A program made the translations under genes and the position numbers. The notes under the pieces were generated by a model. The model was not told the DNA's origin. It ran no database searches and was given only the letters and a program-made list of their open reading frames with translations. 64,000 bases of DNA. Source: the human T2T-CHM13v2.0 reference genome, Homo sapiens. This document shows, piece by piece, positions 1 through 64,000 of this stretch (positions within the stretch are counted from its first letter, which is position 1; each line of letters starts with the position of its first letter). The stretch lies in NCBI RefSeq assembly GCF_009914755.1, contig NC_060942.1. One strand, 5' to 3'.

Positions 1-384
1 ACATATTCTCCCAGTTCACCTACAACACTCCTCTCTGCATGTAGATCTAGAGAGGCTTTCCTTTTTGGCATCCCTGATTCTCATGCCCATGTATTTAATG
101 GTGGGATTGATGTATTTCTTTAAAAATCATTCATTGATATTCTACTAAGTGCTGAAAATTTAACCTGTAATTCAAGAAATGAATGTTTGGCCCAACTTCA
201 AATCCCACTCTTCTCCTACCAAGCCCATTCAGTCTACCTCAGCCAGGTTTCTCACCAACCACCATCTTCCATTGGTCTCACTCACACCTTTATCCTGCCT
301 TCAAACACTGGCTCCTGATGTGATGGTTTTCATCCCTGTCTACTCAGATCCATCTATAATTCAGAGTCCCCCATGCCTCATATC

Positions 385-821
385 TCCCATGGCTCTCCAG
401 ATCCACTCCCCATCTGTCCTCTGCCCTCTAACCTGCAGGATATCCTGTATGAATTATGTCAATGGGCATGTGAGCCCCTTGGCTTCTGGCTTCTTGGGCC
501 AATAAGGAGGGACTTCAGTGGGGATAAAGTATTTCCCCGCTTCATTCCCTGCTGTGGGATCACCTCCATCTGCCACTGTAAGGTCCCTGCCTTCTCTGTG
601 GTCTGCCCTACATGAGGACCTCTCCCTTTCTGAGTCAGTAGCTTCTCCCTCTCCTTCTCCCTTCAGCCTGAAGCTGGCCACAACTCCACTGCTACTGTCC
701 CTGTGTTCCTGCACTAGCTCTTCTGCTTCCTCTTCACCCTGCCTGCCCCATGGTAATAAACTCTCTGTAAAGAAGCTCTCCTAATTTGAATGTTTTATTC
801 TTTCCTGGAGAGTCCCTGACA
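385..821 (+). mobile_element. LTR33-like solo LTR (ERVL)
   Basis: Blocks CTCTCCAGATCCACTC, CCCTTGGCTTCTGGCTT..GGCCAAT, CCCTTCAGCCTG, AATAAACTCTCT and a CCCTGACA end follow the order of the recalled LTR33 consensus; heavily diverged. Confidence 0.6.
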
Positions 822-899
822 TATGGCTCCCCATATCTATCCCCCATTTTGTTTTGGAACTTATGTAAATCTTATCTTTGGCACACAATCTGGTAATGT

Positions 900-1075
900 T
901 TTCTGAATTAATTTAAAAAATAATTTTAATGCTTATAGATCCCCTGCCTCTCCTGCTAGATTATGACCTCTTCAGCAGAAGGCCTGGGTAATTTTTTTCT
1001 TCCTATCTTGTATCTCTTCTAGAACTTGATAGCAAGTAGGTGCTCAAACAAGTACCTGTTTATGGACAGATGAAC
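900..1075 (+). mobile_element. L2 3'-end fragment
   Basis: CTCTCCTGCTAGATTATGACCTC...GTAGGTGCTCAAACAAGTACCTGTT resembles the L2 3' terminus. Confidence 0.55.
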
Positions 1076-1425
1076 CATTACATTAGCAAGGTCAGGGCGG
1101 AGGGGCATGGGCTTAGAGTTCAAGTTCAAATGATAGGGTTCAAACGTGGCCTTCTTTTTCAGGGGACTGTGCCACCTTAACAAAATCATTGTTCTTTCTA
1201 AATCTCAAATTCTTTCTCTCAAAATTGGCATAATATAAGCTACTGCATGGCTCCATATTTCATTTTAATTTTGTAAAATGTGTGGTTGTGATAGTGGTTT
1301 TGTGAGGCCTTAATAAAATCTGATTTAAGAAAGCTTACTCTATTTTATATATATTGAATCTGAAGATATAATTTGAGGTCCAATATTGAAAATTTATAAG
1401 TCAATTAAAAATCTAAAAATGAGTA

Positions 1426-2680
1426 CAGTTTTGTGACTTATAAGATGTTTCAGTCAATGATGGACCGCATATGTGATGGTGGTCCTATAAGAGTATAATG
1501 GAGCTGAAAATTTCATTTAAAAATAATTTTAATACTTACATTTCTCTTGCTTCTCCTGCTAGGTCATGACCTCTTGAAAAGGTTTGGATGATTAATGTTT
1601 TTTTTTTATCTTGTCACAGGGCCATGAAGCATTACTCATGTATTTGTGGTGATGCTGGTGTAAAGAAACCCACTGTGCTGCCAATTGTGTAAAAGTCTAG
1701 CACAGTTTTGTACAGAATGTAATACTTGATAACAATAAGTGACTATATTACTGGTCTATATATTCACTACACTATGCTTTTTATTGTTTTCTTAGAGTGT
1801 GCTCCTTCTACTTATTAAAAAAAGTTAACTGTAAAACTGTCTCAGGCAGGTCCTTCAGGAGGTATTTGAGAAGAAGGCATTGTTGTCATAGGAGATGACA
1901 GCTCCATGTGTGTTACTGCCCCTGAAGACCTCCCAGTAGGACAAGATGTGGAGGGGGAAGACGGTGATATTGATGATTCTGACCCTGTGTAGGCCTAGGC
2001 GAATGTATGTGTTTGTGTCTTAGTTTTTAACAAAAAAGTTTAAGAAGTAAAAGAAAAAAATTTTATAATAGAAAAGAGCTTATGGAATAGGGATATAAAG
2101 AAAGAAAATATTTTTTACAGGTGTATAATGAGCTTGTGTTTTGAGCTAAGTGTTATTATAAGAGTAAAAAGTTAAAAGTTCATCAAGAAAAAAGTCATAG
2201 TAAGCTATGGTTAATATATTATTGAAGAAAATTAAAAAAAAAATTTAGTGTAGCCTAAGTGTGCTGAATATATAAAATCTACCAGTAGAGTCCAGTAATG
2301 ACCTAGGCCCTCACATTAATTCACCACTCACTCACTGACTCACCCAGGGCAACTTCCAGTCCTCCGAGCTTCATTCATGCTAAGTGCCCTATACATATGT
2401 ACCTTTTAAAAATCTTTTATACTATATTTTTAATGCACAGTTCCCATGTTTAGATGCACAAATACTCAACATTGTGCTACAGTTGCCTACAGTATTCAGT
2501 ATAGTAACATGCTGCATAGGTCTGTAGCCTAGGAGCAATGGGCTACCCCATATAGCCTAGGAGTGTAGTAGACTGTACCATCTAGGTTTGTGTAAATATA
2601 CCCTATGGTGCTTGCACAATGACAAAATCATCTAAGGAGACATTTCTCAGAAAATATTCCTGTCATTGACACACCACTTT
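1426..2680 (+). mobile_element. Tigger3b (Golem) TcMar DNA transposon carrying a ~100-bp local insertion at 1515-1614
   Basis: Starts TA|CAG; contains GGACCGCATATGTGATGGTGGTCCTATAAG, CAGGCAGGTCCTTCAGGAGGTATT and GACCCTGTGTAGGCCTAGGC; ends CATTTCTCAGAA...; long match to the recalled consensus. Confidence 0.9.
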
Positions 2681-2699
2681 ATATCCTACTAGTGCTAAT

Positions 2700-2880
2700 A
2701 GATGTCATTTACTGAGTATTATGTATAAAAGTTTTGAAAGTGTTTTCTCATTTAATTTTACAAGAGACACCAATAACCCTCTTTTACGGAGGAAGAAATT
2801 AGTCTTAAAGGTTAAGGAAATTGCTGGAATTCACAGAGTCCAGAAGTGACACTCAGGGTGTGGGCTCTAGATTGGTGCTC
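2700..2880 (-). mobile_element. MIR SINE fragment
   Basis: CTCATTTAAT...CTCTTTTACGGAGGAAGAAATT...AAGGTTAAGG is the reverse-oriented MIR core. Confidence 0.55.
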
Positions 2881-4449
2881 CTGCCCCTGGCCATGTGATT
2901 TCCTCAGTGGGGCACAGTCAGAGCCAGGATGTCTCCAGGAAGACACCTCCCCTGGGTTATGCATACTTGCTTATCCTGTGTTATCTCTGGGAGAGAGGTT
3001 TCCCAACTGGGATTTTCTTTCAGAGCTCTCAAGGCTAAGAGGTGTGAACAGCTGAGAGGAAGAGGGAGAAATATATTTTTCCTTTGTTACAGCCTCATTC
3101 CTCCAACTGAAATTTTGGTGTTGTTTCAAGCCATGAAAAAAACTTCAGTAAAATCTTGGTGGTGGAGACAGCGAGGGGAAGATCAAGCCAGTGATATACA
3201 TACATGGTGGAAGTGACCATCCAACCTGGTAGAAGGTTAGGGATTTTGAAAAGAGGCTCATCAAAGTACTTAGCCCACACGGTAAGGATGTCAGAAATTT
3301 TATAATAAGAGTTTCATTTATTAGTAACAGATTTTGACTCTGACAAAATGCATTTGTTGGGGGCAGGCTACAACAGCCTAATGTTTTGGGCTATTGTCAT
3401 CACTTGTCCACCTTAATGGTCATGGGTCCCAGCATCTTTGGTTGGCACTATTGAGGCCAGGAAATCCCAAAGCCAGAACAGACCACAAGGCAAAACTTTA
3501 TTTAGGCATGAATTTGTTGTTGGTAGGATGGCCGGTGTAGATCAAAGGTCCAGGGATTGGTCAGACTCTGGACAAATTTATCTGAGCTCAGAGTGACACC
3601 TTTCTAGGTCCCAAGCAAAATCAGGCACGAGCAGAGCTCAATCGCCAACCTCCATGGATTCAGAGGGGAAGCAGGGAGAGGTAAGTATGAGCTTAAAAGT
3701 GGAGACCAGGGTCCAGGACTCAAACCAGAGAGATGGAAGTCTAAATAGGGTACTCAGGACAGAGACTCACAACAATATGGCAAACTCTCTTCAGGACAGG
3801 CACCGTCTACACTACCCTGCCCTCTCCCCAGTATTTTAGACCTGTCTCATGGATGCTGATCCACAGGAGCTGGGCAGGGTCACAGCTACTCTGAGACATG
3901 CTCACAAACCCCATTCTCACAGGCCAGAAAATCAGAATGAAGGAGCAAACCTGTTTGGGGTTCTCCAAGAGGGAAGAAGAAAGGATAAGATGGGCAAACT
4001 CATGAACATCACACAGTGGTCCACACTTTCCAACTGCTGGTGTGGCACAGTGACCAAGCTTTTAATTCTGTCATTAGAACATCACATTAAAATCTTACCA
4101 GTTAGTTCTGGTTGTCTGTTGCACAGAACCATGAGAAATGATGGTTCTGTAGATCAGCTAGGCTTAGCCGGGTGGTTCCTGAGTGGGGTCTTTCCTTCAG
4201 TTATAGTGACTATAATTGACTGATGTTGGAGTCAACTGAAAGCTCTACTGGGCTTGTGTCCAGTATGGAGTCTTTACTCACATGTCTGATATCTCAGTGA
4301 GGATGACTAGAATAGCTAGGACTGTTCAGGCATCTTTCTTTTCCCACACAGCCTCTGCACGGGGCTAGCTTGGGCTTCCTCATAGAATGTCAGTCTCACC
4401 ATAGCTTGGCTTCTTACATAGTAGCTGGATTCCCACAGAACAAGTAGTC

Positions 4450-5470
4450 ACATATCTATATCTATATCTATATCTATATCTGTATCTATATCTATATCTA
4501 TCTATATGTATATATATATCTTTTTTTATTATACTTTAAGTTCTAGGGTACATGTGCACAATGTGCAGGTTTGTTACATAGGTATACATGTGCCATGTTG
4601 GTTTGCTGCACCCATTAACTCATCATTTACATTATGTATTTCTCCTAATGCTATCCCTCCCCCTGCCCCCTACCCCATGACAGGCTCCGGTGTGTGATGT
4701 TCCCCATCCTGTGTCCAAGTGTCTCATTGTTCAATTCCCACCTATGAGTGAGAATTTGCGGTGTTTGGTTTTCTGTCCTTGTGATAGTTTGCTCAGAATG
4801 ATGGTTTCCAGCTTCATCCATGTCCCTACAAAGGACATGAACTCATCCTTTTTTATGGCTGCATAGTATTCCATGGTGTGTATGTGCCACATTTTCTTAA
4901 TCCAGTCTATCATTGATGGACATTTGGTTTGGTTCCAAGTCTTTGCTATTGTAAATAGTGCCGCAATAAACATACGTGTGCATGTGTCTTTATAGCAGCA
5001 TGATTTATAATCCTTTGGGTATATACCCAGTAATGGGATCGCTGGGTCAAATGGTATTTCTAGTTCTAGATCCTTGAGGAATCACCACACTGTCTTCCAC
5101 AATGGTTGAACTAGTTTACACTCCCACCAACAGTGTAAAAGCGTTCCTATTTCTCCACAACCTCTCCAGCATCTGTTGTTTCCTGATTTTTTAATGATCA
5201 CCATTCTAAACTGGTGTGAGATGGTATCTCATTTTGGTTTTGATTTGCATTTCTTTGATGACCAGTGATGATGAGCATTTTTTCATGTGTCTATTGGCTG
5301 CATAAATGTCTTCTTTTGAGTAGTGTCTGTTCATATCCTTTGCCCACTTTTTGATGGGGTTGTTTGTTTTTTTTCTTGTAAATTTGTTTAAGTTCTTTGT
5401 AGATTCTGGATATTAGCCCTTTGTCATATGGGTAGATTGCAAAAATTTTCTCCCATTCTGTAGGTTGCCG
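4450..5470 (-). mobile_element. 5'-truncated L1PA (about PA5-PA7): ORF2 C-terminus, 3'UTR and tail
   Basis: ORF 4731-4973 (MFIAALFTIAKTWNQTKCPSMIDWIKKMW...) is L1 ORF2p C-terminus; classic 3'UTR; TSD CAGAACAAGTA at 4436-4446 and 5476-5486. Confidence 0.97.
4451..4520. repeat. (TATATC)n/(TA)n microsatellite at the L1 tail
   Basis: Tandem ATATCT units directly abut the L1 poly(T) end. Confidence 0.9.
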
Positions 5471-5513
5471 GCCCTCAGAACAAGTATTCTAAGAGGTGTA
5501 GGTGCAACTGTAA

Positions 5514-5880
<367 letters not shown>

Positions 5881-6181
5881 CCTTCTGCAGTACTCTTATT
5901 GGTTAAAAGCAAGCCATAGGATCAGCCCAGATTTAAGAGGAGATTTAAGAGGCAATGTCCACATAGTGGTGTAAATACCAGGAGGTATGTATGGTTCATT
6001 GTGAGGCTACCTCACATTGTGTCAGCTGTGTGAATGTAGACAAGGCCTAGAACACTCAGTGCCTCCATTTTTTCGTGTGCAGAATGGGAAAGGAAGTTAC
6101 AAGGGCTGTTTCTGAGTGTTGTTTACTTATTAACATATACATGTCAAGGATTTCCCACAAGGACTGGCACAGCTAGGGGTC

Positions 6182-6559
6182 TGTGTTAGTCCATTCTCAT
6201 GCTGCTATGGAGAAGTACCCAATACTGGGTAATTTATAAAGAAAAGAGGTTTAATTGACTCACAGTTCTGCATGGCTGGGGAGGCCTCAGGAAATGTACA
6301 ATCATTGTTGAAGGGGAAGTAAACACGTCATTCTTCACATGGCAGAAGGAGAGAGAAGTGCAGAGTGAAGGGGGGAAAAGCCCCTTATAAAACCATCAGC
6401 TCTTGTGAGACGTTACTCACTACCATGAAAACAGGATAGTGGAGCTGCCCTCGTGATCTAATCACCCCCCATGAGGTCCCTCTCCCAACATGTGGGGATT
6501 ACAATTTGGATTACAATTTAAGATGAGATTTTGGGTGGGAACATAGCCAAACCATAGAA
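6182..6559 (-). mobile_element. THE1 (C/D-like) solo LTR, inserted in a MIR
   Basis: TGTGTTAGTCCATTCTCATGCTGCTA...GGGTAATTTATAAAGAAAAGAGGTTTAATTGACTCACAG...AAGCCCCTTATAAAACCATCAG...AGCCAAACCATA. Confidence 0.93.
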
Positions 6560-6899
6560 GGGTTCAACCACAGTTGGCACTTGTTAGTTATACATTACCT
6601 TCATCCCACACTTGGATTTCTCCTAGTATTTAATGTGTACATATCTTATCTTCCCTGCCATGCTGAAAGCTCCTTGAGGTCAATAATTATCCTATACTTC
6701 TCTCTTTAAATTTATTTCAGTTGTCCAAAAGAAATGCCTGCTGAAAGAAACAGAAGGAAAAAGAGAAGAGGGAGCTGGGGACCATGCAAACAAGCCTGGA
6801 CACCTTTATAATTTTCTTTGGGCTCAGCATGGCACCCAAGCTCCTTAGATCTGACCTTTGCCTTTTCTGGAAAAAACTAATAAGTTATCCTAGATTGTA

Positions 6900-7205
6900 T
6901 GGTGGGCATTATTAATCTAGTTAATAGATTGCACTGTTTTTATGAGGGCTTTAGCCCATTAATTGTTTCCATGCAAATGGATGCCGTTAATTACAAATTA
7001 ATCTTATCTTTTCGTTAAGGCAGGGCCATCAGGACCTCCACTTGGCAATGCTTGCTGGCACTTGATATGAATCAATGCGTACACTTGAAAGTAATAAAAC
7101 TGTATTTCTTTAAAGATAGTTAATAAATCAGATCTTCATTAATGCAGATAGGCCAGACCCCCTACTTGTCTAATTTAATGAGGTTCTAATTCATTACTGT
7201 GATTC
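6900..7205. promoter_or_regulatory. Candidate developmental enhancer (SOX-OCT, homeodomain and NKX motif cluster)
   Basis: Sequence in which I recognise no repeat, carrying AATTGTT-TCC-ATGCAAAT (6961-6978), TTTTATGA, GTAATAAAA, ATAAATCA, CACTTGA twice and many TAAT. Motif evidence only. Confidence 0.4.
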
Positions 7206-9314
7206 ATGTGTCCCCCTGGGGATGATGGCCAGCAGGGCAGGGCACATAGTAGGCAGTTAATAAATCCTGTGTTTTCTGAGTTTTCCGGCAGTGGGGAGGT
7301 GCTCCACTAGTCTTTCTCCCCATCATAAATGTCATTTAGATCTTCAGCAGCCTTAATGCCATTTCCCAGGTAGTCATACAGGACCCCAAAGAGGAAACAC
7401 AACTTTCCAGCAAAGGCTGTTGCTTTTATGCCCTATCTATGTTAGAAATTCAAGGGTTCCCAATTGAGAAAAGAAGGAGGGTGGCATCAGGAACACTGTT
7501 TGAGCCAGAGTGTTGGCTTGGTTAGCTGGTCATTGGACTCAGTGGCTGAGGCAGTCAGATGGGAACTGTCTGCCTGCCCTTGTCCATCCACCTGAGCATA
7601 ATGAATGAACCAGTGAGCAATGGAATCCCAGTTTCTTCTTGGGACACATTAACGATTCATGTCTCAGTGAGACTACTAAATTGTTCCATAGTCTCTTTTC
7701 TCAGATTTCTTTTACACAAAAGCTAGTTCCTCCTCATTATATTTATTTCCAGTCTAGGACTGGGCCTCAACTCACATACTTCTAGCTACTGGGGTCTCAG
7801 GAGCTAAACCCCGGCTTTCTGTTTACAGAACAAGCGTGGGCCTTCAGACGCAGTGGACTTGCCTGTCCCTTTCCATTCTGCCCATGTGACTGGTGCACCA
7901 GGACTGAGTCCAGAGGCACCACCACAACATGGGGAGAGGTGTATGAGTGCAGTGGGAGTGGAGGGGAAAGAAAACATGGCTTACGTTTTAGACTTGGGGA
8001 GCTGGCAGTGTGATGAAACACTTCCCTCCGTGCTGCCGAATTCATTTCTCTAAAGTTCCACTGTGCACAGAACCATTTGTTTCCACATTGTTTTTATTAA
8101 ACAAGAAAGGCGAGCTTTATTACTGCGCAAATGAAAGCGGCCGGCAAAGACAGATACTTCCCAGATTCTTATTAATCTCCAAGAGTTATGGGGCCTCTGA
8201 AGTCCCAAAGAAATTAACATACTCCACAGAATTTTCTCAGCAAATCACCCAGGTGCCGCACCCCTCCTTATGGGTAGCTATAACTGCCCTGCCCTGGGCA
8301 GCTTCAGGGGGCTCTCTTTACCTGTCGGTGGCCTTCTCCCTCTCACCCTGTCATCTGACCCCACCCTCTCTTAGGTTGCACGTGGGCCAACATCATGCTT
8401 CAGTGCCCCATCATGGATTTATTTGTACACCGATTCTGGGCATTGTCTGGAAATGTGGATTTAGGTGTCGTTCAATTTACTTCCATATACAATTAAATAT
8501 GTATGGATTATTTGCTACTGTAATGTGGGAGAGTCTTGACATCTGTGAGATTATATCCTGAGGCCTCTGTGAATCTCAAACGCATGAAAAATACAGTCAT
8601 GTGTAGTTCCCTCTCTCTATAAATGCAGAACAATGATCACTCACTCATTCTACAAATATTTACTCAATGCCCTCCGTGTCCTCGACACAGTAGTCTCTGC
8701 CCTCAGAGGGTCCTGGGTGTGATGGGAAGGCTGGGAAGACATGGGAGAGTTTGAATGAAGGAACAACAGGATGTGTCTTATGATTTTCAAGGATCATATT
8801 AGTTGCTGTGTTCAAAGCAGTCCATCAGGGACAAAGCAGACATAAGCTGATGAGTTATAAGGATGCTGTAACAGCCCAAGGAAAATGAGATAGTCCAGGG
8901 TGGGCATAAGTGGCAACTGGAGGTATTCTAGATATGTTATGAAGGTATAGAGGCACAAATAAGAACTGACGCGGCACCTTCAGATCTCTAGCGAGAGGTG
9001 CAGTGCCTGTCCAAAGGGGAGAACCGCTACACTGGGGGATCGATGAGTGTGGGGCAGTCAGCCAGGCTTGCTCTCTAGGCTCCTGCCTCAGCCTACTATA
9101 TCAGCCCCTAAATGGAAATCAGACTCCAGCAAAAGGGTAACCTACTGTTATGTCGTATGATTTGGGGTTTCATGAAAACAGTCAAAGATGGCGTAAGAGA
9201 ATCTGTGAATGCCAGGGTCTGCAGTATATACAATTTGAGTAGCATATATTAGTTTAAGGTATTTTTAAGCTGGTTTTCCATTAAAGAAGTAAGGTGGCCC
9301 AAATGTCTAGTTAG

Positions 9315-9440
9315 CCCCGTTTTACAGGTGAGCAAGCAAAGGCTCAGAGGATTTTAGTGAATTTCCCAAAGTCACAAGATAATTAGACAGGTCCAAGGCT
9401 AAAGCCTGGATCTCATGTACACAAGTGCAGCTTTTCCCAT
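9315..9440 (-). mobile_element. MIR SINE fragment
   Basis: CCCCGTTTTACAGGTGAGCAAGCAAAGGCTCAGAG...CCCAAAGTCACA is the MIR core. Confidence 0.7.
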
Positions 9441-10909
9441 GGTTCCCATGCAACTTCCTTACTGGGTATCCAACCCTGTGCTGGGGTTGAGAATGGTGGC
9501 GAGGAGGAAAAGCAATGCCGAAGGAGATCTGGTCCTTGTCCTAGAAGAGCTAAAGTTTCTTTGCAGGTAAGACTTAAATATACACACAACTCTTAAGGCA
9601 GAGTATGTCCTGGAATGGCACTCTTCAAAGTAGTGTTTGGTTAGGTGTTGGGGTTCTCCTGACTATAAGTGCCTCCAGCCATTAAGTTCGTCCCTATGGA
9701 ATATCACATGATGGGGTGAGGGCTCCAAGACGGAGCACATAGGACCAGATAATGTCCATATCATTGAGGATCAGTGTGTTTAGAAAATTCTTATTCTCTG
9801 ATCTCATGTTTCCACCTTCCCACCCAAACCGTTTGGTTTAAGCAAGGCCGGTGGCCCTAGGTCCTTCTCACAATAAAGTCATTTCTGCCATTAATGGCTT
9901 TACTTACCTTGGTTCCTTGTTCCCTTTGGAGGGAAGGCCCTTTTTCTCTTCCCACCAGGGTAAACCTCATTCCATTTTCCAGAGAGGCCCCAGTGCCACT
10001 GTCCTAACTATGTTTCCTGCTGCTGTGTACCAGCTCCCGCAGAGTACAGAGGTAAAAAGTCCAGAAAAGCTTGGAGGGGAAGTTTAGGGGTAAGGAGAAA
10101 ATGTGGAAAAGCTTGAGTTGAGAATGGGGCAGGAGTGTGAGAGGAAGAATGTTGTTTAAACACCTAGACGGGGTATTTCTGGATGCTGAGAGAGGTTCAG
10201 GGTGAAACCACAAATCAATTTGCATCACAGAGGAATGACTGCATGGTACTGTTTTCCTAAGGTGGGAAGTAGAAACCAATTCAAAGGGTTTTAATGACTC
10301 CCAGAGGGGCTCTGAAGGATCTCACCTGTAAGAACTGGCGAGGGTGAAAGAGAACAGGTTAGTCAGCAAGGGCAAGCCTAGCTCTCTCCAGATGTGGGGC
10401 CTCTCAGGAGCCAGGGTCAGGAGTCCAGGAGTAGAAGGAGGTGTGGGTGAGCAAGGCCTCCTGGGACTCTTATTTGCTAGCAGATGGCCCTACTGCCTGC
10501 TAACTCTGGAGATCACATCAGGCCCTAAGCTTCCTGAAGTGCAAATTGGAGTGGGAACTGGGGAGTCCAGGACCCCTCTGTCCCTGTCCATAGCACTGCC
10601 ATTGAAGGTTGAGTCAAGGATAGAGCTTCTAATACTTCTCTACTTCCCTGTGCTGGGACACTGGGGGAAAATAAGGGGTGTGCCCTCCAAGACTGCTTTG
10701 CCTGCAGTCTTATTCCTTGGCTTAAGGCATGGGCATACATATGTTACCCAGGACAAAGCATTGGAAGCTCCTTTCTTGGAAGTCACTCATATTGGGATGA
10801 GATGATCAAAGTCTTTCCAGGTGGAGCATCTTGGAGGAGACTAGGGTCTGATATGAAGAGAAGTTTTTGGCACAGGATCTTGGTGAGTGCAAGTCTAGAT
10901 GGGATCTGT

Positions 10910-10913
<4 letters not shown>

Positions 10914-10960
<47 letters not shown>
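10914..10960. repeat. (TG)n dinucleotide microsatellite
   Basis: About 20 pure TG units followed by TATGTGTG. Confidence 0.97.
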
Positions 10961-11764
10961 GTGGGGTGGGACACCTGCACCTGCATCCAGGATTCCTATG
11001 GGGTCCCCAAACCAAAGAAGATTCCAGAAATCACTTGAAAAGGGGTGATCTTAGAGACCAGGTTGTATCTTTCTTCACATTCTCAAGTCTCTTGGGCTAA
11101 GATGTGATCAATTGCTGGTCCAGTTGGATGGCCAGGAATGACTATCTGATAGTGACATTTACATATGCAGCATGACATTTTCCTCCTTGGCGATTCAATT
11201 CTTTTTCTATTTACTTTTGTTTATCATTATAGCCCCCTAAGTGCATTTAGCTCCATCAATATAAGCAATCCAGCCAGCCATACTGGCATTTTTTTTTCTC
11301 TTAAGGCTGGTTATTTCCCCAGGCCCCTTTTCTCTTGTTCTTTTTCTTATTCCCACACTGGGATATTATGTCCCTGGTGCGGCATGATTGAGCAGATGAG
11401 TCTCTTGAGAAGGACTCCCCTCTGCCTCAGGTACACTCGACTCCCCAGTGGTAAGAGAACATACAAATGGGAGCTCCAGCCCTGCAGCAGGCTGGAGATG
11501 GCACACATGGACAGGCTAGCACTCTAACCACTGGGACTCATTCCTTATAAGAGAGACTTGCAAGGAGATATGAGCTCATCTGGCACAAAGGAGCCTTATT
11601 CTAGGAGCCTGACTTACCTGCAAAACCTTTGTCCAAGCACAGGACTGCTAAGAGGTGGGGAGGAGAAAGAGAGAAACAAATGGGAGGGACAGAAGGAAAA
11701 AAGAGGAGAGGAGTGGAGGGGAGAGGGGAGAAGGAAAGGAGAGAGGGCATCTGGAAAAATGCAC

Positions 11765-11960
11765 TGAACCTAGAATTAGAACTTGTGGGTTGACATCCAA
11801 GTTCCGTACTTGCTGATTTTAAGAACTAGACAAGTTGCTTCTCTCTCTGAGCTTCAATTTCCTCCCTGTGACATGAAGAATCATATCACACCTTGCCAAT
11901 CCAACAGAGCAACTGTGAAAATCAAATGAGGTAACATAAGCTGATGTATTGTGTAGTGTG
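11765..11960 (+). mobile_element. MIR SINE fragment
   Basis: GACAAGTTGCTTCTCTCTCTGAGCTTCAATTTCCTC...TGTGAAAATCAAATGAG. Confidence 0.7.
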
Positions 11961-12904
11961 AAATGTCCTCTAATATAAATAAATACATCTGTGTATATTT
12001 ATGCCCCTGCACACTCATTTGCCTGTTGTCATAATTGTATCACCATCCTGTGCAAGTGCACATCAATTTCTGTTGCACCTTTGTCTTTGCCAATTCCCAC
12101 GTCTGGCACACTTTGACCGTTTCTGACCAAGCCTTACGTATTGTTATGAACCATTGCTCAAGCATCTGCTAAAGTCCTTTGGCCTTCGAGAAGCATTTCT
12201 TGACTGCCCAGCTACCACTAATACTGCCGTTCTTTGAATTGTGAGCCCTAGCAATGGGGGAGAATGACTCAGGAAAGCTCCCTCCCCAGCCCTACCTGCT
12301 GCTACAGTCTAGCTATTGGCTGGAATTGTGAATTGTTTTAAATGTGAACACAGATGGGATGCTGTTATTGAACCATTTAGGAACTATTGTATTTTTATAC
12401 AATGCCCCACAGTGTCCTGGGGTAGGAGAGTGTGTAGGGAAAGAGGACAGAGACTAAAGGTTTCACGGTGGGCTAAGATGAAGAGGGCAGTGCGTGGGTT
12501 TCTCATAAAGGATGCCAGACAGAATGGCAGGTGGCACTTCCCCCTTCTATCCTGAGCATAGCTGAGGACCCATTGTGCTGCTTGTTGTCCTTCCTCTAGA
12601 CATGAGCGGTGGCAGATTGGAAGCCCAAAGCTGCTGTAACAAGTCAAGCCATTTTGAGAGGTGTTTCTTGACTGTTTAAGAAATAGTAGCTCGGAGAACA
12701 GAGGAGAGCACCTGTCAACCCCTGTTTTCTACATTGCAGGAACCACAGGTCACAGTGGGAAGCCTCAGTCTTTGAGTCAAAAGAGTGGGAGAGGGAAATG
12801 CACAATAGTTATCTTATAGTCCATATCCTAGCATGTGGCAAAGGCTCTCCCATCTGCCTATTAAATTGAAATGCACACAGAACAACAACAACAATAACAA
12901 CAGA

Positions 12905-13310
12905 TGACACAGGCATAGGTCAGGCACTGTTCAAAGTGTTTCATACATATCACTCCATGTAATTCCCAGAAGGGCCGTAGGAGGTAAATACCGTCATTAA
13001 CCCCATTTTATAGATGAGGACACCAAGGTAAAGGGAGACTGAGTAAGTTGGTGTTACGGTCACATATCTAAAGAGTGATAAAGCTCAGGTTTGAGCCAGG
13101 CAGTCTGGCTCCACCATCCAAGCTCTCTTTCTCTCTCTTTTTTCAGAGACAGGGTCTTGCACTCTGGATGGAGTACAATGGTGTGATCATAGCTTACCGT
13201 AACCTCAAACTCCTGGGCTCAAGTGATCCTCCTGTCTTGGTCTCCCAGCACTGGGATTACAGGCATGAATACCACACCCATCCCTATCCAAGCTCTTAAC
13301 CACTGCACTA
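12905..13310 (-). mobile_element. MIR SINE interrupted by a FLAM
   Basis: AGGCACTGTTC...CCCCATTTTATAGATGAGGACACC...GGTTTGAGCCAGGCAGTCTGGCTCCA, resuming CTCTTAACCACT after the FLAM. Confidence 0.85.
13127..13285 (-). mobile_element. FLAM_C-like Alu monomer
   Basis: Single Alu arm (GAGACAGGGTCTTG...AAACTCCTGGGCTCAAGTGATCCTCC...GGGATTACAGGCATGA); TSD ATCCAAGCTCT at 13116-13126 and 13286-13296. Confidence 0.9.
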
Positions 13311-14959
13311 TGTTTCCACACACACTCTCTCTCTCTTCGTGTGTGTATGTGTGTGTATACAGATTTGACGTAGTGAGAGACTGACCTGGAAGGGCAGAGA
13401 GTCCACATTAGTATAGGAGAAGAAGTTAGGAATGATTGGAAGGATAGGAGCTCTGAAAGGGAGAAATCCTGGTGGGCTTTGAGGAAAGCCTCTTTTTCAA
13501 AGAGCACATCCTCTAACAACTTATAGCAATTCCCACAAATAGGAATATTCCTGAAATAGACCATTCCTTCATATGCTAAGTTTGTATCAAGCTCATCCTT
13601 GTCTCATTTTTAGAACTTTAGGTAATCTTGACTTTCTATCAGTTGTCTGTGCTTTGAATTCTCTCAGGAAGTTCTTCCTGAGGTTGTTCCTCTTTTTGGC
13701 TCACAAAACGTGCTTGGGCAAGCAGGCTGTGAGGCTGGTGGCAGACAGGAAGGGAGCCTGAACGCCATGGCTGCTGTTACACCCTGTTAGCCTCCTTTCC
13801 TCGAGAACTGATTATGTGTACTCAAATAGAGCTGGGAGGGGTGTGGGCCAGATCCTGGTCTGCTCTCCTACCCCTATAACTCTTAGCACAGAGTTTTGTA
13901 CATGGTTCAAATTTGAATACCTTGTATTTATTAATTAGAGATCCACAACTGACAAGAAGTGGCCTTTCCTGGAGCCTTTTCCAAGCCTGGTTTGGTTCAT
14001 GGGCAAGTCCTAGGCTTGCTCAGGGGTCAGTCTTGGCGGACTTCAAAGTGAACTTCTCAGCTTAAGCTACAAATTTTGTGGAATTTTCCACATTGAGGAA
14101 TGCCATTTTCAGAACACAAATGTTCGTTTGGCCTATTGCATTTGTTATCAGACAACCTATCACTTGAGACACGAGAGAAGATGTGTTTTCTCAGCTTTAG
14201 TGATGTTGTCTTATGGGAGAAGTTCCACACAACAGAAGCTCGGGGAACCTGGTGATATGATTTAGAAGCAATTCACCAGGTCAGAGACACTGTTAAATCA
14301 GAAATGTGGCAAGGGGACAAGAGAGAAATCTGGAACAGTTATTTTGTCTACAAATCAAGGGCATGGTAAAGTTTCTTACTTTTAACTTCTATTGAAACAA
14401 TGACCATAAACAATGTGCAATGCTAAAAACTAATTAAATAGCCACCCTAAATCAACAAAAAAGAGTAAATCGCATTTTAAGTAACATTTGCTCCTGTGAA
14501 ATGTCCTTCTCCTTGTTTGGGGCCTGTCCCAATGCTGATGCTTCTGTAAGTCAGGCCTCACTGATGGGTGAATTGAGCAGCCTGTCCCTACAGTCTCAGC
14601 TGGCTTCAATTCTGACTGAGCATTTCCCTCAATAGCTCCTCCTCCTCCACCTCCTCATGATCATCATCATTATGCTTTCCTTGAAGCCATTTGTTTAAAC
14701 TGCAATGTTCCCTTTTTTTCTGCATATCTAAATCCTGCTCATTCTTATAACACCCTCGGTTTTTACATCCAGTCTACCCAACAGTTCTTTAACATTCCTG
14801 CCTTTTAATGAATACCTCAATGATTATATCTCTTACTAGCCACCTTTTACATCCAGCTTCATGAAAGCTGTTCATTCAGTTCTCATCATTCTTATCAGTT
14901 TCATAGTGCCCCTGCTCCCTGCTGCCACCTCTCCCCATTCCTTGCCACCCCTGGCCTCT

Positions 14960-15340
14960 GTACTCACCAGGATAGGCTGCTTTATGAAGGAAAAAAAGAT
15001 TCCCAAATGTCAGTGGCCCAACACCACAAAGCTTTATACTCTGTACACATGAAGTCAGTTGCAGGTCTAGATAATTTTCCAAGCAATTGACTTACATGTG
15101 GTGACTCAAGGATCTAAGCCAAATAGTCTTTTCCATCAAGGAACTGTACCTTGGAGCACAGGGCCTCTTTGATCACCATCACTGGACAGATTGTGCGTTT
15201 CACTCACCCATCCTGGATGTGACACTTACCATTCCTGCTCACGTTTCATTGTCCAATTAATCACACAACCCTACCCACTTACCAGCAGTTGAAAAATTTC
15301 CAGGTATCTGGAAAGAGGAAAGAACCAGATATTAGGGAAC
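14960..15340 (-). mobile_element. Old MLT1 (J/K/L-like) LTR
   Basis: CCCAAATGTCAGTGGCCCAACAC..., GTGACTCAAGGATCTAAGC, GTGACACTTACCATTCCTGCTCACGTTTCATTG. Confidence 0.6.
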
Positions 15341-15554
15341 ACATCCCTAATTAGATAATAACGTTTTGAAAGAAGCTTGGGTTTCTTATATTTCTTAGTG
15401 TCTCCCATGATATTTTGGGTAAAATAGGCTCTCAACAGTGTCTGTTGAATAAATAACATCATTAGCCCTTAAGAAGCATTAATCTGTGACAAGATTTATG
15501 CTGAGCATATTGCAAGAATAAAGATCTGCAATGAAAAGCCTGGTATGCACTGGA

Positions 15555-16250
15555 TCATTCATTCATTCATTTGTTTATTCATTCAACAAATACCTATTGA
15601 GTGCCTTATGATCCTAGGCACTGTGCTGAGCACTTGTGAGTGATGCGTGAGTGAGTCATTGTCCTTGTGGAGCTTACATTCTAGAGAAGGAGACAGATAA
15701 CAAACAACAGATATAACAAAGAAACTAAATAGTGTGATAGAATGTTGTGCATTGTGAACATAAAAATAGAGCAGGGTAAAATATATAGTGACTGTGAGGA
15801 TTGGGGTGCAAGAATTTTAAAGTGGGTGGTCAAGGCAGACTTCATTGAAGTGACATTGAAAAAGAAGTAGAGGAGACAGTTAACCATGCAGGTATTTGTA
15901 GGAAGAGCATCCAGGAAGTGGGAATAACTTCTGCTAAATCCTAAGGTGTGGCATGTTTGAAGACTAACAAGGAGTCCATTATGGCTGGAGTGAGATAGAG
16001 TGAGCCAGGGATGATGAATTCAGAGGGGTGATGGGGGCCACATCAGGAGGGCTTGTAGGCCATTGGAGGACTTTGGTTGTTCCTGTGAGTAAAATGGGAA
16101 GCCATTTAAGGGTGATGGACATGTGTGAGACATGACCTGTGTTTGAAATTGATTATAGGAAGCAAAGGTGTAAGCTGGAAAATCAGGAGTGAGAATAATA
16201 GTTCATGAGAGAGATAATAGTGCTTAGAACAGGGTGCCAATAGGGGAGGT
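15555..16250 (-). mobile_element. L2a LINE 3' fragment
   Basis: (CATT)n tail, then CAACAAATACCTATTGAGTGCC..CTAGGCACTGTGCT, GGAGCTTACATTCTAG and GGGCTTGTAGGCCATTGGAGGACTTTGG. Confidence 0.88.
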
Positions 16251-17399
16251 GTTTTTAGCTACATACATGTATATATATACTTTTGTGGTGATATATATGT
16301 GTAATACATACCTATGTGTGTTATGAATACATATAATCTAAAGAGGAAACTTTAGGTTTACATCTCATTTGCATACATAGATACATTTCTTGGCCCTTAT
16401 TTTTGCCTTTTCAGAGAACTTTTTCATGTATTATGACGCAAAACAACTAAAAAGAGAGAAGGGGCTGGTACCATTATTATCCTCCTCCTATGTGTCACCT
16501 TTATGGAGAACTTTATGGGGACAGGGCCTAAGTGGAAACAGTGCTTAGAGTCCCTGTGGCCCTGCCACCACAGGGATGGGGTTTTTAGGGCCTGGCTTCC
16601 CAAGCACTCACATCACAAAGTCTTAGAGAAAGAAACTTAATCAACAGAGTCGAATGGGTGGTAAGATAAGTTCCACATAATCCCCAGTCTCATCGAATCT
16701 GAGCATCTCTTAATAAAACTCACAGTTGTTGTGGGGAAGGGATATGGGGATACAGCCTCTTCAGCCCGCTGAGCTACCACCTGCTCCCGGCAGGGGCTGC
16801 ACCGTTAATCCCCTGAGCATCATAGCTTATTTCCCAGACTGCTTTCTCTTCCAAAAAGAAAATAACCGCTGGTCTGTGAGCTACATCAGAAAGTCTCTCC
16901 AAATGCCATCAGAGCCTCTGGCTGCTGCCTGTGTCGTGCTTCCAGTGACCCCAGGGTGGACCACCTACACCAACATTCCTTTTAACTAATACCTGCTTGC
17001 TCATGTTTCATTGTCTCAGGCCTGCCACATTGAGGGCTGCTTCTCTTCTCTGCGCCAGGCCTCAGTTTACTTCTGTTTATTTTATTGCCATGTGATGGTG
17101 ATTGCTGGATATGAGACCAAGACTGGCTAAGAGCGTTTCACAATCTTCCCTTAATTTGTTGTTAGATGCTGGGTCAAGAAATCCCCACATCTTGGTGGCA
17201 CTGATCTGAATCTGCCTGAATGGGCTGTGTTTGGTTTTCCTAGTGTGTCCCCAACAACTACTGAGCAAATACTTAATGATACCAACTACCTCCTGCCAAT
17301 TAAGTGTCCAGCCCTTTCTGAGCATATTCTCTCTTTGACGAGCATGTTGCAAACACCACTGCAGTTGGCAGTTTTGTCTTTGCTAATTGTGCTGATGAC

Positions 17400-17890
17400 A
17401 CTACATCTGCTGCTCCACCACTGTCCTATTCTGCTCTTTACTATCCTGCTCTCTGCCTTAGGATGCTGACCCTTGCATCCTACATCCCCCCAGGCTCCCT
17501 TGCAGTCCTCTGTCTAACTCCCTGTTGGCTTCAACCACAGTGAGACACCAGCAGGATGCTGGAGCTGCAGGAAGGAGAGCGAGGTCAAGGTGTTTCTTCC
17601 CTGCTCTCCCGCTTTGGACAGCAGTTCTGGTATGACCATTACTCTATACCTGCAGCTACTAACAGCTGGGCCCTCTTCTAGGGTTCTGGCTCTCACTGGG
17701 TTCTGGTAACATCTTTCCTCCCACCCTTGCCCTTTCAGGCTAAGTAAGGGTGGCAACAGCCCCTGCTATACAAATATTTGGGTGCCTTGACATCTCTTGT
17801 TGGCTTCCTTAAATTTGCATTTAATCCCATCATTAAATTCTTTTCAAAACCCCAGCTTGGTTGCCTTGCATTTCCTGCTGGAGCCTCATC
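17400..17890 (+). mobile_element. LTR33-like solo LTR (ERVL)
   Basis: CCCAGGCTCCCTTGC, CACCAGCAGGA, GAGGTCAAGGTGTTTCTTCCC, CCCTTTCAGGCT..GGGTGGCAACAGC and CTTGTTGGCTTCCTTAA in consensus order. Confidence 0.75.
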
Positions 17891-18204
17891 AATGAGAAGT
17901 TCTCTCTGAAGGTAGGGGTGAGATTTGGCCATAGGTATGGGGGACTCTTCCTATTATGTCACCCAAGGTTTCTGTCCTTACCCTTTTCTGGTGTACGGTT
18001 TGATTAGGGGACTTTACCACATCACTTCCAGGGATGGGAATGAAGGTCATCTGCCAATGAGGGCACACTGGTGTGGGCTTGAGGCAATGGGGGTGGGGGC
18101 TGAAATGAGAATGTGTGAACCGTGCCTTGGGGAACCCACAGACTGGCTGGGGATATAAGACATCACATACCATCAAAACAATATAACTAATGATCGTGAA
18201 AAAA

Positions 18205-18420
18205 TGATATCCTTATTTATTGAGCACATAATATGTGTTAGGCACAGTGGCATATAGTAGACTGTATGTAAATTGTTCCTAATTCTCACAATACCTTGCA
18301 ATGTTAGTATTATGAGCTCTACTTTACAAACAAAGAAGCCTGATACCGAGGGTACCAAGTGACTTGCCAGATACTACTGGAGCTGGATTTAAAACCAAGC
18401 TTTTTGGCCTCTAAACCATG
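18205..18420 (-). mobile_element. MIR SINE
   Basis: TTTATTGAGCACATAATATGTGTTAGGCACAGTG...AATTCTCACAATACC...AAGTGACTTGCC. Confidence 0.8.
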
Positions 18421-18859
18421 ATTATTCTTGCAGCTATATCATATCTACTCATGACATAGAAAATAATACAGGTTAATGTATGTGAAGCAGGGTGCCAGTG
18501 GGATGCAGCTCAAACTCTGTGTGCAATAGAAGGTCATACCCAGGAAGAGCAATGTGCAACATGAGAGATTTCATTAGACAGCAAGATTTGATCTGCTCCT
18601 TGAAGGAAAGAAATGAGGACATGTGGAGAAAGAGAAGAGCGATGAGGGCACAAATGCCAGTGCTCTGTCCAGAAGTAATGACTCTCTGACTTAAGGAACT
18701 GAGGAAGTGGCTTCCCAGGCCTTGTGACTCTCCCTATCTTTCTTTACGTTGCCTTTAGTGCTGAGAATTATCACCCCTCTCATCACTTCCTATTCACCTA
18801 AGTCCTTGCAGCCTTCCCTTACCAATTCTTGGAAATACAGGTGAATTCTCCATGGCTTC

Positions 18860-19720
18860 CAGGTAGAAGTCATAGGACTTTTTCAGTTCTTATCTTGCTT
18901 TCTGCAATAAATGAGCATAAACCTCCTCCTATAGGATCTTAGTAAACATCTTTCCTCTTGTGATCTCTAGGACACCACTTTCTCTGTAGTCTCCTTCTTT
19001 CTCTGTGCCCATTCACCACATCCTTCTTTCTGTCTCTGTTCTTCTCCTTTCCTGTCTCAACTCCTAATCCCAGTCTGGCTATCATTCCCCATCATGGAGC
19101 AAGCTCTGCCATCAACATGATGCAGTGGTTAGAAGTGTGAGCTCTAGACCTTGTTGACCTGGGTTTGAGCTTTTGAATCTTCCATTTGCCACTTCTTAAT
19201 TGGGCAACTTATCATACCTTGCTGTGCCTCCACATTGGGACAGAACCTAGCACACAGCTAGCACTTGATAAACATCAACTGTTATCCATTCAATTGTCCA
19301 AGCAAGAAACCTAGATGTCACCCCGGACTGCTCCTTCCTCCTCATCCCACCTCTAATCCAGCACCAAGGATCCTAATCTTCTGATTGCCTCTCAGAGCTG
19401 CCTAGTTTTGGTTTTCTTCAGATCTGCCCATCTCAGAGCCTCATGTGGGGTTTGAGTCTTAACTGTTCTATTTGTTTTCAGCTTTCCTTGCCTTGATCCA
19501 ATTTTTACTTTGAAGCCAAAGTAATCTTTCTAAGAAACAAGTATGACCTCACCCATGCTTAAAATCCTACTGGGATTGCTACTGCCTTCAGGATGGAGTC
19601 CAAATGCCTTGGAATGTAATGGAGGGCCCATATGCTTCCTTCTCCCTTCCAGTCATACTTCCCATCTCCTGCAAGCTTCCCAACATCCATTCCATGACCT
19701 AGCCATACAATTTCCTAAAG
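18860..19720 (+). mobile_element. Degenerate L2 fragments with an embedded MIR (~19120-19285)
   Basis: GACACCACTTTCTC, CAAGCAAGAAACCTAGATGTCACCC and GCCAAAGTAATCTTTCTAAG...GCTTAAAATCC are L2-like; GTGGTTAGAAGTGTGAGCTCTAG...CCTGGGTTTGA is MIR-like. Confidence 0.6.
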
Positions 19721-20096
19721 CTGATCATTAAACATGGATCCATTCCTGCCGGATGAGACTCACTGGCACTGAGTGCCCCAGGAACCTGCATGTCTAACAA
19801 GTGCTGTACAAAGTCAGCCAGTTTTCACTATGCTGGTAGTCCTTGGTTCTCTCTCTCCTCTTCTCCCTGCTTCCTTTTGGCCTCACACACTGAGCAGGGC
19901 CAGGTTTTATTCTAGTAAACTTGGGTAACAATAGATATGATTGTCAGCCTCCCTGGGGCTGGCCAGGTTTTTATGAAATTAGACATATTTGTCTTGATGT
20001 TTAGGAGCAAGCATGAAATTCAAATCTGTGTGTTGGCATTCCGCGGGCTGGGCCTTTAATATTCAATGACATAACTTCATTGCGGGTTTGACAACA

Positions 20097-20282
20097 CTAT
20101 ATAGAAGTTGTGCTTACCACTGAAAATTAAAGCTACTGAAAGCGTTGACAGCAGCAAAATTGTGAATGCTTCCCAGCTCCCGAAGTGATTGCTATTCCAG
20201 TTTGTCTAGAAGTGCTTATTGTGTTTGTAATACCGTCAGTTCCACTTAAAGACGACTTGAAGTCGATGCCATACAGGTAAGT
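20097..20282 (+). other. Candidate exon (first or internal) ending at a perfect 5' splice site
   Basis: CAG|GTAAGT at 20276/20277; TATA-like CTATATAGAA at 20097; alternative acceptor TATTCCAG at 20200; locally raised CpG. No transcript evidence available. Confidence 0.35.
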
Positions 20283-20879
20283 ACCAAAGAAATCTCTTCC
20301 TTCCTCTCTCCACTTCTCTATCGCCTCCCACACGATTTTTCTACTCAGGGTCTATTTGCCTTTAGTTATAGAGCCCCTGATTCCCTCAAATTCTGAGCCA
20401 ATTGATTATATTCCTCTTTCAAGTTGCCAGGTTAGCTAGACTTTCATTTTTTCTCCTGTTCATTTTCCTTTTCTTTTTTTCCCCCCTTTTCTCCCACATG
20501 ATTTTCAAGGAAATTGAGTTATAGTGACTTACTCCACAAATCCCTTGGGTGTGTGAATGACATTTTCTTGTGTGTAAAGGAAATGTTGTGTGGGGTGGTG
20601 AGGAGGATTTGGCATCTGAGGAAGGATTATTTGAAATTAATGCTAAGAATAAGGAGAGACAACTGTATTAACTGACTTCATGTCAAAAAGGGTAAAAAGA
20701 AAACTTAAAAATAATTATTTAATAATGGCCTGCTTTGCTATTGGTGGTAGCATTAAAGCAGACATTTTGACAGACAATGCTGGCAAGCCAGCCTCCTTCT
20801 TAGGTTGGTTTCTTGGTTTGGTCTTTGAAGATTTCCTTCCCCTTTTGCAAATTGAGGCAGAATGGTTTTTATCAGAGAA

Positions 20880-20993
20880 AAAAGAAAAAAATATATATAT
20901 GTATATATATACAGAGAGAGAGAGAGAGAGAGAGAGAAAGAAAGAAAATATATATAAAATATATATTTTCTTTCTTTCATATATATGTATATA

Positions 20994-21040
<47 letters not shown>
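20880..21040. repeat. Compound microsatellite (TA)n-(AG)n-(TA)n-(TG)n containing a 20-bp perfect inverted repeat
   Basis: Read directly; inverted repeat arms at 20936-20955 and 20959-20978. Confidence 0.95.
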
Positions 21041-21347
<307 letters not shown>

Positions 21348-24300
21348 AGAAAATATTCTTTATGCAAGCCTTTTAGATAAACTTAAGCAAGCTGAGATCC
21401 TTGGAATGGTAAACTGAGATGCAAATAGGAGAGCTGAGAGGACTGCCTGGGGCTTTGAAAGCAGTGATCCTGGAGAGACCCTGTGGCTGGAGGGGCAGTG
21501 TTTCCAAGAACAGTCTAGCATGAGGGAGCAGCTGTGTGGCACTCACCGCAGTAGGCTTGGGGAGCCAGCGTTTGGGCAACTCCCAGGCTCTAACTTCCTG
21601 CTTCCATCAACATGCTTCTCATTGTAATTCACTTTTTCACTTTTCCAGAGCCTGCTGGACAAGAAGTTTCCCACTATAGACCATGAGCATTCTTTTCTGT
21701 TGCCATCCACCCTCAGGGTTTGAAAATTATGAACCCCGTTGCTGGGGCAGAGCAACTTTGGAGTGATTTGAATGGTGATCAGCAGGTACAAATATCTGAA
21801 CACCATATTCTTCCTGGACACTTTATAATTCTTATTAGTTTGGCATAATCTTTCCTGACTTTTCAGAAGGACCATGTTATTCAGTGGAGCCTTGCATTCA
21901 GATAACCTTCCAAGGAGACTCTGGTACTTAGAGATACCATGTTTGTAACTCTTAAGCGGCCTGTTAAAGCCTTTAATGAGTTGCTGGCACCAAAAGGATT
22001 CAGTTGGATTAAGGTACATGGAGAGATTTTACATTTTTTATGTATTTAAAGTAGAGGATTTTTTGTTTGTGTATTTGTTTGTTTGTCTTTTGTAAACTTT
22101 CCTAGTCAACACACATCTTGGCTTGTTTGTTCATCTCTTTAAATGATACAGCAAATTTTGGTCTCTGTCCGTGCCACTCCTCTCTGACTGCACATGAGAT
22201 GGGTGTTGTGGTCTCTTGGGTGGATTGGAGGCTTGGAATGGGCCTTGGTGACCATTTCCTGAGTTTTCCCTATTAAATTTGTTCTTTGGTGCCTAATTTC
22301 TCCTACTATTAGGACTATGATTTTTATTTTTTTAAAAATCTGGACTTTTGTCCAGAACTTTGAAACATGGCATTGTTCCATGGAACTATGAATGTGAGTG
22401 ATTTAGACATCATCAAAATGCAACTTTATTTTTGTTTCCTGACATTTGTTTAAACTTGTTTAGTGGGAATAATTTTCCCTATGCTCAACAAGAAACTTGG
22501 CAGGTCTCCAGGCTTTTCAGCTCATTTGTAGACACTAGAGAGACCTATGGCCATTATCATAGCCCACAAACACAGGCTAGAGCTAATAAATAGTATATCT
22601 AGTCTCATGTGATGATCAAAACTCTGAATTGGAATTAACATTACATTTTCTTTCCTGCCCTGACTTGGACTGCTTCGGGCTGGAAGTCTGGGGTGGGAGA
22701 TGGGGGATGGTTCTTTGGCGCTCTCCTGTTTCCTGATTCTTGGCTCACCTTCTCCTCGACTTGGTCACCAGCTGCTGTAGTGAATCTCACAAGGGTGGAG
22801 GCATGGGAAGGAGGAGAAGTGAGCAGATGAGATAGTATCTGCTTTGCTAAGGGCATCATGGTCTCTGGTAGTGGCCAAGGGATAGAGTTGATTTCATTCT
22901 CTTGAAAGCACTTTCATGGGATCTTAAGAGGTTTCCTGCTGGATCTTGTGACCTAAGGTTTTTGTGACCAGTGAGTGATTCCCTAATCCACCTAATTCAG
23001 GTAGACACTTGTGACATCTTCCTTTGCCATGGGCATCTGATGGTATAACTCCAGCTTCTTTCTGCTGATGTCCTGCCTTCCTCCAGGCAGCTCAATTAGT
23101 TAGGACCCAAGAAGGCCCCAGGCAGCTTCTCCCAATCTGATCCACATCCAGTTCATGAGAAACATTCATGCATTTCTTCCTCTATTCTAGAAGTGAAAGC
23201 CAATCCTGGTGAAGCAGCCCTCACCAGTGGGGCAGTTGGTCAATTCCCCCTTCACCCTGTAGATTTTCAGGAAGGGGTCAGATCAGGTTCCAGTCTCCTT
23301 GACCTTCACAGATGTGTCAGGGGGCGTTCCTCTGTGTCTTTGAAGTATAGAAATACATTTCCAATTTCTGCAAGTGGTCCCATTGGATAATCCCTCCTTA
23401 GGCCTGGGGAAATCTATATGCTGTATTTCTACTCTCCCTAAATACCTGACTGAGCTGAGGAGGTCCAAAAATTGAGAAACTATGTTCATTTGTTTTCCTT
23501 TGTAAATTCTGCATAAAGAAGTGATGTTGAAATGAAGCAGGATGTGTCTCATTCTGTCTTGCTGCACATGTTTCTCTTTTACAAGGGCCTTACAGTCTAC
23601 AGGAGGGGCTTAAAAAAACAGGAAAAGATTTAAAATCTATAAAGAAGATGTTACAAGTCAAGTAGCCCCAAGTCCCAGTTATACAGACAATGAGTTCTGT
23701 GGTTCAGGTTAGGGTTTGGGCGGGTGGTAGGAAGGGGGAAATGAGATGGAGTCAGAAGTGTGTGTTCAAAGCTTTCAGTTTTAGTCTTGTTGCAGTCTAC
23801 TGCTTTCCTACTTGAAATTCAAGATTCAAACACTCTGAGATGATGAGCCAAGCTTCAAGGATTCTTCTGGCTGGAAATGACTGGCTGAGAAAATGCATCC
23901 AGGGTCCAGGCAACTCCTAGAGTGAGGAGCTGAAGATGATGAAATACAGCACTTATATTAAGCACCACGTGCATGTGAACCTTGTCTTATCGGCCTACGT
24001 GCATTTTTGGCCAATTCCAGAAGCCTCCTTAGATACTCAGTACATGGGAGAAGAGGTAAACTTAGATCAACAATATTCATTTTGCAGAAGCACTTGGATG
24101 TCCCATTGATCATTGTTCATTCAATATATACATATATTCTCTCTCCCCCCTCCCCTCCCTCACACACACGTCATGCACCACTTTGCTCAAGACTCTATTC
24201 CAGGCATTGTGAGAGACAGTTAAAGTCTCCCAGGTAGCTCAAGAGATGAGAGACACACAGCAAATAGCTATACTCACTGCTGAGGACAGTATATCTGAAT

Positions 24301-25954
24301 GTGAGAACAGAGAGTACCTGGTTCAACTCAGCAAAAGAAGAGATGCCTTCTTCCTGTCATTATCCAGGAAAATTTTTCAAGAGGATTGCAACCAACTGTG
24401 TCTCACCTGGACTTCACCACTTCTCCAAGTGCTGGTTTCTCTTCTAGGCTCAGTCATGGCCTCTGGGCTCTCACAATGCACAGGTACTGATTGTATTGAG
24501 TGCTGGCAAGTCTGACAGGGCCTCTGAGTCACCATCCCCTACATTGGAGGAGTCCAGCACTCTGAGAATTTTTATGCTATGCTTGGTAAGTATCTAGCAC
24601 ACTTCCTGGAACAAAGTAAGTCTTCCCTAGGGATTTGTGGGTTGATTGAATGGGAACTTGAGAAGGAACTTCTGGGGTCATGCTGATGCAAGGTACCTCT
24701 GGCTTTGACTCTGACAAAGATGGGGTCCAGGAGGCTTTGTTGGGGAAGAAAAGGCCAAGACTGTGAGGGTGCTCCTAACAAGACAGAGATGCCCCTTGAG
24801 GACCTTTGTTTTCTGGGCTTTTCTCCCCACCTTCCTATCCATTTTGCACATATTGGCTTGATGTCTCCCTTGGGGAATTTGTTTTACAGCCTCTCTCCCT
24901 CTGGAGGCAAATTGCTATCTCTGTTTTAAAACTCTCACCAAGCCTCCACGAGGGGCATTTTGCATTCAGGTGGCTTTGGGGATAGTGACTGAGCAGTACC
25001 TTGCCAGAAGGTTCTTCTTTATATGCATACTAAGTTTCTTTTGTTGGAACTGAGGGTCAATTTCTCCATTCCTGGTTTTGTGGAACAACTTCCTGTGACC
25101 TCTTTTCTGGCATGGCTCACCTTCCCTGGGGTGCATTCAGGGATGAACCCAGAAGTTCTTCCCCAGCATTCTGCCTTCTGCTTCCCCTCACTGTGACCTT
25201 CCTTACAATGGTGCTGGTGGTCTCCCTCCCCTTAGAATCAGCCAGTGAAATTCCAGGGTGCATGGAGGATACTTTGCATGGGGCATCTGATTCACCATTG
25301 TCTGAATAAGGAAATCACTTCTTATGTCAAGGTTGGGAGCCCCTGTGAGCAGCTGGAGGGGCTCTCCCTTGGAGTGGAGGATCCCCAAGTCCCTGAACTC
25401 ACACTGACAGTAGGGTGACTTCCCAGGGAGCTCAGAACCTCCACACTAGACTTAGCTGCCTCTCCTGCCACCAGTCTGAGAGGCTTCTGATGTTACAGAC
25501 TGAATCTACTGTTTAATTTCTAACCTCCCATGGCTCCCAATTTAGGGCTCACCTATGGGGTCCAACCACTCAATTAGGGCAGGCATTAATGACAGTGGCT
25601 GCTTCTACAGTGTATTGCAGGAGGCGGCAGCACATCCCCAGTCCAGGAGCTGTTCATTCCTCCACAATGGCCGCCTTCAGGATTTCTTTATCAGGTAGCA
25701 CCTTGGTAGTCATTAATACCATGGTAAACATCAGACAACATTGACCTGAGGATAGTGGGCTAGGCCTTGAAAAAATGGGGCAGGTAGGGGAGCAGGGCAC
25801 CAAGATGGAGGAAAGGGCAGCTAATGGTTGAACTGAAGGCAACAAAGAACATTTTCCCCAGTTTTGATATTTTGCCAAAGGTGACCCCTGCAGCCCATCA
25901 CATCCCCTCTGCAGGGCTTCAACCACCTATTCTAATTTTCTAATAATATGAATA

Positions 25955-26130
25955 GCTACTCTTTATGGAGCACCAACTCTTGAGATGGAGTATCTTTTTA
26001 TTCCTACTTCACAAATGAACGAATGGAGGCTCAGGCAGGTTAATGATCTTCTCAAGGTGGCACAGCCAATGGGTGGTGGAGCTGGTATCCAATCCAAGCA
26101 TGATCTCAAAACTGTTGTTCTCCACCACAG
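25955..26130 (-). mobile_element. MIR SINE fragment
   Basis: TTCACAAATGAACGAATGGAGGCTCAGGCAGGTTAATGATCTTCTCAAGGTGGCACAGC. Confidence 0.75.
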
Positions 26131-26804
26131 TCATTTTTTCCTACTGAACTCTCTCTCTTGTGCACTCTGTCTCTTGCACTTTCTGTCTCCTTTTCTGTTC
26201 TGAACCTGGTACCGACATGAATTTTAAGCTAGGTCAAGATTACTGATTTGTCTGGACCATTCATTTGCTTCCATTAAGAGTCAGGCAGGGAGAGTGGCAG
26301 GAATAACCTGGTATACATTTTACGAAAACCCCACAAGCTTTGAACACTCTGATTCTGTTCAATCTTTTCTCTCCCTCCTGTTCTTGGCAACTGTCCCTTA
26401 AGCCCGTCTGTTCTCTGCCTCTAATATATTATGCAGATATTTTATTACCAAACAATTAGATCCACTAACTTGAAAAGGAAACGAGCAGGAAATTGCAATT
26501 ATAAGAGTAAAAGCAATGCTCTTTTATTTCTCCCCTTTATGCATATGAAATATGGTTTGTCATTGCTGCAAAACAGACTTTTCTCCTCTTCCATGGCTCT
26601 TCACTGCCTTGTCTTTAATAATTGAGCAGAAAGCAGAGTAATAATTAGATTCCTGGTAACAGGGGAGATATCCATAGATTTGCAGCATGTGGAGGCTCAG
26701 CTTGGAGCCATGGGGCCCACGACCATGCCTCCATGGGAGAAAGCATACTTCAGGCTGTTTCACTTGAGTACCTTCCAAAGCCTTCTGTACATCCATGGTC
26801 TTCT

Positions 26805-27175
26805 ATGTAGATTAAATATTTGCTCACAATTATTGTTTCCTTTCTGCCTTTGCCATGCTTTCCCATCCCATTGACTCTGGGCTTGGCCAAGACTTCTTTT
26901 GGTCAATGGAATATGAGTAGATGTGATGTACAGCTCATTGTACTACACAGAAGCTTTCAATGTGCCTGTAATATTTGGCCCTACTTCTCTTGAGCAACAC
27001 TCAGGATGGAGGCTGCTCCATCTAGGTCCCTGAGTGATTGTGCTGCACAGAAACACCCTGCTGACTCCTGATAGATACGTAGTGAGAGCAAGAAATAAAT
27101 GTTTGCTGTTTTGAGCCACTGAGATTTGGAGCTGTTTTTAAATCACAGCGTAGCCCAGCCCAACCTGACTGATAT
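26805..27175 (+). mobile_element. MLT1 (H/I-like) LTR
   Basis: CCCATTGACTCTGGGCTTGGCCA..TTTGGTCAATGGAATATGAG and AATAAATGTTTGCTGTTTTGAGCCACTGAGATTTGG...CTGACTGATA. Confidence 0.8.
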
Positions 27176-27234
27176 GTCTGTGATCTCATTTGACTCTCAT
27201 TATGTCCCTGGGATAGAGAAAAGGCTGATCACAC

Positions 27235-27822
<588 letters not shown>

Positions 27823-28269
27823 AAAAATTAGTATTTTAAAATCTCTTTTTGACATTGTTTCCATTGAACATATGGGAATGCTGAGCCTAAATCTGTTGCA
27901 GAGACCTGCCTAGGCAAATTAAATAACAGAGCCGGAATACAAGTTTTGATTTTCAGACTTTGTGTTCAGAGCTTTCTCCCCGGACTAATAAGTATTGCCT
28001 GAGTTCCACACCTGGAACTGTGCTAAGGAGGCTGGAGGGTCGGGGAGGCAAGTGTTAAGAATGAAAACATTGCTTCTCCAAGGAGTGCAAAGTCTACATG
28101 GTGAGATAAGCTAAATAACAGAGTTAGTTCCAAAGAAGCAGCTGTTTTTTTTAAGGCACACAATATTCTGATTTTCTAAACTTTGAATGCATAAAACTGA
28201 CCTGTGTAGCTTATTCAAATGCAGACTCCTTGGTCCCGCCCTAGAGTTTCCACTTTAATACTATCCTGT

Positions 28270-28510
28270 ATGATTAGAGGAAGTAGAGCAGAGTGGGCTT
28301 TGGCACAAGGCTCCCTGGGTTCAAATCCCTCCTCTGGCACCTACAAATTAATTACATGATCTTGGGGAAGTTATCTAACCTCCCTGTGCCTCGGTTTCTT
28401 CATCTGTGAGATGGGGGTAACATTACCGGTTGTCTTATATTACAGTGAAGATTAAGTTAGGTAATATGGCTAAAAGACATGGCACTTAGCAGACACTTAG
28501 TAAGTGCTAC
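28270..28510 (+). mobile_element. MIR SINE (preceded by a short MER5-like fragment at ~28170-28255)
   Basis: CCTGGGTTCAAATCCC...TGATCTTGGGGAAGTTATCTAACCTCCCTGTGCCTCGGTTTCTTCATCTGTGAGATGGG. Confidence 0.88.
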
Positions 28511-29819
28511 CCATTAGTATTCTGATGCAGGATTTCTAAAAACCATGAGTCTGGGAACTTCCTAAAGGAATGGCCCAGGACAACCCTTTTCTCTGGTGTC
28601 CCAAGTGAGTACCCTTTTATGGGACTTCTTGAGACAATGTCCTCAACCCTTGTGGTGCCTACGGGGGAATTCCAATCATGGAAACTTTGATTGTGGAGGC
28701 ATAGTTGAGACCAGCAGTACATCATGATGACTCTTAAATCATATGTATGCTGCAGGCTTCTGCTCACCCATGCAAAGGTTTGTCCCTGGTAGAAGACCTC
28801 CATGAGCAAACTTCATTTGGGAGCTATCTCTGGCTGTCAGATGGGCAGCAATCCAGAGAGGTGCCTGGTTCTTGGTGCCCTGAGGCTGAGTCAGGCAGGA
28901 TCTGTCTCAGTGGAAACGTTTCACTTATTGCTCTTGCCCTGTGCCAAATGCCTCATTTTGCCCCTTGTTAATCATCAGATATTAGCGTCCATAAGAGTCA
29001 TATTTACCAGGAGAGAGGTTTTCTTCTTCTTCTTTTTAAATGTCTTTGAATAATTCATGTCCAATTTAGAAGGATTAAATATGGTGTGTTCTCCCACTCC
29101 AGCAAGAGCTGGAGGTGAAAATCTGGTTTCTCAGACTGCAGAGGCCAGGCTGCTGGGAACCCTCCCGGATTCAGCCTCTCTTCACTGCTGAGAACTGTTC
29201 GACTCAAGGCCTGCTGGCCTATTTTTCCCTGTTGTCTCACTTGCCTGTACTGGCTCTCCAGTTTTTCTAACTCTTCAAGACCCACTCCTGCCACCTTCTA
29301 CAGAACCCTTAGCAAGCCATCCTCCCACACCTGCAGAGACAGGGAGCCTAGGCCATGGGAAGGCAGACTGGATCTTCTTTGGGAAGTGCAGGGTCTGGAG
29401 CTGGGAGGGCTGCCCATTCCCTGGGCGAGGAGACTGCTGCCACATATATTCTGCTGTGGGCCCAGAAGGAGCTAAGGGACAATGCAGAGCAGGCTCCTCT
29501 GACCAGTCTGCCTACCTGTGCTCAAATTCTGGCTCTACAGCTCCTTGCAGGTGGTGACCTTAGCCAATAACTTAATTTCTCTATTGCTTCAGCATCCCGA
29601 TCCATACAGGAGGATTGATAACAAGCCCTTCTCATAGTGCTGTCCTGAGGATAAAGGTGAAAACACAGGAAATATAGAAACATAGCAACGTTGAAAACAT
29701 AAATAGAAACCACTTAGAACAGGGTCTGTCTGACATTTGATAATCTCTCAATTAACATTAGTGGTTATTATTATGCATCCCTTAGATCAGAATTTGAAGT
29801 TTATAATGAGGTATAGGTT

Positions 29820-30870
29820 TTATTGTATTTTATTTGTTCAATTAAAAATTAATTTTAATTACATAAGGAATTCATGAATACATTCTCCTTGTAAAAAATT
29901 AAAACATTACAGTGGAAACTAAATATCATTTGACTACCTGCATTGCCAAGCTCCCTAGCAGTTATTCATTTTCAGTTTGGTATGCCGCTTTCTACAATTT
30001 TTAAAAAGGCATATATATGTATATATATATGTACTTGTAAAAATCATACAATATATAAGTGTCTATTATAAATGATATCACACATGTATGCATTTTTTAC
30101 TCAACATTGTGTCTTAGAGATTATTTTATTTTAGAACATAGAGATATGCTGTATTCATTTTAACAGCTTTATGCTATTCCGCATTATAAGGATACCACGT
30201 TTAATTTAGCCATTGTTTAAAATTTCACCAATACTGCCATAAATATCCTTGTAGGTGTCTTAATATATGAATATATCTTAAAGGTTTCTCAAGGATTTTC
30301 ATTTTGCTCATTTTTTAAAGTGGTTGTACAACACAGCTTCCCCATCCATTTACACTACCAAATTTAATTTTGCCAATCTAAGCAGTGTCAAAGAATATGC
30401 AATTTTATTGATGTTTTAATTTGAATTTTCCTTATTCCTTAATCCTAATAAAGTTAAGCCTCTATATATTTATTGCCTACTGGTATTTTTTCTTTTGCGA
30501 ATGACCTGTTTGGTTTGCTGCCTGTTGTTTTATTGAGTTAACTTTCTTTTTCTCACTTATTTTTTGAAGTTTTAAAAATATATAATTTGGACAGTAATCT
30601 GTGTTATATTTGGTGACATTAATTTCTTCCATCCATTGTTTGTTTTTTGTCCTATACATGTGCTTAATTTTGATTTAGCCCATTTATATTACCCTGTTCC
30701 TTGATGACTTTTGCTTTTATATCCTATTTATAAGAAGACTCTCCTTATCTTCAACATCATAAAAACATTTTTCAATATTCTCTTCTATTTTTAAAAAGTA
30801 TTAAGTCTTTCATCCATCTGGGCCTTATTTTAGTAAATGATGTAAAGTAAGATCTAATTTTATGCACTAG
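29820..30870 (-). mobile_element. Old L1M (L1ME-like) fragment
   Basis: AT-rich; TTTTTTACTCAACATTGTG, TTTAATTTTGCCAATCT, TTTTCAATATTCTCTTCT and AAGTCTTTCATCCATCTGG are typical antisense L1M 3' blocks. Confidence 0.75.
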
Positions 30871-30879
30871 TCATTGAGC

Positions 30880-31060
30880 TAAGAGCTTTATGTGCATGAT
30901 CTCAGTCACTCACACTATCCGAAAAGTTTGGCACACTCACATCCATCTTCCGGATGAGGAAACATACTGAGAGAGATGCAGTCATTTGCCTCAAGGTCCC
31001 AAAGGTCAACATAGAGTGGTCATCTGAAATGACATCCACCGCTGAGATGACCCAGGTTTG
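30880..31060 (-). mobile_element. MIR SINE
   Basis: CCATCTTCCGGATGAGGAAACATACTGAGAGAG...TTGCCTCAAGGTCCC. Confidence 0.7.
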
Positions 31061-33833
31061 TGTGTGCCCAAATGCCTCTTCTGGAGTTCCCTGCAGGTTG
31101 AACATGGACTGATCACAATAAGAAGAGGAATTTGGACCAAGTAGGGAAGATCCTCTCTCATGTAGGAACGGAAATTACTGAGCATCACTGAAGACCAGGG
31201 AGACAAGCTCTAAAGCAGGCAGCTGACCTCTGAAAAGGACAAAGAATCCCACAGTCTCAGCACCACGACTCACATGTATCAGCTTTGGGCACCGCAACTC
31301 TAGGCTATGAAAGCTTCTTTGGGGGCATCCAACCCAGACAGGTCCTGCACCTCACTGAGTAGAACACTGGTCCAGGCTTGGCTCTTCTTTCTTTACAGCA
31401 GCAGGGGGCCATGAGGCTGTGAGCACAAGCTCTCCTTCATTACCCATTTCTGCTGGGCCCCTGACTGGGGAGGCTAAGTATGGGGTGGGGGTGTTCCAAG
31501 GGTCAACAAAAGGAGGAGGATGAAGGGAAAAGCCAGCCAGCTGAGGGGAAAAGCTCTTTCTGCTATTACCCTGCCCATCGCACAGCCCCCCACCCACTCA
31601 CCTGTATGGACTAGAAGCCTGGCCCAATTGTTCCATCTTTCCCCAAAGGGCCATGAAACACACACTTAGCAATGCAGAGTGGTGGCTCCAGGCACCCTCA
31701 GCATTTACTGTAAATCACGGAGACAGGAGAGATATGAGTCCCCACCTGCAGAATCACTGAAGCAGCTACTCTGGGGATATCTTACCTGAAAATGGTTTTC
31801 CTGCTTCCTCCACAGCCCACTGGGGTTTGGGGGCCAAACACGGAGAAGCTATTCCCTGGGGCAGCATTCTCGAGTCCTGGAAAAGTGTTTTTGATATGAT
31901 CCTGACATCAAGACCCTCTTAAATGCTGGCATTTTCTGACCTTCCTTAGAACTATTTTCCCCTGAAACCGTGCACTCCATGCCCGCCCTCATGTCCTGTG
32001 GTTTTTTTATGTTCAGCCCTGATTATATGTGTTTATTATCTTCTTCCCACTAATAGACATTAAGCTCCTTAAGGGAAGGACTGGCCTTCTTTGTGGGAGA
32101 TCAGTAAATTCTATTTAATTTCTTTTTAAAAAGGTACAAGGAAAAAATTCAATCTTCTTTTTCCTAATAGACCTTTTCTCTAAATCAGCTGCTTTCTTTC
32201 CTCTGCTCAGAACAGAATGCAGTCATTCCCCTATCTAAGCCTTTATTCAGGCCATTCTCCGCTTTCTTCTCAGTCTGAGCTGATGTTTAGACTCTCAGAT
32301 GTGTTGCTCAAGCTGCTCTTGATATGTTCATTTTAACAGCATGTCGTATTCTATATAATGGGAGGAAAAAGAAGAAGTGGCTTTTTCTGCGGGGCTTCCC
32401 CTGAGTCTCCCCCTTGGCCCTAGAGCTGACCTTGTGTGTCCCAGCCATGGAAGAGGCTGTGCACAGCAGCTCAGCAGGCTTGTGCTCCAGACCAGCCAGT
32501 CCTGCCCTCTGCTCTTCATACCCAATCCCATCATCATCAGGTGGGTGATGCCCTCCAGACGCCCCCACTCAAGCACAGATGCTGCTTGGAAGGCATGGGG
32601 AGGCTCACTGGGCCCAGGCTGTCAGCATATCAACCCACATCAGTTAATCAGACTAACTTTTGTATTCTGTTGGCTCTGTCACCTCGTGGTGGGCAGTTTC
32701 CTACCCAGAGCCCCCAGCTTTCCTTTCTTGAGCCCAAATTCACATGGTAGAGCTTGTCCCCATGCAATTTGGATTTAGCAGACATCTCTATTGGTGGATT
32801 AGTGGGAGAAAGGCAACATTCCCTTTACCAAAAAGTACTGAATTTAAAAAGATTAAAACATGATTTCCCTCCCTCCACCTGCCTTCAGTGAAGATGTCTT
32901 CCCCTTAGATAAATGTCGGGCTTATTGATTATTGGATTATACATGTTGGTTTCTTGAGGTCATTAGGCAAGGACACATGTGGATGCCCTTTGTAGGGTGC
33001 CATAATTTCCAGTGTTGACTGCAGAGAAGTGGATTCTCTGCGGGAAAGGGGAACCTTGAGTGGGCTGGGCCTCTCTTGCCTTGCTCCCTTGGCTGTGGAG
33101 CTTGTGAGGGTCCCAGTGAACTTGAATTAGGCCCCATGTGGTGGGCTCTGTTGCCTCACACCAACATCCTGTTTTGTCAGGCTATCCCGGTGGTGCCCAA
33201 CCTCTTAGCTTATTTTGCTTATTTTACCCCTGAGTCTGGTTATGTTTCAGTTTGGGCAGAATGCAGGTAAGACGTGTGTGTGCCCAGCCTGGCTGTGAAT
33301 GTGGTAGTGAGTGAGAGTCTCCTCAGGACAGCCTGGCTCAGTGGCAGGTGCAGGTGGCCAAGGGCCAGCTTCTCCCTGTCCCTTGTGGGCAGAGTCTTCA
33401 GCATTGCCAACCCTGAGCGATGTGGGTTTATGTCAGAGGGAGAGGTGGTTTCCTTGTCAATTCCCTACAGGATTGCTTTAGGCAGAGGTCTTCATTGCTG
33501 CAGTTAGAGTCCATTTATTTTCCGCACCTACACGAATGATCGTATGAGAAAATGTGGCATAGGGTGTAGTTTTACAACAGGGCAGATAGAGACAAACTCT
33601 GCTGGTAGAATGGAGGGAGATTTCAGGGGTTTGGGAGGTTTGAGAGTGAGTCAGAACTTGCCGAGGACAGAACAGGAAGAGCATGTGATCTTTGAGGGCA
33701 TGTTTTGTCCCCAGAAGAGAGCTGAGCCAGTAAAAGGGTGGGGGCATCTGGGAAACAGATGGGAGGTGGGGGTGGGGGGAGTGAAAGGCCATCAGGCTTT
33801 AGTGACACACAAAACCTTGAGTGTGACCAGGAA

Positions 33834-34162
33834 TTTGGATTTCTGTCTATAACAGGGAGCACCCTTCTGAAGGCAGTATAGGTTGGTTTGATTTAGAAAA
33901 CTCACTTAGGAGGCTGGAGTGATTCATCACTCCAGCTGGATTGCATTTTTCCAGGAAGAAGGCCTCCTTGAGAAGAAGATGGGTGAGTGAAGGCAACAAG
34001 CAATTGACATGGATCGAACATCTACACCGGGTAGCTTTGTGTGCGGCTCTCTCGGGGCTTGTGGCTGTCTATAGAGAAGCCCAGAAAGTGAAGGGTTTTC
34101 TAAATCAAACCAACTTATACTGCCTTCAGAAGGGCGCTCCCTTTTATAGACAGAAATCCAAA
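33834..34162. repeat. 68-bp inverted repeat (33834-33901 / 34095-34162) with a 193-bp spacer
   Basis: Manual alignment of arm 1 to the reverse complement of arm 2: 65/68 identical, no gaps. Confidence 0.97.
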
Positions 34163-35108
34163 CAGAATTCTGGCATAAAGAGGAGTTTGGCTGCACAGCA
34201 ATGACTTCTTCAGTAGCCTTTTGTTCCTTGTTGAGGGAGGGTCTGTGGTCACTGAGGGCCAAGGGCCATAGCGCTCAGGTTTTGGAAATGGCCCCTTGAA
34301 GAAGCCTGTGGGAAGTGAATTGCAGCTGTGATTCAAGTCAGGTCAACCAGAAGTTTCAGAGTTCATGGTGAGCCCAGGACACCCTCTTTCCTGGGGGTCA
34401 GCTGAGGCAGTAGAGACTGCACATCTGCACTGGGGGACCCGTCCTCTGTGCAGGGGAAACAGCCCAAATACCAAGGACTTTTAATAGGATGGCAGTGTTG
34501 CTTAGACTCCCAGGCAGTGCTGTCTAGGTGGGGAATGGGCTAGGACAGGGATAGGTGAGATTTGAAGAGGTAGAGAGCACAAAATGCAGGCATCCCTCAA
34601 AAGAAACACATCCAAATGGTTTTGCAAGTACCATTAGCTAACGTGGTTGAGTGTCTTTATGTGTAGAATTACGTAAGGAGTATGGAAGGCAGGTCAAGAC
34701 CAAAGTGAAATGGTGCGCCTGCTTTCTTGGGGTCCACTTGCCATGGAAGACACGTTCACTCATTCGTTCATCCCACAAATACTGAAATCTCACCATGAGC
34801 TGGCTCTGCACTAGATGTGGGGACATGACCCTAAAAGGGAGGGAGGCATAGCAAACTAGTATAGTGAAAGGGATAATCTGTATTGGTTTGAAAGGGATAA
34901 ACTCTCTAAATAATGCCTGTGAGGTCTTAGGAGGCTGGAGTGATGAAACTGGATTGCATTTTTCCAGGAAGAAGACCTCCTTGAGAAGAAAACGGGTGAG
35001 TGAAGGCAACAAGCAATTGACATGGATCGAGCATCTACACTGGGTAGCTTTGTGTGCGGCTCCCTGGGGGCATGTGGCTGTCTGTAGGGGACCCCAGCAA
35101 GCGAAGGG
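33905..35108 (+). repeat. Direct duplication: 33905-34095 matches 34926-35108
   Basis: Both begin CTTAGGAGGCTGGAGTGAT and end GAAGGG; over 33936-34095 vs 34949-35108 I count 14 mismatches in 160 bp. Confidence 0.97.
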
Positions 35109-35224
35109 ATACTTGTCATACACCATGATGAGAGTGACAGTCACACTTAAAATAGTGCTGGGAAGAAGGGAGGAGGGAAGGAGGGAGAGTAAAAGGAAGG
35201 AAGAACTCGTTAAGAGACCATCGG

Positions 35225-35227
<3 letters not shown>

Positions 35228-35264
<37 letters not shown>
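35228..35264. repeat. (TG)n microsatellite
   Basis: About 18 pure TG units. Confidence 0.97.
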
Positions 35265-35267
<3 letters not shown>

Positions 35268-37184
35268 AGGGAGGGGCAGCCTCAGGAGACCCGGAGGGAC
35301 CCTGTGCTTCTGTTAGTCTCCGTGATGTTGACGCTGAAGCCATGAACACACAAAGATCACAGACGGAAGGAAGAAGAGCTCCGGCTCTAGTTCCTGTGAG
35401 GTACTATGTGTCTCAGAAAAAGTATTAGAGAAGTAGGGAAATGGCTTTTTGATGCTGCTGCTGCATAAACAGGCTTCCCAGGTACAGGCGTATTTTAACG
35501 TGATGTTAAAAGACAAAGAAGGAAGAGTCGAAGTGCTGTCTTTCAGGCCTCTGTGTTGCCTCCTGAAAACCCATCTCATGGAAGTAGACCTAGGAAAGGA
35601 ACCCACCTGGCAGCAACTCCTGGGGGCTGAGGGGCAGGTTGGAGGGGGGGAAGGCAGGAAGGACACGCTGACCACTTAGGTCTCTGGCATCACACAGGGA
35701 ACTCTTGGCTAATCCTCCAGGGAAATCCCTAGAGGCTGAGGCCTGGGAAACCAGCTTCCTAAAGGGTACCCTGTACCTCAGGTTCTGATTTTTCATTCAG
35801 TTTACATAGCCTGTTTGCAGAGCCATCTTAAATATCCTTGCAGTGCATCTGGTGTCAAAGCTTAGGGCTGCCAGCAAGGTCTCCCTGCTCCGTGCCTCTG
35901 CCCATCATTCTGTCTTGGCTCGGTGAAAGGCTGCCCGAGGTATTTTTCTTGCTTGGCTTAAACATTATATCATTTGGGTTAAACATCACCCTCTTTGGCA
36001 CCCTCCTTAAGTCTAATTTATGCATTGTTTTTTTCTGGGAAGGCTTCTAGAACTACCGTACCTTCTGCCTTGGGGCTCCCAGGGCTCTATGGGAAACATG
36101 ATTACTGCACTAAACAGGCAGTCCTATAGGGGTGTGCTACTGAAATGCTGCAGCCTGAGCCCCTCATCCCTCCACGTATATTATAGTTTCTCTGCCAAGG
36201 CAACCAGTGCATGTGCCCACCCTGCCTGTGGGCTGTGAAGGCTGGCATGGGCCCTGCTCCTCACCAGGACCCTGAGCCATCCTCAGTTGGTGCTGGCTGA
36301 AGGCCCCAGCACAGGAAACACGTTCCGATTTGTCTCCACAGAGTAACTATGCTCACTGCAACACCTTTCATTCCTAATAGGGAGGATGAAAACAAGAGTG
36401 AATGCATATAAACATATTGGATTCCTAAGAGTTGGAGTGATAGAGACAGTGAGGGAATGAATTAGAGAAGGGGCGGGGATCATCAACCTGACTGGCTTTC
36501 TAATTTTATAACCCTATTGTGCCTCCCAGGTTAGCCACAGTAAACACAATCCCCTGGTGGTGGCAAGGGCTTTATATCTAAGAACTGGAAAACTACCAAA
36601 GGGACTCTTCCCCAGAATCTCTTCCCTGGAGATCCATTCACCCCACAATCCAGAGAATGTCAGTCTTCATGGGATGCTGAGATAGCTGACTCAGTTCCCA
36701 CCCCTGCCCCACACCCATCCAACCCAGAGAATTCAGTCCTGAAAAACAAAAGGATCAAGCTTTCGGGGAAATCTAACTGTACACACTGGTCACATGTCAG
36801 GGGGATGCAAAGATTCTTTTTCCTATTAATTTCCACTGTGATTTTAGAGACATTCTATAAATGCATTAGACCCCCAGCTCCTTAAGAAGGTAAGAGAATA
36901 TAAGTTATTAATTGCATACCCTACATCCAGTATAGTGCTTGGCACATAGTACGTGCTCAATAAATGATTTTCGGCTGAGATGTTGTGTGTTCTTTGCTGT
37001 TTAATTTATAGTATCTTAGTGGGCTCTGGAATTAGATGAGCCCATATGTGTGCAGCAGATACTGTGGGGAGCACACTCCAGTAGATGAAAAATGTGGTGT
37101 TCAGAGGGTGTGGCTGTTCAAGCAAGCAGCCCAAGGGGGAACCACTGTGAGGAAGCTCACAATCCCCATGTGTTTGTGTGTCTT

Positions 37185-37390
37185 GCACTGTTCTTAGCAC
37201 TCTGCATGTGTCAGCGCCTTTTCTCCTCTCTGCCCACCTGGGAGGCAGGTGGTACTCATCTTTCTTTTACAGATGAGAAAGCCAAGGCAGAGTAAAGAAA
37301 TGACATTCCCAGGTAACACAGCTGGTAAATGGTACAGGACCTCACCCCAGGCTAGCTGATTGGAGGGTTCATGCCCTTAACAACTTCCTT
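37185..37390 (-). mobile_element. MIR SINE
   Basis: GCACTGTTCTTAGCAC...TTTTACAGATGAGAAAGCCAAGGCAGAG...GGTAACACAGCTGGTAAATGG. Confidence 0.8.
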
Positions 37391-39142
37391 CTACTGCTTC
37401 TCTGCAGAACATGGCCCTAACAGTGGGCAGCATGAAACTGAGGAACACAGCAGGAAGCTGATTTAGGCAAACTCAGCAGGTAAGCATGGGGTTAGTCAAC
37501 ACAAGGGCCATCTCCGTGGCTGGCCACTGGGGTCTGGAGCAGGGAGGGTCTGGATACTAGATCGATGATCAAGACAGGGATTCATGCATGAGAGCAAGGC
37601 AAGAAGGCAATGGCCAGAATCAAGCAAGACTGCTCCCAGGGCTCAACGTCTGGTTCATAGTAAAGCTCACAGTGCTGAGTCCCAGGGTCTTATAATACAC
37701 TTCTGAAATACTCCTTCTCTAAGCTCTGTGTTGGCTAAATTCTAGGGCAAGGCCGAACATCAGTCTCAGAATGTTTTCTTAAATAAGGGAATGGAAAAAA
37801 GCAGAAACCATCCAGCCTTGTCCCAATGCACAGACTTGCTCTGTTCCCTTACGGTGAATGCATTCTCTTTAGGCCCACCCTGTTTTTTCACGCCATCCAA
37901 CTGGAGCCAGTGTTTATTTCCAAGGTTGTGTTATATGATGGGGAAAAGTTCTCTGGAGGAAAATTCTGGGGCTCATTAATCAGTGGGTAGAAGAGGAGGA
38001 AAGAATGAGGGAGGGAAGTAAAGAGAAAATTATACCAGGATGATGTTTTCTTTTCCTGTAGGAAAGAATCTAAAATAATTGCATCTCTTGTTTAGAGCAT
38101 TTTTATTTTTCACACTTCATTCCTGTTGATGCAAAGGAATGAGTTACGAGATTGCATTCTTAGGGGGAAACTCTCCCCAGGAAATACATTGCTGTGTCCA
38201 CAGGACTTTTTAGGTCATTGAGGGAATGGGTTGGAAACCACTATTTATTTACAGTGGAAGATGATTGACTAGAAGTTCCTTCCATTCCCCTTTGCTTTTA
38301 AAACACTTTGTGTTTATATATTTATTTGGACAAATTGATTGGCCTCCTTTTGAGTGTAACTGAGAAACCTAGGAATGCTTGTTTAAGATTGCTCAGTGCA
38401 AACGCAGGCTGGGGAATACTCCCTGATTATTTGCTGGGGGACTTATGGTGAAATAAGAAAGGGAATAGTGGCCAATACTGTTAAGCAGGCAGCTTTTGCA
38501 GGCAACAGGCCTTCTACAAGTCCAGCTTTTTCTTTGAAGTGACTAATGCCTTAATTCTCTCTTAACAACCATTAATCAAACTAACCCATAGGACACAACT
38601 TCAATAGCAAATTGAGCCTAAAGTATAAACAGCATATAATGGCTTTGTTTTCCCATCTCTTTGGCATTGGCATTTTAGCAGAGTCCTTGACTAATACAAG
38701 TATGTCCTGGATGGTTGAATTTCAGGAACTGGCCAGAGGCTGGTAGGAGGATTATTATGGGCAGGCTGGCTTTCCTCAACTCTTAATAACACCACCACTC
38801 CACACAGAAAAGAACTTCTCTTATGACTGCCCTCTTTTCCTCATAAATCCCTCAATGAGTTTTCTGAGAATGGGCCCAATGGGCTGGCTGTTCTGGAAGG
38901 ACTTTAATCAGCTTTCTTCATGATGGACTGGAGGGAAAGGTGAGAGAATGCCAGGGGAACAGTTCTGCAGTTGCTTTCACTGATTTTTCACAGGGGTGAA
39001 AGTTTCCTGAGCTCTATCCTGTGATATCAGCATTTGAGCTGGGAGACTTTGAGAGTGTTATGAACTTTGGTTTCTGGGAGAAGTGAAAGAATAAACTGGG
39101 GAGAGAAATTGAGAGAAAGAAGAGGGGTTTGGAGTTGAGGAC

Positions 39143-39517
39143 TCTGTTAGTTTGCTAGGGCTGCCGTAACAAATACCACAGAATGGGTGGTTTAAACAAA
39201 ATAAATGTATTTTTTCACCATTCTGGAGTCTGGAAGTTGGAGATCAAGGAGTTGGCAGGTTGATTTCTTCTGAGGCCTCTCTCCTTGGCTTGTAGATGGC
39301 CATCTTCTGTCTGTGTCTGCACATGGTCATCCTTCTCTACATAACTATGTCCTCTTCTTATAAGGACACCCATCACATTGGATTAGGGCCCACCCTAACG
39401 ACCTCATTTTTACTTAATTAAAAGTTCCATCTCCAAATACAGACACATTTCAAGGTACTTGAATGGGGTAAGGACTTCAACATACAAAATTTGTGAGGAT
39501 ACAATTGAGACATAACA
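39143..39517 (-). mobile_element. MLT1B-like MaLR solo LTR
   Basis: TTAGTTTGCTAGGGCTGCCGTAACAAATACCACAG...CCTCTCTCCTTGGCTTGTAGATGGCC...CTTCTTATAAGGACACC..ATTGGATTAGGGCCCACCCTAA...CATAACA. Confidence 0.92.
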
Positions 39518-39674
39518 AGGAGTGAATTTGGGGAAGCTTCTGCAACCAGAAGTTACGTACGTCCTTCTATTCGTAGAGGAGCCAGCTCTTGGCTACAGAG
39601 CATAGACACTAGAAATCCAGTACCATAGACATTATAAATCACCTAGGAGAGGTTCTAAGGCCCATATATTTTCC

Positions 39675-39850
39675 ATTGGTTTTCCAACTTGGCTGCTTAT
39701 TAAAATTACGAGGAAGTTTTTAAAAACACTGATGCCTAGACACTCACCCTTTGAGACCCTGATTCAATTGGTGTGAGGTGGGGACCAGAGTTAGTAATTT
39801 TTAAAAACTTTTCAGGAGATTTTAATGTGCCACCAGCATAAAAGAAACTA
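39675..39850. mobile_element. MER5-family hAT-Charlie MITE
   Basis: GGTTTTCCAACTTGGCTGC...TTTTTAAAAACACTGATGCC...CTGATTCAATTGGT...GATTTTAATGTGC. Confidence 0.8.
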
Positions 39851-40780
39851 GAGGCTAGAGAGGCTTGATGACTTGTCCAACATCAGAAAACATGTGTAGA
39901 CTAGTGCACAGGGCTCCTGGCTTGGGTTCTGTGGCTCTTCTGCTAGTACATTTCTTTCCATTTCTGAAATACTGTTATTCCATCAAGTTTCCTGTGATGG
40001 ATGTCCTGGTGCCCCAGACCCCCTGTCCAGCACTGAAGCACTCCTTCCCCCTACTGCTGGGGGCGTTGGTACACTGGTCCACTATGTAGAGACTGCTGGA
40101 TGAAGAAGTATGAAGACAGGATAATTCTGAATGGCCCTTTCACCTCCAGAGCTTCCTATAGTCACTGCATTGCAATTCAACTGCTCCATTTGCCCAATCC
40201 TCCTTCTCCCACTCCTGTCAAGGGAACTTGTAGATTCCAAAAAACACCTTCCAACAAATCCCTGCTGCCAGTTTTAATCTCAGAGTCTGCTTTCTGGGGA
40301 ACCTGATCCATAAAATTTCTTCCTGGTTCATAATTCTTTTGTGAGTATTTAAGAGTGCTTGCCATGTTGGGTTCTGTGCCAGGTGCTTGGAATATGAAGA
40401 GAAATAAAACCCAGTTTCTACTTAAGTGGTTTGCCATCTACCAGAGGTGCTGGTCAACAGCCACCTCCAGTGCCCTGTCTGAGCTGCTGTAATAGCAATG
40501 TAAAAGTGGTATGGGAGCACTGAAGAGGGAGATGCTGATGTCCTGGCCAAAGAGGTCAGCCAAGGCCATTGTGGTCTATACATTCTAACTGTTCTTAGCT
40601 GTCTGTTTAGGAGGCTGAACCCCTTCTTGAAACAACAGTTGCTCTTGCTTGCCCCTACAAACTTGTATGTACCAGATAGTCTTTATTTCACTTTAGGTGG
40701 GCTGTAGGAGAGAAAGTGGTGAGTAGAGGAGAGACAATAAAGAAAAGAAAAAAGTGCAAGAACCAAGGTATATAGGACAT

Positions 40781-41284
40781 CATGATGGTTAATTTTAGAT
40801 GTCAACTTGACTGGGTTAAGGCATACTCAGATAGATGGCAAAACATTATTTATCAGGATGCTTGTGAGGTTGTTTCTGGAACAACCTTGCATTTTAATCA
40901 GTGGATTGAGTAAAGAAAATTTGCCCTCATCAATGTGAGCAGGCATTATCTATTTCACTGAGGGCCCGAGAGAACAAAAAGGCAGAGGAAAGGTGGATTT
41001 GCTGTCGCTGTTTGAGCTGGGACATCCATCTTCTTCTGTCCTTGGACATTAGAACTCCATGTTCTTGGGCCTTTGGGATTTGGGAATTATACTGGTGGCC
41101 CCCAGTTTCTCAGGCCTTTGGCTTCACATGAATTATACCACCGGGTTTCCTGGTTTTCCAGCTTGCCAACAGCATATCATGGGACTTCTCTGACTCAACA
41201 ATCACATGAGCCAATTCTCATAATAAATACACTCTATCTATCTATCTATCTATCTATCTATCCATCCATCTATCTATCGATCTG

Positions 41285-41345
<61 letters not shown>

Positions 41346-41436
41346 GTCTATACCATCTATCTATCTATCCATCTACCCACTCATCCTTTCATCCATTCCA
41401 TTGGTTATGTTTCTCTGGCAAACCTTGAGTAATACA
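40781..41436 (+). mobile_element. MLT2B (ERVL) solo LTR
   Basis: ATGGTTAATTTTAGATGTCAACTTGACTGGGTTAAGG...AAAGGCAGAGGAAAGG...ATTGGTTATGTTTCTCTGGCAAACCTTGAGTAATACA. Confidence 0.93.
41233..41372. repeat. Compound (TCTA)n/(TCCA)n tetranucleotide STR inside the MLT2B LTR
   Basis: Interrupted TCTA arrays read directly. Confidence 0.96.
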
Positions 41437-43639
41437 GATACAGTTCGAGAGTTCAGTTTGGGCCTCTCATCTGTGACTCACCCTTCCTTCCCTGGAGGCT
41501 TTTCACCATCGCTGTCACCAAGACCAGGCACCCAGAGATCTCACATTCAGCCCCTCCCACGAAGAAGCTCCAGGATGAGAGCTGACCTGTTAGGGAGATA
41601 ATATCAAAGTCCATGTGACACCCTCCAAGGGAGACTTTCCCTCTGTGTCTTAAGTGGTAGAAGAGAAAACAGTCTTCAACCAGAAGGTGGGTGAGATTTA
41701 GGAGCCTCCAGTGGGTCCTCCTGATGCTTCTGACACTGGACCTATGTGGGCCGATGTGCACAGATGAGGTTATGCAGTCCTGCACCTCCAGACCTGGTGA
41801 TGGAGAACAAGTAGGTATGGGTCTTTGTGACAACTGCCCCGCTGTGTGCACTGGCTGAAAAGAGGATGGCCAGTACACCAGTACTTAGGAGGAAGGAGGC
41901 CCATAACTCCACTAATCTCAAATAGTCCCATGACGCCTGCAGAGCATCCCCTGTGGGCCAAGCCCTGGTGTGGGCCAGACAGAGGGTGCTAGTGAAATAG
42001 AAGTGAAGGCCTCAGCCTTCGAGCAGCCTCCAGCTCAAGTGGGTTGACAGGCACATCATCACCAGGTGTCTGAAGTCTGGTGGAAGACAAACAATCTGCA
42101 CCCTGGGGAGCCTCAGGCCTCCTGGCCTAATTTGAGAAATGTGGTTTCTGCCACAGGCCAGTATTTAGGACAAACATACATGTTTAAAAGACCCATGAAG
42201 AGACACAAATAAGACATTAACATGTGCAAATGGTTACAGCTGGGTAGCTAGTGTCAGTAGACAGGACAGAGAGACAGAACTGAGAGCAGGATGTCCCAAA
42301 CACATGGAGTCAGCCCATCACCCCTCAGCAAAATCAGGTGATGATGAGGGCGGGGGTGCGGGGGGAGCTCCAGGCAGCAGGAGGTACATTGTAGATAAAG
42401 CATTAGTTATTAGAAAACCCAGTGTCCTCCCTAATTGTAGGTAGTGAATGCTGTACAATACTGAAAGTGAATACTGTGCAACTGTATGCATATATATGTG
42501 AAAGTATGAAAATTACCAAGGGGACATATTTGAGGGACCTCTAACAGCATCACTCAGGTGTTTTGTATGCATGAGTTTATGATATGTGAGCATAATTGTG
42601 TGTAGAATGTGTGCATGTTTGTGTGTGTGTGCTTACACTTGTGGGGGCTTCCTTTCTGTTGGGGGAGGCTGAATATGCCCATGCACTAATCATCTAATCT
42701 GCTCTCTTTCTTATTCCAGGAAGTGTTCCCTGTGAACCCATGAGACTTCATCCCTGCGTTGGTCTGGCTGGCTTTCCCTGTGAGATACAGGTTCCTCCTG
42801 AAGAGCTGAAGCTCCATTCCAGCTCTAGACTTCTCCTTGCTTTCAGACTTCAAGATGAGAAGCATTTTTCCAGTCCACAAGTGTTAGAGGACACTGCCGA
42901 TGATGTGTGTTTTGCCCAGGCTGGACTCAGCTTCTTTGTCTCGGTAAAGGTTAAGTTTTCTTCAATATAAGAGGAATCTAGAGAAACTGAGACCATTAAG
43001 CAAATTTTTAGAAGTAGATGAGAAGGAAAGTTGGAAAACAAAGTACCCTTGCTTACAGAGAAACTAGGAGATCACCTTAATTAAGAAAGCACCTTAATTT
43101 GGGGCAGAGAGGGGTTTATAGAAAGTTGGTTGGAGAGAGTGGAGCTTGACGTAGAGCTAATTTCCTGAATTCTTGGGTTAAAGACTCCCCATGGCATCCC
43201 TCCCAAAAGCAGACAGCAGTAAAAGGAGCAGGTTTGAGCCAGGAAAGCTGATGGTCTGGCTGCATAGTGGGCAAAGTACCCTGGGGCCTGGACAGCCTGC
43301 TGCATGGCCCTTTGCTGATGGGCCTGGAGGAGGGAGAAAGCAACAGCCCTAGGTGCCCAGGCCCGACTCCCAGGGCATTTAAGGTATCTGAAGCGCAGGC
43401 AGGACAAGGGGTGTAGAAGATGCAGTCAGCTTTGGTTTCCTCCTGCCTTCACACAGCCCTGGCTTTGTCTGTCACTTGGGGCACCCAACACAAGGGCAGT
43501 GATCCTAGTAACTATCACCTGCCTCTTCCTCTTCCTGTCCGCAGATCCTCACTGCCTGGGCCCCACTCCAAGGCCTTGCTCACACCTTTACATCCACCCA
43601 GAATGCACTTCACTGCTCTACACTGATCTAAACACCACC

Positions 43640-44960
43640 CAGTCTCCAAGGCTTGGTTTGAATACCACTTACTCCAGGAAGCCTTTCATGATTTCTTTAG
43701 TTCCCCAGTTCTCTTGGATTCTGGACTCTTCTAATTTTTCTCCTGCTTTACTGCCCTTGTCTCACTCACTCTTCCTCCCACCCACCCGAATGTTGGAATA
43801 CCTAGAGCATCGTGCTCGGCTCTCTTTTTTCCTTTACAAACACTTTCTGTTTTCAGGGAAATTTCTTCACCTTGTGGTTTTAATTACTAACCTTATATCA
43901 ATAACTCCAAAATTATTCAAGTGTGTACACCTGGCCTGTTCCATGATCTTGAGACTCAGGTACCCAATTGTTTTCTCTTCACCTCTACTTTTTCATCTAA
44001 TAGGAATCCCAACCCTCAAACATCCCCAAAGGAGGCTCTGCTTCCTTCTGTAACTTCTCTTTTACAAGTCTCAGTCAATGGCACCACCACCACCATATAC
44101 CTAGTTGCTCAAGCCAAGCAGAAGCCTAATTCTAATCTATCTCACTCTTCTATTCCCTGGATATCTTTCATTGACAAATCCTACTGACTTTGCTTAAAAA
44201 CATATTCTTCATTCTTCTAAATTGTTCTCTCTCAACCCAGGGCAGGCCACAATCTTCACAATCAGGAATATTGCAAAATCTTCTTTTCACTCATCCCCTT
44301 GCCTTCACCTGTTACCTAAATCTACTCTTCACAAAGTCAAATGGTATTTTTAGGACATAAATGAAACCATGCACTCCTCTGCTCAAAACCCTCCAGGGTC
44401 TTTCTATCATGCTGAGGATAAGATGCAAATTTCTTACCCTAGCCCACATAGTTGAGTTTCCTGGGGTCTGGCCCTTGCCAGATTCTCTGATGTCATCTCT
44501 TGTTCTGCTTCTCTGTTTGCTCATCCCACTCCACCTACTGTTTCTCAGAGGCCCTGAGGTTGTCCCCACCTCGGTTCCTGGGCACTGGCTGTTTCCTTTG
44601 CCTGGGATGCTCTTGCTCTACAACTTGCTCTTGCTGGCTGCTTCCTGTCAGGCAGGTCTCAGATCAAATGTCGCTTCGACTACGAGGCCTTTTTTGACCA
44701 GGTTAAAGAAGCCCCTCACTCGCCCTCTCTCCTACACCACCCCGCTTTATTTTCTTCATAGCACTGATGACACCCTGGCACTGTGTTGCCTGTTTGTTGG
44801 GTTTATTTTTTATTGTCCATCTCCCCACACCAGCATGGAAACTCTATGAGGGCAGAAAGCCTCCCTGACTCACTCCCCAACTCTATCCCAGCCTTTAAAG
44901 TAATGCCTGGCCCAGAACAGGCACACAGCAAGTCTTTACTTAATGACTAAATAAATAAAT
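43640..44960 (+). mobile_element. L2 LINE 3' region
   Basis: TCTCAGTCAATGGCACCACC..CTAGTTGCTCAAGCC, CTCCTCTGCTCAAAACCCTCCA, CAGGTCTCAGATCAAATGTC, TTTCTTCATAGCACT and CTCTATGAGGGCAG, ending in a (TAAA)n tail. Confidence 0.88.
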
Positions 44961-46647
44961 CGGCCCCAAAGAGATGCTGTTTGATTTGGAAAGCTTTGAT
45001 TTCCTTTTTGGGAAACAAGTTCTAGCTGACTACAATTTTTACTCAAAAGGATACAGTCTGTGTATTTTACCCAAGTAACATGCATTGCAGTTTGTGTCCT
45101 TTCCCTAATATTTTGATACAACTATTACTAGGTATTATTTATTTGTTATGGAAGAGATGGACTATATCAGGTCTCCATGTTTTTGTTGATAAACTCTCAA
45201 GCATTGGGAGATTTATGTCCAATGTGTCTTTCTCTCAGCAGCCTGGCGAAGAGGCAGTGCTGTGCCAGGAAATAGCACCCAGGCAGGACTCCAGGGTGGG
45301 GACCGCTAATCTGGCTTTGCCACAAGTGAGTTAAAACCCATTTGAGAAAGTCATGTATCCCAACCTGGTTTTCTAGGTTGCAAGTTGAGCTTAATAATTG
45401 TAGCCCTTCTGCTCTGATGAGGCAATTGGAAAGATGAAGGAGATAGCAAGCATGTATATTTAAAGGGAAGGTGGTTGTCACTCTTTATTTCTTCACTCAT
45501 TCATCCATCAAATATTTCACAGCAATGCACTGGGCTAGCTAATGCATGGATGAAAGGATGATGGGATGGGCACTGTATACCCTTCCCACCCTCACGTGTC
45601 TGGTAGGCTTGATGCACATCAATGATGATGGCTGAGAGGTGCAAGGTTACATAAGAGAGATGCAGCACTGGGCTGTGGGGTTCAGAAGCGGGATGGTCTC
45701 AGTTGGGAGGCTCCTGAGATAAGGGAAGATGTTGCCTTGAGGAAGCCAGACCTAACCAAAACCAGTGCCTCAGGGGTCTGCAAAGTACCCAGCCGAGGGG
45801 CCAGCACAGCTCCAGCAGGCTGCGGACAGTAAGGTAACATCTCCCAGCCAAGGCCATCCTTCATGACCCTTCAGCGTTGAAGCTTGAATTGACCTGACTG
45901 GCAGATCCTGAGGATGTGGAGCAAATATTTCTCCTTTTAGAATAAGCTTTAACATTCACACAGAGACAGAAGAAAAAAAAATACAGGCATTTATTATCTT
46001 ATATGTGCTGTTAATTGATTCATTTTGAGCCTTTTTTGCCTTGCCTCAATGGGGGTTCAGTCTTGTCTTCCCTGGAGGAGCCAGGCTGCAGGCAGGCCCG
46101 AAGAGTTTCACTGGGTTCTTTGGATCTCATCTCGCTTACAGCTACTATTTCCAGTAGGCAAAATCTTTTGCTCCAATTAACACCATCTCCGTTGCAGCCC
46201 AGTTCCCTCTGTTCTTCTTTCCCTGAGCAAAGCTTCCCAGGCTTGGGGCAGACAAGAGCCCTGAGATCAGGGCTCTTCTGGGAGTTGCTGGAAAAGACCA
46301 GAGAGGCAGCTGAGGGTATTTCTGCCAGCGAATCTCCAATTCTATCTTTATACAATGCACACAGAAAGGGAAGGCATCCCTGAATTCCTTCCATTACAGA
46401 TTGGAATAGCCTTTGACAAAGAGTTAAGGTGTCAGCATAAAATGTAGGATCAAGTCTCTGGAAAAAGAAAAAAGAAAGAAATGTGACAAAGTTTTATTTT
46501 TATTTTTTATAAAGGAAAATGCAAGTTCTATTTATTTGGCAAATGGAACGAATGCCGTCTGGAATAACATGACTGCTTTCCTTCTTTTTTGCATAAACAA
46601 ACTTTCACAACACAGGTGGGAGGCAATCAGGGTGAATTTGTCCCCCC

Positions 46648-46831
46648 TAACATTGCCAAATTTAGCAAATAAAACTACAGAATGTGTAGTTAAATTTGAA
46701 TTTCAGATAAAGAATAATTTTTAGTATAAGTATATCCCATGCAATATTTGATATTGAAACTAAAAAAAAATTTGCTCTTTATCTGGAATTCAGATTTAGC
46801 TGGGTGCCCTGTATTTTATCTGGCAACCCTA
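46648..46831. mobile_element. MER53 palindromic hAT MITE
   Basis: TTGCCAAATTTAGCAAATAAAACTACAG...AGTTAAATTTGAATTTCAGATAA...CCTGTATTTTATCTGGCAACCCTA matches the recalled MER53 consensus. Confidence 0.9.
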
Positions 46832-47084
46832 CCTTCCATAGGCCTCAAGTTACCACTGAGCCCAGTCAGGAGCTCTGGTTCTGGGGTTGTCCCCTGCCCA
46901 GTCCTCCAAGGATCTGCTCTGCTGCTGCCTTCTTTCCAGATTCTTTTTCCAGGGCAACACATCCAGGGTTTCTGTGGGAGATTCTCCTCCTCACAGTACT
47001 TACCCCAAAGTCTCTGGCTCCTGGGATTGACAAGAAACAATCATGTAGTGAGGTTTAATAATACATGCAGGTGTGGTCTTCCTT

Positions 47085-47597
<513 letters not shown>

Positions 47598-48309
47598 TTA
47601 AAGCCACCAGTGCAGAAAAGTGCAGGTCTGGCCTGAAGTCTCATTGACAGGGACTTAGAGAGGGCCTGAGTGTACTCAGGGTTACAAGAGAGAAGAAAGG
47701 CAAGTAAATGTCTTGGATGCACTGGTATCTACGAATCATTTTTATGGTTCTGGTCCTCAGACATGTGTGAGGGATTCAAGGAAATGAGCTCTGAGACCTC
47801 TGCTGTCCAGAGTCTCACAGCACACATGAGGAGAGATGCTTCCTCTTCTCCACACCCCATCAGTGCTGAAACACTACCTCACATAGAGCCATGGACTGGG
47901 GACATCAGAGTCCAGTGTGTGTGTGTGACAGAGTGGGGGCTGGAAAGAGAGGTCAGGATGTGCTGCAAGCCAAGGAAGGCTGGGCAGGAGCAAGACCAGG
48001 GCGGCCTCGATGGCCTAGATTCTCATTGCGCTGGCGAGTTGTGAGAAGCTTCAATCCGTCCTGAAATGGGGAAATGACGGCAGGAGAAAGTGACTTGGTA
48101 TGTGAGGGGGGAAAGGAAGGCAGGCTAATGTGTGAGCTCACCATCAGAGCTGACACTTAAATGTATGCCTTAGAAAGGCAGAGAGTATGAGTGTAATGAC
48201 AGTAATGAGAGCTGTTATTCCAGTACTATTGAATCTTATCGTAATGTTATTATTACATATAATATATTCTTATTTTTGTTAAAAAGTATAATGATATTAA
48301 CGATAATTC

Positions 48310-48600
48310 TGGTTTACAGTTTCTTGTCCAAATCCGTGGGACCATACTTGTTTCAAAATCGAATTTTTCAAACTTCCCAAAGGTAAAGCGATAAATAATG
48401 CGTATAAAGCAAAACCCCAGTAGCAACTGGGGCAGTATTCTAACCAAACATACTCACACTTCTGCAGCAAAAGTTATGAACATTGATCCTAAGTGGGGTG
48501 AGTAAGCATTATAAAAAGCCTCATGTCTCTCCAGGTCAGGTTTTGAAAAACCTTTTGGTTTTTTAATCTTTTTGGATTCTGTGATTGTGGGCTTGTTATA
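48310..48600 (+). mobile_element. MER46C-like TcMar-Tigger element
   Basis: CCAAATCCGTGGGACCA, CCCCAGTAGCAACTGGGGCAG, TTCTGCAGCAAAAG, CTAAGTGGGG, AGCCTCATGTC..CAGGTCAGGTTTTG and TTTTTGGATT in consensus order. Confidence 0.75.
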
Positions 48601-48609
48601 CCTGCCTGC

Positions 48610-48875
48610 ATCATTTATGGAACATTAACTATTTGGTAAGCAGTGCGCCAGACACTTCAAATACATGATCCCATTTAAAACTCATAGCAGCCCTGTGAGG
48701 AAAACACCAAACAAACATTATTATAGATAGAAACTGCTATTTCCCCTATTTTATAGATAAAGAAAAGGAAGCCAGCAAGGTTGAACAACCTGCCCAAGCT
48801 CTAGGCTCATGGCTATAGAGTAGAAAAGTTAGAACAGGAATTCAAATTCTCTTCTGACTCCAGAGCTGAACTACC
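48610..48875 (-). mobile_element. MIR SINE
   Basis: GATCCCATTTAAAACTCATAGCAGCCCTGTGAGG...CCTATTTTATAGATAAAG...AACCTGCCCAAG...TCTGACTCCAGAGC. Confidence 0.75.
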
Positions 48876-51389
48876 CTGCCAGGGGGAGCTGCAAGTGGGG
48901 AAGCTTTGGAGAGGGGTACACATAGTACCTGGGTAGACACAGAGACATGCACAGTCATGGTAGTCTCTGCAGAGGTGTGTGTCTATATGCAGAACATGTG
49001 TGATTGCTCTTGTGTGAAGCTGTGCGGATGAGTGTGTGTGTACCATAATTTGTGTGCTTGGGTGTCTTTCTGTGCTCCCGCATATCTGTGTGTTGTGGGG
49101 GTGTCTTCTTGGTGTAGGGAGTGTATGGGCATGACACCCTGTGTCTTTGTGTTTGTGCCGTCTCTTCTTGACTCTGCATGAGCAGTTCTGGAACAAGGAG
49201 AGTTACTCTTGTGATATGTCTGCTTTCACAATGTGTACAGCCCAGGGAGGAGGGTGATTGAGTGGATTTCAGTCATTATCAGGAGAGATGGAGTGTTCCA
49301 AGGGAGACCTGGTGATGAAGACTGAGTGCAGGCCCCAAGTGGATGAGTTAGTCAAGGTCAGTGCACAATCACCCATGGGCCCAGGGAGCTCTGGCAAGCA
49401 CCTCAGTGCGGTCAGTGAACTTCGACTTGGTTCAGTTATTTTTGAGGGGACTGTCCTCTGGATAAATGAAAGAAATCCAGATGTTCTCAAAGGTTCTTAG
49501 GAGAAGGAAGAGATAAAGATGAAAGCCTTTGTGGAGACCTTGGTTTTGCATTGTTGGTCTGCATATTGGGAAGTCAGCAGGGCTGCATGCAGTAGGTGGG
49601 AAGGAAGGCTGCTGCACAATTGTTTTCTGTTTTCCTGGACCATGCTCTAGAGAGTGAACCTGGGGAGGAGCTGAGACACCCTACTCCCTGGCAAGCAAGT
49701 TCAAGTAAGCAATGACCCTGATAATCGGAATTCACAGCTCAGGCCTTGGGCACTGTGGATATTGGATGGCAAACCTCAACACACCAACTCAGGGACAAAC
49801 AAACAAACAAACAAAAAAAACAAAACCACAAACAAAAAAACCAGCTATATTGCTTAGGGTTCATTGCCAGTCTATATTCTCTATGAACCCCTGACTTGTA
49901 CTACAAGGAGAGAAAAAAAGGGAAGAAGCTAACACATATTGTCTAATGTGCCAGGTGCCTTGTTAGTCATTTTTCATGCTTTATTTTGTTTCTTCCTGAG
50001 AGCTGCTTCTAAGGTAGGTATTACTATTTTATTTGCATTTTAAAGAAGCTCATGAGGGTTAGGTAGCTTATCTCCAGTCATCCTGCTAGCTGGGATTTGA
50101 ACCCATGACTCTCTAACTACAATCCCTTTATACCACATTGCCTCTGAGTCTCCCCCCTTCTCAGAACACTGTTGCCAGTAGACCCTGAACCATAAACTGC
50201 AAACACATTAGTTTTCATTGTTGTAAGTATTTCTTGTGTTTCCTTTAATACAATTATAAAAATTTCAAGTACAGAAGAGATCTGATACTATAGTTGAAAG
50301 TTCCCTAAACTGGGACTCAGGAAAACTGAGTTCTAGACTTAGGCCTTTATCGCTTCAGATTCCCTCATCTGGAAAACAAAGTGGTTGGCAAAGATGCTGG
50401 TATAAACCCTTTTTAGTTAAAGGTGGGTTAGGTTCTGACCCTGAGAGGGACTTTGTCTTACTTCTGAGTTCCCTGAGAGTCTGTAGCACAGAGCCAGGCA
50501 TAAGGTGACATTGGCATATGCACTAAATCCTTCATTATATCAAGTGTTGTTAATTCACGGTGATTTTTAAAACCAACAAATGACAAAACACTAACACCGA
50601 AAACACAAATTGACAAATAGTTGCTAATGTTCCCTGAGCTCTTATTAGGTGTCAGGTACTCTTTTCTAGGAATGGGGCGGACAGGGACCTTATAACTATT
50701 GTGCACTGTGACTTGCTTATTTAAACTCTGCGGTAAAAAGGAAGCTAATGGACCTTCCAACCCTGCTGAAAGCCACCCACAAACACATTGTAGTCAATAT
50801 CAATTTTCCAATGTATTACTGATTCTAACAGGCATTAATTTCCAAACAAACAATGGTTTCCTTTGGTGATTTCCATACTGCAGATACAACTACCATTTTT
50901 GCTGACCTGCTTCTTGTCAGATATTTTTTGACTGTCTATAGAAAGAGAGAACTTATTTTTGGGTGTATTTATTGAACTGAACTGGGAGAAGGGGGATAGG
51001 GGATTATAAGAGAGAGAATTGTCAATAACTGTCTCCACCCCTGCTCTGCCCAAAGTTGATGTAAAACTCCCATATCCATGGTCCCTGATTCCTCTCCAAT
51101 ATGTGCTTTAAATTGCTTTCTTCATTTTGCCAGCACCCATACACATCAATTGCATTCACCTTTGGCCTCTATTTCATTTTTGTTTGGCATTGCAAAAGCG
51201 CATAAATGCTGGTATGACTAAGGACTTATCTGTGAAGCATTCATTCATTCATTCATCAAATATGTGCAAGGAGCTTAGGTCTGAATGTAAAAAGTGGAGC
51301 TCAAGGTCAGAAGGGTCATTGAGGAAGGAGACTGGCCCTGGCATTAGCCGCACCTCCTTCTGAGTGGGATGGGCCCCAGAGGCATTGTG

Positions 51390-51800
51390 GGTCCATGGAA
51401 GTTGAGTTTCCAGGAAGTCCATACTTCCTATGTGCCCTGGGATGGAAATTTGTAGCCCACCCCAGGGGCCTACTCCTGCTCCTTCTTCAGTCCCCCTCTT
51501 TTTATTTTGCCATTTCTCTGGCAATTGCATCCCCTCATAGGCTGTAGTTATTATTGCTGTACTGAGTACTCCTGAACATATACTCCATCTCAGGTGTCCA
51601 ATCTGAGTGCATACTGGGTGTCCTGACTTGCAGGCATCTCAAACTCAACTTCTCCAAACCAACTCCCCGCAACAAAAGACCCTCTACTGTGTCCTTTTTG
51701 TCCTCTGTACACCTAACCCACTGATGCCTAAAGGAAACATACGGGTTATCCTACAGTCTTGTTTCCTCTCATTTCTACATCTAATCAGTTAATGACAAAA
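51390..51800 (+). mobile_element. Degenerate L2 fragment
   Basis: CAGGCATCTCAAACTCAAC..TCCAAACCAACTC, GGAAACATACGGGTTATCCT and ACATCTAATCAGT. Confidence 0.55.
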
Positions 51801-51869
51801 AAATCCCCCTTTAATTAAAATTAATTAAAGTAATTAATTAAATAGTAATTAAACTATTTTTTAGTTAGT

Positions 51870-52220
51870 AAACTTTTGTTAAAGTATAATATCCATGCAA
51901 AAAGCTTCCATAAGTGCACAATGTGATGGGATTTTTCCCAAGTAGAATATATATCTCTATAACCACAATTCAGATAAAAAAATCAGACCTTTCCTAGCGG
52001 AAGTACCCTCCATCACCTCTCAATCACTGCCCCACAAAGGTGATTATTCTCCTGACTTCAAACATCAATGATAAGCCTTGTTTGATTTCAAACTTTCTAT
52101 AAATGGACTCATAGTACACGTCTTTTTGCCTGGCTTCTTTCACTCAACATTATGCTTGTGAGGTGCATCCATGCTGTTACTCATGATCAGTTGTTTATTT
52201 CTCAGTGCTGTGTGGTATTC
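51870..52220 (-). mobile_element. L1M (ME/MC-like) 3' fragment
   Basis: AAGTATAAT...ATTCTCCTGACTTC...TTTTGCCTGGCTTCTTTCACTCAACATTATG..TGAG..CATCCATGCTGTT. Confidence 0.85.
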
Positions 52221-52365
52221 TTGTTGCATAGCAAGGGAGTATTATTATAAAGTGTGTATCTTCATGAGGCTCTTTGAAGACATACTGGATAGAGTCAAAT
52301 CATGAGAAGTTTCATTTCATAGAGTACATCTTTAAAAGAAAGGCACACCATTTTGTGATATTTAG

Positions 52366-52697
52366 TTTTTTAATTTTTATTTTACAATGTTTATTATTAT
52401 AATGTTTTTTGAGACAGAGTCTCACTCTGTAGCCCAGCCTGGAGTGCAGTGATGCAATTATAGCTCACTGCGATTCCTGGGCTCAAGCAATCCTTCTGCC
52501 TTAGCCTCCCAATTAGTTAGGACTACAGGCAGGTGCCACAAAGCCTAGCTAATTTTCTAATTTTGTTTAAAGGTTTTTTTAGCAATGATGCCTGGCTATA
52601 TTGCCTAGGCTGGTTTTGAACTCTTGGCTTCAAACAATCCTCTCTCCTCGGCCTCCGAAAGTGTTGGGATTATAGGCATGAGCCATTGAGCCCTGGC
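52366..52697 (-). mobile_element. AluJ
   Basis: Diverged dimer (CCTGGGCTCAAGCAATCC, CTATATTGCCTAGGCTGG); degenerate TSD TGTGATATTTA at 52354 and TATGATGTTTA at 52698. Confidence 0.93.
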
Positions 52698-53665
52698 TAT
52701 GATGTTTAAAGCTTACCAATAAGGAAGTTGAGGCACTCTGTAGAGAACCAGACAGCTAAGAAGCCAGAAAAAGTAAAAGTGAAACTTCTTCTATTTTCTG
52801 GAGTTTGTGCTCTTCGTTGCAGTTTTGAAAGAAGAGTCATGCTTCAATTAATAACAGACAACGGAGTCAATATGAAGGGAGCAGAGACAATGATGTGATC
52901 AAATGCCAAGAAATGACTGACAGCAGAAAAAATATCATGTGAGCCAAAGCAATTTCACTTGACTTCTAACTTTATTCATCCAACGAATAACATTTCATCA
53001 CAGTTTTATCAATGGAATGCAATTCCACCCAGATCATTCTGTCAACGACAAGAAACAGCATCAAATCATTCTGTCCACACAAATAAATCAATTGTTGATT
53101 ATTATTTTCTTCTATTTGGGATACAAGGAGGACCAAATATTTCGAGTAAAACAAAGGAAAGGAAAGCAGAAAAACTTTTTGTTGTTGTTGACAAATCCAG
53201 CTGGGTAAATGCAATTTATGTCTTTTGAAAAAATGCATCCTGATGTGAGGAGGGATAAACTGTTTTTAAACTCGAACCAGGGACAAACTGTAATAATAAA
53301 CACACTGGAAGAAAATGCAACCATTTATTGGTTCTTGCAGATAAAATAGCATTTCCAGTTTTTTTTTTTTTGTTTTTTTTTTTTGCTGTTGCTTATGTAG
53401 TTCTCCTTACTGGAATTCCTCTCCCTTTCTTTGAATGTATAATCACATTTTGAGAAAACACGAAATCTCAGGGTCTTACAAAATCCAACAGGGGAACGTG
53501 TCATCTTTAAATGACAAGCTGTGTGGGGAGTACTCTGGTTATGAATTAGGCTGTTTTTCCTAGTACTGCAATTTCTTCTTGCTGCCATTTCGATGGTGTT
53601 GAAAGCCCTTTCTCCAGACTTGTAAGTTGGTGGTCCACTACTGAATGGAAAGAAATCTGGTTTTC

Positions 53666-53930
53666 CATATGTTCTCACTCATAGGTGGGAATTGAACAAT
53701 GAGAACACTTGGACACAGGAAGGGGAACAGCACACACCGGGGCCTGTCGTGGGGTGGGGGGAGGGGGGAGGGATAGCATTAGGAGATATACCTAATGTAA
53801 ATGATAAGTTAATGGGTGCAGCACACCAACATGGAACGTGTATACATATGTAACAAACCTGCACATTGTGCACATGTACCCTAGAACTTAAAGTATAATA
53901 AAAATATATAAGTATATAAAAATAAAAAAA
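53666..53930 (+). mobile_element. Short 5'-truncated L1PA 3'UTR with A-rich tail
   Basis: TGTTCTCACTCATAGGTGGGAATTGAACAATGAGAACAC...CATGTACCCTAGAACTTAAAGTATAATAAA; TSD AAATCTGGTTT at 53653-53663 and 53929-53939. Confidence 0.97.
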
Positions 53931-54719
53931 ATCTGGTTTACACAAATTTAATTTCATATTCATGCTACATATGACAAAATTTTGCATCAAGCTTTTTCAC
54001 TTAGTGTGTTATGCCGTGAGCATCTTCATCAAATTTGCCCTGGGAGGGAGGAATCTTCCAGCAGCATCTGTGTGGAGAATTGTTTTCTCCCTGGGGCCAT
54101 CAGGAAAAGCTTGCCCTTTGCTGTGATTCCCTGGGCTGCAATGCTTTTACTTAACTGGCTCAGTCCCATTCATAGCTGTCCCCTAAGGCCCCAGCTGTGG
54201 TATCAGCAGGGGGTCTAGTGTCTCTCATACCGTTTTTTTTTCCTCCCCAGGACCACTGTGGGAGGAGGTACTTTCTCTTTGTCAGAAGAACAGAAGCAAA
54301 TGGTCTGCTTATAGCCTTTTATGTGACGATGTGCCCTTTCTGCCACTGCAAGGGAAAGAGTCATCTTTGCTCCTCCATTTTGGTTTATCCTAAGAAAGAC
54401 CAACACTATGTCTAGCCCAGAGAGAGAAACACATAAAATAAATACAAGTTAAATCTTCAATGGGACATCAAGTTCCATGTACAAGGCTAACCTAGACTAT
54501 AAAGTCCTTGAAGTAAGTGAATTTATTATATATCTCTATCACTGGACACACTGTTTGCATGAAATGAAGAGAAGCTTAATAAAAGTGTCTTCATAATGAC
54601 AAAGACAGGGATGATTATTTGTAGATACAACATTTAAAGTATAAATACAGTTCAAGAAGATTTGATTCTAATCGAAACACTTCCACCTAAATAAGAATCC
54701 TGATGCAAATAATGACTAG

Positions 54720-57700
54720 TTTTAAAATGACACCTTTTTTCAGACATTACAAGCAATGCTTAGTCGTTAAATTAAAAAATAAATACCCCGTACGATTTAA
54801 GAAGAAAATAGAACACATCTCTATTCCCACCACTTAGCTAACATTTGGTGTGCTTATTCTCTCTGTCTCTGTCTGTCTCTGCCTGTCTCTCTCTTTCATT
54901 CTCATTCACTCCTGCCCTCACCTCTCTCTCTCTGTCTTATCTACCTTTGTTTTGATTTTACAAATTTAAGTCCATATTCATGCTGTACATGATTAAGGTT
55001 ACACACTTAGTATGTACACACTTTTTCACTTATATCATGAACATCTTTGTCAAACTTTTAGAAACATTTTACCAGAGCCCTGTTTTGAAGACATGAAAGT
55101 TGTTCTCTATTCATTTTTAAATTAGGGATATATCATATGTGGGTATATTTACACACATATTTTGGAGCACATTTTAAATTGTTTCCTTAGGAAATATTGC
55201 TAAAAGTAGATTTAAAAAAATATTAAAGTGTTTGATAAACATTACTATAATATCCTCCAGAAAGTCTGAACTAATTTAAACTCCCATTAACAACATTTGT
55301 ACATATTTCCATTGCAACCTTGTTAAGAAAGTACTATTTTGATAAACAGACAAAAAGGAAATCACACAGTTGTTTAATTTGCATAAAATACTAAATACTT
55401 TCTTCTTATCATTGTTTATTTTTTGTTTCCCTTTTGTGAATTGCCTGCTTATATTCTTGTCCATTTCCTAATGATCTGTAAATGCTTTTTAAAATTTCTT
55501 TGGAGAACTCTGATAAATGCTGTGAATATTTTTCCCAGATATTGCTTTTGTTTAAAAATTAAATAATAATTTCTCCTTATAAACAGACATGTCTGATATT
55601 AAAATGTAGGTATTCCTCAATAATTTGTTTCCTTTGTTTTTAGATTTCAATCCGATTTTAAAATAACATACATTTTCTTCTGTTTTATTCTTTCTCCTTC
55701 CCTTCCTCTTTCTCTCCCTCCCTTCTTTCCTTTTTTTCATTTTACAACTAATTGGTCAGTACTTCTGGGATATGCTATAGAGCAGAAATCTAACATTTTC
55801 TTTTCCAAAAATGTAATCAGTTGTCTAAAAGCCATTACATTCTCTTCTCTCTCCCTTGATTTTAAATGTGATCTTGGTCAAATGCTGAACTTTAATTAGC
55901 ATTAGAGTCTATTTCTGAAGCTGCCTTCCTGTACCACTGGTTCATTTAATAATTTTTGCTTGAGCACCATATGGCTTTAATTACTGAGCTTGACAATATG
56001 GTAAGCATCGTTTCAGGTAGTACTAGTCCCCTTTCATTACTCTCTCTTTGAGGGGCTTCTGTGTTTATCCTTCTAGATGAATTTTTATGTTCATTTTGAA
56101 GAAAATTTTGCCATTTTGATTAAAATTTATGGAAACATGAATTCTTTTTGGAGAAAATGATATACTTACAGTATTAAGTCCTTTTGAAAAATTATTTCTT
56201 CCTACTCAGGAATTCTATTAGTTTCTCCATTTATTTAAAACTCCTTTATGCTCATCAGTAAAGTGTAACAATTTTCTTCATCAAGTGCTACCTACTTCTT
56301 ACATTTATTGCTAGATATTTTATACATTTGCTGATATTGTTGGTGGAAAGTTGTTGTGGATTGTGGAGTGTGCTGTGTGTTATGTGGATTTTGTATTTGG
56401 CCCTAATATTTTGGTTTCTTCTCTGAAGTTTTCCTTTTGCTTATTAAAATATATATTACTCATGTATTTTTTTTTGTTTTGTTGCATTGGTTAGAACTTT
56501 CAAAGTATTACGTAAAAACAGGGACACTGCCTGTATTATTTGTATTGCTGCTCATTCTAAGGTAGATGGAGGAATCGTAAAGCTGGACCTTTGGTTTCAC
56601 CATTTAACCAAGTGTCCAGTTTTAAGAGAGGTTTTTTTAAGGAAGAAAGCTCTATTCTTAGTGTATATATATATATCTTATATATACACATTTACATTTA
56701 TATATATACAATATATGTAAATTTACATAGAAATGATTTTAACCAGAAATATTATTTTTTATTTAAATATAATTTTTTCTTTAATCTTTAAATTTCTGAA
56801 GTTACATTTACTTGATCATGTGTATTGATCTCTATCTTCAGTAACCTTATGATTTTGGTTTGTGTTGATATTTTATTTTGGATTTTTGCACTTGTATTGC
56901 CAGTAAGTGGGGTTTAGAGATGTGTGCATGTGGTGGTGGTGTGTGTGTGTGTGAGTGTGTGTATTTAGGAGTGTGCTTTCTCCATCAAGTTTGGGTATTA
57001 GGGTTATGGAAAATAACCTAGAAATCTTCTGTTAAGAATATATTCTGGAATATTTTATATCACATGGAGTTTCAAATAACCCACATATTTTTCTGTGCCA
57101 TTTAGGAGGTAATACGTATTTGCCTTTTGAGATTTTTCTCTGTATTTTTGATCAGTTCAGGTAGTTTTTCTCTTTATGATTAAGTTTTGATTCACTTATG
57201 TTTTCCTAGAAAATTGCCCATTTCATCATTGTTATAAAATTTTTAAAAAAATATATGAATATATTTGTTTCCTCATTTTTAATTTTTTGTTTTTGTATCT
57301 TCTGTATCATTTACTTGCATATACTTGCTAGATATTTAGCTATTTGGCTTCTCCTTCCAAAGATCTATTCCTAGGATTTATCAATTTTCTCATTTTTAAC
57401 TCATATTTTTAAATGGTTTTATAAATTTCTGCTTTTTTTGAGTTTATCTTATTTTTCTTCTGATAACTAAGTTGGCATTTTGTTCATTTATTTTCATATT
57501 TCATTTTAAATTTTGTAGGCTTTTAAGGCCTCAGATTTCACACTGAAAACATATTGGTTGCCACACAAAAGTTTTATATATAATTTTCCATTTGTTATAA
57601 TTTTCTCAACAGTCATAAAAACATTTAATTCCAGTGTGATTTAGGAATACCTTTAAATTTTCCAAGTGGTTGTATTTTATTGTTACTTCTCTTTGTTATT

Positions 57701-57860
57701 CATTTGCAAAATTTCTTCTCTTTGCAATTTATTCAGATTTTTATTATGGCTTAATATAGAATGCATTTTTTTTTTTAGTGCTTCATGTGTATTTGAAAAG
57801 ATAACAGTGTTCTCTGTTGGTAGTATCTGTAGTTAGATATATTTCTTTAATGGGATACTC
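54720..57860 (-). mobile_element. Long degenerate L1M (L1ME-like) fragment(s)
   Basis: Very T-rich; TTTCCTTAGGAAATATTGCTAAAAGTAGA, AATTTAAACTCCCA, TTTTGTGAATTGCCTG, TTTCTCCATTTATTTA, GGATTTTTGCA and AAATTGCCCATTTCATC occur in antisense L1 order. Confidence 0.8.
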
Positions 57861-58097
57861 AAGATGAAATTTAATTCTAAGAATTTCAAAAACACAATAG
57901 AAAGTAAAAGTTGTTGGATAGCACTGATGAGACCAGTGGGCTAGAGCACACACAGCCATTAGAGACATGAGTGATTCCATCTGAAGCTGACAGACCTTCC
58001 CACAGTCAAAGCAAAAATTATGAAATGAACCAGTGGTACAGGGAAGCAGCTTCAGAAATAGACTCTAATACTAATTAGAATAGACTCTAATACTAAT
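55893..58097. repeat. 69-bp inverted duplication (55893-55961 / 58009-58077) plus a 19-bp tandem copy (58057-58075 / 58079-58097)
   Basis: Manual alignment: 65/69 identical, ungapped. Confidence 0.93.
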
Positions 58098-59114
58098 ACT
58101 GACAGTCAGTCAGTCAAGGCTGGGGAGGCCAATCTTAGCCTGGAAAGTACAGTAGAGCGCAGCTGGACGGAAAGGTCCAGCTCTCAGGAACAGAGTGAGG
58201 CAGGGCAGGGAGGGTTGCTGGAGGAACCCTGAGGGCAGGCCCTGGTTGAGGCCTCCAGAAGTGGGTACATCCGCTGGCAGGGATAGTTGGTCCTCTCTTT
58301 CCTTCTTTATGAACTCTCAGTAAATCCTTGCTAAAGGCTGTTATCTGCTCTGGTATCTTCTAGACCTGTGCAGAGAAGGAAGGGGAAATGAGACCTCTGC
58401 CAAGGTAAGGGCAGCCTTGGCCCAGTGGCAGGGTACCAAAGATGGTGGCCAAGCAGCTGGAGGTGGTGGGGGTACATGGATGAACAGGAGGGCTCAGTCC
58501 TCGGGACTGATGAAGCAGACCTGGGATGAGGAGCCCTGAGGGGCTGTAAGAAACATCAGAGTGCACCTTGAGATCATTATTGCCTTCTAGGGTATAATCA
58601 TCACTGGAGCCATCAATTGAATTTTATTTTAGACCAGGCTAGCCAGGTTAGAAGACATTTAGATTAGAAATGTTTTAGATAAGCATTATTTGTCATATTA
58701 TTTGTAATTCTCCACCATTTTCTGACAATGTAATCAGCCATAACCTGAGAGAAATGTGTCCAACTTTTCTGAGGTTACTGTATGACACTTGGTTTTCTCT
58801 CATTTGTCAGAGATTTTGCTTTTGTTCTATTATGCTATAACAATGTGAAATGAGGTTGTGCATTTTTTTGTATCTTAATTGTGGATTACACCCATAATCA
58901 ATCTAAAATGCCCCTCTTGGCCTGTTTAATGCTTTGTTTGCAATTTCTATCCCTGTTTCCTTTTTGTGTGCATACATCTTGGCTAAGTGCTTAGCCTTTA
59001 TTTCTGACCTTGTTTGAGTTGTAGCTTAAGTATTTTGTATTTTGACCAAACAAAAAAAGCCTTTGTCTATTAATGAGGGAGTTAATTACACTGACAGTGA
59101 TTTTCAAAACTGAT

Positions 59115-59960
<846 letters not shown>

Positions 59961-62149
59961 TGTTCATTTTAAATATTTTTACCTTTATTTCTTGCTTTTT
60001 ATGTATTATTTCTCTTTAGTTTTTGGTTTTCTGTTATATGTATGTAGATGATATTTTATTTGCATTTGTTTTCTCCTGTGAATTGCTAAGGATGCATCTT
60101 TTTTAATTCTACTAAAAATCAAGTAGCCTAATATATACTCGAGCCTGTATTTTTAGAAGTATAAAAGTCAATATAATAATGATAATTATAATTATCAGTT
60201 AGTGTTGTTTGAGCTCTTAATGTAGGTCATGATATTGTGCTAAGCAATGTATGTATATTTATTAGATTGGTCTTCACAGCAGGATTTGGAGACACAGAAA
60301 GTTAAGTGACTTGCCCAAGTAAAGCAGAAACTGTCAGTTGCCTACTCTGTGGATGAAGACATTAATACAGTTTTACTTTATGCCATGCCTTTAACTCTCT
60401 ATTCATTTCCTGCTTTTGTTGTTATTGGGGAATTTCAGAACTGGAATTTTAATAATTAATTATTTTTGCATTATTTATATTCTTTAAACTAAAATGTTTT
60501 CTTTTTTTTTGAGTCCACATTTTCTATAATCATTCAGACTCAATTCTACATTTAAGTGCTTTTGATACTCGCACCATTCCTCTTGAACTGTAGTCTTTTA
60601 TTCTAAGTTATTTAACACAGTTCCTTTTTGGATTAACTGATACGTTTTTATTCAGAAGATATGTTGTTGTCATAGTTATCACAGAATAACCACTGGGTTG
60701 GTTATAGAATTTTCCCCCAAATTCTATGTATTTCTCTCAAGTCTTCTCATACTTAGTGCTGCACAGGAGAAGTTTGAGCCTGTTCTTTTTTCTTTTTTTT
60801 TTTTGTCTTGTAGTCTATCTGATTCATTTCTACCCAGATGCTGGTAGTGTTTTTTGTTTTTTTACACAATTAATTTCCATTGCACAAGTAAGTTCTGAAA
60901 GCATTGTTCTTCCAAATATTAAAACTGTACAGATATATGAAAAACTCTATTTGATCTCCCTTTTCTGAACTCAAACCCTTTCCCCAGAGGTAACTACTGT
61001 GAACATTTTATATGAATCTTTCCATTAAGTTTTCTATGTATTTACACCTACATATCTGTAAATGTGGAAAAGTGTATACTGATATATCTGTAAATGTGGA
61101 CACAGTATTATTCCAGGGAAAGTGTAACCTGAGAATATATGTCAAATGCATCAGTGAGGAATTTTGAGGGCTGGGGGATGGGTAGGGGCCCAAACAACTC
61201 CTGATTACCTGAGAAAGAAGGCCCCACTGCAATAGCAGGTGAATGGGCCAGTGTCAGATGAGGTAGACCTGGACTTCTGATTCACGACTTAATTTACTCC
61301 ATAGGAAAAGATGAGACCATCTTTTCAAGCTGTGGCTTTGTTCTCCTTGTCAGGCGCAAGTACCCAATCAATAACCGCCTCAGCTCCAGAGCTCATGGAA
61401 CCAGTAGAGCTTCTCCCCAGATTCTGACCAAGGTGTATTTGTTAGTTAGCACTGTTAGTCTCCTCTTTTCTCATGTTTTTTTCCTATGGGGCTTTAGAAA
61501 AAGTGAAGTCCTATACTTAGGTAGGAAGAGGCCATCTTGAGGAAAAAATAGGACAAATTGCTCTTAGTGGCAGTACACCTGGAGTCCCAGGAGAGAATGG
61601 CTTAAACAACAAGCCCTACCCCAGTGCACCTCTAATCTTTTGATTAGAAAAGAGGGAGGCCTCTTTTCATGAGAAATCGGATAGTCCCATGAGGATGGTG
61701 CTCTCACACTGATGGAGAGCAATTCAGGGAATGAGCTTGGGCCCTACCTGCTCCAAGCTCTACAGAAACGATGCCCGAACTGTTTCCCACCAAGTAGGCC
61801 TACTGTGTCCAGCTTCTGATGGATCTCATAAGATTTTGTTTCCCAAGAGAACCAGTTTAGTAAAAATATGTTTTCCCATTTTAACTGCTCCCTTAACTTC
61901 CAAAGAGCATGTGATATTCCAGATTATCACACTAAACTGCTGTCATTCCTGGCAACAGCAAAGAAGGCTCTGTTGCATGAGCCAGAGGAGCTTACTGTGG
62001 GTAGACAACTCGAGCCAGGCTTTTAGAAGCTTTGAAGATAGAGCAATTTACTGCCTTTAATGACATTCATTTTGGTGTCTTTCATATTTATAAAAAAGGA
62101 ACAACCAAATAGACCAGGGGAGTGCTGACTAGTACATCTGTTGGGTCTG

Positions 62150-62440
62150 GCACCTCCTGGTCTTGCTCTAGGTAGGGGGTGCCTTCTGGAACCACCAGTC
62201 TAGTGGTCTTCTCCCCACCCACATCCCTCTCCATTTTGCCATCTGCTTTATTCACACATAATATGTACGGTCTATACTTATCTGATATATGCACTTCTTG
62301 CTTGTCCTCCCCCTCCAGAATGTACACTTGATGACAGTAGGGGTCTTGCCTGCCTTATCCACTGCATAGCTCCAGTCAAGAGAAGTCATTGCCACGGAAA
62401 AGGCACCCAACAAACATGCCTTTAACTTGTTGAATGAACC
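62150..62440 (+). mobile_element. L2 3' end
   Basis: CTTGTCCTCCCCCTCCAGAATGTACACTTGATGACAGTAGGGG...AGGCACCCAACAAACAT..TTGTTGAATGAA. Confidence 0.75.
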
Positions 62441-62629
62441 CATCAAATTCCTGATAGTGGAAGTTTGGACACTGGAGTCGCAGGTGGGGAAAGAAACCAT
62501 GATGCAATAGGACCCCAATTACACGTGGGTTCTGCTTATGTTAGAAAAGCTTCCTGACTTTGTGTGCAGTCAAGTCCTGTGGCTTGTGGCCAAGGGAGGA
62601 TCTTTTCTTTTTTACCCATGGAAGATGAC

Positions 62630-63545
62630 ATTGGTATGTTGGAGTAATGATCCAGAAGATAAACATGAATACAGACAAATTCTGAATTTGGATTCAAATA
62701 ACAAGTTGCACAAAAACAAGGTAGGAGAGATGTTTCTTGACAATAATTTGTAGAAAAACGTTACGTTTTGGCCGACTCATTGTGAATTAATGGCATGAAT
62801 AGCTGTTAAAATTTTATACTAGTAATGGAATATCATGTCTAATAATACAAAAAAATCAACATTCTATGTGGCCACGATTTATGCTGCACTAACCATGTAC
62901 CAAGTACTGTGCTTAATGCTTTTTTATACGTGACTACAACTCCTGAAAACCACATTATTATGTTCATTTTATGAATGGAGAAACTTAGGTTCAAAGAGTT
63001 TAACTTGGCCAGGACACAGAGCTAGGACATGATGAAACCAAGTATATCTGACTGAAAAAGCTGTTGTTCTTCACCACTGATTTTCTTGGTGCTCTATGTG
63101 GGCCTGAACATATCTAGGACATTTGGACTCAGTTGTAGAAGATACATTTTAAGACAGACAATAACCAAACAGCGGCTTCATAGGGAGGCTATTAGCATAT
63201 TAAAGAATATGGAAACCACAGCATGTGGGGAATGTTCAAAGAGAAGGGGGATGTTTTGTGCAGAGGAGAGACAATGGGAGGTGGAGGTCAAGAATGAAAG
63301 GGTATCAAATGGAAGAGAGCAGACATGTCCTGTGTGGCTCCAAATGGCAGAACTGGAATAGCAGATGGAAGTTACAGTGAAGCAGATTTCAGCTTGACAC
63401 AAGAACTAACTTTCTAAAGAACAGAGATGTGGGATGAAGCTCTTGAACTCATCCCCCTCCTCCCTCCAAGCCTGAACAGCCATCTGTCAAAGATGTTGGA
63501 TTTCAGGAAGGAGAACCTTCCACCTCTAAGAGTCTGAGATTTTCT
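62630..63545 (+). mobile_element. L3/CR1 LINE 3' region, with a minus-strand MIR inserted at ~62875-63080
   Basis: Decayed CR1 ORF2 C-terminal blocks (ATGGAAACCACAGCATGTGGGGAA..AAGGGGGATGTTTTGTGCAGAGGAGAGA, similar to LETMPYEERLKELGMFSLEKRR) and 3'UTR GCAGATTTCAGCTTGACACAAGAACTAACTTTCTAA...CCTTCCACCTCTAAGAGTCTGAGATT. Confidence 0.75.
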
Positions 63546-64000
63546 AGACGAGTTTAAAGTTTATTTAAAAGAAAGGTAAAGACCATTTGAGCTGATTTAA
63601 CATGAATCTTGTCTGGGGGCTGGGGGACTATATTAGAGTCTGAGTTCCTTTCAGCCTTTTGAGCAGGTAACTCTTCTATTGGGGCCATAACTGAGGCATA
63701 TTTTAAATCAGAAAGGGAGAATATCGTTTTTATTCTGAATCTGAATACTCCTTAAAAATAATAATTGTTGGATGGTATTTTTGTATTTAATTCATTTCAG
63801 TCTTTCCTGTGTGTTTATTTTGTGTTCAGCCCTGCATAGGTGATAAATTTGTAACCATACCCCCTCTCTAGCCCATCCCTCTTTAATACCACCCTAGGAC
63901 AAGACCATGAATAGTCCTGCCTTTCATGGCGCCTCCAATTCCTCCTTTCCCTGAGGTACATACAGGCATTGTGCATACAGAAGTTACCTGTGTTTGTAAT

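What the first reader, a model, noticed from the sequence alone, without database searches (positions are those of the whole stretch)
33834..35108. 68-bp inverted repeat enclosing a captured copy of sequence from 1 kb downstream
Seen: arms 33834-33901 and 34095-34162 are 65/68 reverse-complementary. Almost the whole spacer (33905-34095) is a direct copy of 34926-35108, about 91% identical by manual count. I recognise neither part as an interspersed repeat, and there is no clean TSD (left flank CCAGGAA, right flank CAGAATT). Inference: the simplest explanation is one multi-jump replication or repair template switch (FoSTeS/MMBIR-type). A less likely alternative is a Pack-type element whose TIRs captured local DNA. 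If transcribed, it forms a long dsRNA stem with one G-U, one C-U and one A-C apposition on the + strand, a plausible non-Alu ADAR substrate.
Basis: partly seen in the sequence, partly recalled or inferred. Interest (0 to 1): 0.8.

Follow-up and report, generated by a model that had tools for sequence, protein, structure and literature searches.

The report
Ancient template-switch hairpin scar on chr18
An old, one-off DNA copying accident left a 68-base inverted repeat wrapped around a copy of sequence from 1 kb away; it is a clear example of a known mutation type and shows no sign of being a mobile element or a working gene.

Summary
Arms 33834-33901 and 34095-34162 are 65/68 complementary. 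The spacer, apart from 3 nt, is a direct copy of 34926-35108, with 14 substitutions in about 180 aligned positions and one complex indel.

The arm, the spacer and the surrounding 3.4 kb have no other copy in the whole T2T genome. There is no target-site duplication and no Rfam match.

New support: the only indel between the two direct copies turns 4 nt into a perfect 11-bp mini-palindrome (33913-33936), a classic short template-switch signature.

Arm and spacer divergences do not differ significantly (p=0.41). Pooled divergence is 6.9%, which suggests an event some tens of millions of years old. It also argues against an assembly artefact.

Weak points:
- Junction microhomology is only 0-1 nt, with 3 orphan bases.
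- No orthologue could be examined, so single versus stepwise origin, and which arm is original, stay open.
- The hairpin lies upstream of the annotated lncRNA start, so the ADAR idea has no support.

A second genome-unique 69-nt inverted duplication lies 22 kb downstream. This is a new member of a known kind, of modest interest.

The parts
33834..33901 (.). Left arm (A) of the inverted repeat, 68 nt
   Evidence: Unique in the genome apart from the right arm.
33902..33904 (.). Three orphan bases (TCA) between the left arm and the captured copy. They belong to neither repeat.
33905..34095 (+). B': captured direct copy of 34926-35108, filling the spacer. It carries a copy of the 5' splice-site motif (GG|GTGAGT at 33982|33983).
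33913..33936 (.). Perfect 11-bp mini-palindrome (arms 33913-33923 and 33926-33936, centre TC) inside B'. It replaces the 4 nt GAAA of the source copy and is the only indel between B' and B.
   Evidence: As DNA it folds at -11.1 kcal/mol (z -4.65), against 0 kcal/mol for the matching stretch of B.
34095..34162 (.). Right arm (A'), the reverse complement of the left arm with 3 mismatches. Its first base, G 34095, is shared with the end of B'.
34926..35108 (+). B: the second direct copy, taken to be the source. It spans the last 70 nt of exon 1 and the first 113 nt of intron 1 of the predicted lncRNA LOC102724417, with the 5' splice site at 34995|34996.
   Evidence: and the hub annotation for the exon end

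Best explanation
This is a fixed, neutral scar of one complex templated insertion made by serial template switching of a DNA polymerase during replication restart (MMBIR/FoSTeS-like, a long-range relative of short template-switch mutations).

Proposed path, read on the + strand with the left arm as the original:
1. Synthesis left its template just after the arm.
2. It landed about 1 kb ahead and copied 183 nt (B) in direct orientation.
3. Early in that copy it made a brief snap-back that wrote the 11-bp mini-palindrome.
4. It then switched to the opposite or nascent strand and copied the 68-nt arm backwards, giving the right arm.
5. It returned to the original template at 34163.

The mirror history, with the right arm as the original, fits equally well.

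Shown: the anatomy, the exact abutment of the pieces, genome-wide uniqueness, the lack of a TSD, and the divergence of the copies. Inferred: that it was a single event, the order and polarity of the switches, the replicative rather than end-joining setting, and an age of some tens of millions of years. The element most likely has no function. As side effects it duplicates a strong 5' splice-site motif and creates a potential 68-bp stem.
For: (1) Only local copies. Against the whole assembly, the arm gives 2 of 2 local matches, the 329-nt element gives 4 of 4 local matches, and the 3.4-kb region is single copy apart from one 44-nt purine-rich match on C3.

(2) Not a common old repeat. A sensitive blastn of 33300-35600 against 304 kb of other human DNA gives 0 hits, whereas 17 of 20 random 2.3-kb control pieces do give hits.

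(3) The pieces abut exactly. The copy of B fills the spacer to within 3 nt on the left and overlaps the right arm by 1 nt. One chained event predicts this. Independent events would need a coincidence.

(4) The only indel between B' and B replaces GAAA with 12 nt that complete a perfect 11-bp palindrome with the preceding bases. This is the outcome described for template-switch mutations (PMC10710096, passages read).

(5) Arm divergence (3/68) and direct-copy divergence (14/180) do not differ (Fisher p=0.41). Pooled divergence is 17/248 = 6.9%, 95% CI 4.0-10.8%.

(6) No TSD.

(7) Published template-switch events include inverted copies of 28 to 83 nt and combinations of inverted and direct repeats (PMC10710096). 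Multi-template insertions are also reported (PMC8421209, passages).
Against: Microhomology at every junction is only 0-1 nt under either polarity, and 3 nt (TCA) are untemplated. Microhomology at the junctions is part of the published MMBIR templated-insertion signature (PMC8421209). A 6-nt complementarity beside junction 2 (33902-33907 with 34086-34091) is imperfect in the source copy, which reads AAGCGA.

The arms are nominally less diverged (4.4%) than the direct copies (7.8%). This could mean two events of different age or arm-to-arm conversion, though the difference is not significant.

The size is outside the range modelled for short-range events: a 191-nt direct piece taken from about 1 kb away. 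Those models expect a copied fragment of about 10 nt and search within +/-100 nt (PMC7954356) or within 100 bp (PMC8421209).

No orthologous sequence was available, so the pre-event allele was not seen. The genome search is word-seeded, so a low-copy family below roughly 80% identity could be missed. More sensitive searches were not accepted for this genome.
Confidence: 0.55

Rival explanations
1. Double-strand-break repair by end joining with templated fill-in (polymerase-theta-type snap-back and trans copying), rather than fork-based MMBIR. A break next to one arm was patched with a copy of B and a snap-back copy of the arm before ligation.
For: Junctions have 0-1 nt of microhomology and 3 untemplated bases. 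From recall, this pattern is typical of end joining. A 6-nt complementarity (33902-33907 with 34086-34091) could have supported a snap-back. All templates are local.
Against: From recall, templated insertions by this route are mostly a few to a few tens of nt. Here the pieces are 68 and 191 nt, and one comes from about 1 kb away. Present-day sequence alone cannot separate this from the best explanation.
Confidence: 0.15
2. Stepwise origin. The 191-nt copy of B, the inverted copy of the arm and the mini-palindrome arose as two or three separate mutations at a template-switch-prone spot.
For: Arms are 4.4% diverged and direct copies 7.8%. The mini-palindrome arms are still perfect, which fits a later event. 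Published loci show successive template-switch events at one site, for example hsa-mir-4713 (PMC10710096).
Against: The difference in divergence is not significant (p=0.41). The homology to B ends exactly where the right arm starts, with a 1-nt overlap, and 3 nt from the left arm. Independent events would have to hit the same bases. A perfect 11-bp palindrome is also expected to survive at about 7% pairwise divergence roughly half the time (my arithmetic).
Confidence: 0.15
3. Old functional or constrained hairpin. The structure is much older than its divergence suggests and is kept by selection, as an RNA or DNA hairpin upstream of the lncRNA. The high arm complementarity would then reflect constraint and not youth.
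For: The arms are nominally better kept than the spacer. One of the three mismatches is a G-U wobble on either strand. The window is repeat-poor, with 8% covered by hits to other DNA. The fold is very stable.
Against: There is no Rfam match in the hairpin. The only annotated transcript starts at 34576, downstream of it (hub annotation). Two of the three arm mismatches break pairing. The arm and spacer difference is not significant. No expression or conservation data could be examined.
Confidence: 0.05
4. Non-autonomous DNA transposon (MITE or Pack-type) whose 68-nt terminal inverted repeats carry captured host DNA.
For: The architecture is TIR, captured fragment, TIR. The upper end of the divergence interval overlaps the last DNA-transposon activity in anthropoids, given as 37 Myr (PMC2997546, abstract seen in the search listing).
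Against: The arm has no copy anywhere else in 3.1 Gb (2 of 2 matches local). There is no TSD. A sensitive search against 304 kb of other human DNA finds no weak relatives. The captured fragment comes from only 1 kb away, and a transposase model does not predict that.
Confidence: 0.03
5. Assembly artefact (chimeric or fold-back read).
For: None was found. Raw reads could not be checked.
Against: The copies differ by 3/68 and 14/180 substitutions, several at CpG sites. An artefactual fold-back would give identical copies (inference).
Confidence: 0.01

Closest known systems
Short-range template-switch mutations (TSM, four-point model). Sources: PMC7954356 and PMC10710096, passages read. The original 2017 description is recalled, not read.
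   Same: A one-step creation of a reverse-complement copy of nearby sequence that gives a near-perfect hairpin. The mini-palindrome at 33913-33936 is a textbook small case. Combinations of inverted and direct repeats are among the described outcomes.
   Different: The scale and the number of switches differ. Here there is a 68-nt inverted copy 193 nt away plus a 191-nt direct copy from about 1 kb away. Published models expect copied fragments of about 10 nt and search +/-100 nt. The miRNA-forming events were 28-83 nt. A single two-switch TSM cannot give the direct copy.
MMBIR/FoSTeS templated insertions (MMB-TI; PMC8421209, passages read)
   Same: Insertions templated from nearby sequence, often in inverted orientation. 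Multi-template events occur, and germline examples exist.
   Different: The published signature includes microhomology at the junctions and templates within 100 bp. Here microhomology is 0-1 nt with 3 orphan bases, and one template lies about 1 kb away.
MITE or Pack-type DNA transposons (recalled class definition)
   Same: Terminal inverted repeats around a captured host fragment.
   Different: No TSD, no other copy of the arms in the genome, and the captured piece is from the immediate neighbourhood.
Non-repetitive predicted long dsRNA structures of the human genome (dsRNAscan preprint, PMC11838218, passages read)
   Same: A non-repeat inverted pair of more than 25 bp that would form dsRNA if transcribed. 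The preprint predicts about half a million non-repetitive dsRNAs, of which 4,597 are edited.
   Different: Whether this locus is on their list, transcribed or edited was not checked. The tables were not read. The hairpin lies outside the annotated transcript.

Membership tests
Template-switch mutation (short-range TSM) | A reverse-complement copy of nearby sequence on the same chromosome | tested here: met
   68-nt arms, 65/68 complementary, 193 nt apart. Also an 11-bp perfect palindrome inside B'.
Template-switch mutation (short-range TSM) | The ancestral allele lacks the inverted copy, and the change appears on a single branch | not testable with these tools
   No primate or other mammalian sequence is held. 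The own genome 'has no relatives here'.
Template-switch mutation (short-range TSM) | The whole change is explained by one excursion (two switches) | tested here: not met
   The direct copy of 34926-35108 cannot come from a reverse-complement excursion. At least three major switches are needed, plus the mini-palindrome (inference).
MMBIR/FoSTeS templated insertion | Inserted pieces are templated from nearby sequence, in direct and/or inverted orientation, and chained | tested here: met
   B' (direct, source about 1 kb away) and the arm (inverted, source 193 nt away) abut with a 1-nt overlap.
MMBIR/FoSTeS templated insertion | Microhomology at the switch junctions | tested here: inconclusive
   0-1 nt at each junction in both polarity models, and 3 orphan nt. 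About 7% divergence since the event may have blurred short homologies.
MITE / Pack-type DNA transposon | Target-site duplication flanking the TIRs | tested here: not met
   The direct similarity of the flanks is no better than 14560 of 20000 same-geometry controls.
MITE / Pack-type DNA transposon | Several dispersed copies sharing the TIRs | tested here: not met
   2 of 2 genome matches of the arm are the local pair. There are 0 weak hits in 304 kb of other human DNA. The limit is that the genome search is word-seeded, and more sensitive searches were not accepted.
Curated RNA family (miRNA or other, Rfam 15) | A match to a covariance model at or near its gathering score | tested here: not met
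   The only match in 33000-36000 at E<=1 is SCARNA7 at 16.1 bits (gathering score 65). It lies over the GT microsatellite at 35229-35292. Nothing matches in the hairpin.
ADAR-edited dsRNA | The stem is transcribed and shows A-to-G mismatches in RNA | not testable with these tools
   No RNA data are available. The annotated lncRNA starts at 34576, downstream of the hairpin (hub annotation). The fold itself is stable.

The most novel reading that the evidence does not exclude
The hairpin locus and the second genome-unique 69-nt inverted duplication 22 kb downstream (55893-55961 / 58009-58077) may be scars of one ancient, error-prone replication-restart episode. The second pair is 4/69 diverged and has a 19-nt stutter repeat at one arm. 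Such an episode would have switched templates repeatedly over at least 24 kb and then been fixed, a germline 'micro-chromoanasynthesis' preserved in a repeat-poor gene desert. A further possibility is that the 68-bp stem upstream of the lncRNA start is used as a dsRNA or DNA-hairpin element.
Probability: 0.08. Interest if true: 0.55.

Novelty: new member of a known kind. Interest (0 to 1): 0.3.

Why it matters
Template switching is a recognised way of making perfect hairpins and clustered mutations in a single step. Catalogued germline cases, however, are mostly tens of bases long and within about 100 nt of their template.

This locus is an intermediate-scale example. It has three nested signatures: a 68-nt inverted copy, a 191-nt direct copy from 1 kb away, and an 11-bp mini-palindrome. 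It therefore bridges short template-switch mutations and kilobase-scale MMBIR rearrangements, and it would make a good test case for methods that search wider template ranges.

It also shows how such an event can duplicate a splice donor and create a long potential dsRNA stem from unique, non-Alu sequence. In itself it is most likely a neutral relic.

Tried and rejected
- **Extension of the inverted repeat into the flanks, and a near-TSD (CAGGAA / CAGAA).** By eye the flanks looked related, and the right flank CAGAATTCTG is itself a perfect 10-nt palindrome. Scored against same-geometry controls, the similarity is not beyond chance (5478 and 14560 of 20000). Dropped.
- **Extension of the copy of B leftwards into the arm (shared TTGGTTTGA...AAACTC).** 131 of 2000 shuffles score as well. 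Dropped.
- **Similarity of the sequence after B' to the sequence after B (a larger tandem duplication).** None was found.
- **Rfam.** Nothing matches in the hairpin.
- **More sensitive genome-wide search for diverged arm copies.** A sequence-only covariance model was not accepted for this genome. The pattern search allows at most 3 mismatches. A low-copy family below roughly 80% identity is therefore not excluded.
- **Baseline for how common such isolated inverted pairs are.** There were 0 in 20 random 10-kb pieces (one of them satellite) against 2 in the 64-kb window. The sample is too small, and the window was picked because of the finding, so no claim of clustering is made.
- **Literature on the locus.** There are 0 papers for LOC102724417. 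Supplementary tables of the template-switch and dsRNA papers were not read, so the locus could be listed there.

Full report
**1. Observation**

The repeat finder on 33000-36000 reports one inverted pair, 33834-33901 and 34095-34162. It is 68 nt long, 96% complementary, with 193 nt between the arms. It also reports one long direct pair, 33936-34095 and 34949-35108, 160 nt at 91%.

A word-7 blastn of 33500-35500 against the whole window extends the direct pair to 33905-34095 and 34926-35108, at 86.9% over 191 columns including gaps. Apart from (GT)n matches, it finds nothing else except a small self-complementary stretch at 33913-33936.

The 68-mer matches only these two places in the window at up to 3 mismatches, and 0 of 100 shuffles give a match. 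The three arm mismatches give C-U, A-C and G-U appositions on the + strand. On the - strand they would be G-A, U-G and C-A (my derivation). The + strand RNA folds at -178 kcal/mol, with z = -14.2.

**2. Fine anatomy**

The order of pieces is as follows:
- left arm, 33834-33901
- three orphan bases, TCA, 33902-33904
- B', 33905-34095
- right arm, 34095-34162, sharing G 34095 with B'

B' and B differ by 14 substitutions in about 180 aligned positions. By my reading of the contexts printed, three of these are at CpG sites. They also differ by a single complex indel.

At that indel B reads GAAA and B' reads 12 nt. Those 12 nt complete a perfect palindrome with the preceding bases: 11-bp arms at 33913-33923 and 33926-33936, with centre TC. 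As DNA this stretch folds at -11.1 kcal/mol (z -4.65). The matching stretch of B does not fold at all.

B spans the end of exon 1 and the start of intron 1 of the predicted lncRNA LOC102724417. The exon ends at 34995 according to the hub annotation. Both copies keep the GG|GTGAGT donor motif, at 34995|34996 in B and 33982|33983 in B'. Because B' includes intron sequence, it was not copied from a spliced RNA (inference).

**3. Is it a repeat family or a mobile element?**

The window's own complete assembly (3.1 Gb) could be searched.
- The 329-nt element gives 4 matches, all local: itself, B, and the two arm cross-matches.
- The 68-nt arm alone gives 2 matches at E up to 10, both local.
- The surrounding 3.4 kb gives only itself, the arm cross-matches and one 44-nt purine-rich match on C3.

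To look for old, diverged repeats I ran a permissive blastn of 33300-35600 against 304 kb of other human DNA: 20 random 10-kb pieces, 40 kb of flanks and the rest of the window. It gave 0 hits. The same search finds hits for 17 of 20 random 2.3-kb control pieces.

There is no TSD. Neither the direct nor the inverted resemblance of the flanks beats same-geometry controls. Rfam has nothing in the hairpin.

The transposon reading therefore fails two defining tests, dispersed copies and a TSD. Anthropoid DNA transposons are also reported inactive for the last 37 Myr (PMC2997546, abstract seen in the search listing).

One limit remains. The genome search is word-seeded, and my attempts at a more sensitive search were not accepted. 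A very low-copy, highly diverged family cannot be formally excluded.

**4. Age and artefact**

The arms differ at 3/68 positions and the direct copies at 14/180. These do not differ significantly (Fisher p=0.41). Pooled divergence is 17/248 = 6.9%, 95% CI 4.0-10.8%.

Measured against recalled neutral divergences (human-orangutan about 3%, human-macaque about 6-7%, human-marmoset about 11%), this puts the event at some tens of millions of years ago. That is roughly the age of the catarrhine ancestor, if the region is neutral.

The accumulated differences also argue against an assembly artefact, which would give identical copies (inference). Raw reads could not be checked.

**5. Mechanism**

The homology to B stops exactly where the right arm starts, and 3 nt from the left arm. 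One chained synthesis that moved from template to template would produce this. Independent mutations would have to strike the same bases.

I therefore favour one multi-switch event: leave the template beside one arm, copy B from about 1 kb away with a brief snap-back, copy the arm in reverse, and return.

Several things remain unsettled:
- **Which arm is original.** Junction microhomology is 0-1 nt in both polarity models.
- **Replicative (MMBIR-like) or break repair with templated fill-in.** Low microhomology and 3 orphan bases lean towards end joining. The 68-nt and 191-nt tracts and the 1-kb reach lean towards processive synthesis.
- **One event or several.** This needs orthologues, which these tools do not hold.

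Published short-range models assume much smaller events. They expect a copied fragment of about 10 nt with a search space of +/-100 nt (PMC7954356), or templates within 100 bp (PMC8421209). This locus is a larger, multi-template relative of those events and not a standard member.

**6. Function**

Nothing indicates a function. The hairpin lies 414-742 nt upstream of the annotated start (34576) of a predicted lncRNA. The ADAR-substrate idea thus lacks even evidence of transcription, and no RNA data were available.

Non-repetitive potential dsRNAs are a known class. A preprint predicts about half a million of at least 25 bp, of which 4,597 are edited (PMC11838218, passages). I did not read its tables.

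The duplicated splice donor in B' is a testable side effect.

**7. Context**

A scan of the whole window for inverted pairs of at least 30 nt within 3 kb finds three: this one, a weak 31-nt pair, and a second strong pair at 55893-55961 / 58009-58077.

The second strong pair is 69 nt long, with 4/69 mismatches and 2047 nt between the arms. Its arm is also unique in the genome, with 2 of 2 matches local. Its right arm carries a perfect 19-nt direct 'stutter' repeat at 58057-58075 / 58079-58097, which the left arm lacks.

In 20 random 10-kb pieces of the same genome, one of them satellite, I found 0 local inverted pairs of at least 40 nt and 88% identity within 3 kb. In the 104 kb around the finding there are only these two plus a self-palindrome outside the window.

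The sample is small and the window was selected for the finding. I note the pairing but make no claim of clustering.

**8. Verdict**

The transposon alternative is nearly excluded. The MMBIR label, the single-event claim and the ADAR idea remain untested or equivocal.

It is a new member of a known kind of mutation, probably a neutral relic. No paper in the searched library mentions the lncRNA (0 papers for LOC102724417). Interest is modest.

Noticed in passing
window 55893-55961 and 58009-58077: A second isolated inverted duplication: 69 nt, 4/69 mismatches, 2047 nt between the arms. The arm is unique in the whole genome (2 of 2 matches local). It lies 22 kb downstream of the finding and has a similar divergence.
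   Followed up: partly
window 58057-58075 and 58079-58097: A perfect 19-nt direct repeat with 22-nt spacing at the outer end of the right arm of the second inverted pair. The left arm lacks it. It looks like a junctional stutter and suggests the right arm is the derived copy.
   Followed up: partly
whole window: The window is repeat-poor. Only 8% of it is covered by blastn hits to other sampled human DNA, which is at the low end of the 20 random 10-kb pieces (4% to 37%, plus one satellite piece at 100%). The repeats present are mostly Alu-sized pieces of about 300 nt.
   Followed up: no
window 34163-34172: The right flank of the element, CAGAATTCTG, is itself a perfect 10-nt palindrome. Whether it played a part in the event is unknown.
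   Followed up: partly
window 35222-35264: A (GT)n microsatellite about 115 nt downstream of copy B. It matches other GT runs in the window (20994-21043, 10899-10973) and draws a sub-threshold SCARNA7 Rfam hit of 16.1 bits.
   Followed up: no
window 908-972 and 1512-1575: A short local direct repeat, 65 nt at 83% identity, about 600 nt apart. Its genome copy number was not examined.
   Followed up: no
L026 (G000:C18:37872001-37882000), window coordinates -2742 to -2644: A self-complementary stretch of about 100 nt at 88%, just upstream of the window, with weaker related pieces near -1860 to -1798.
   Followed up: no
window 4503-4754 and 53672-53924: An inverted pair, 253 nt at 91.7%, 49 kb apart. 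Both members lie in stretches that NCBI masks as repeats, so they are probably two copies of an interspersed repeat.
   Followed up: no
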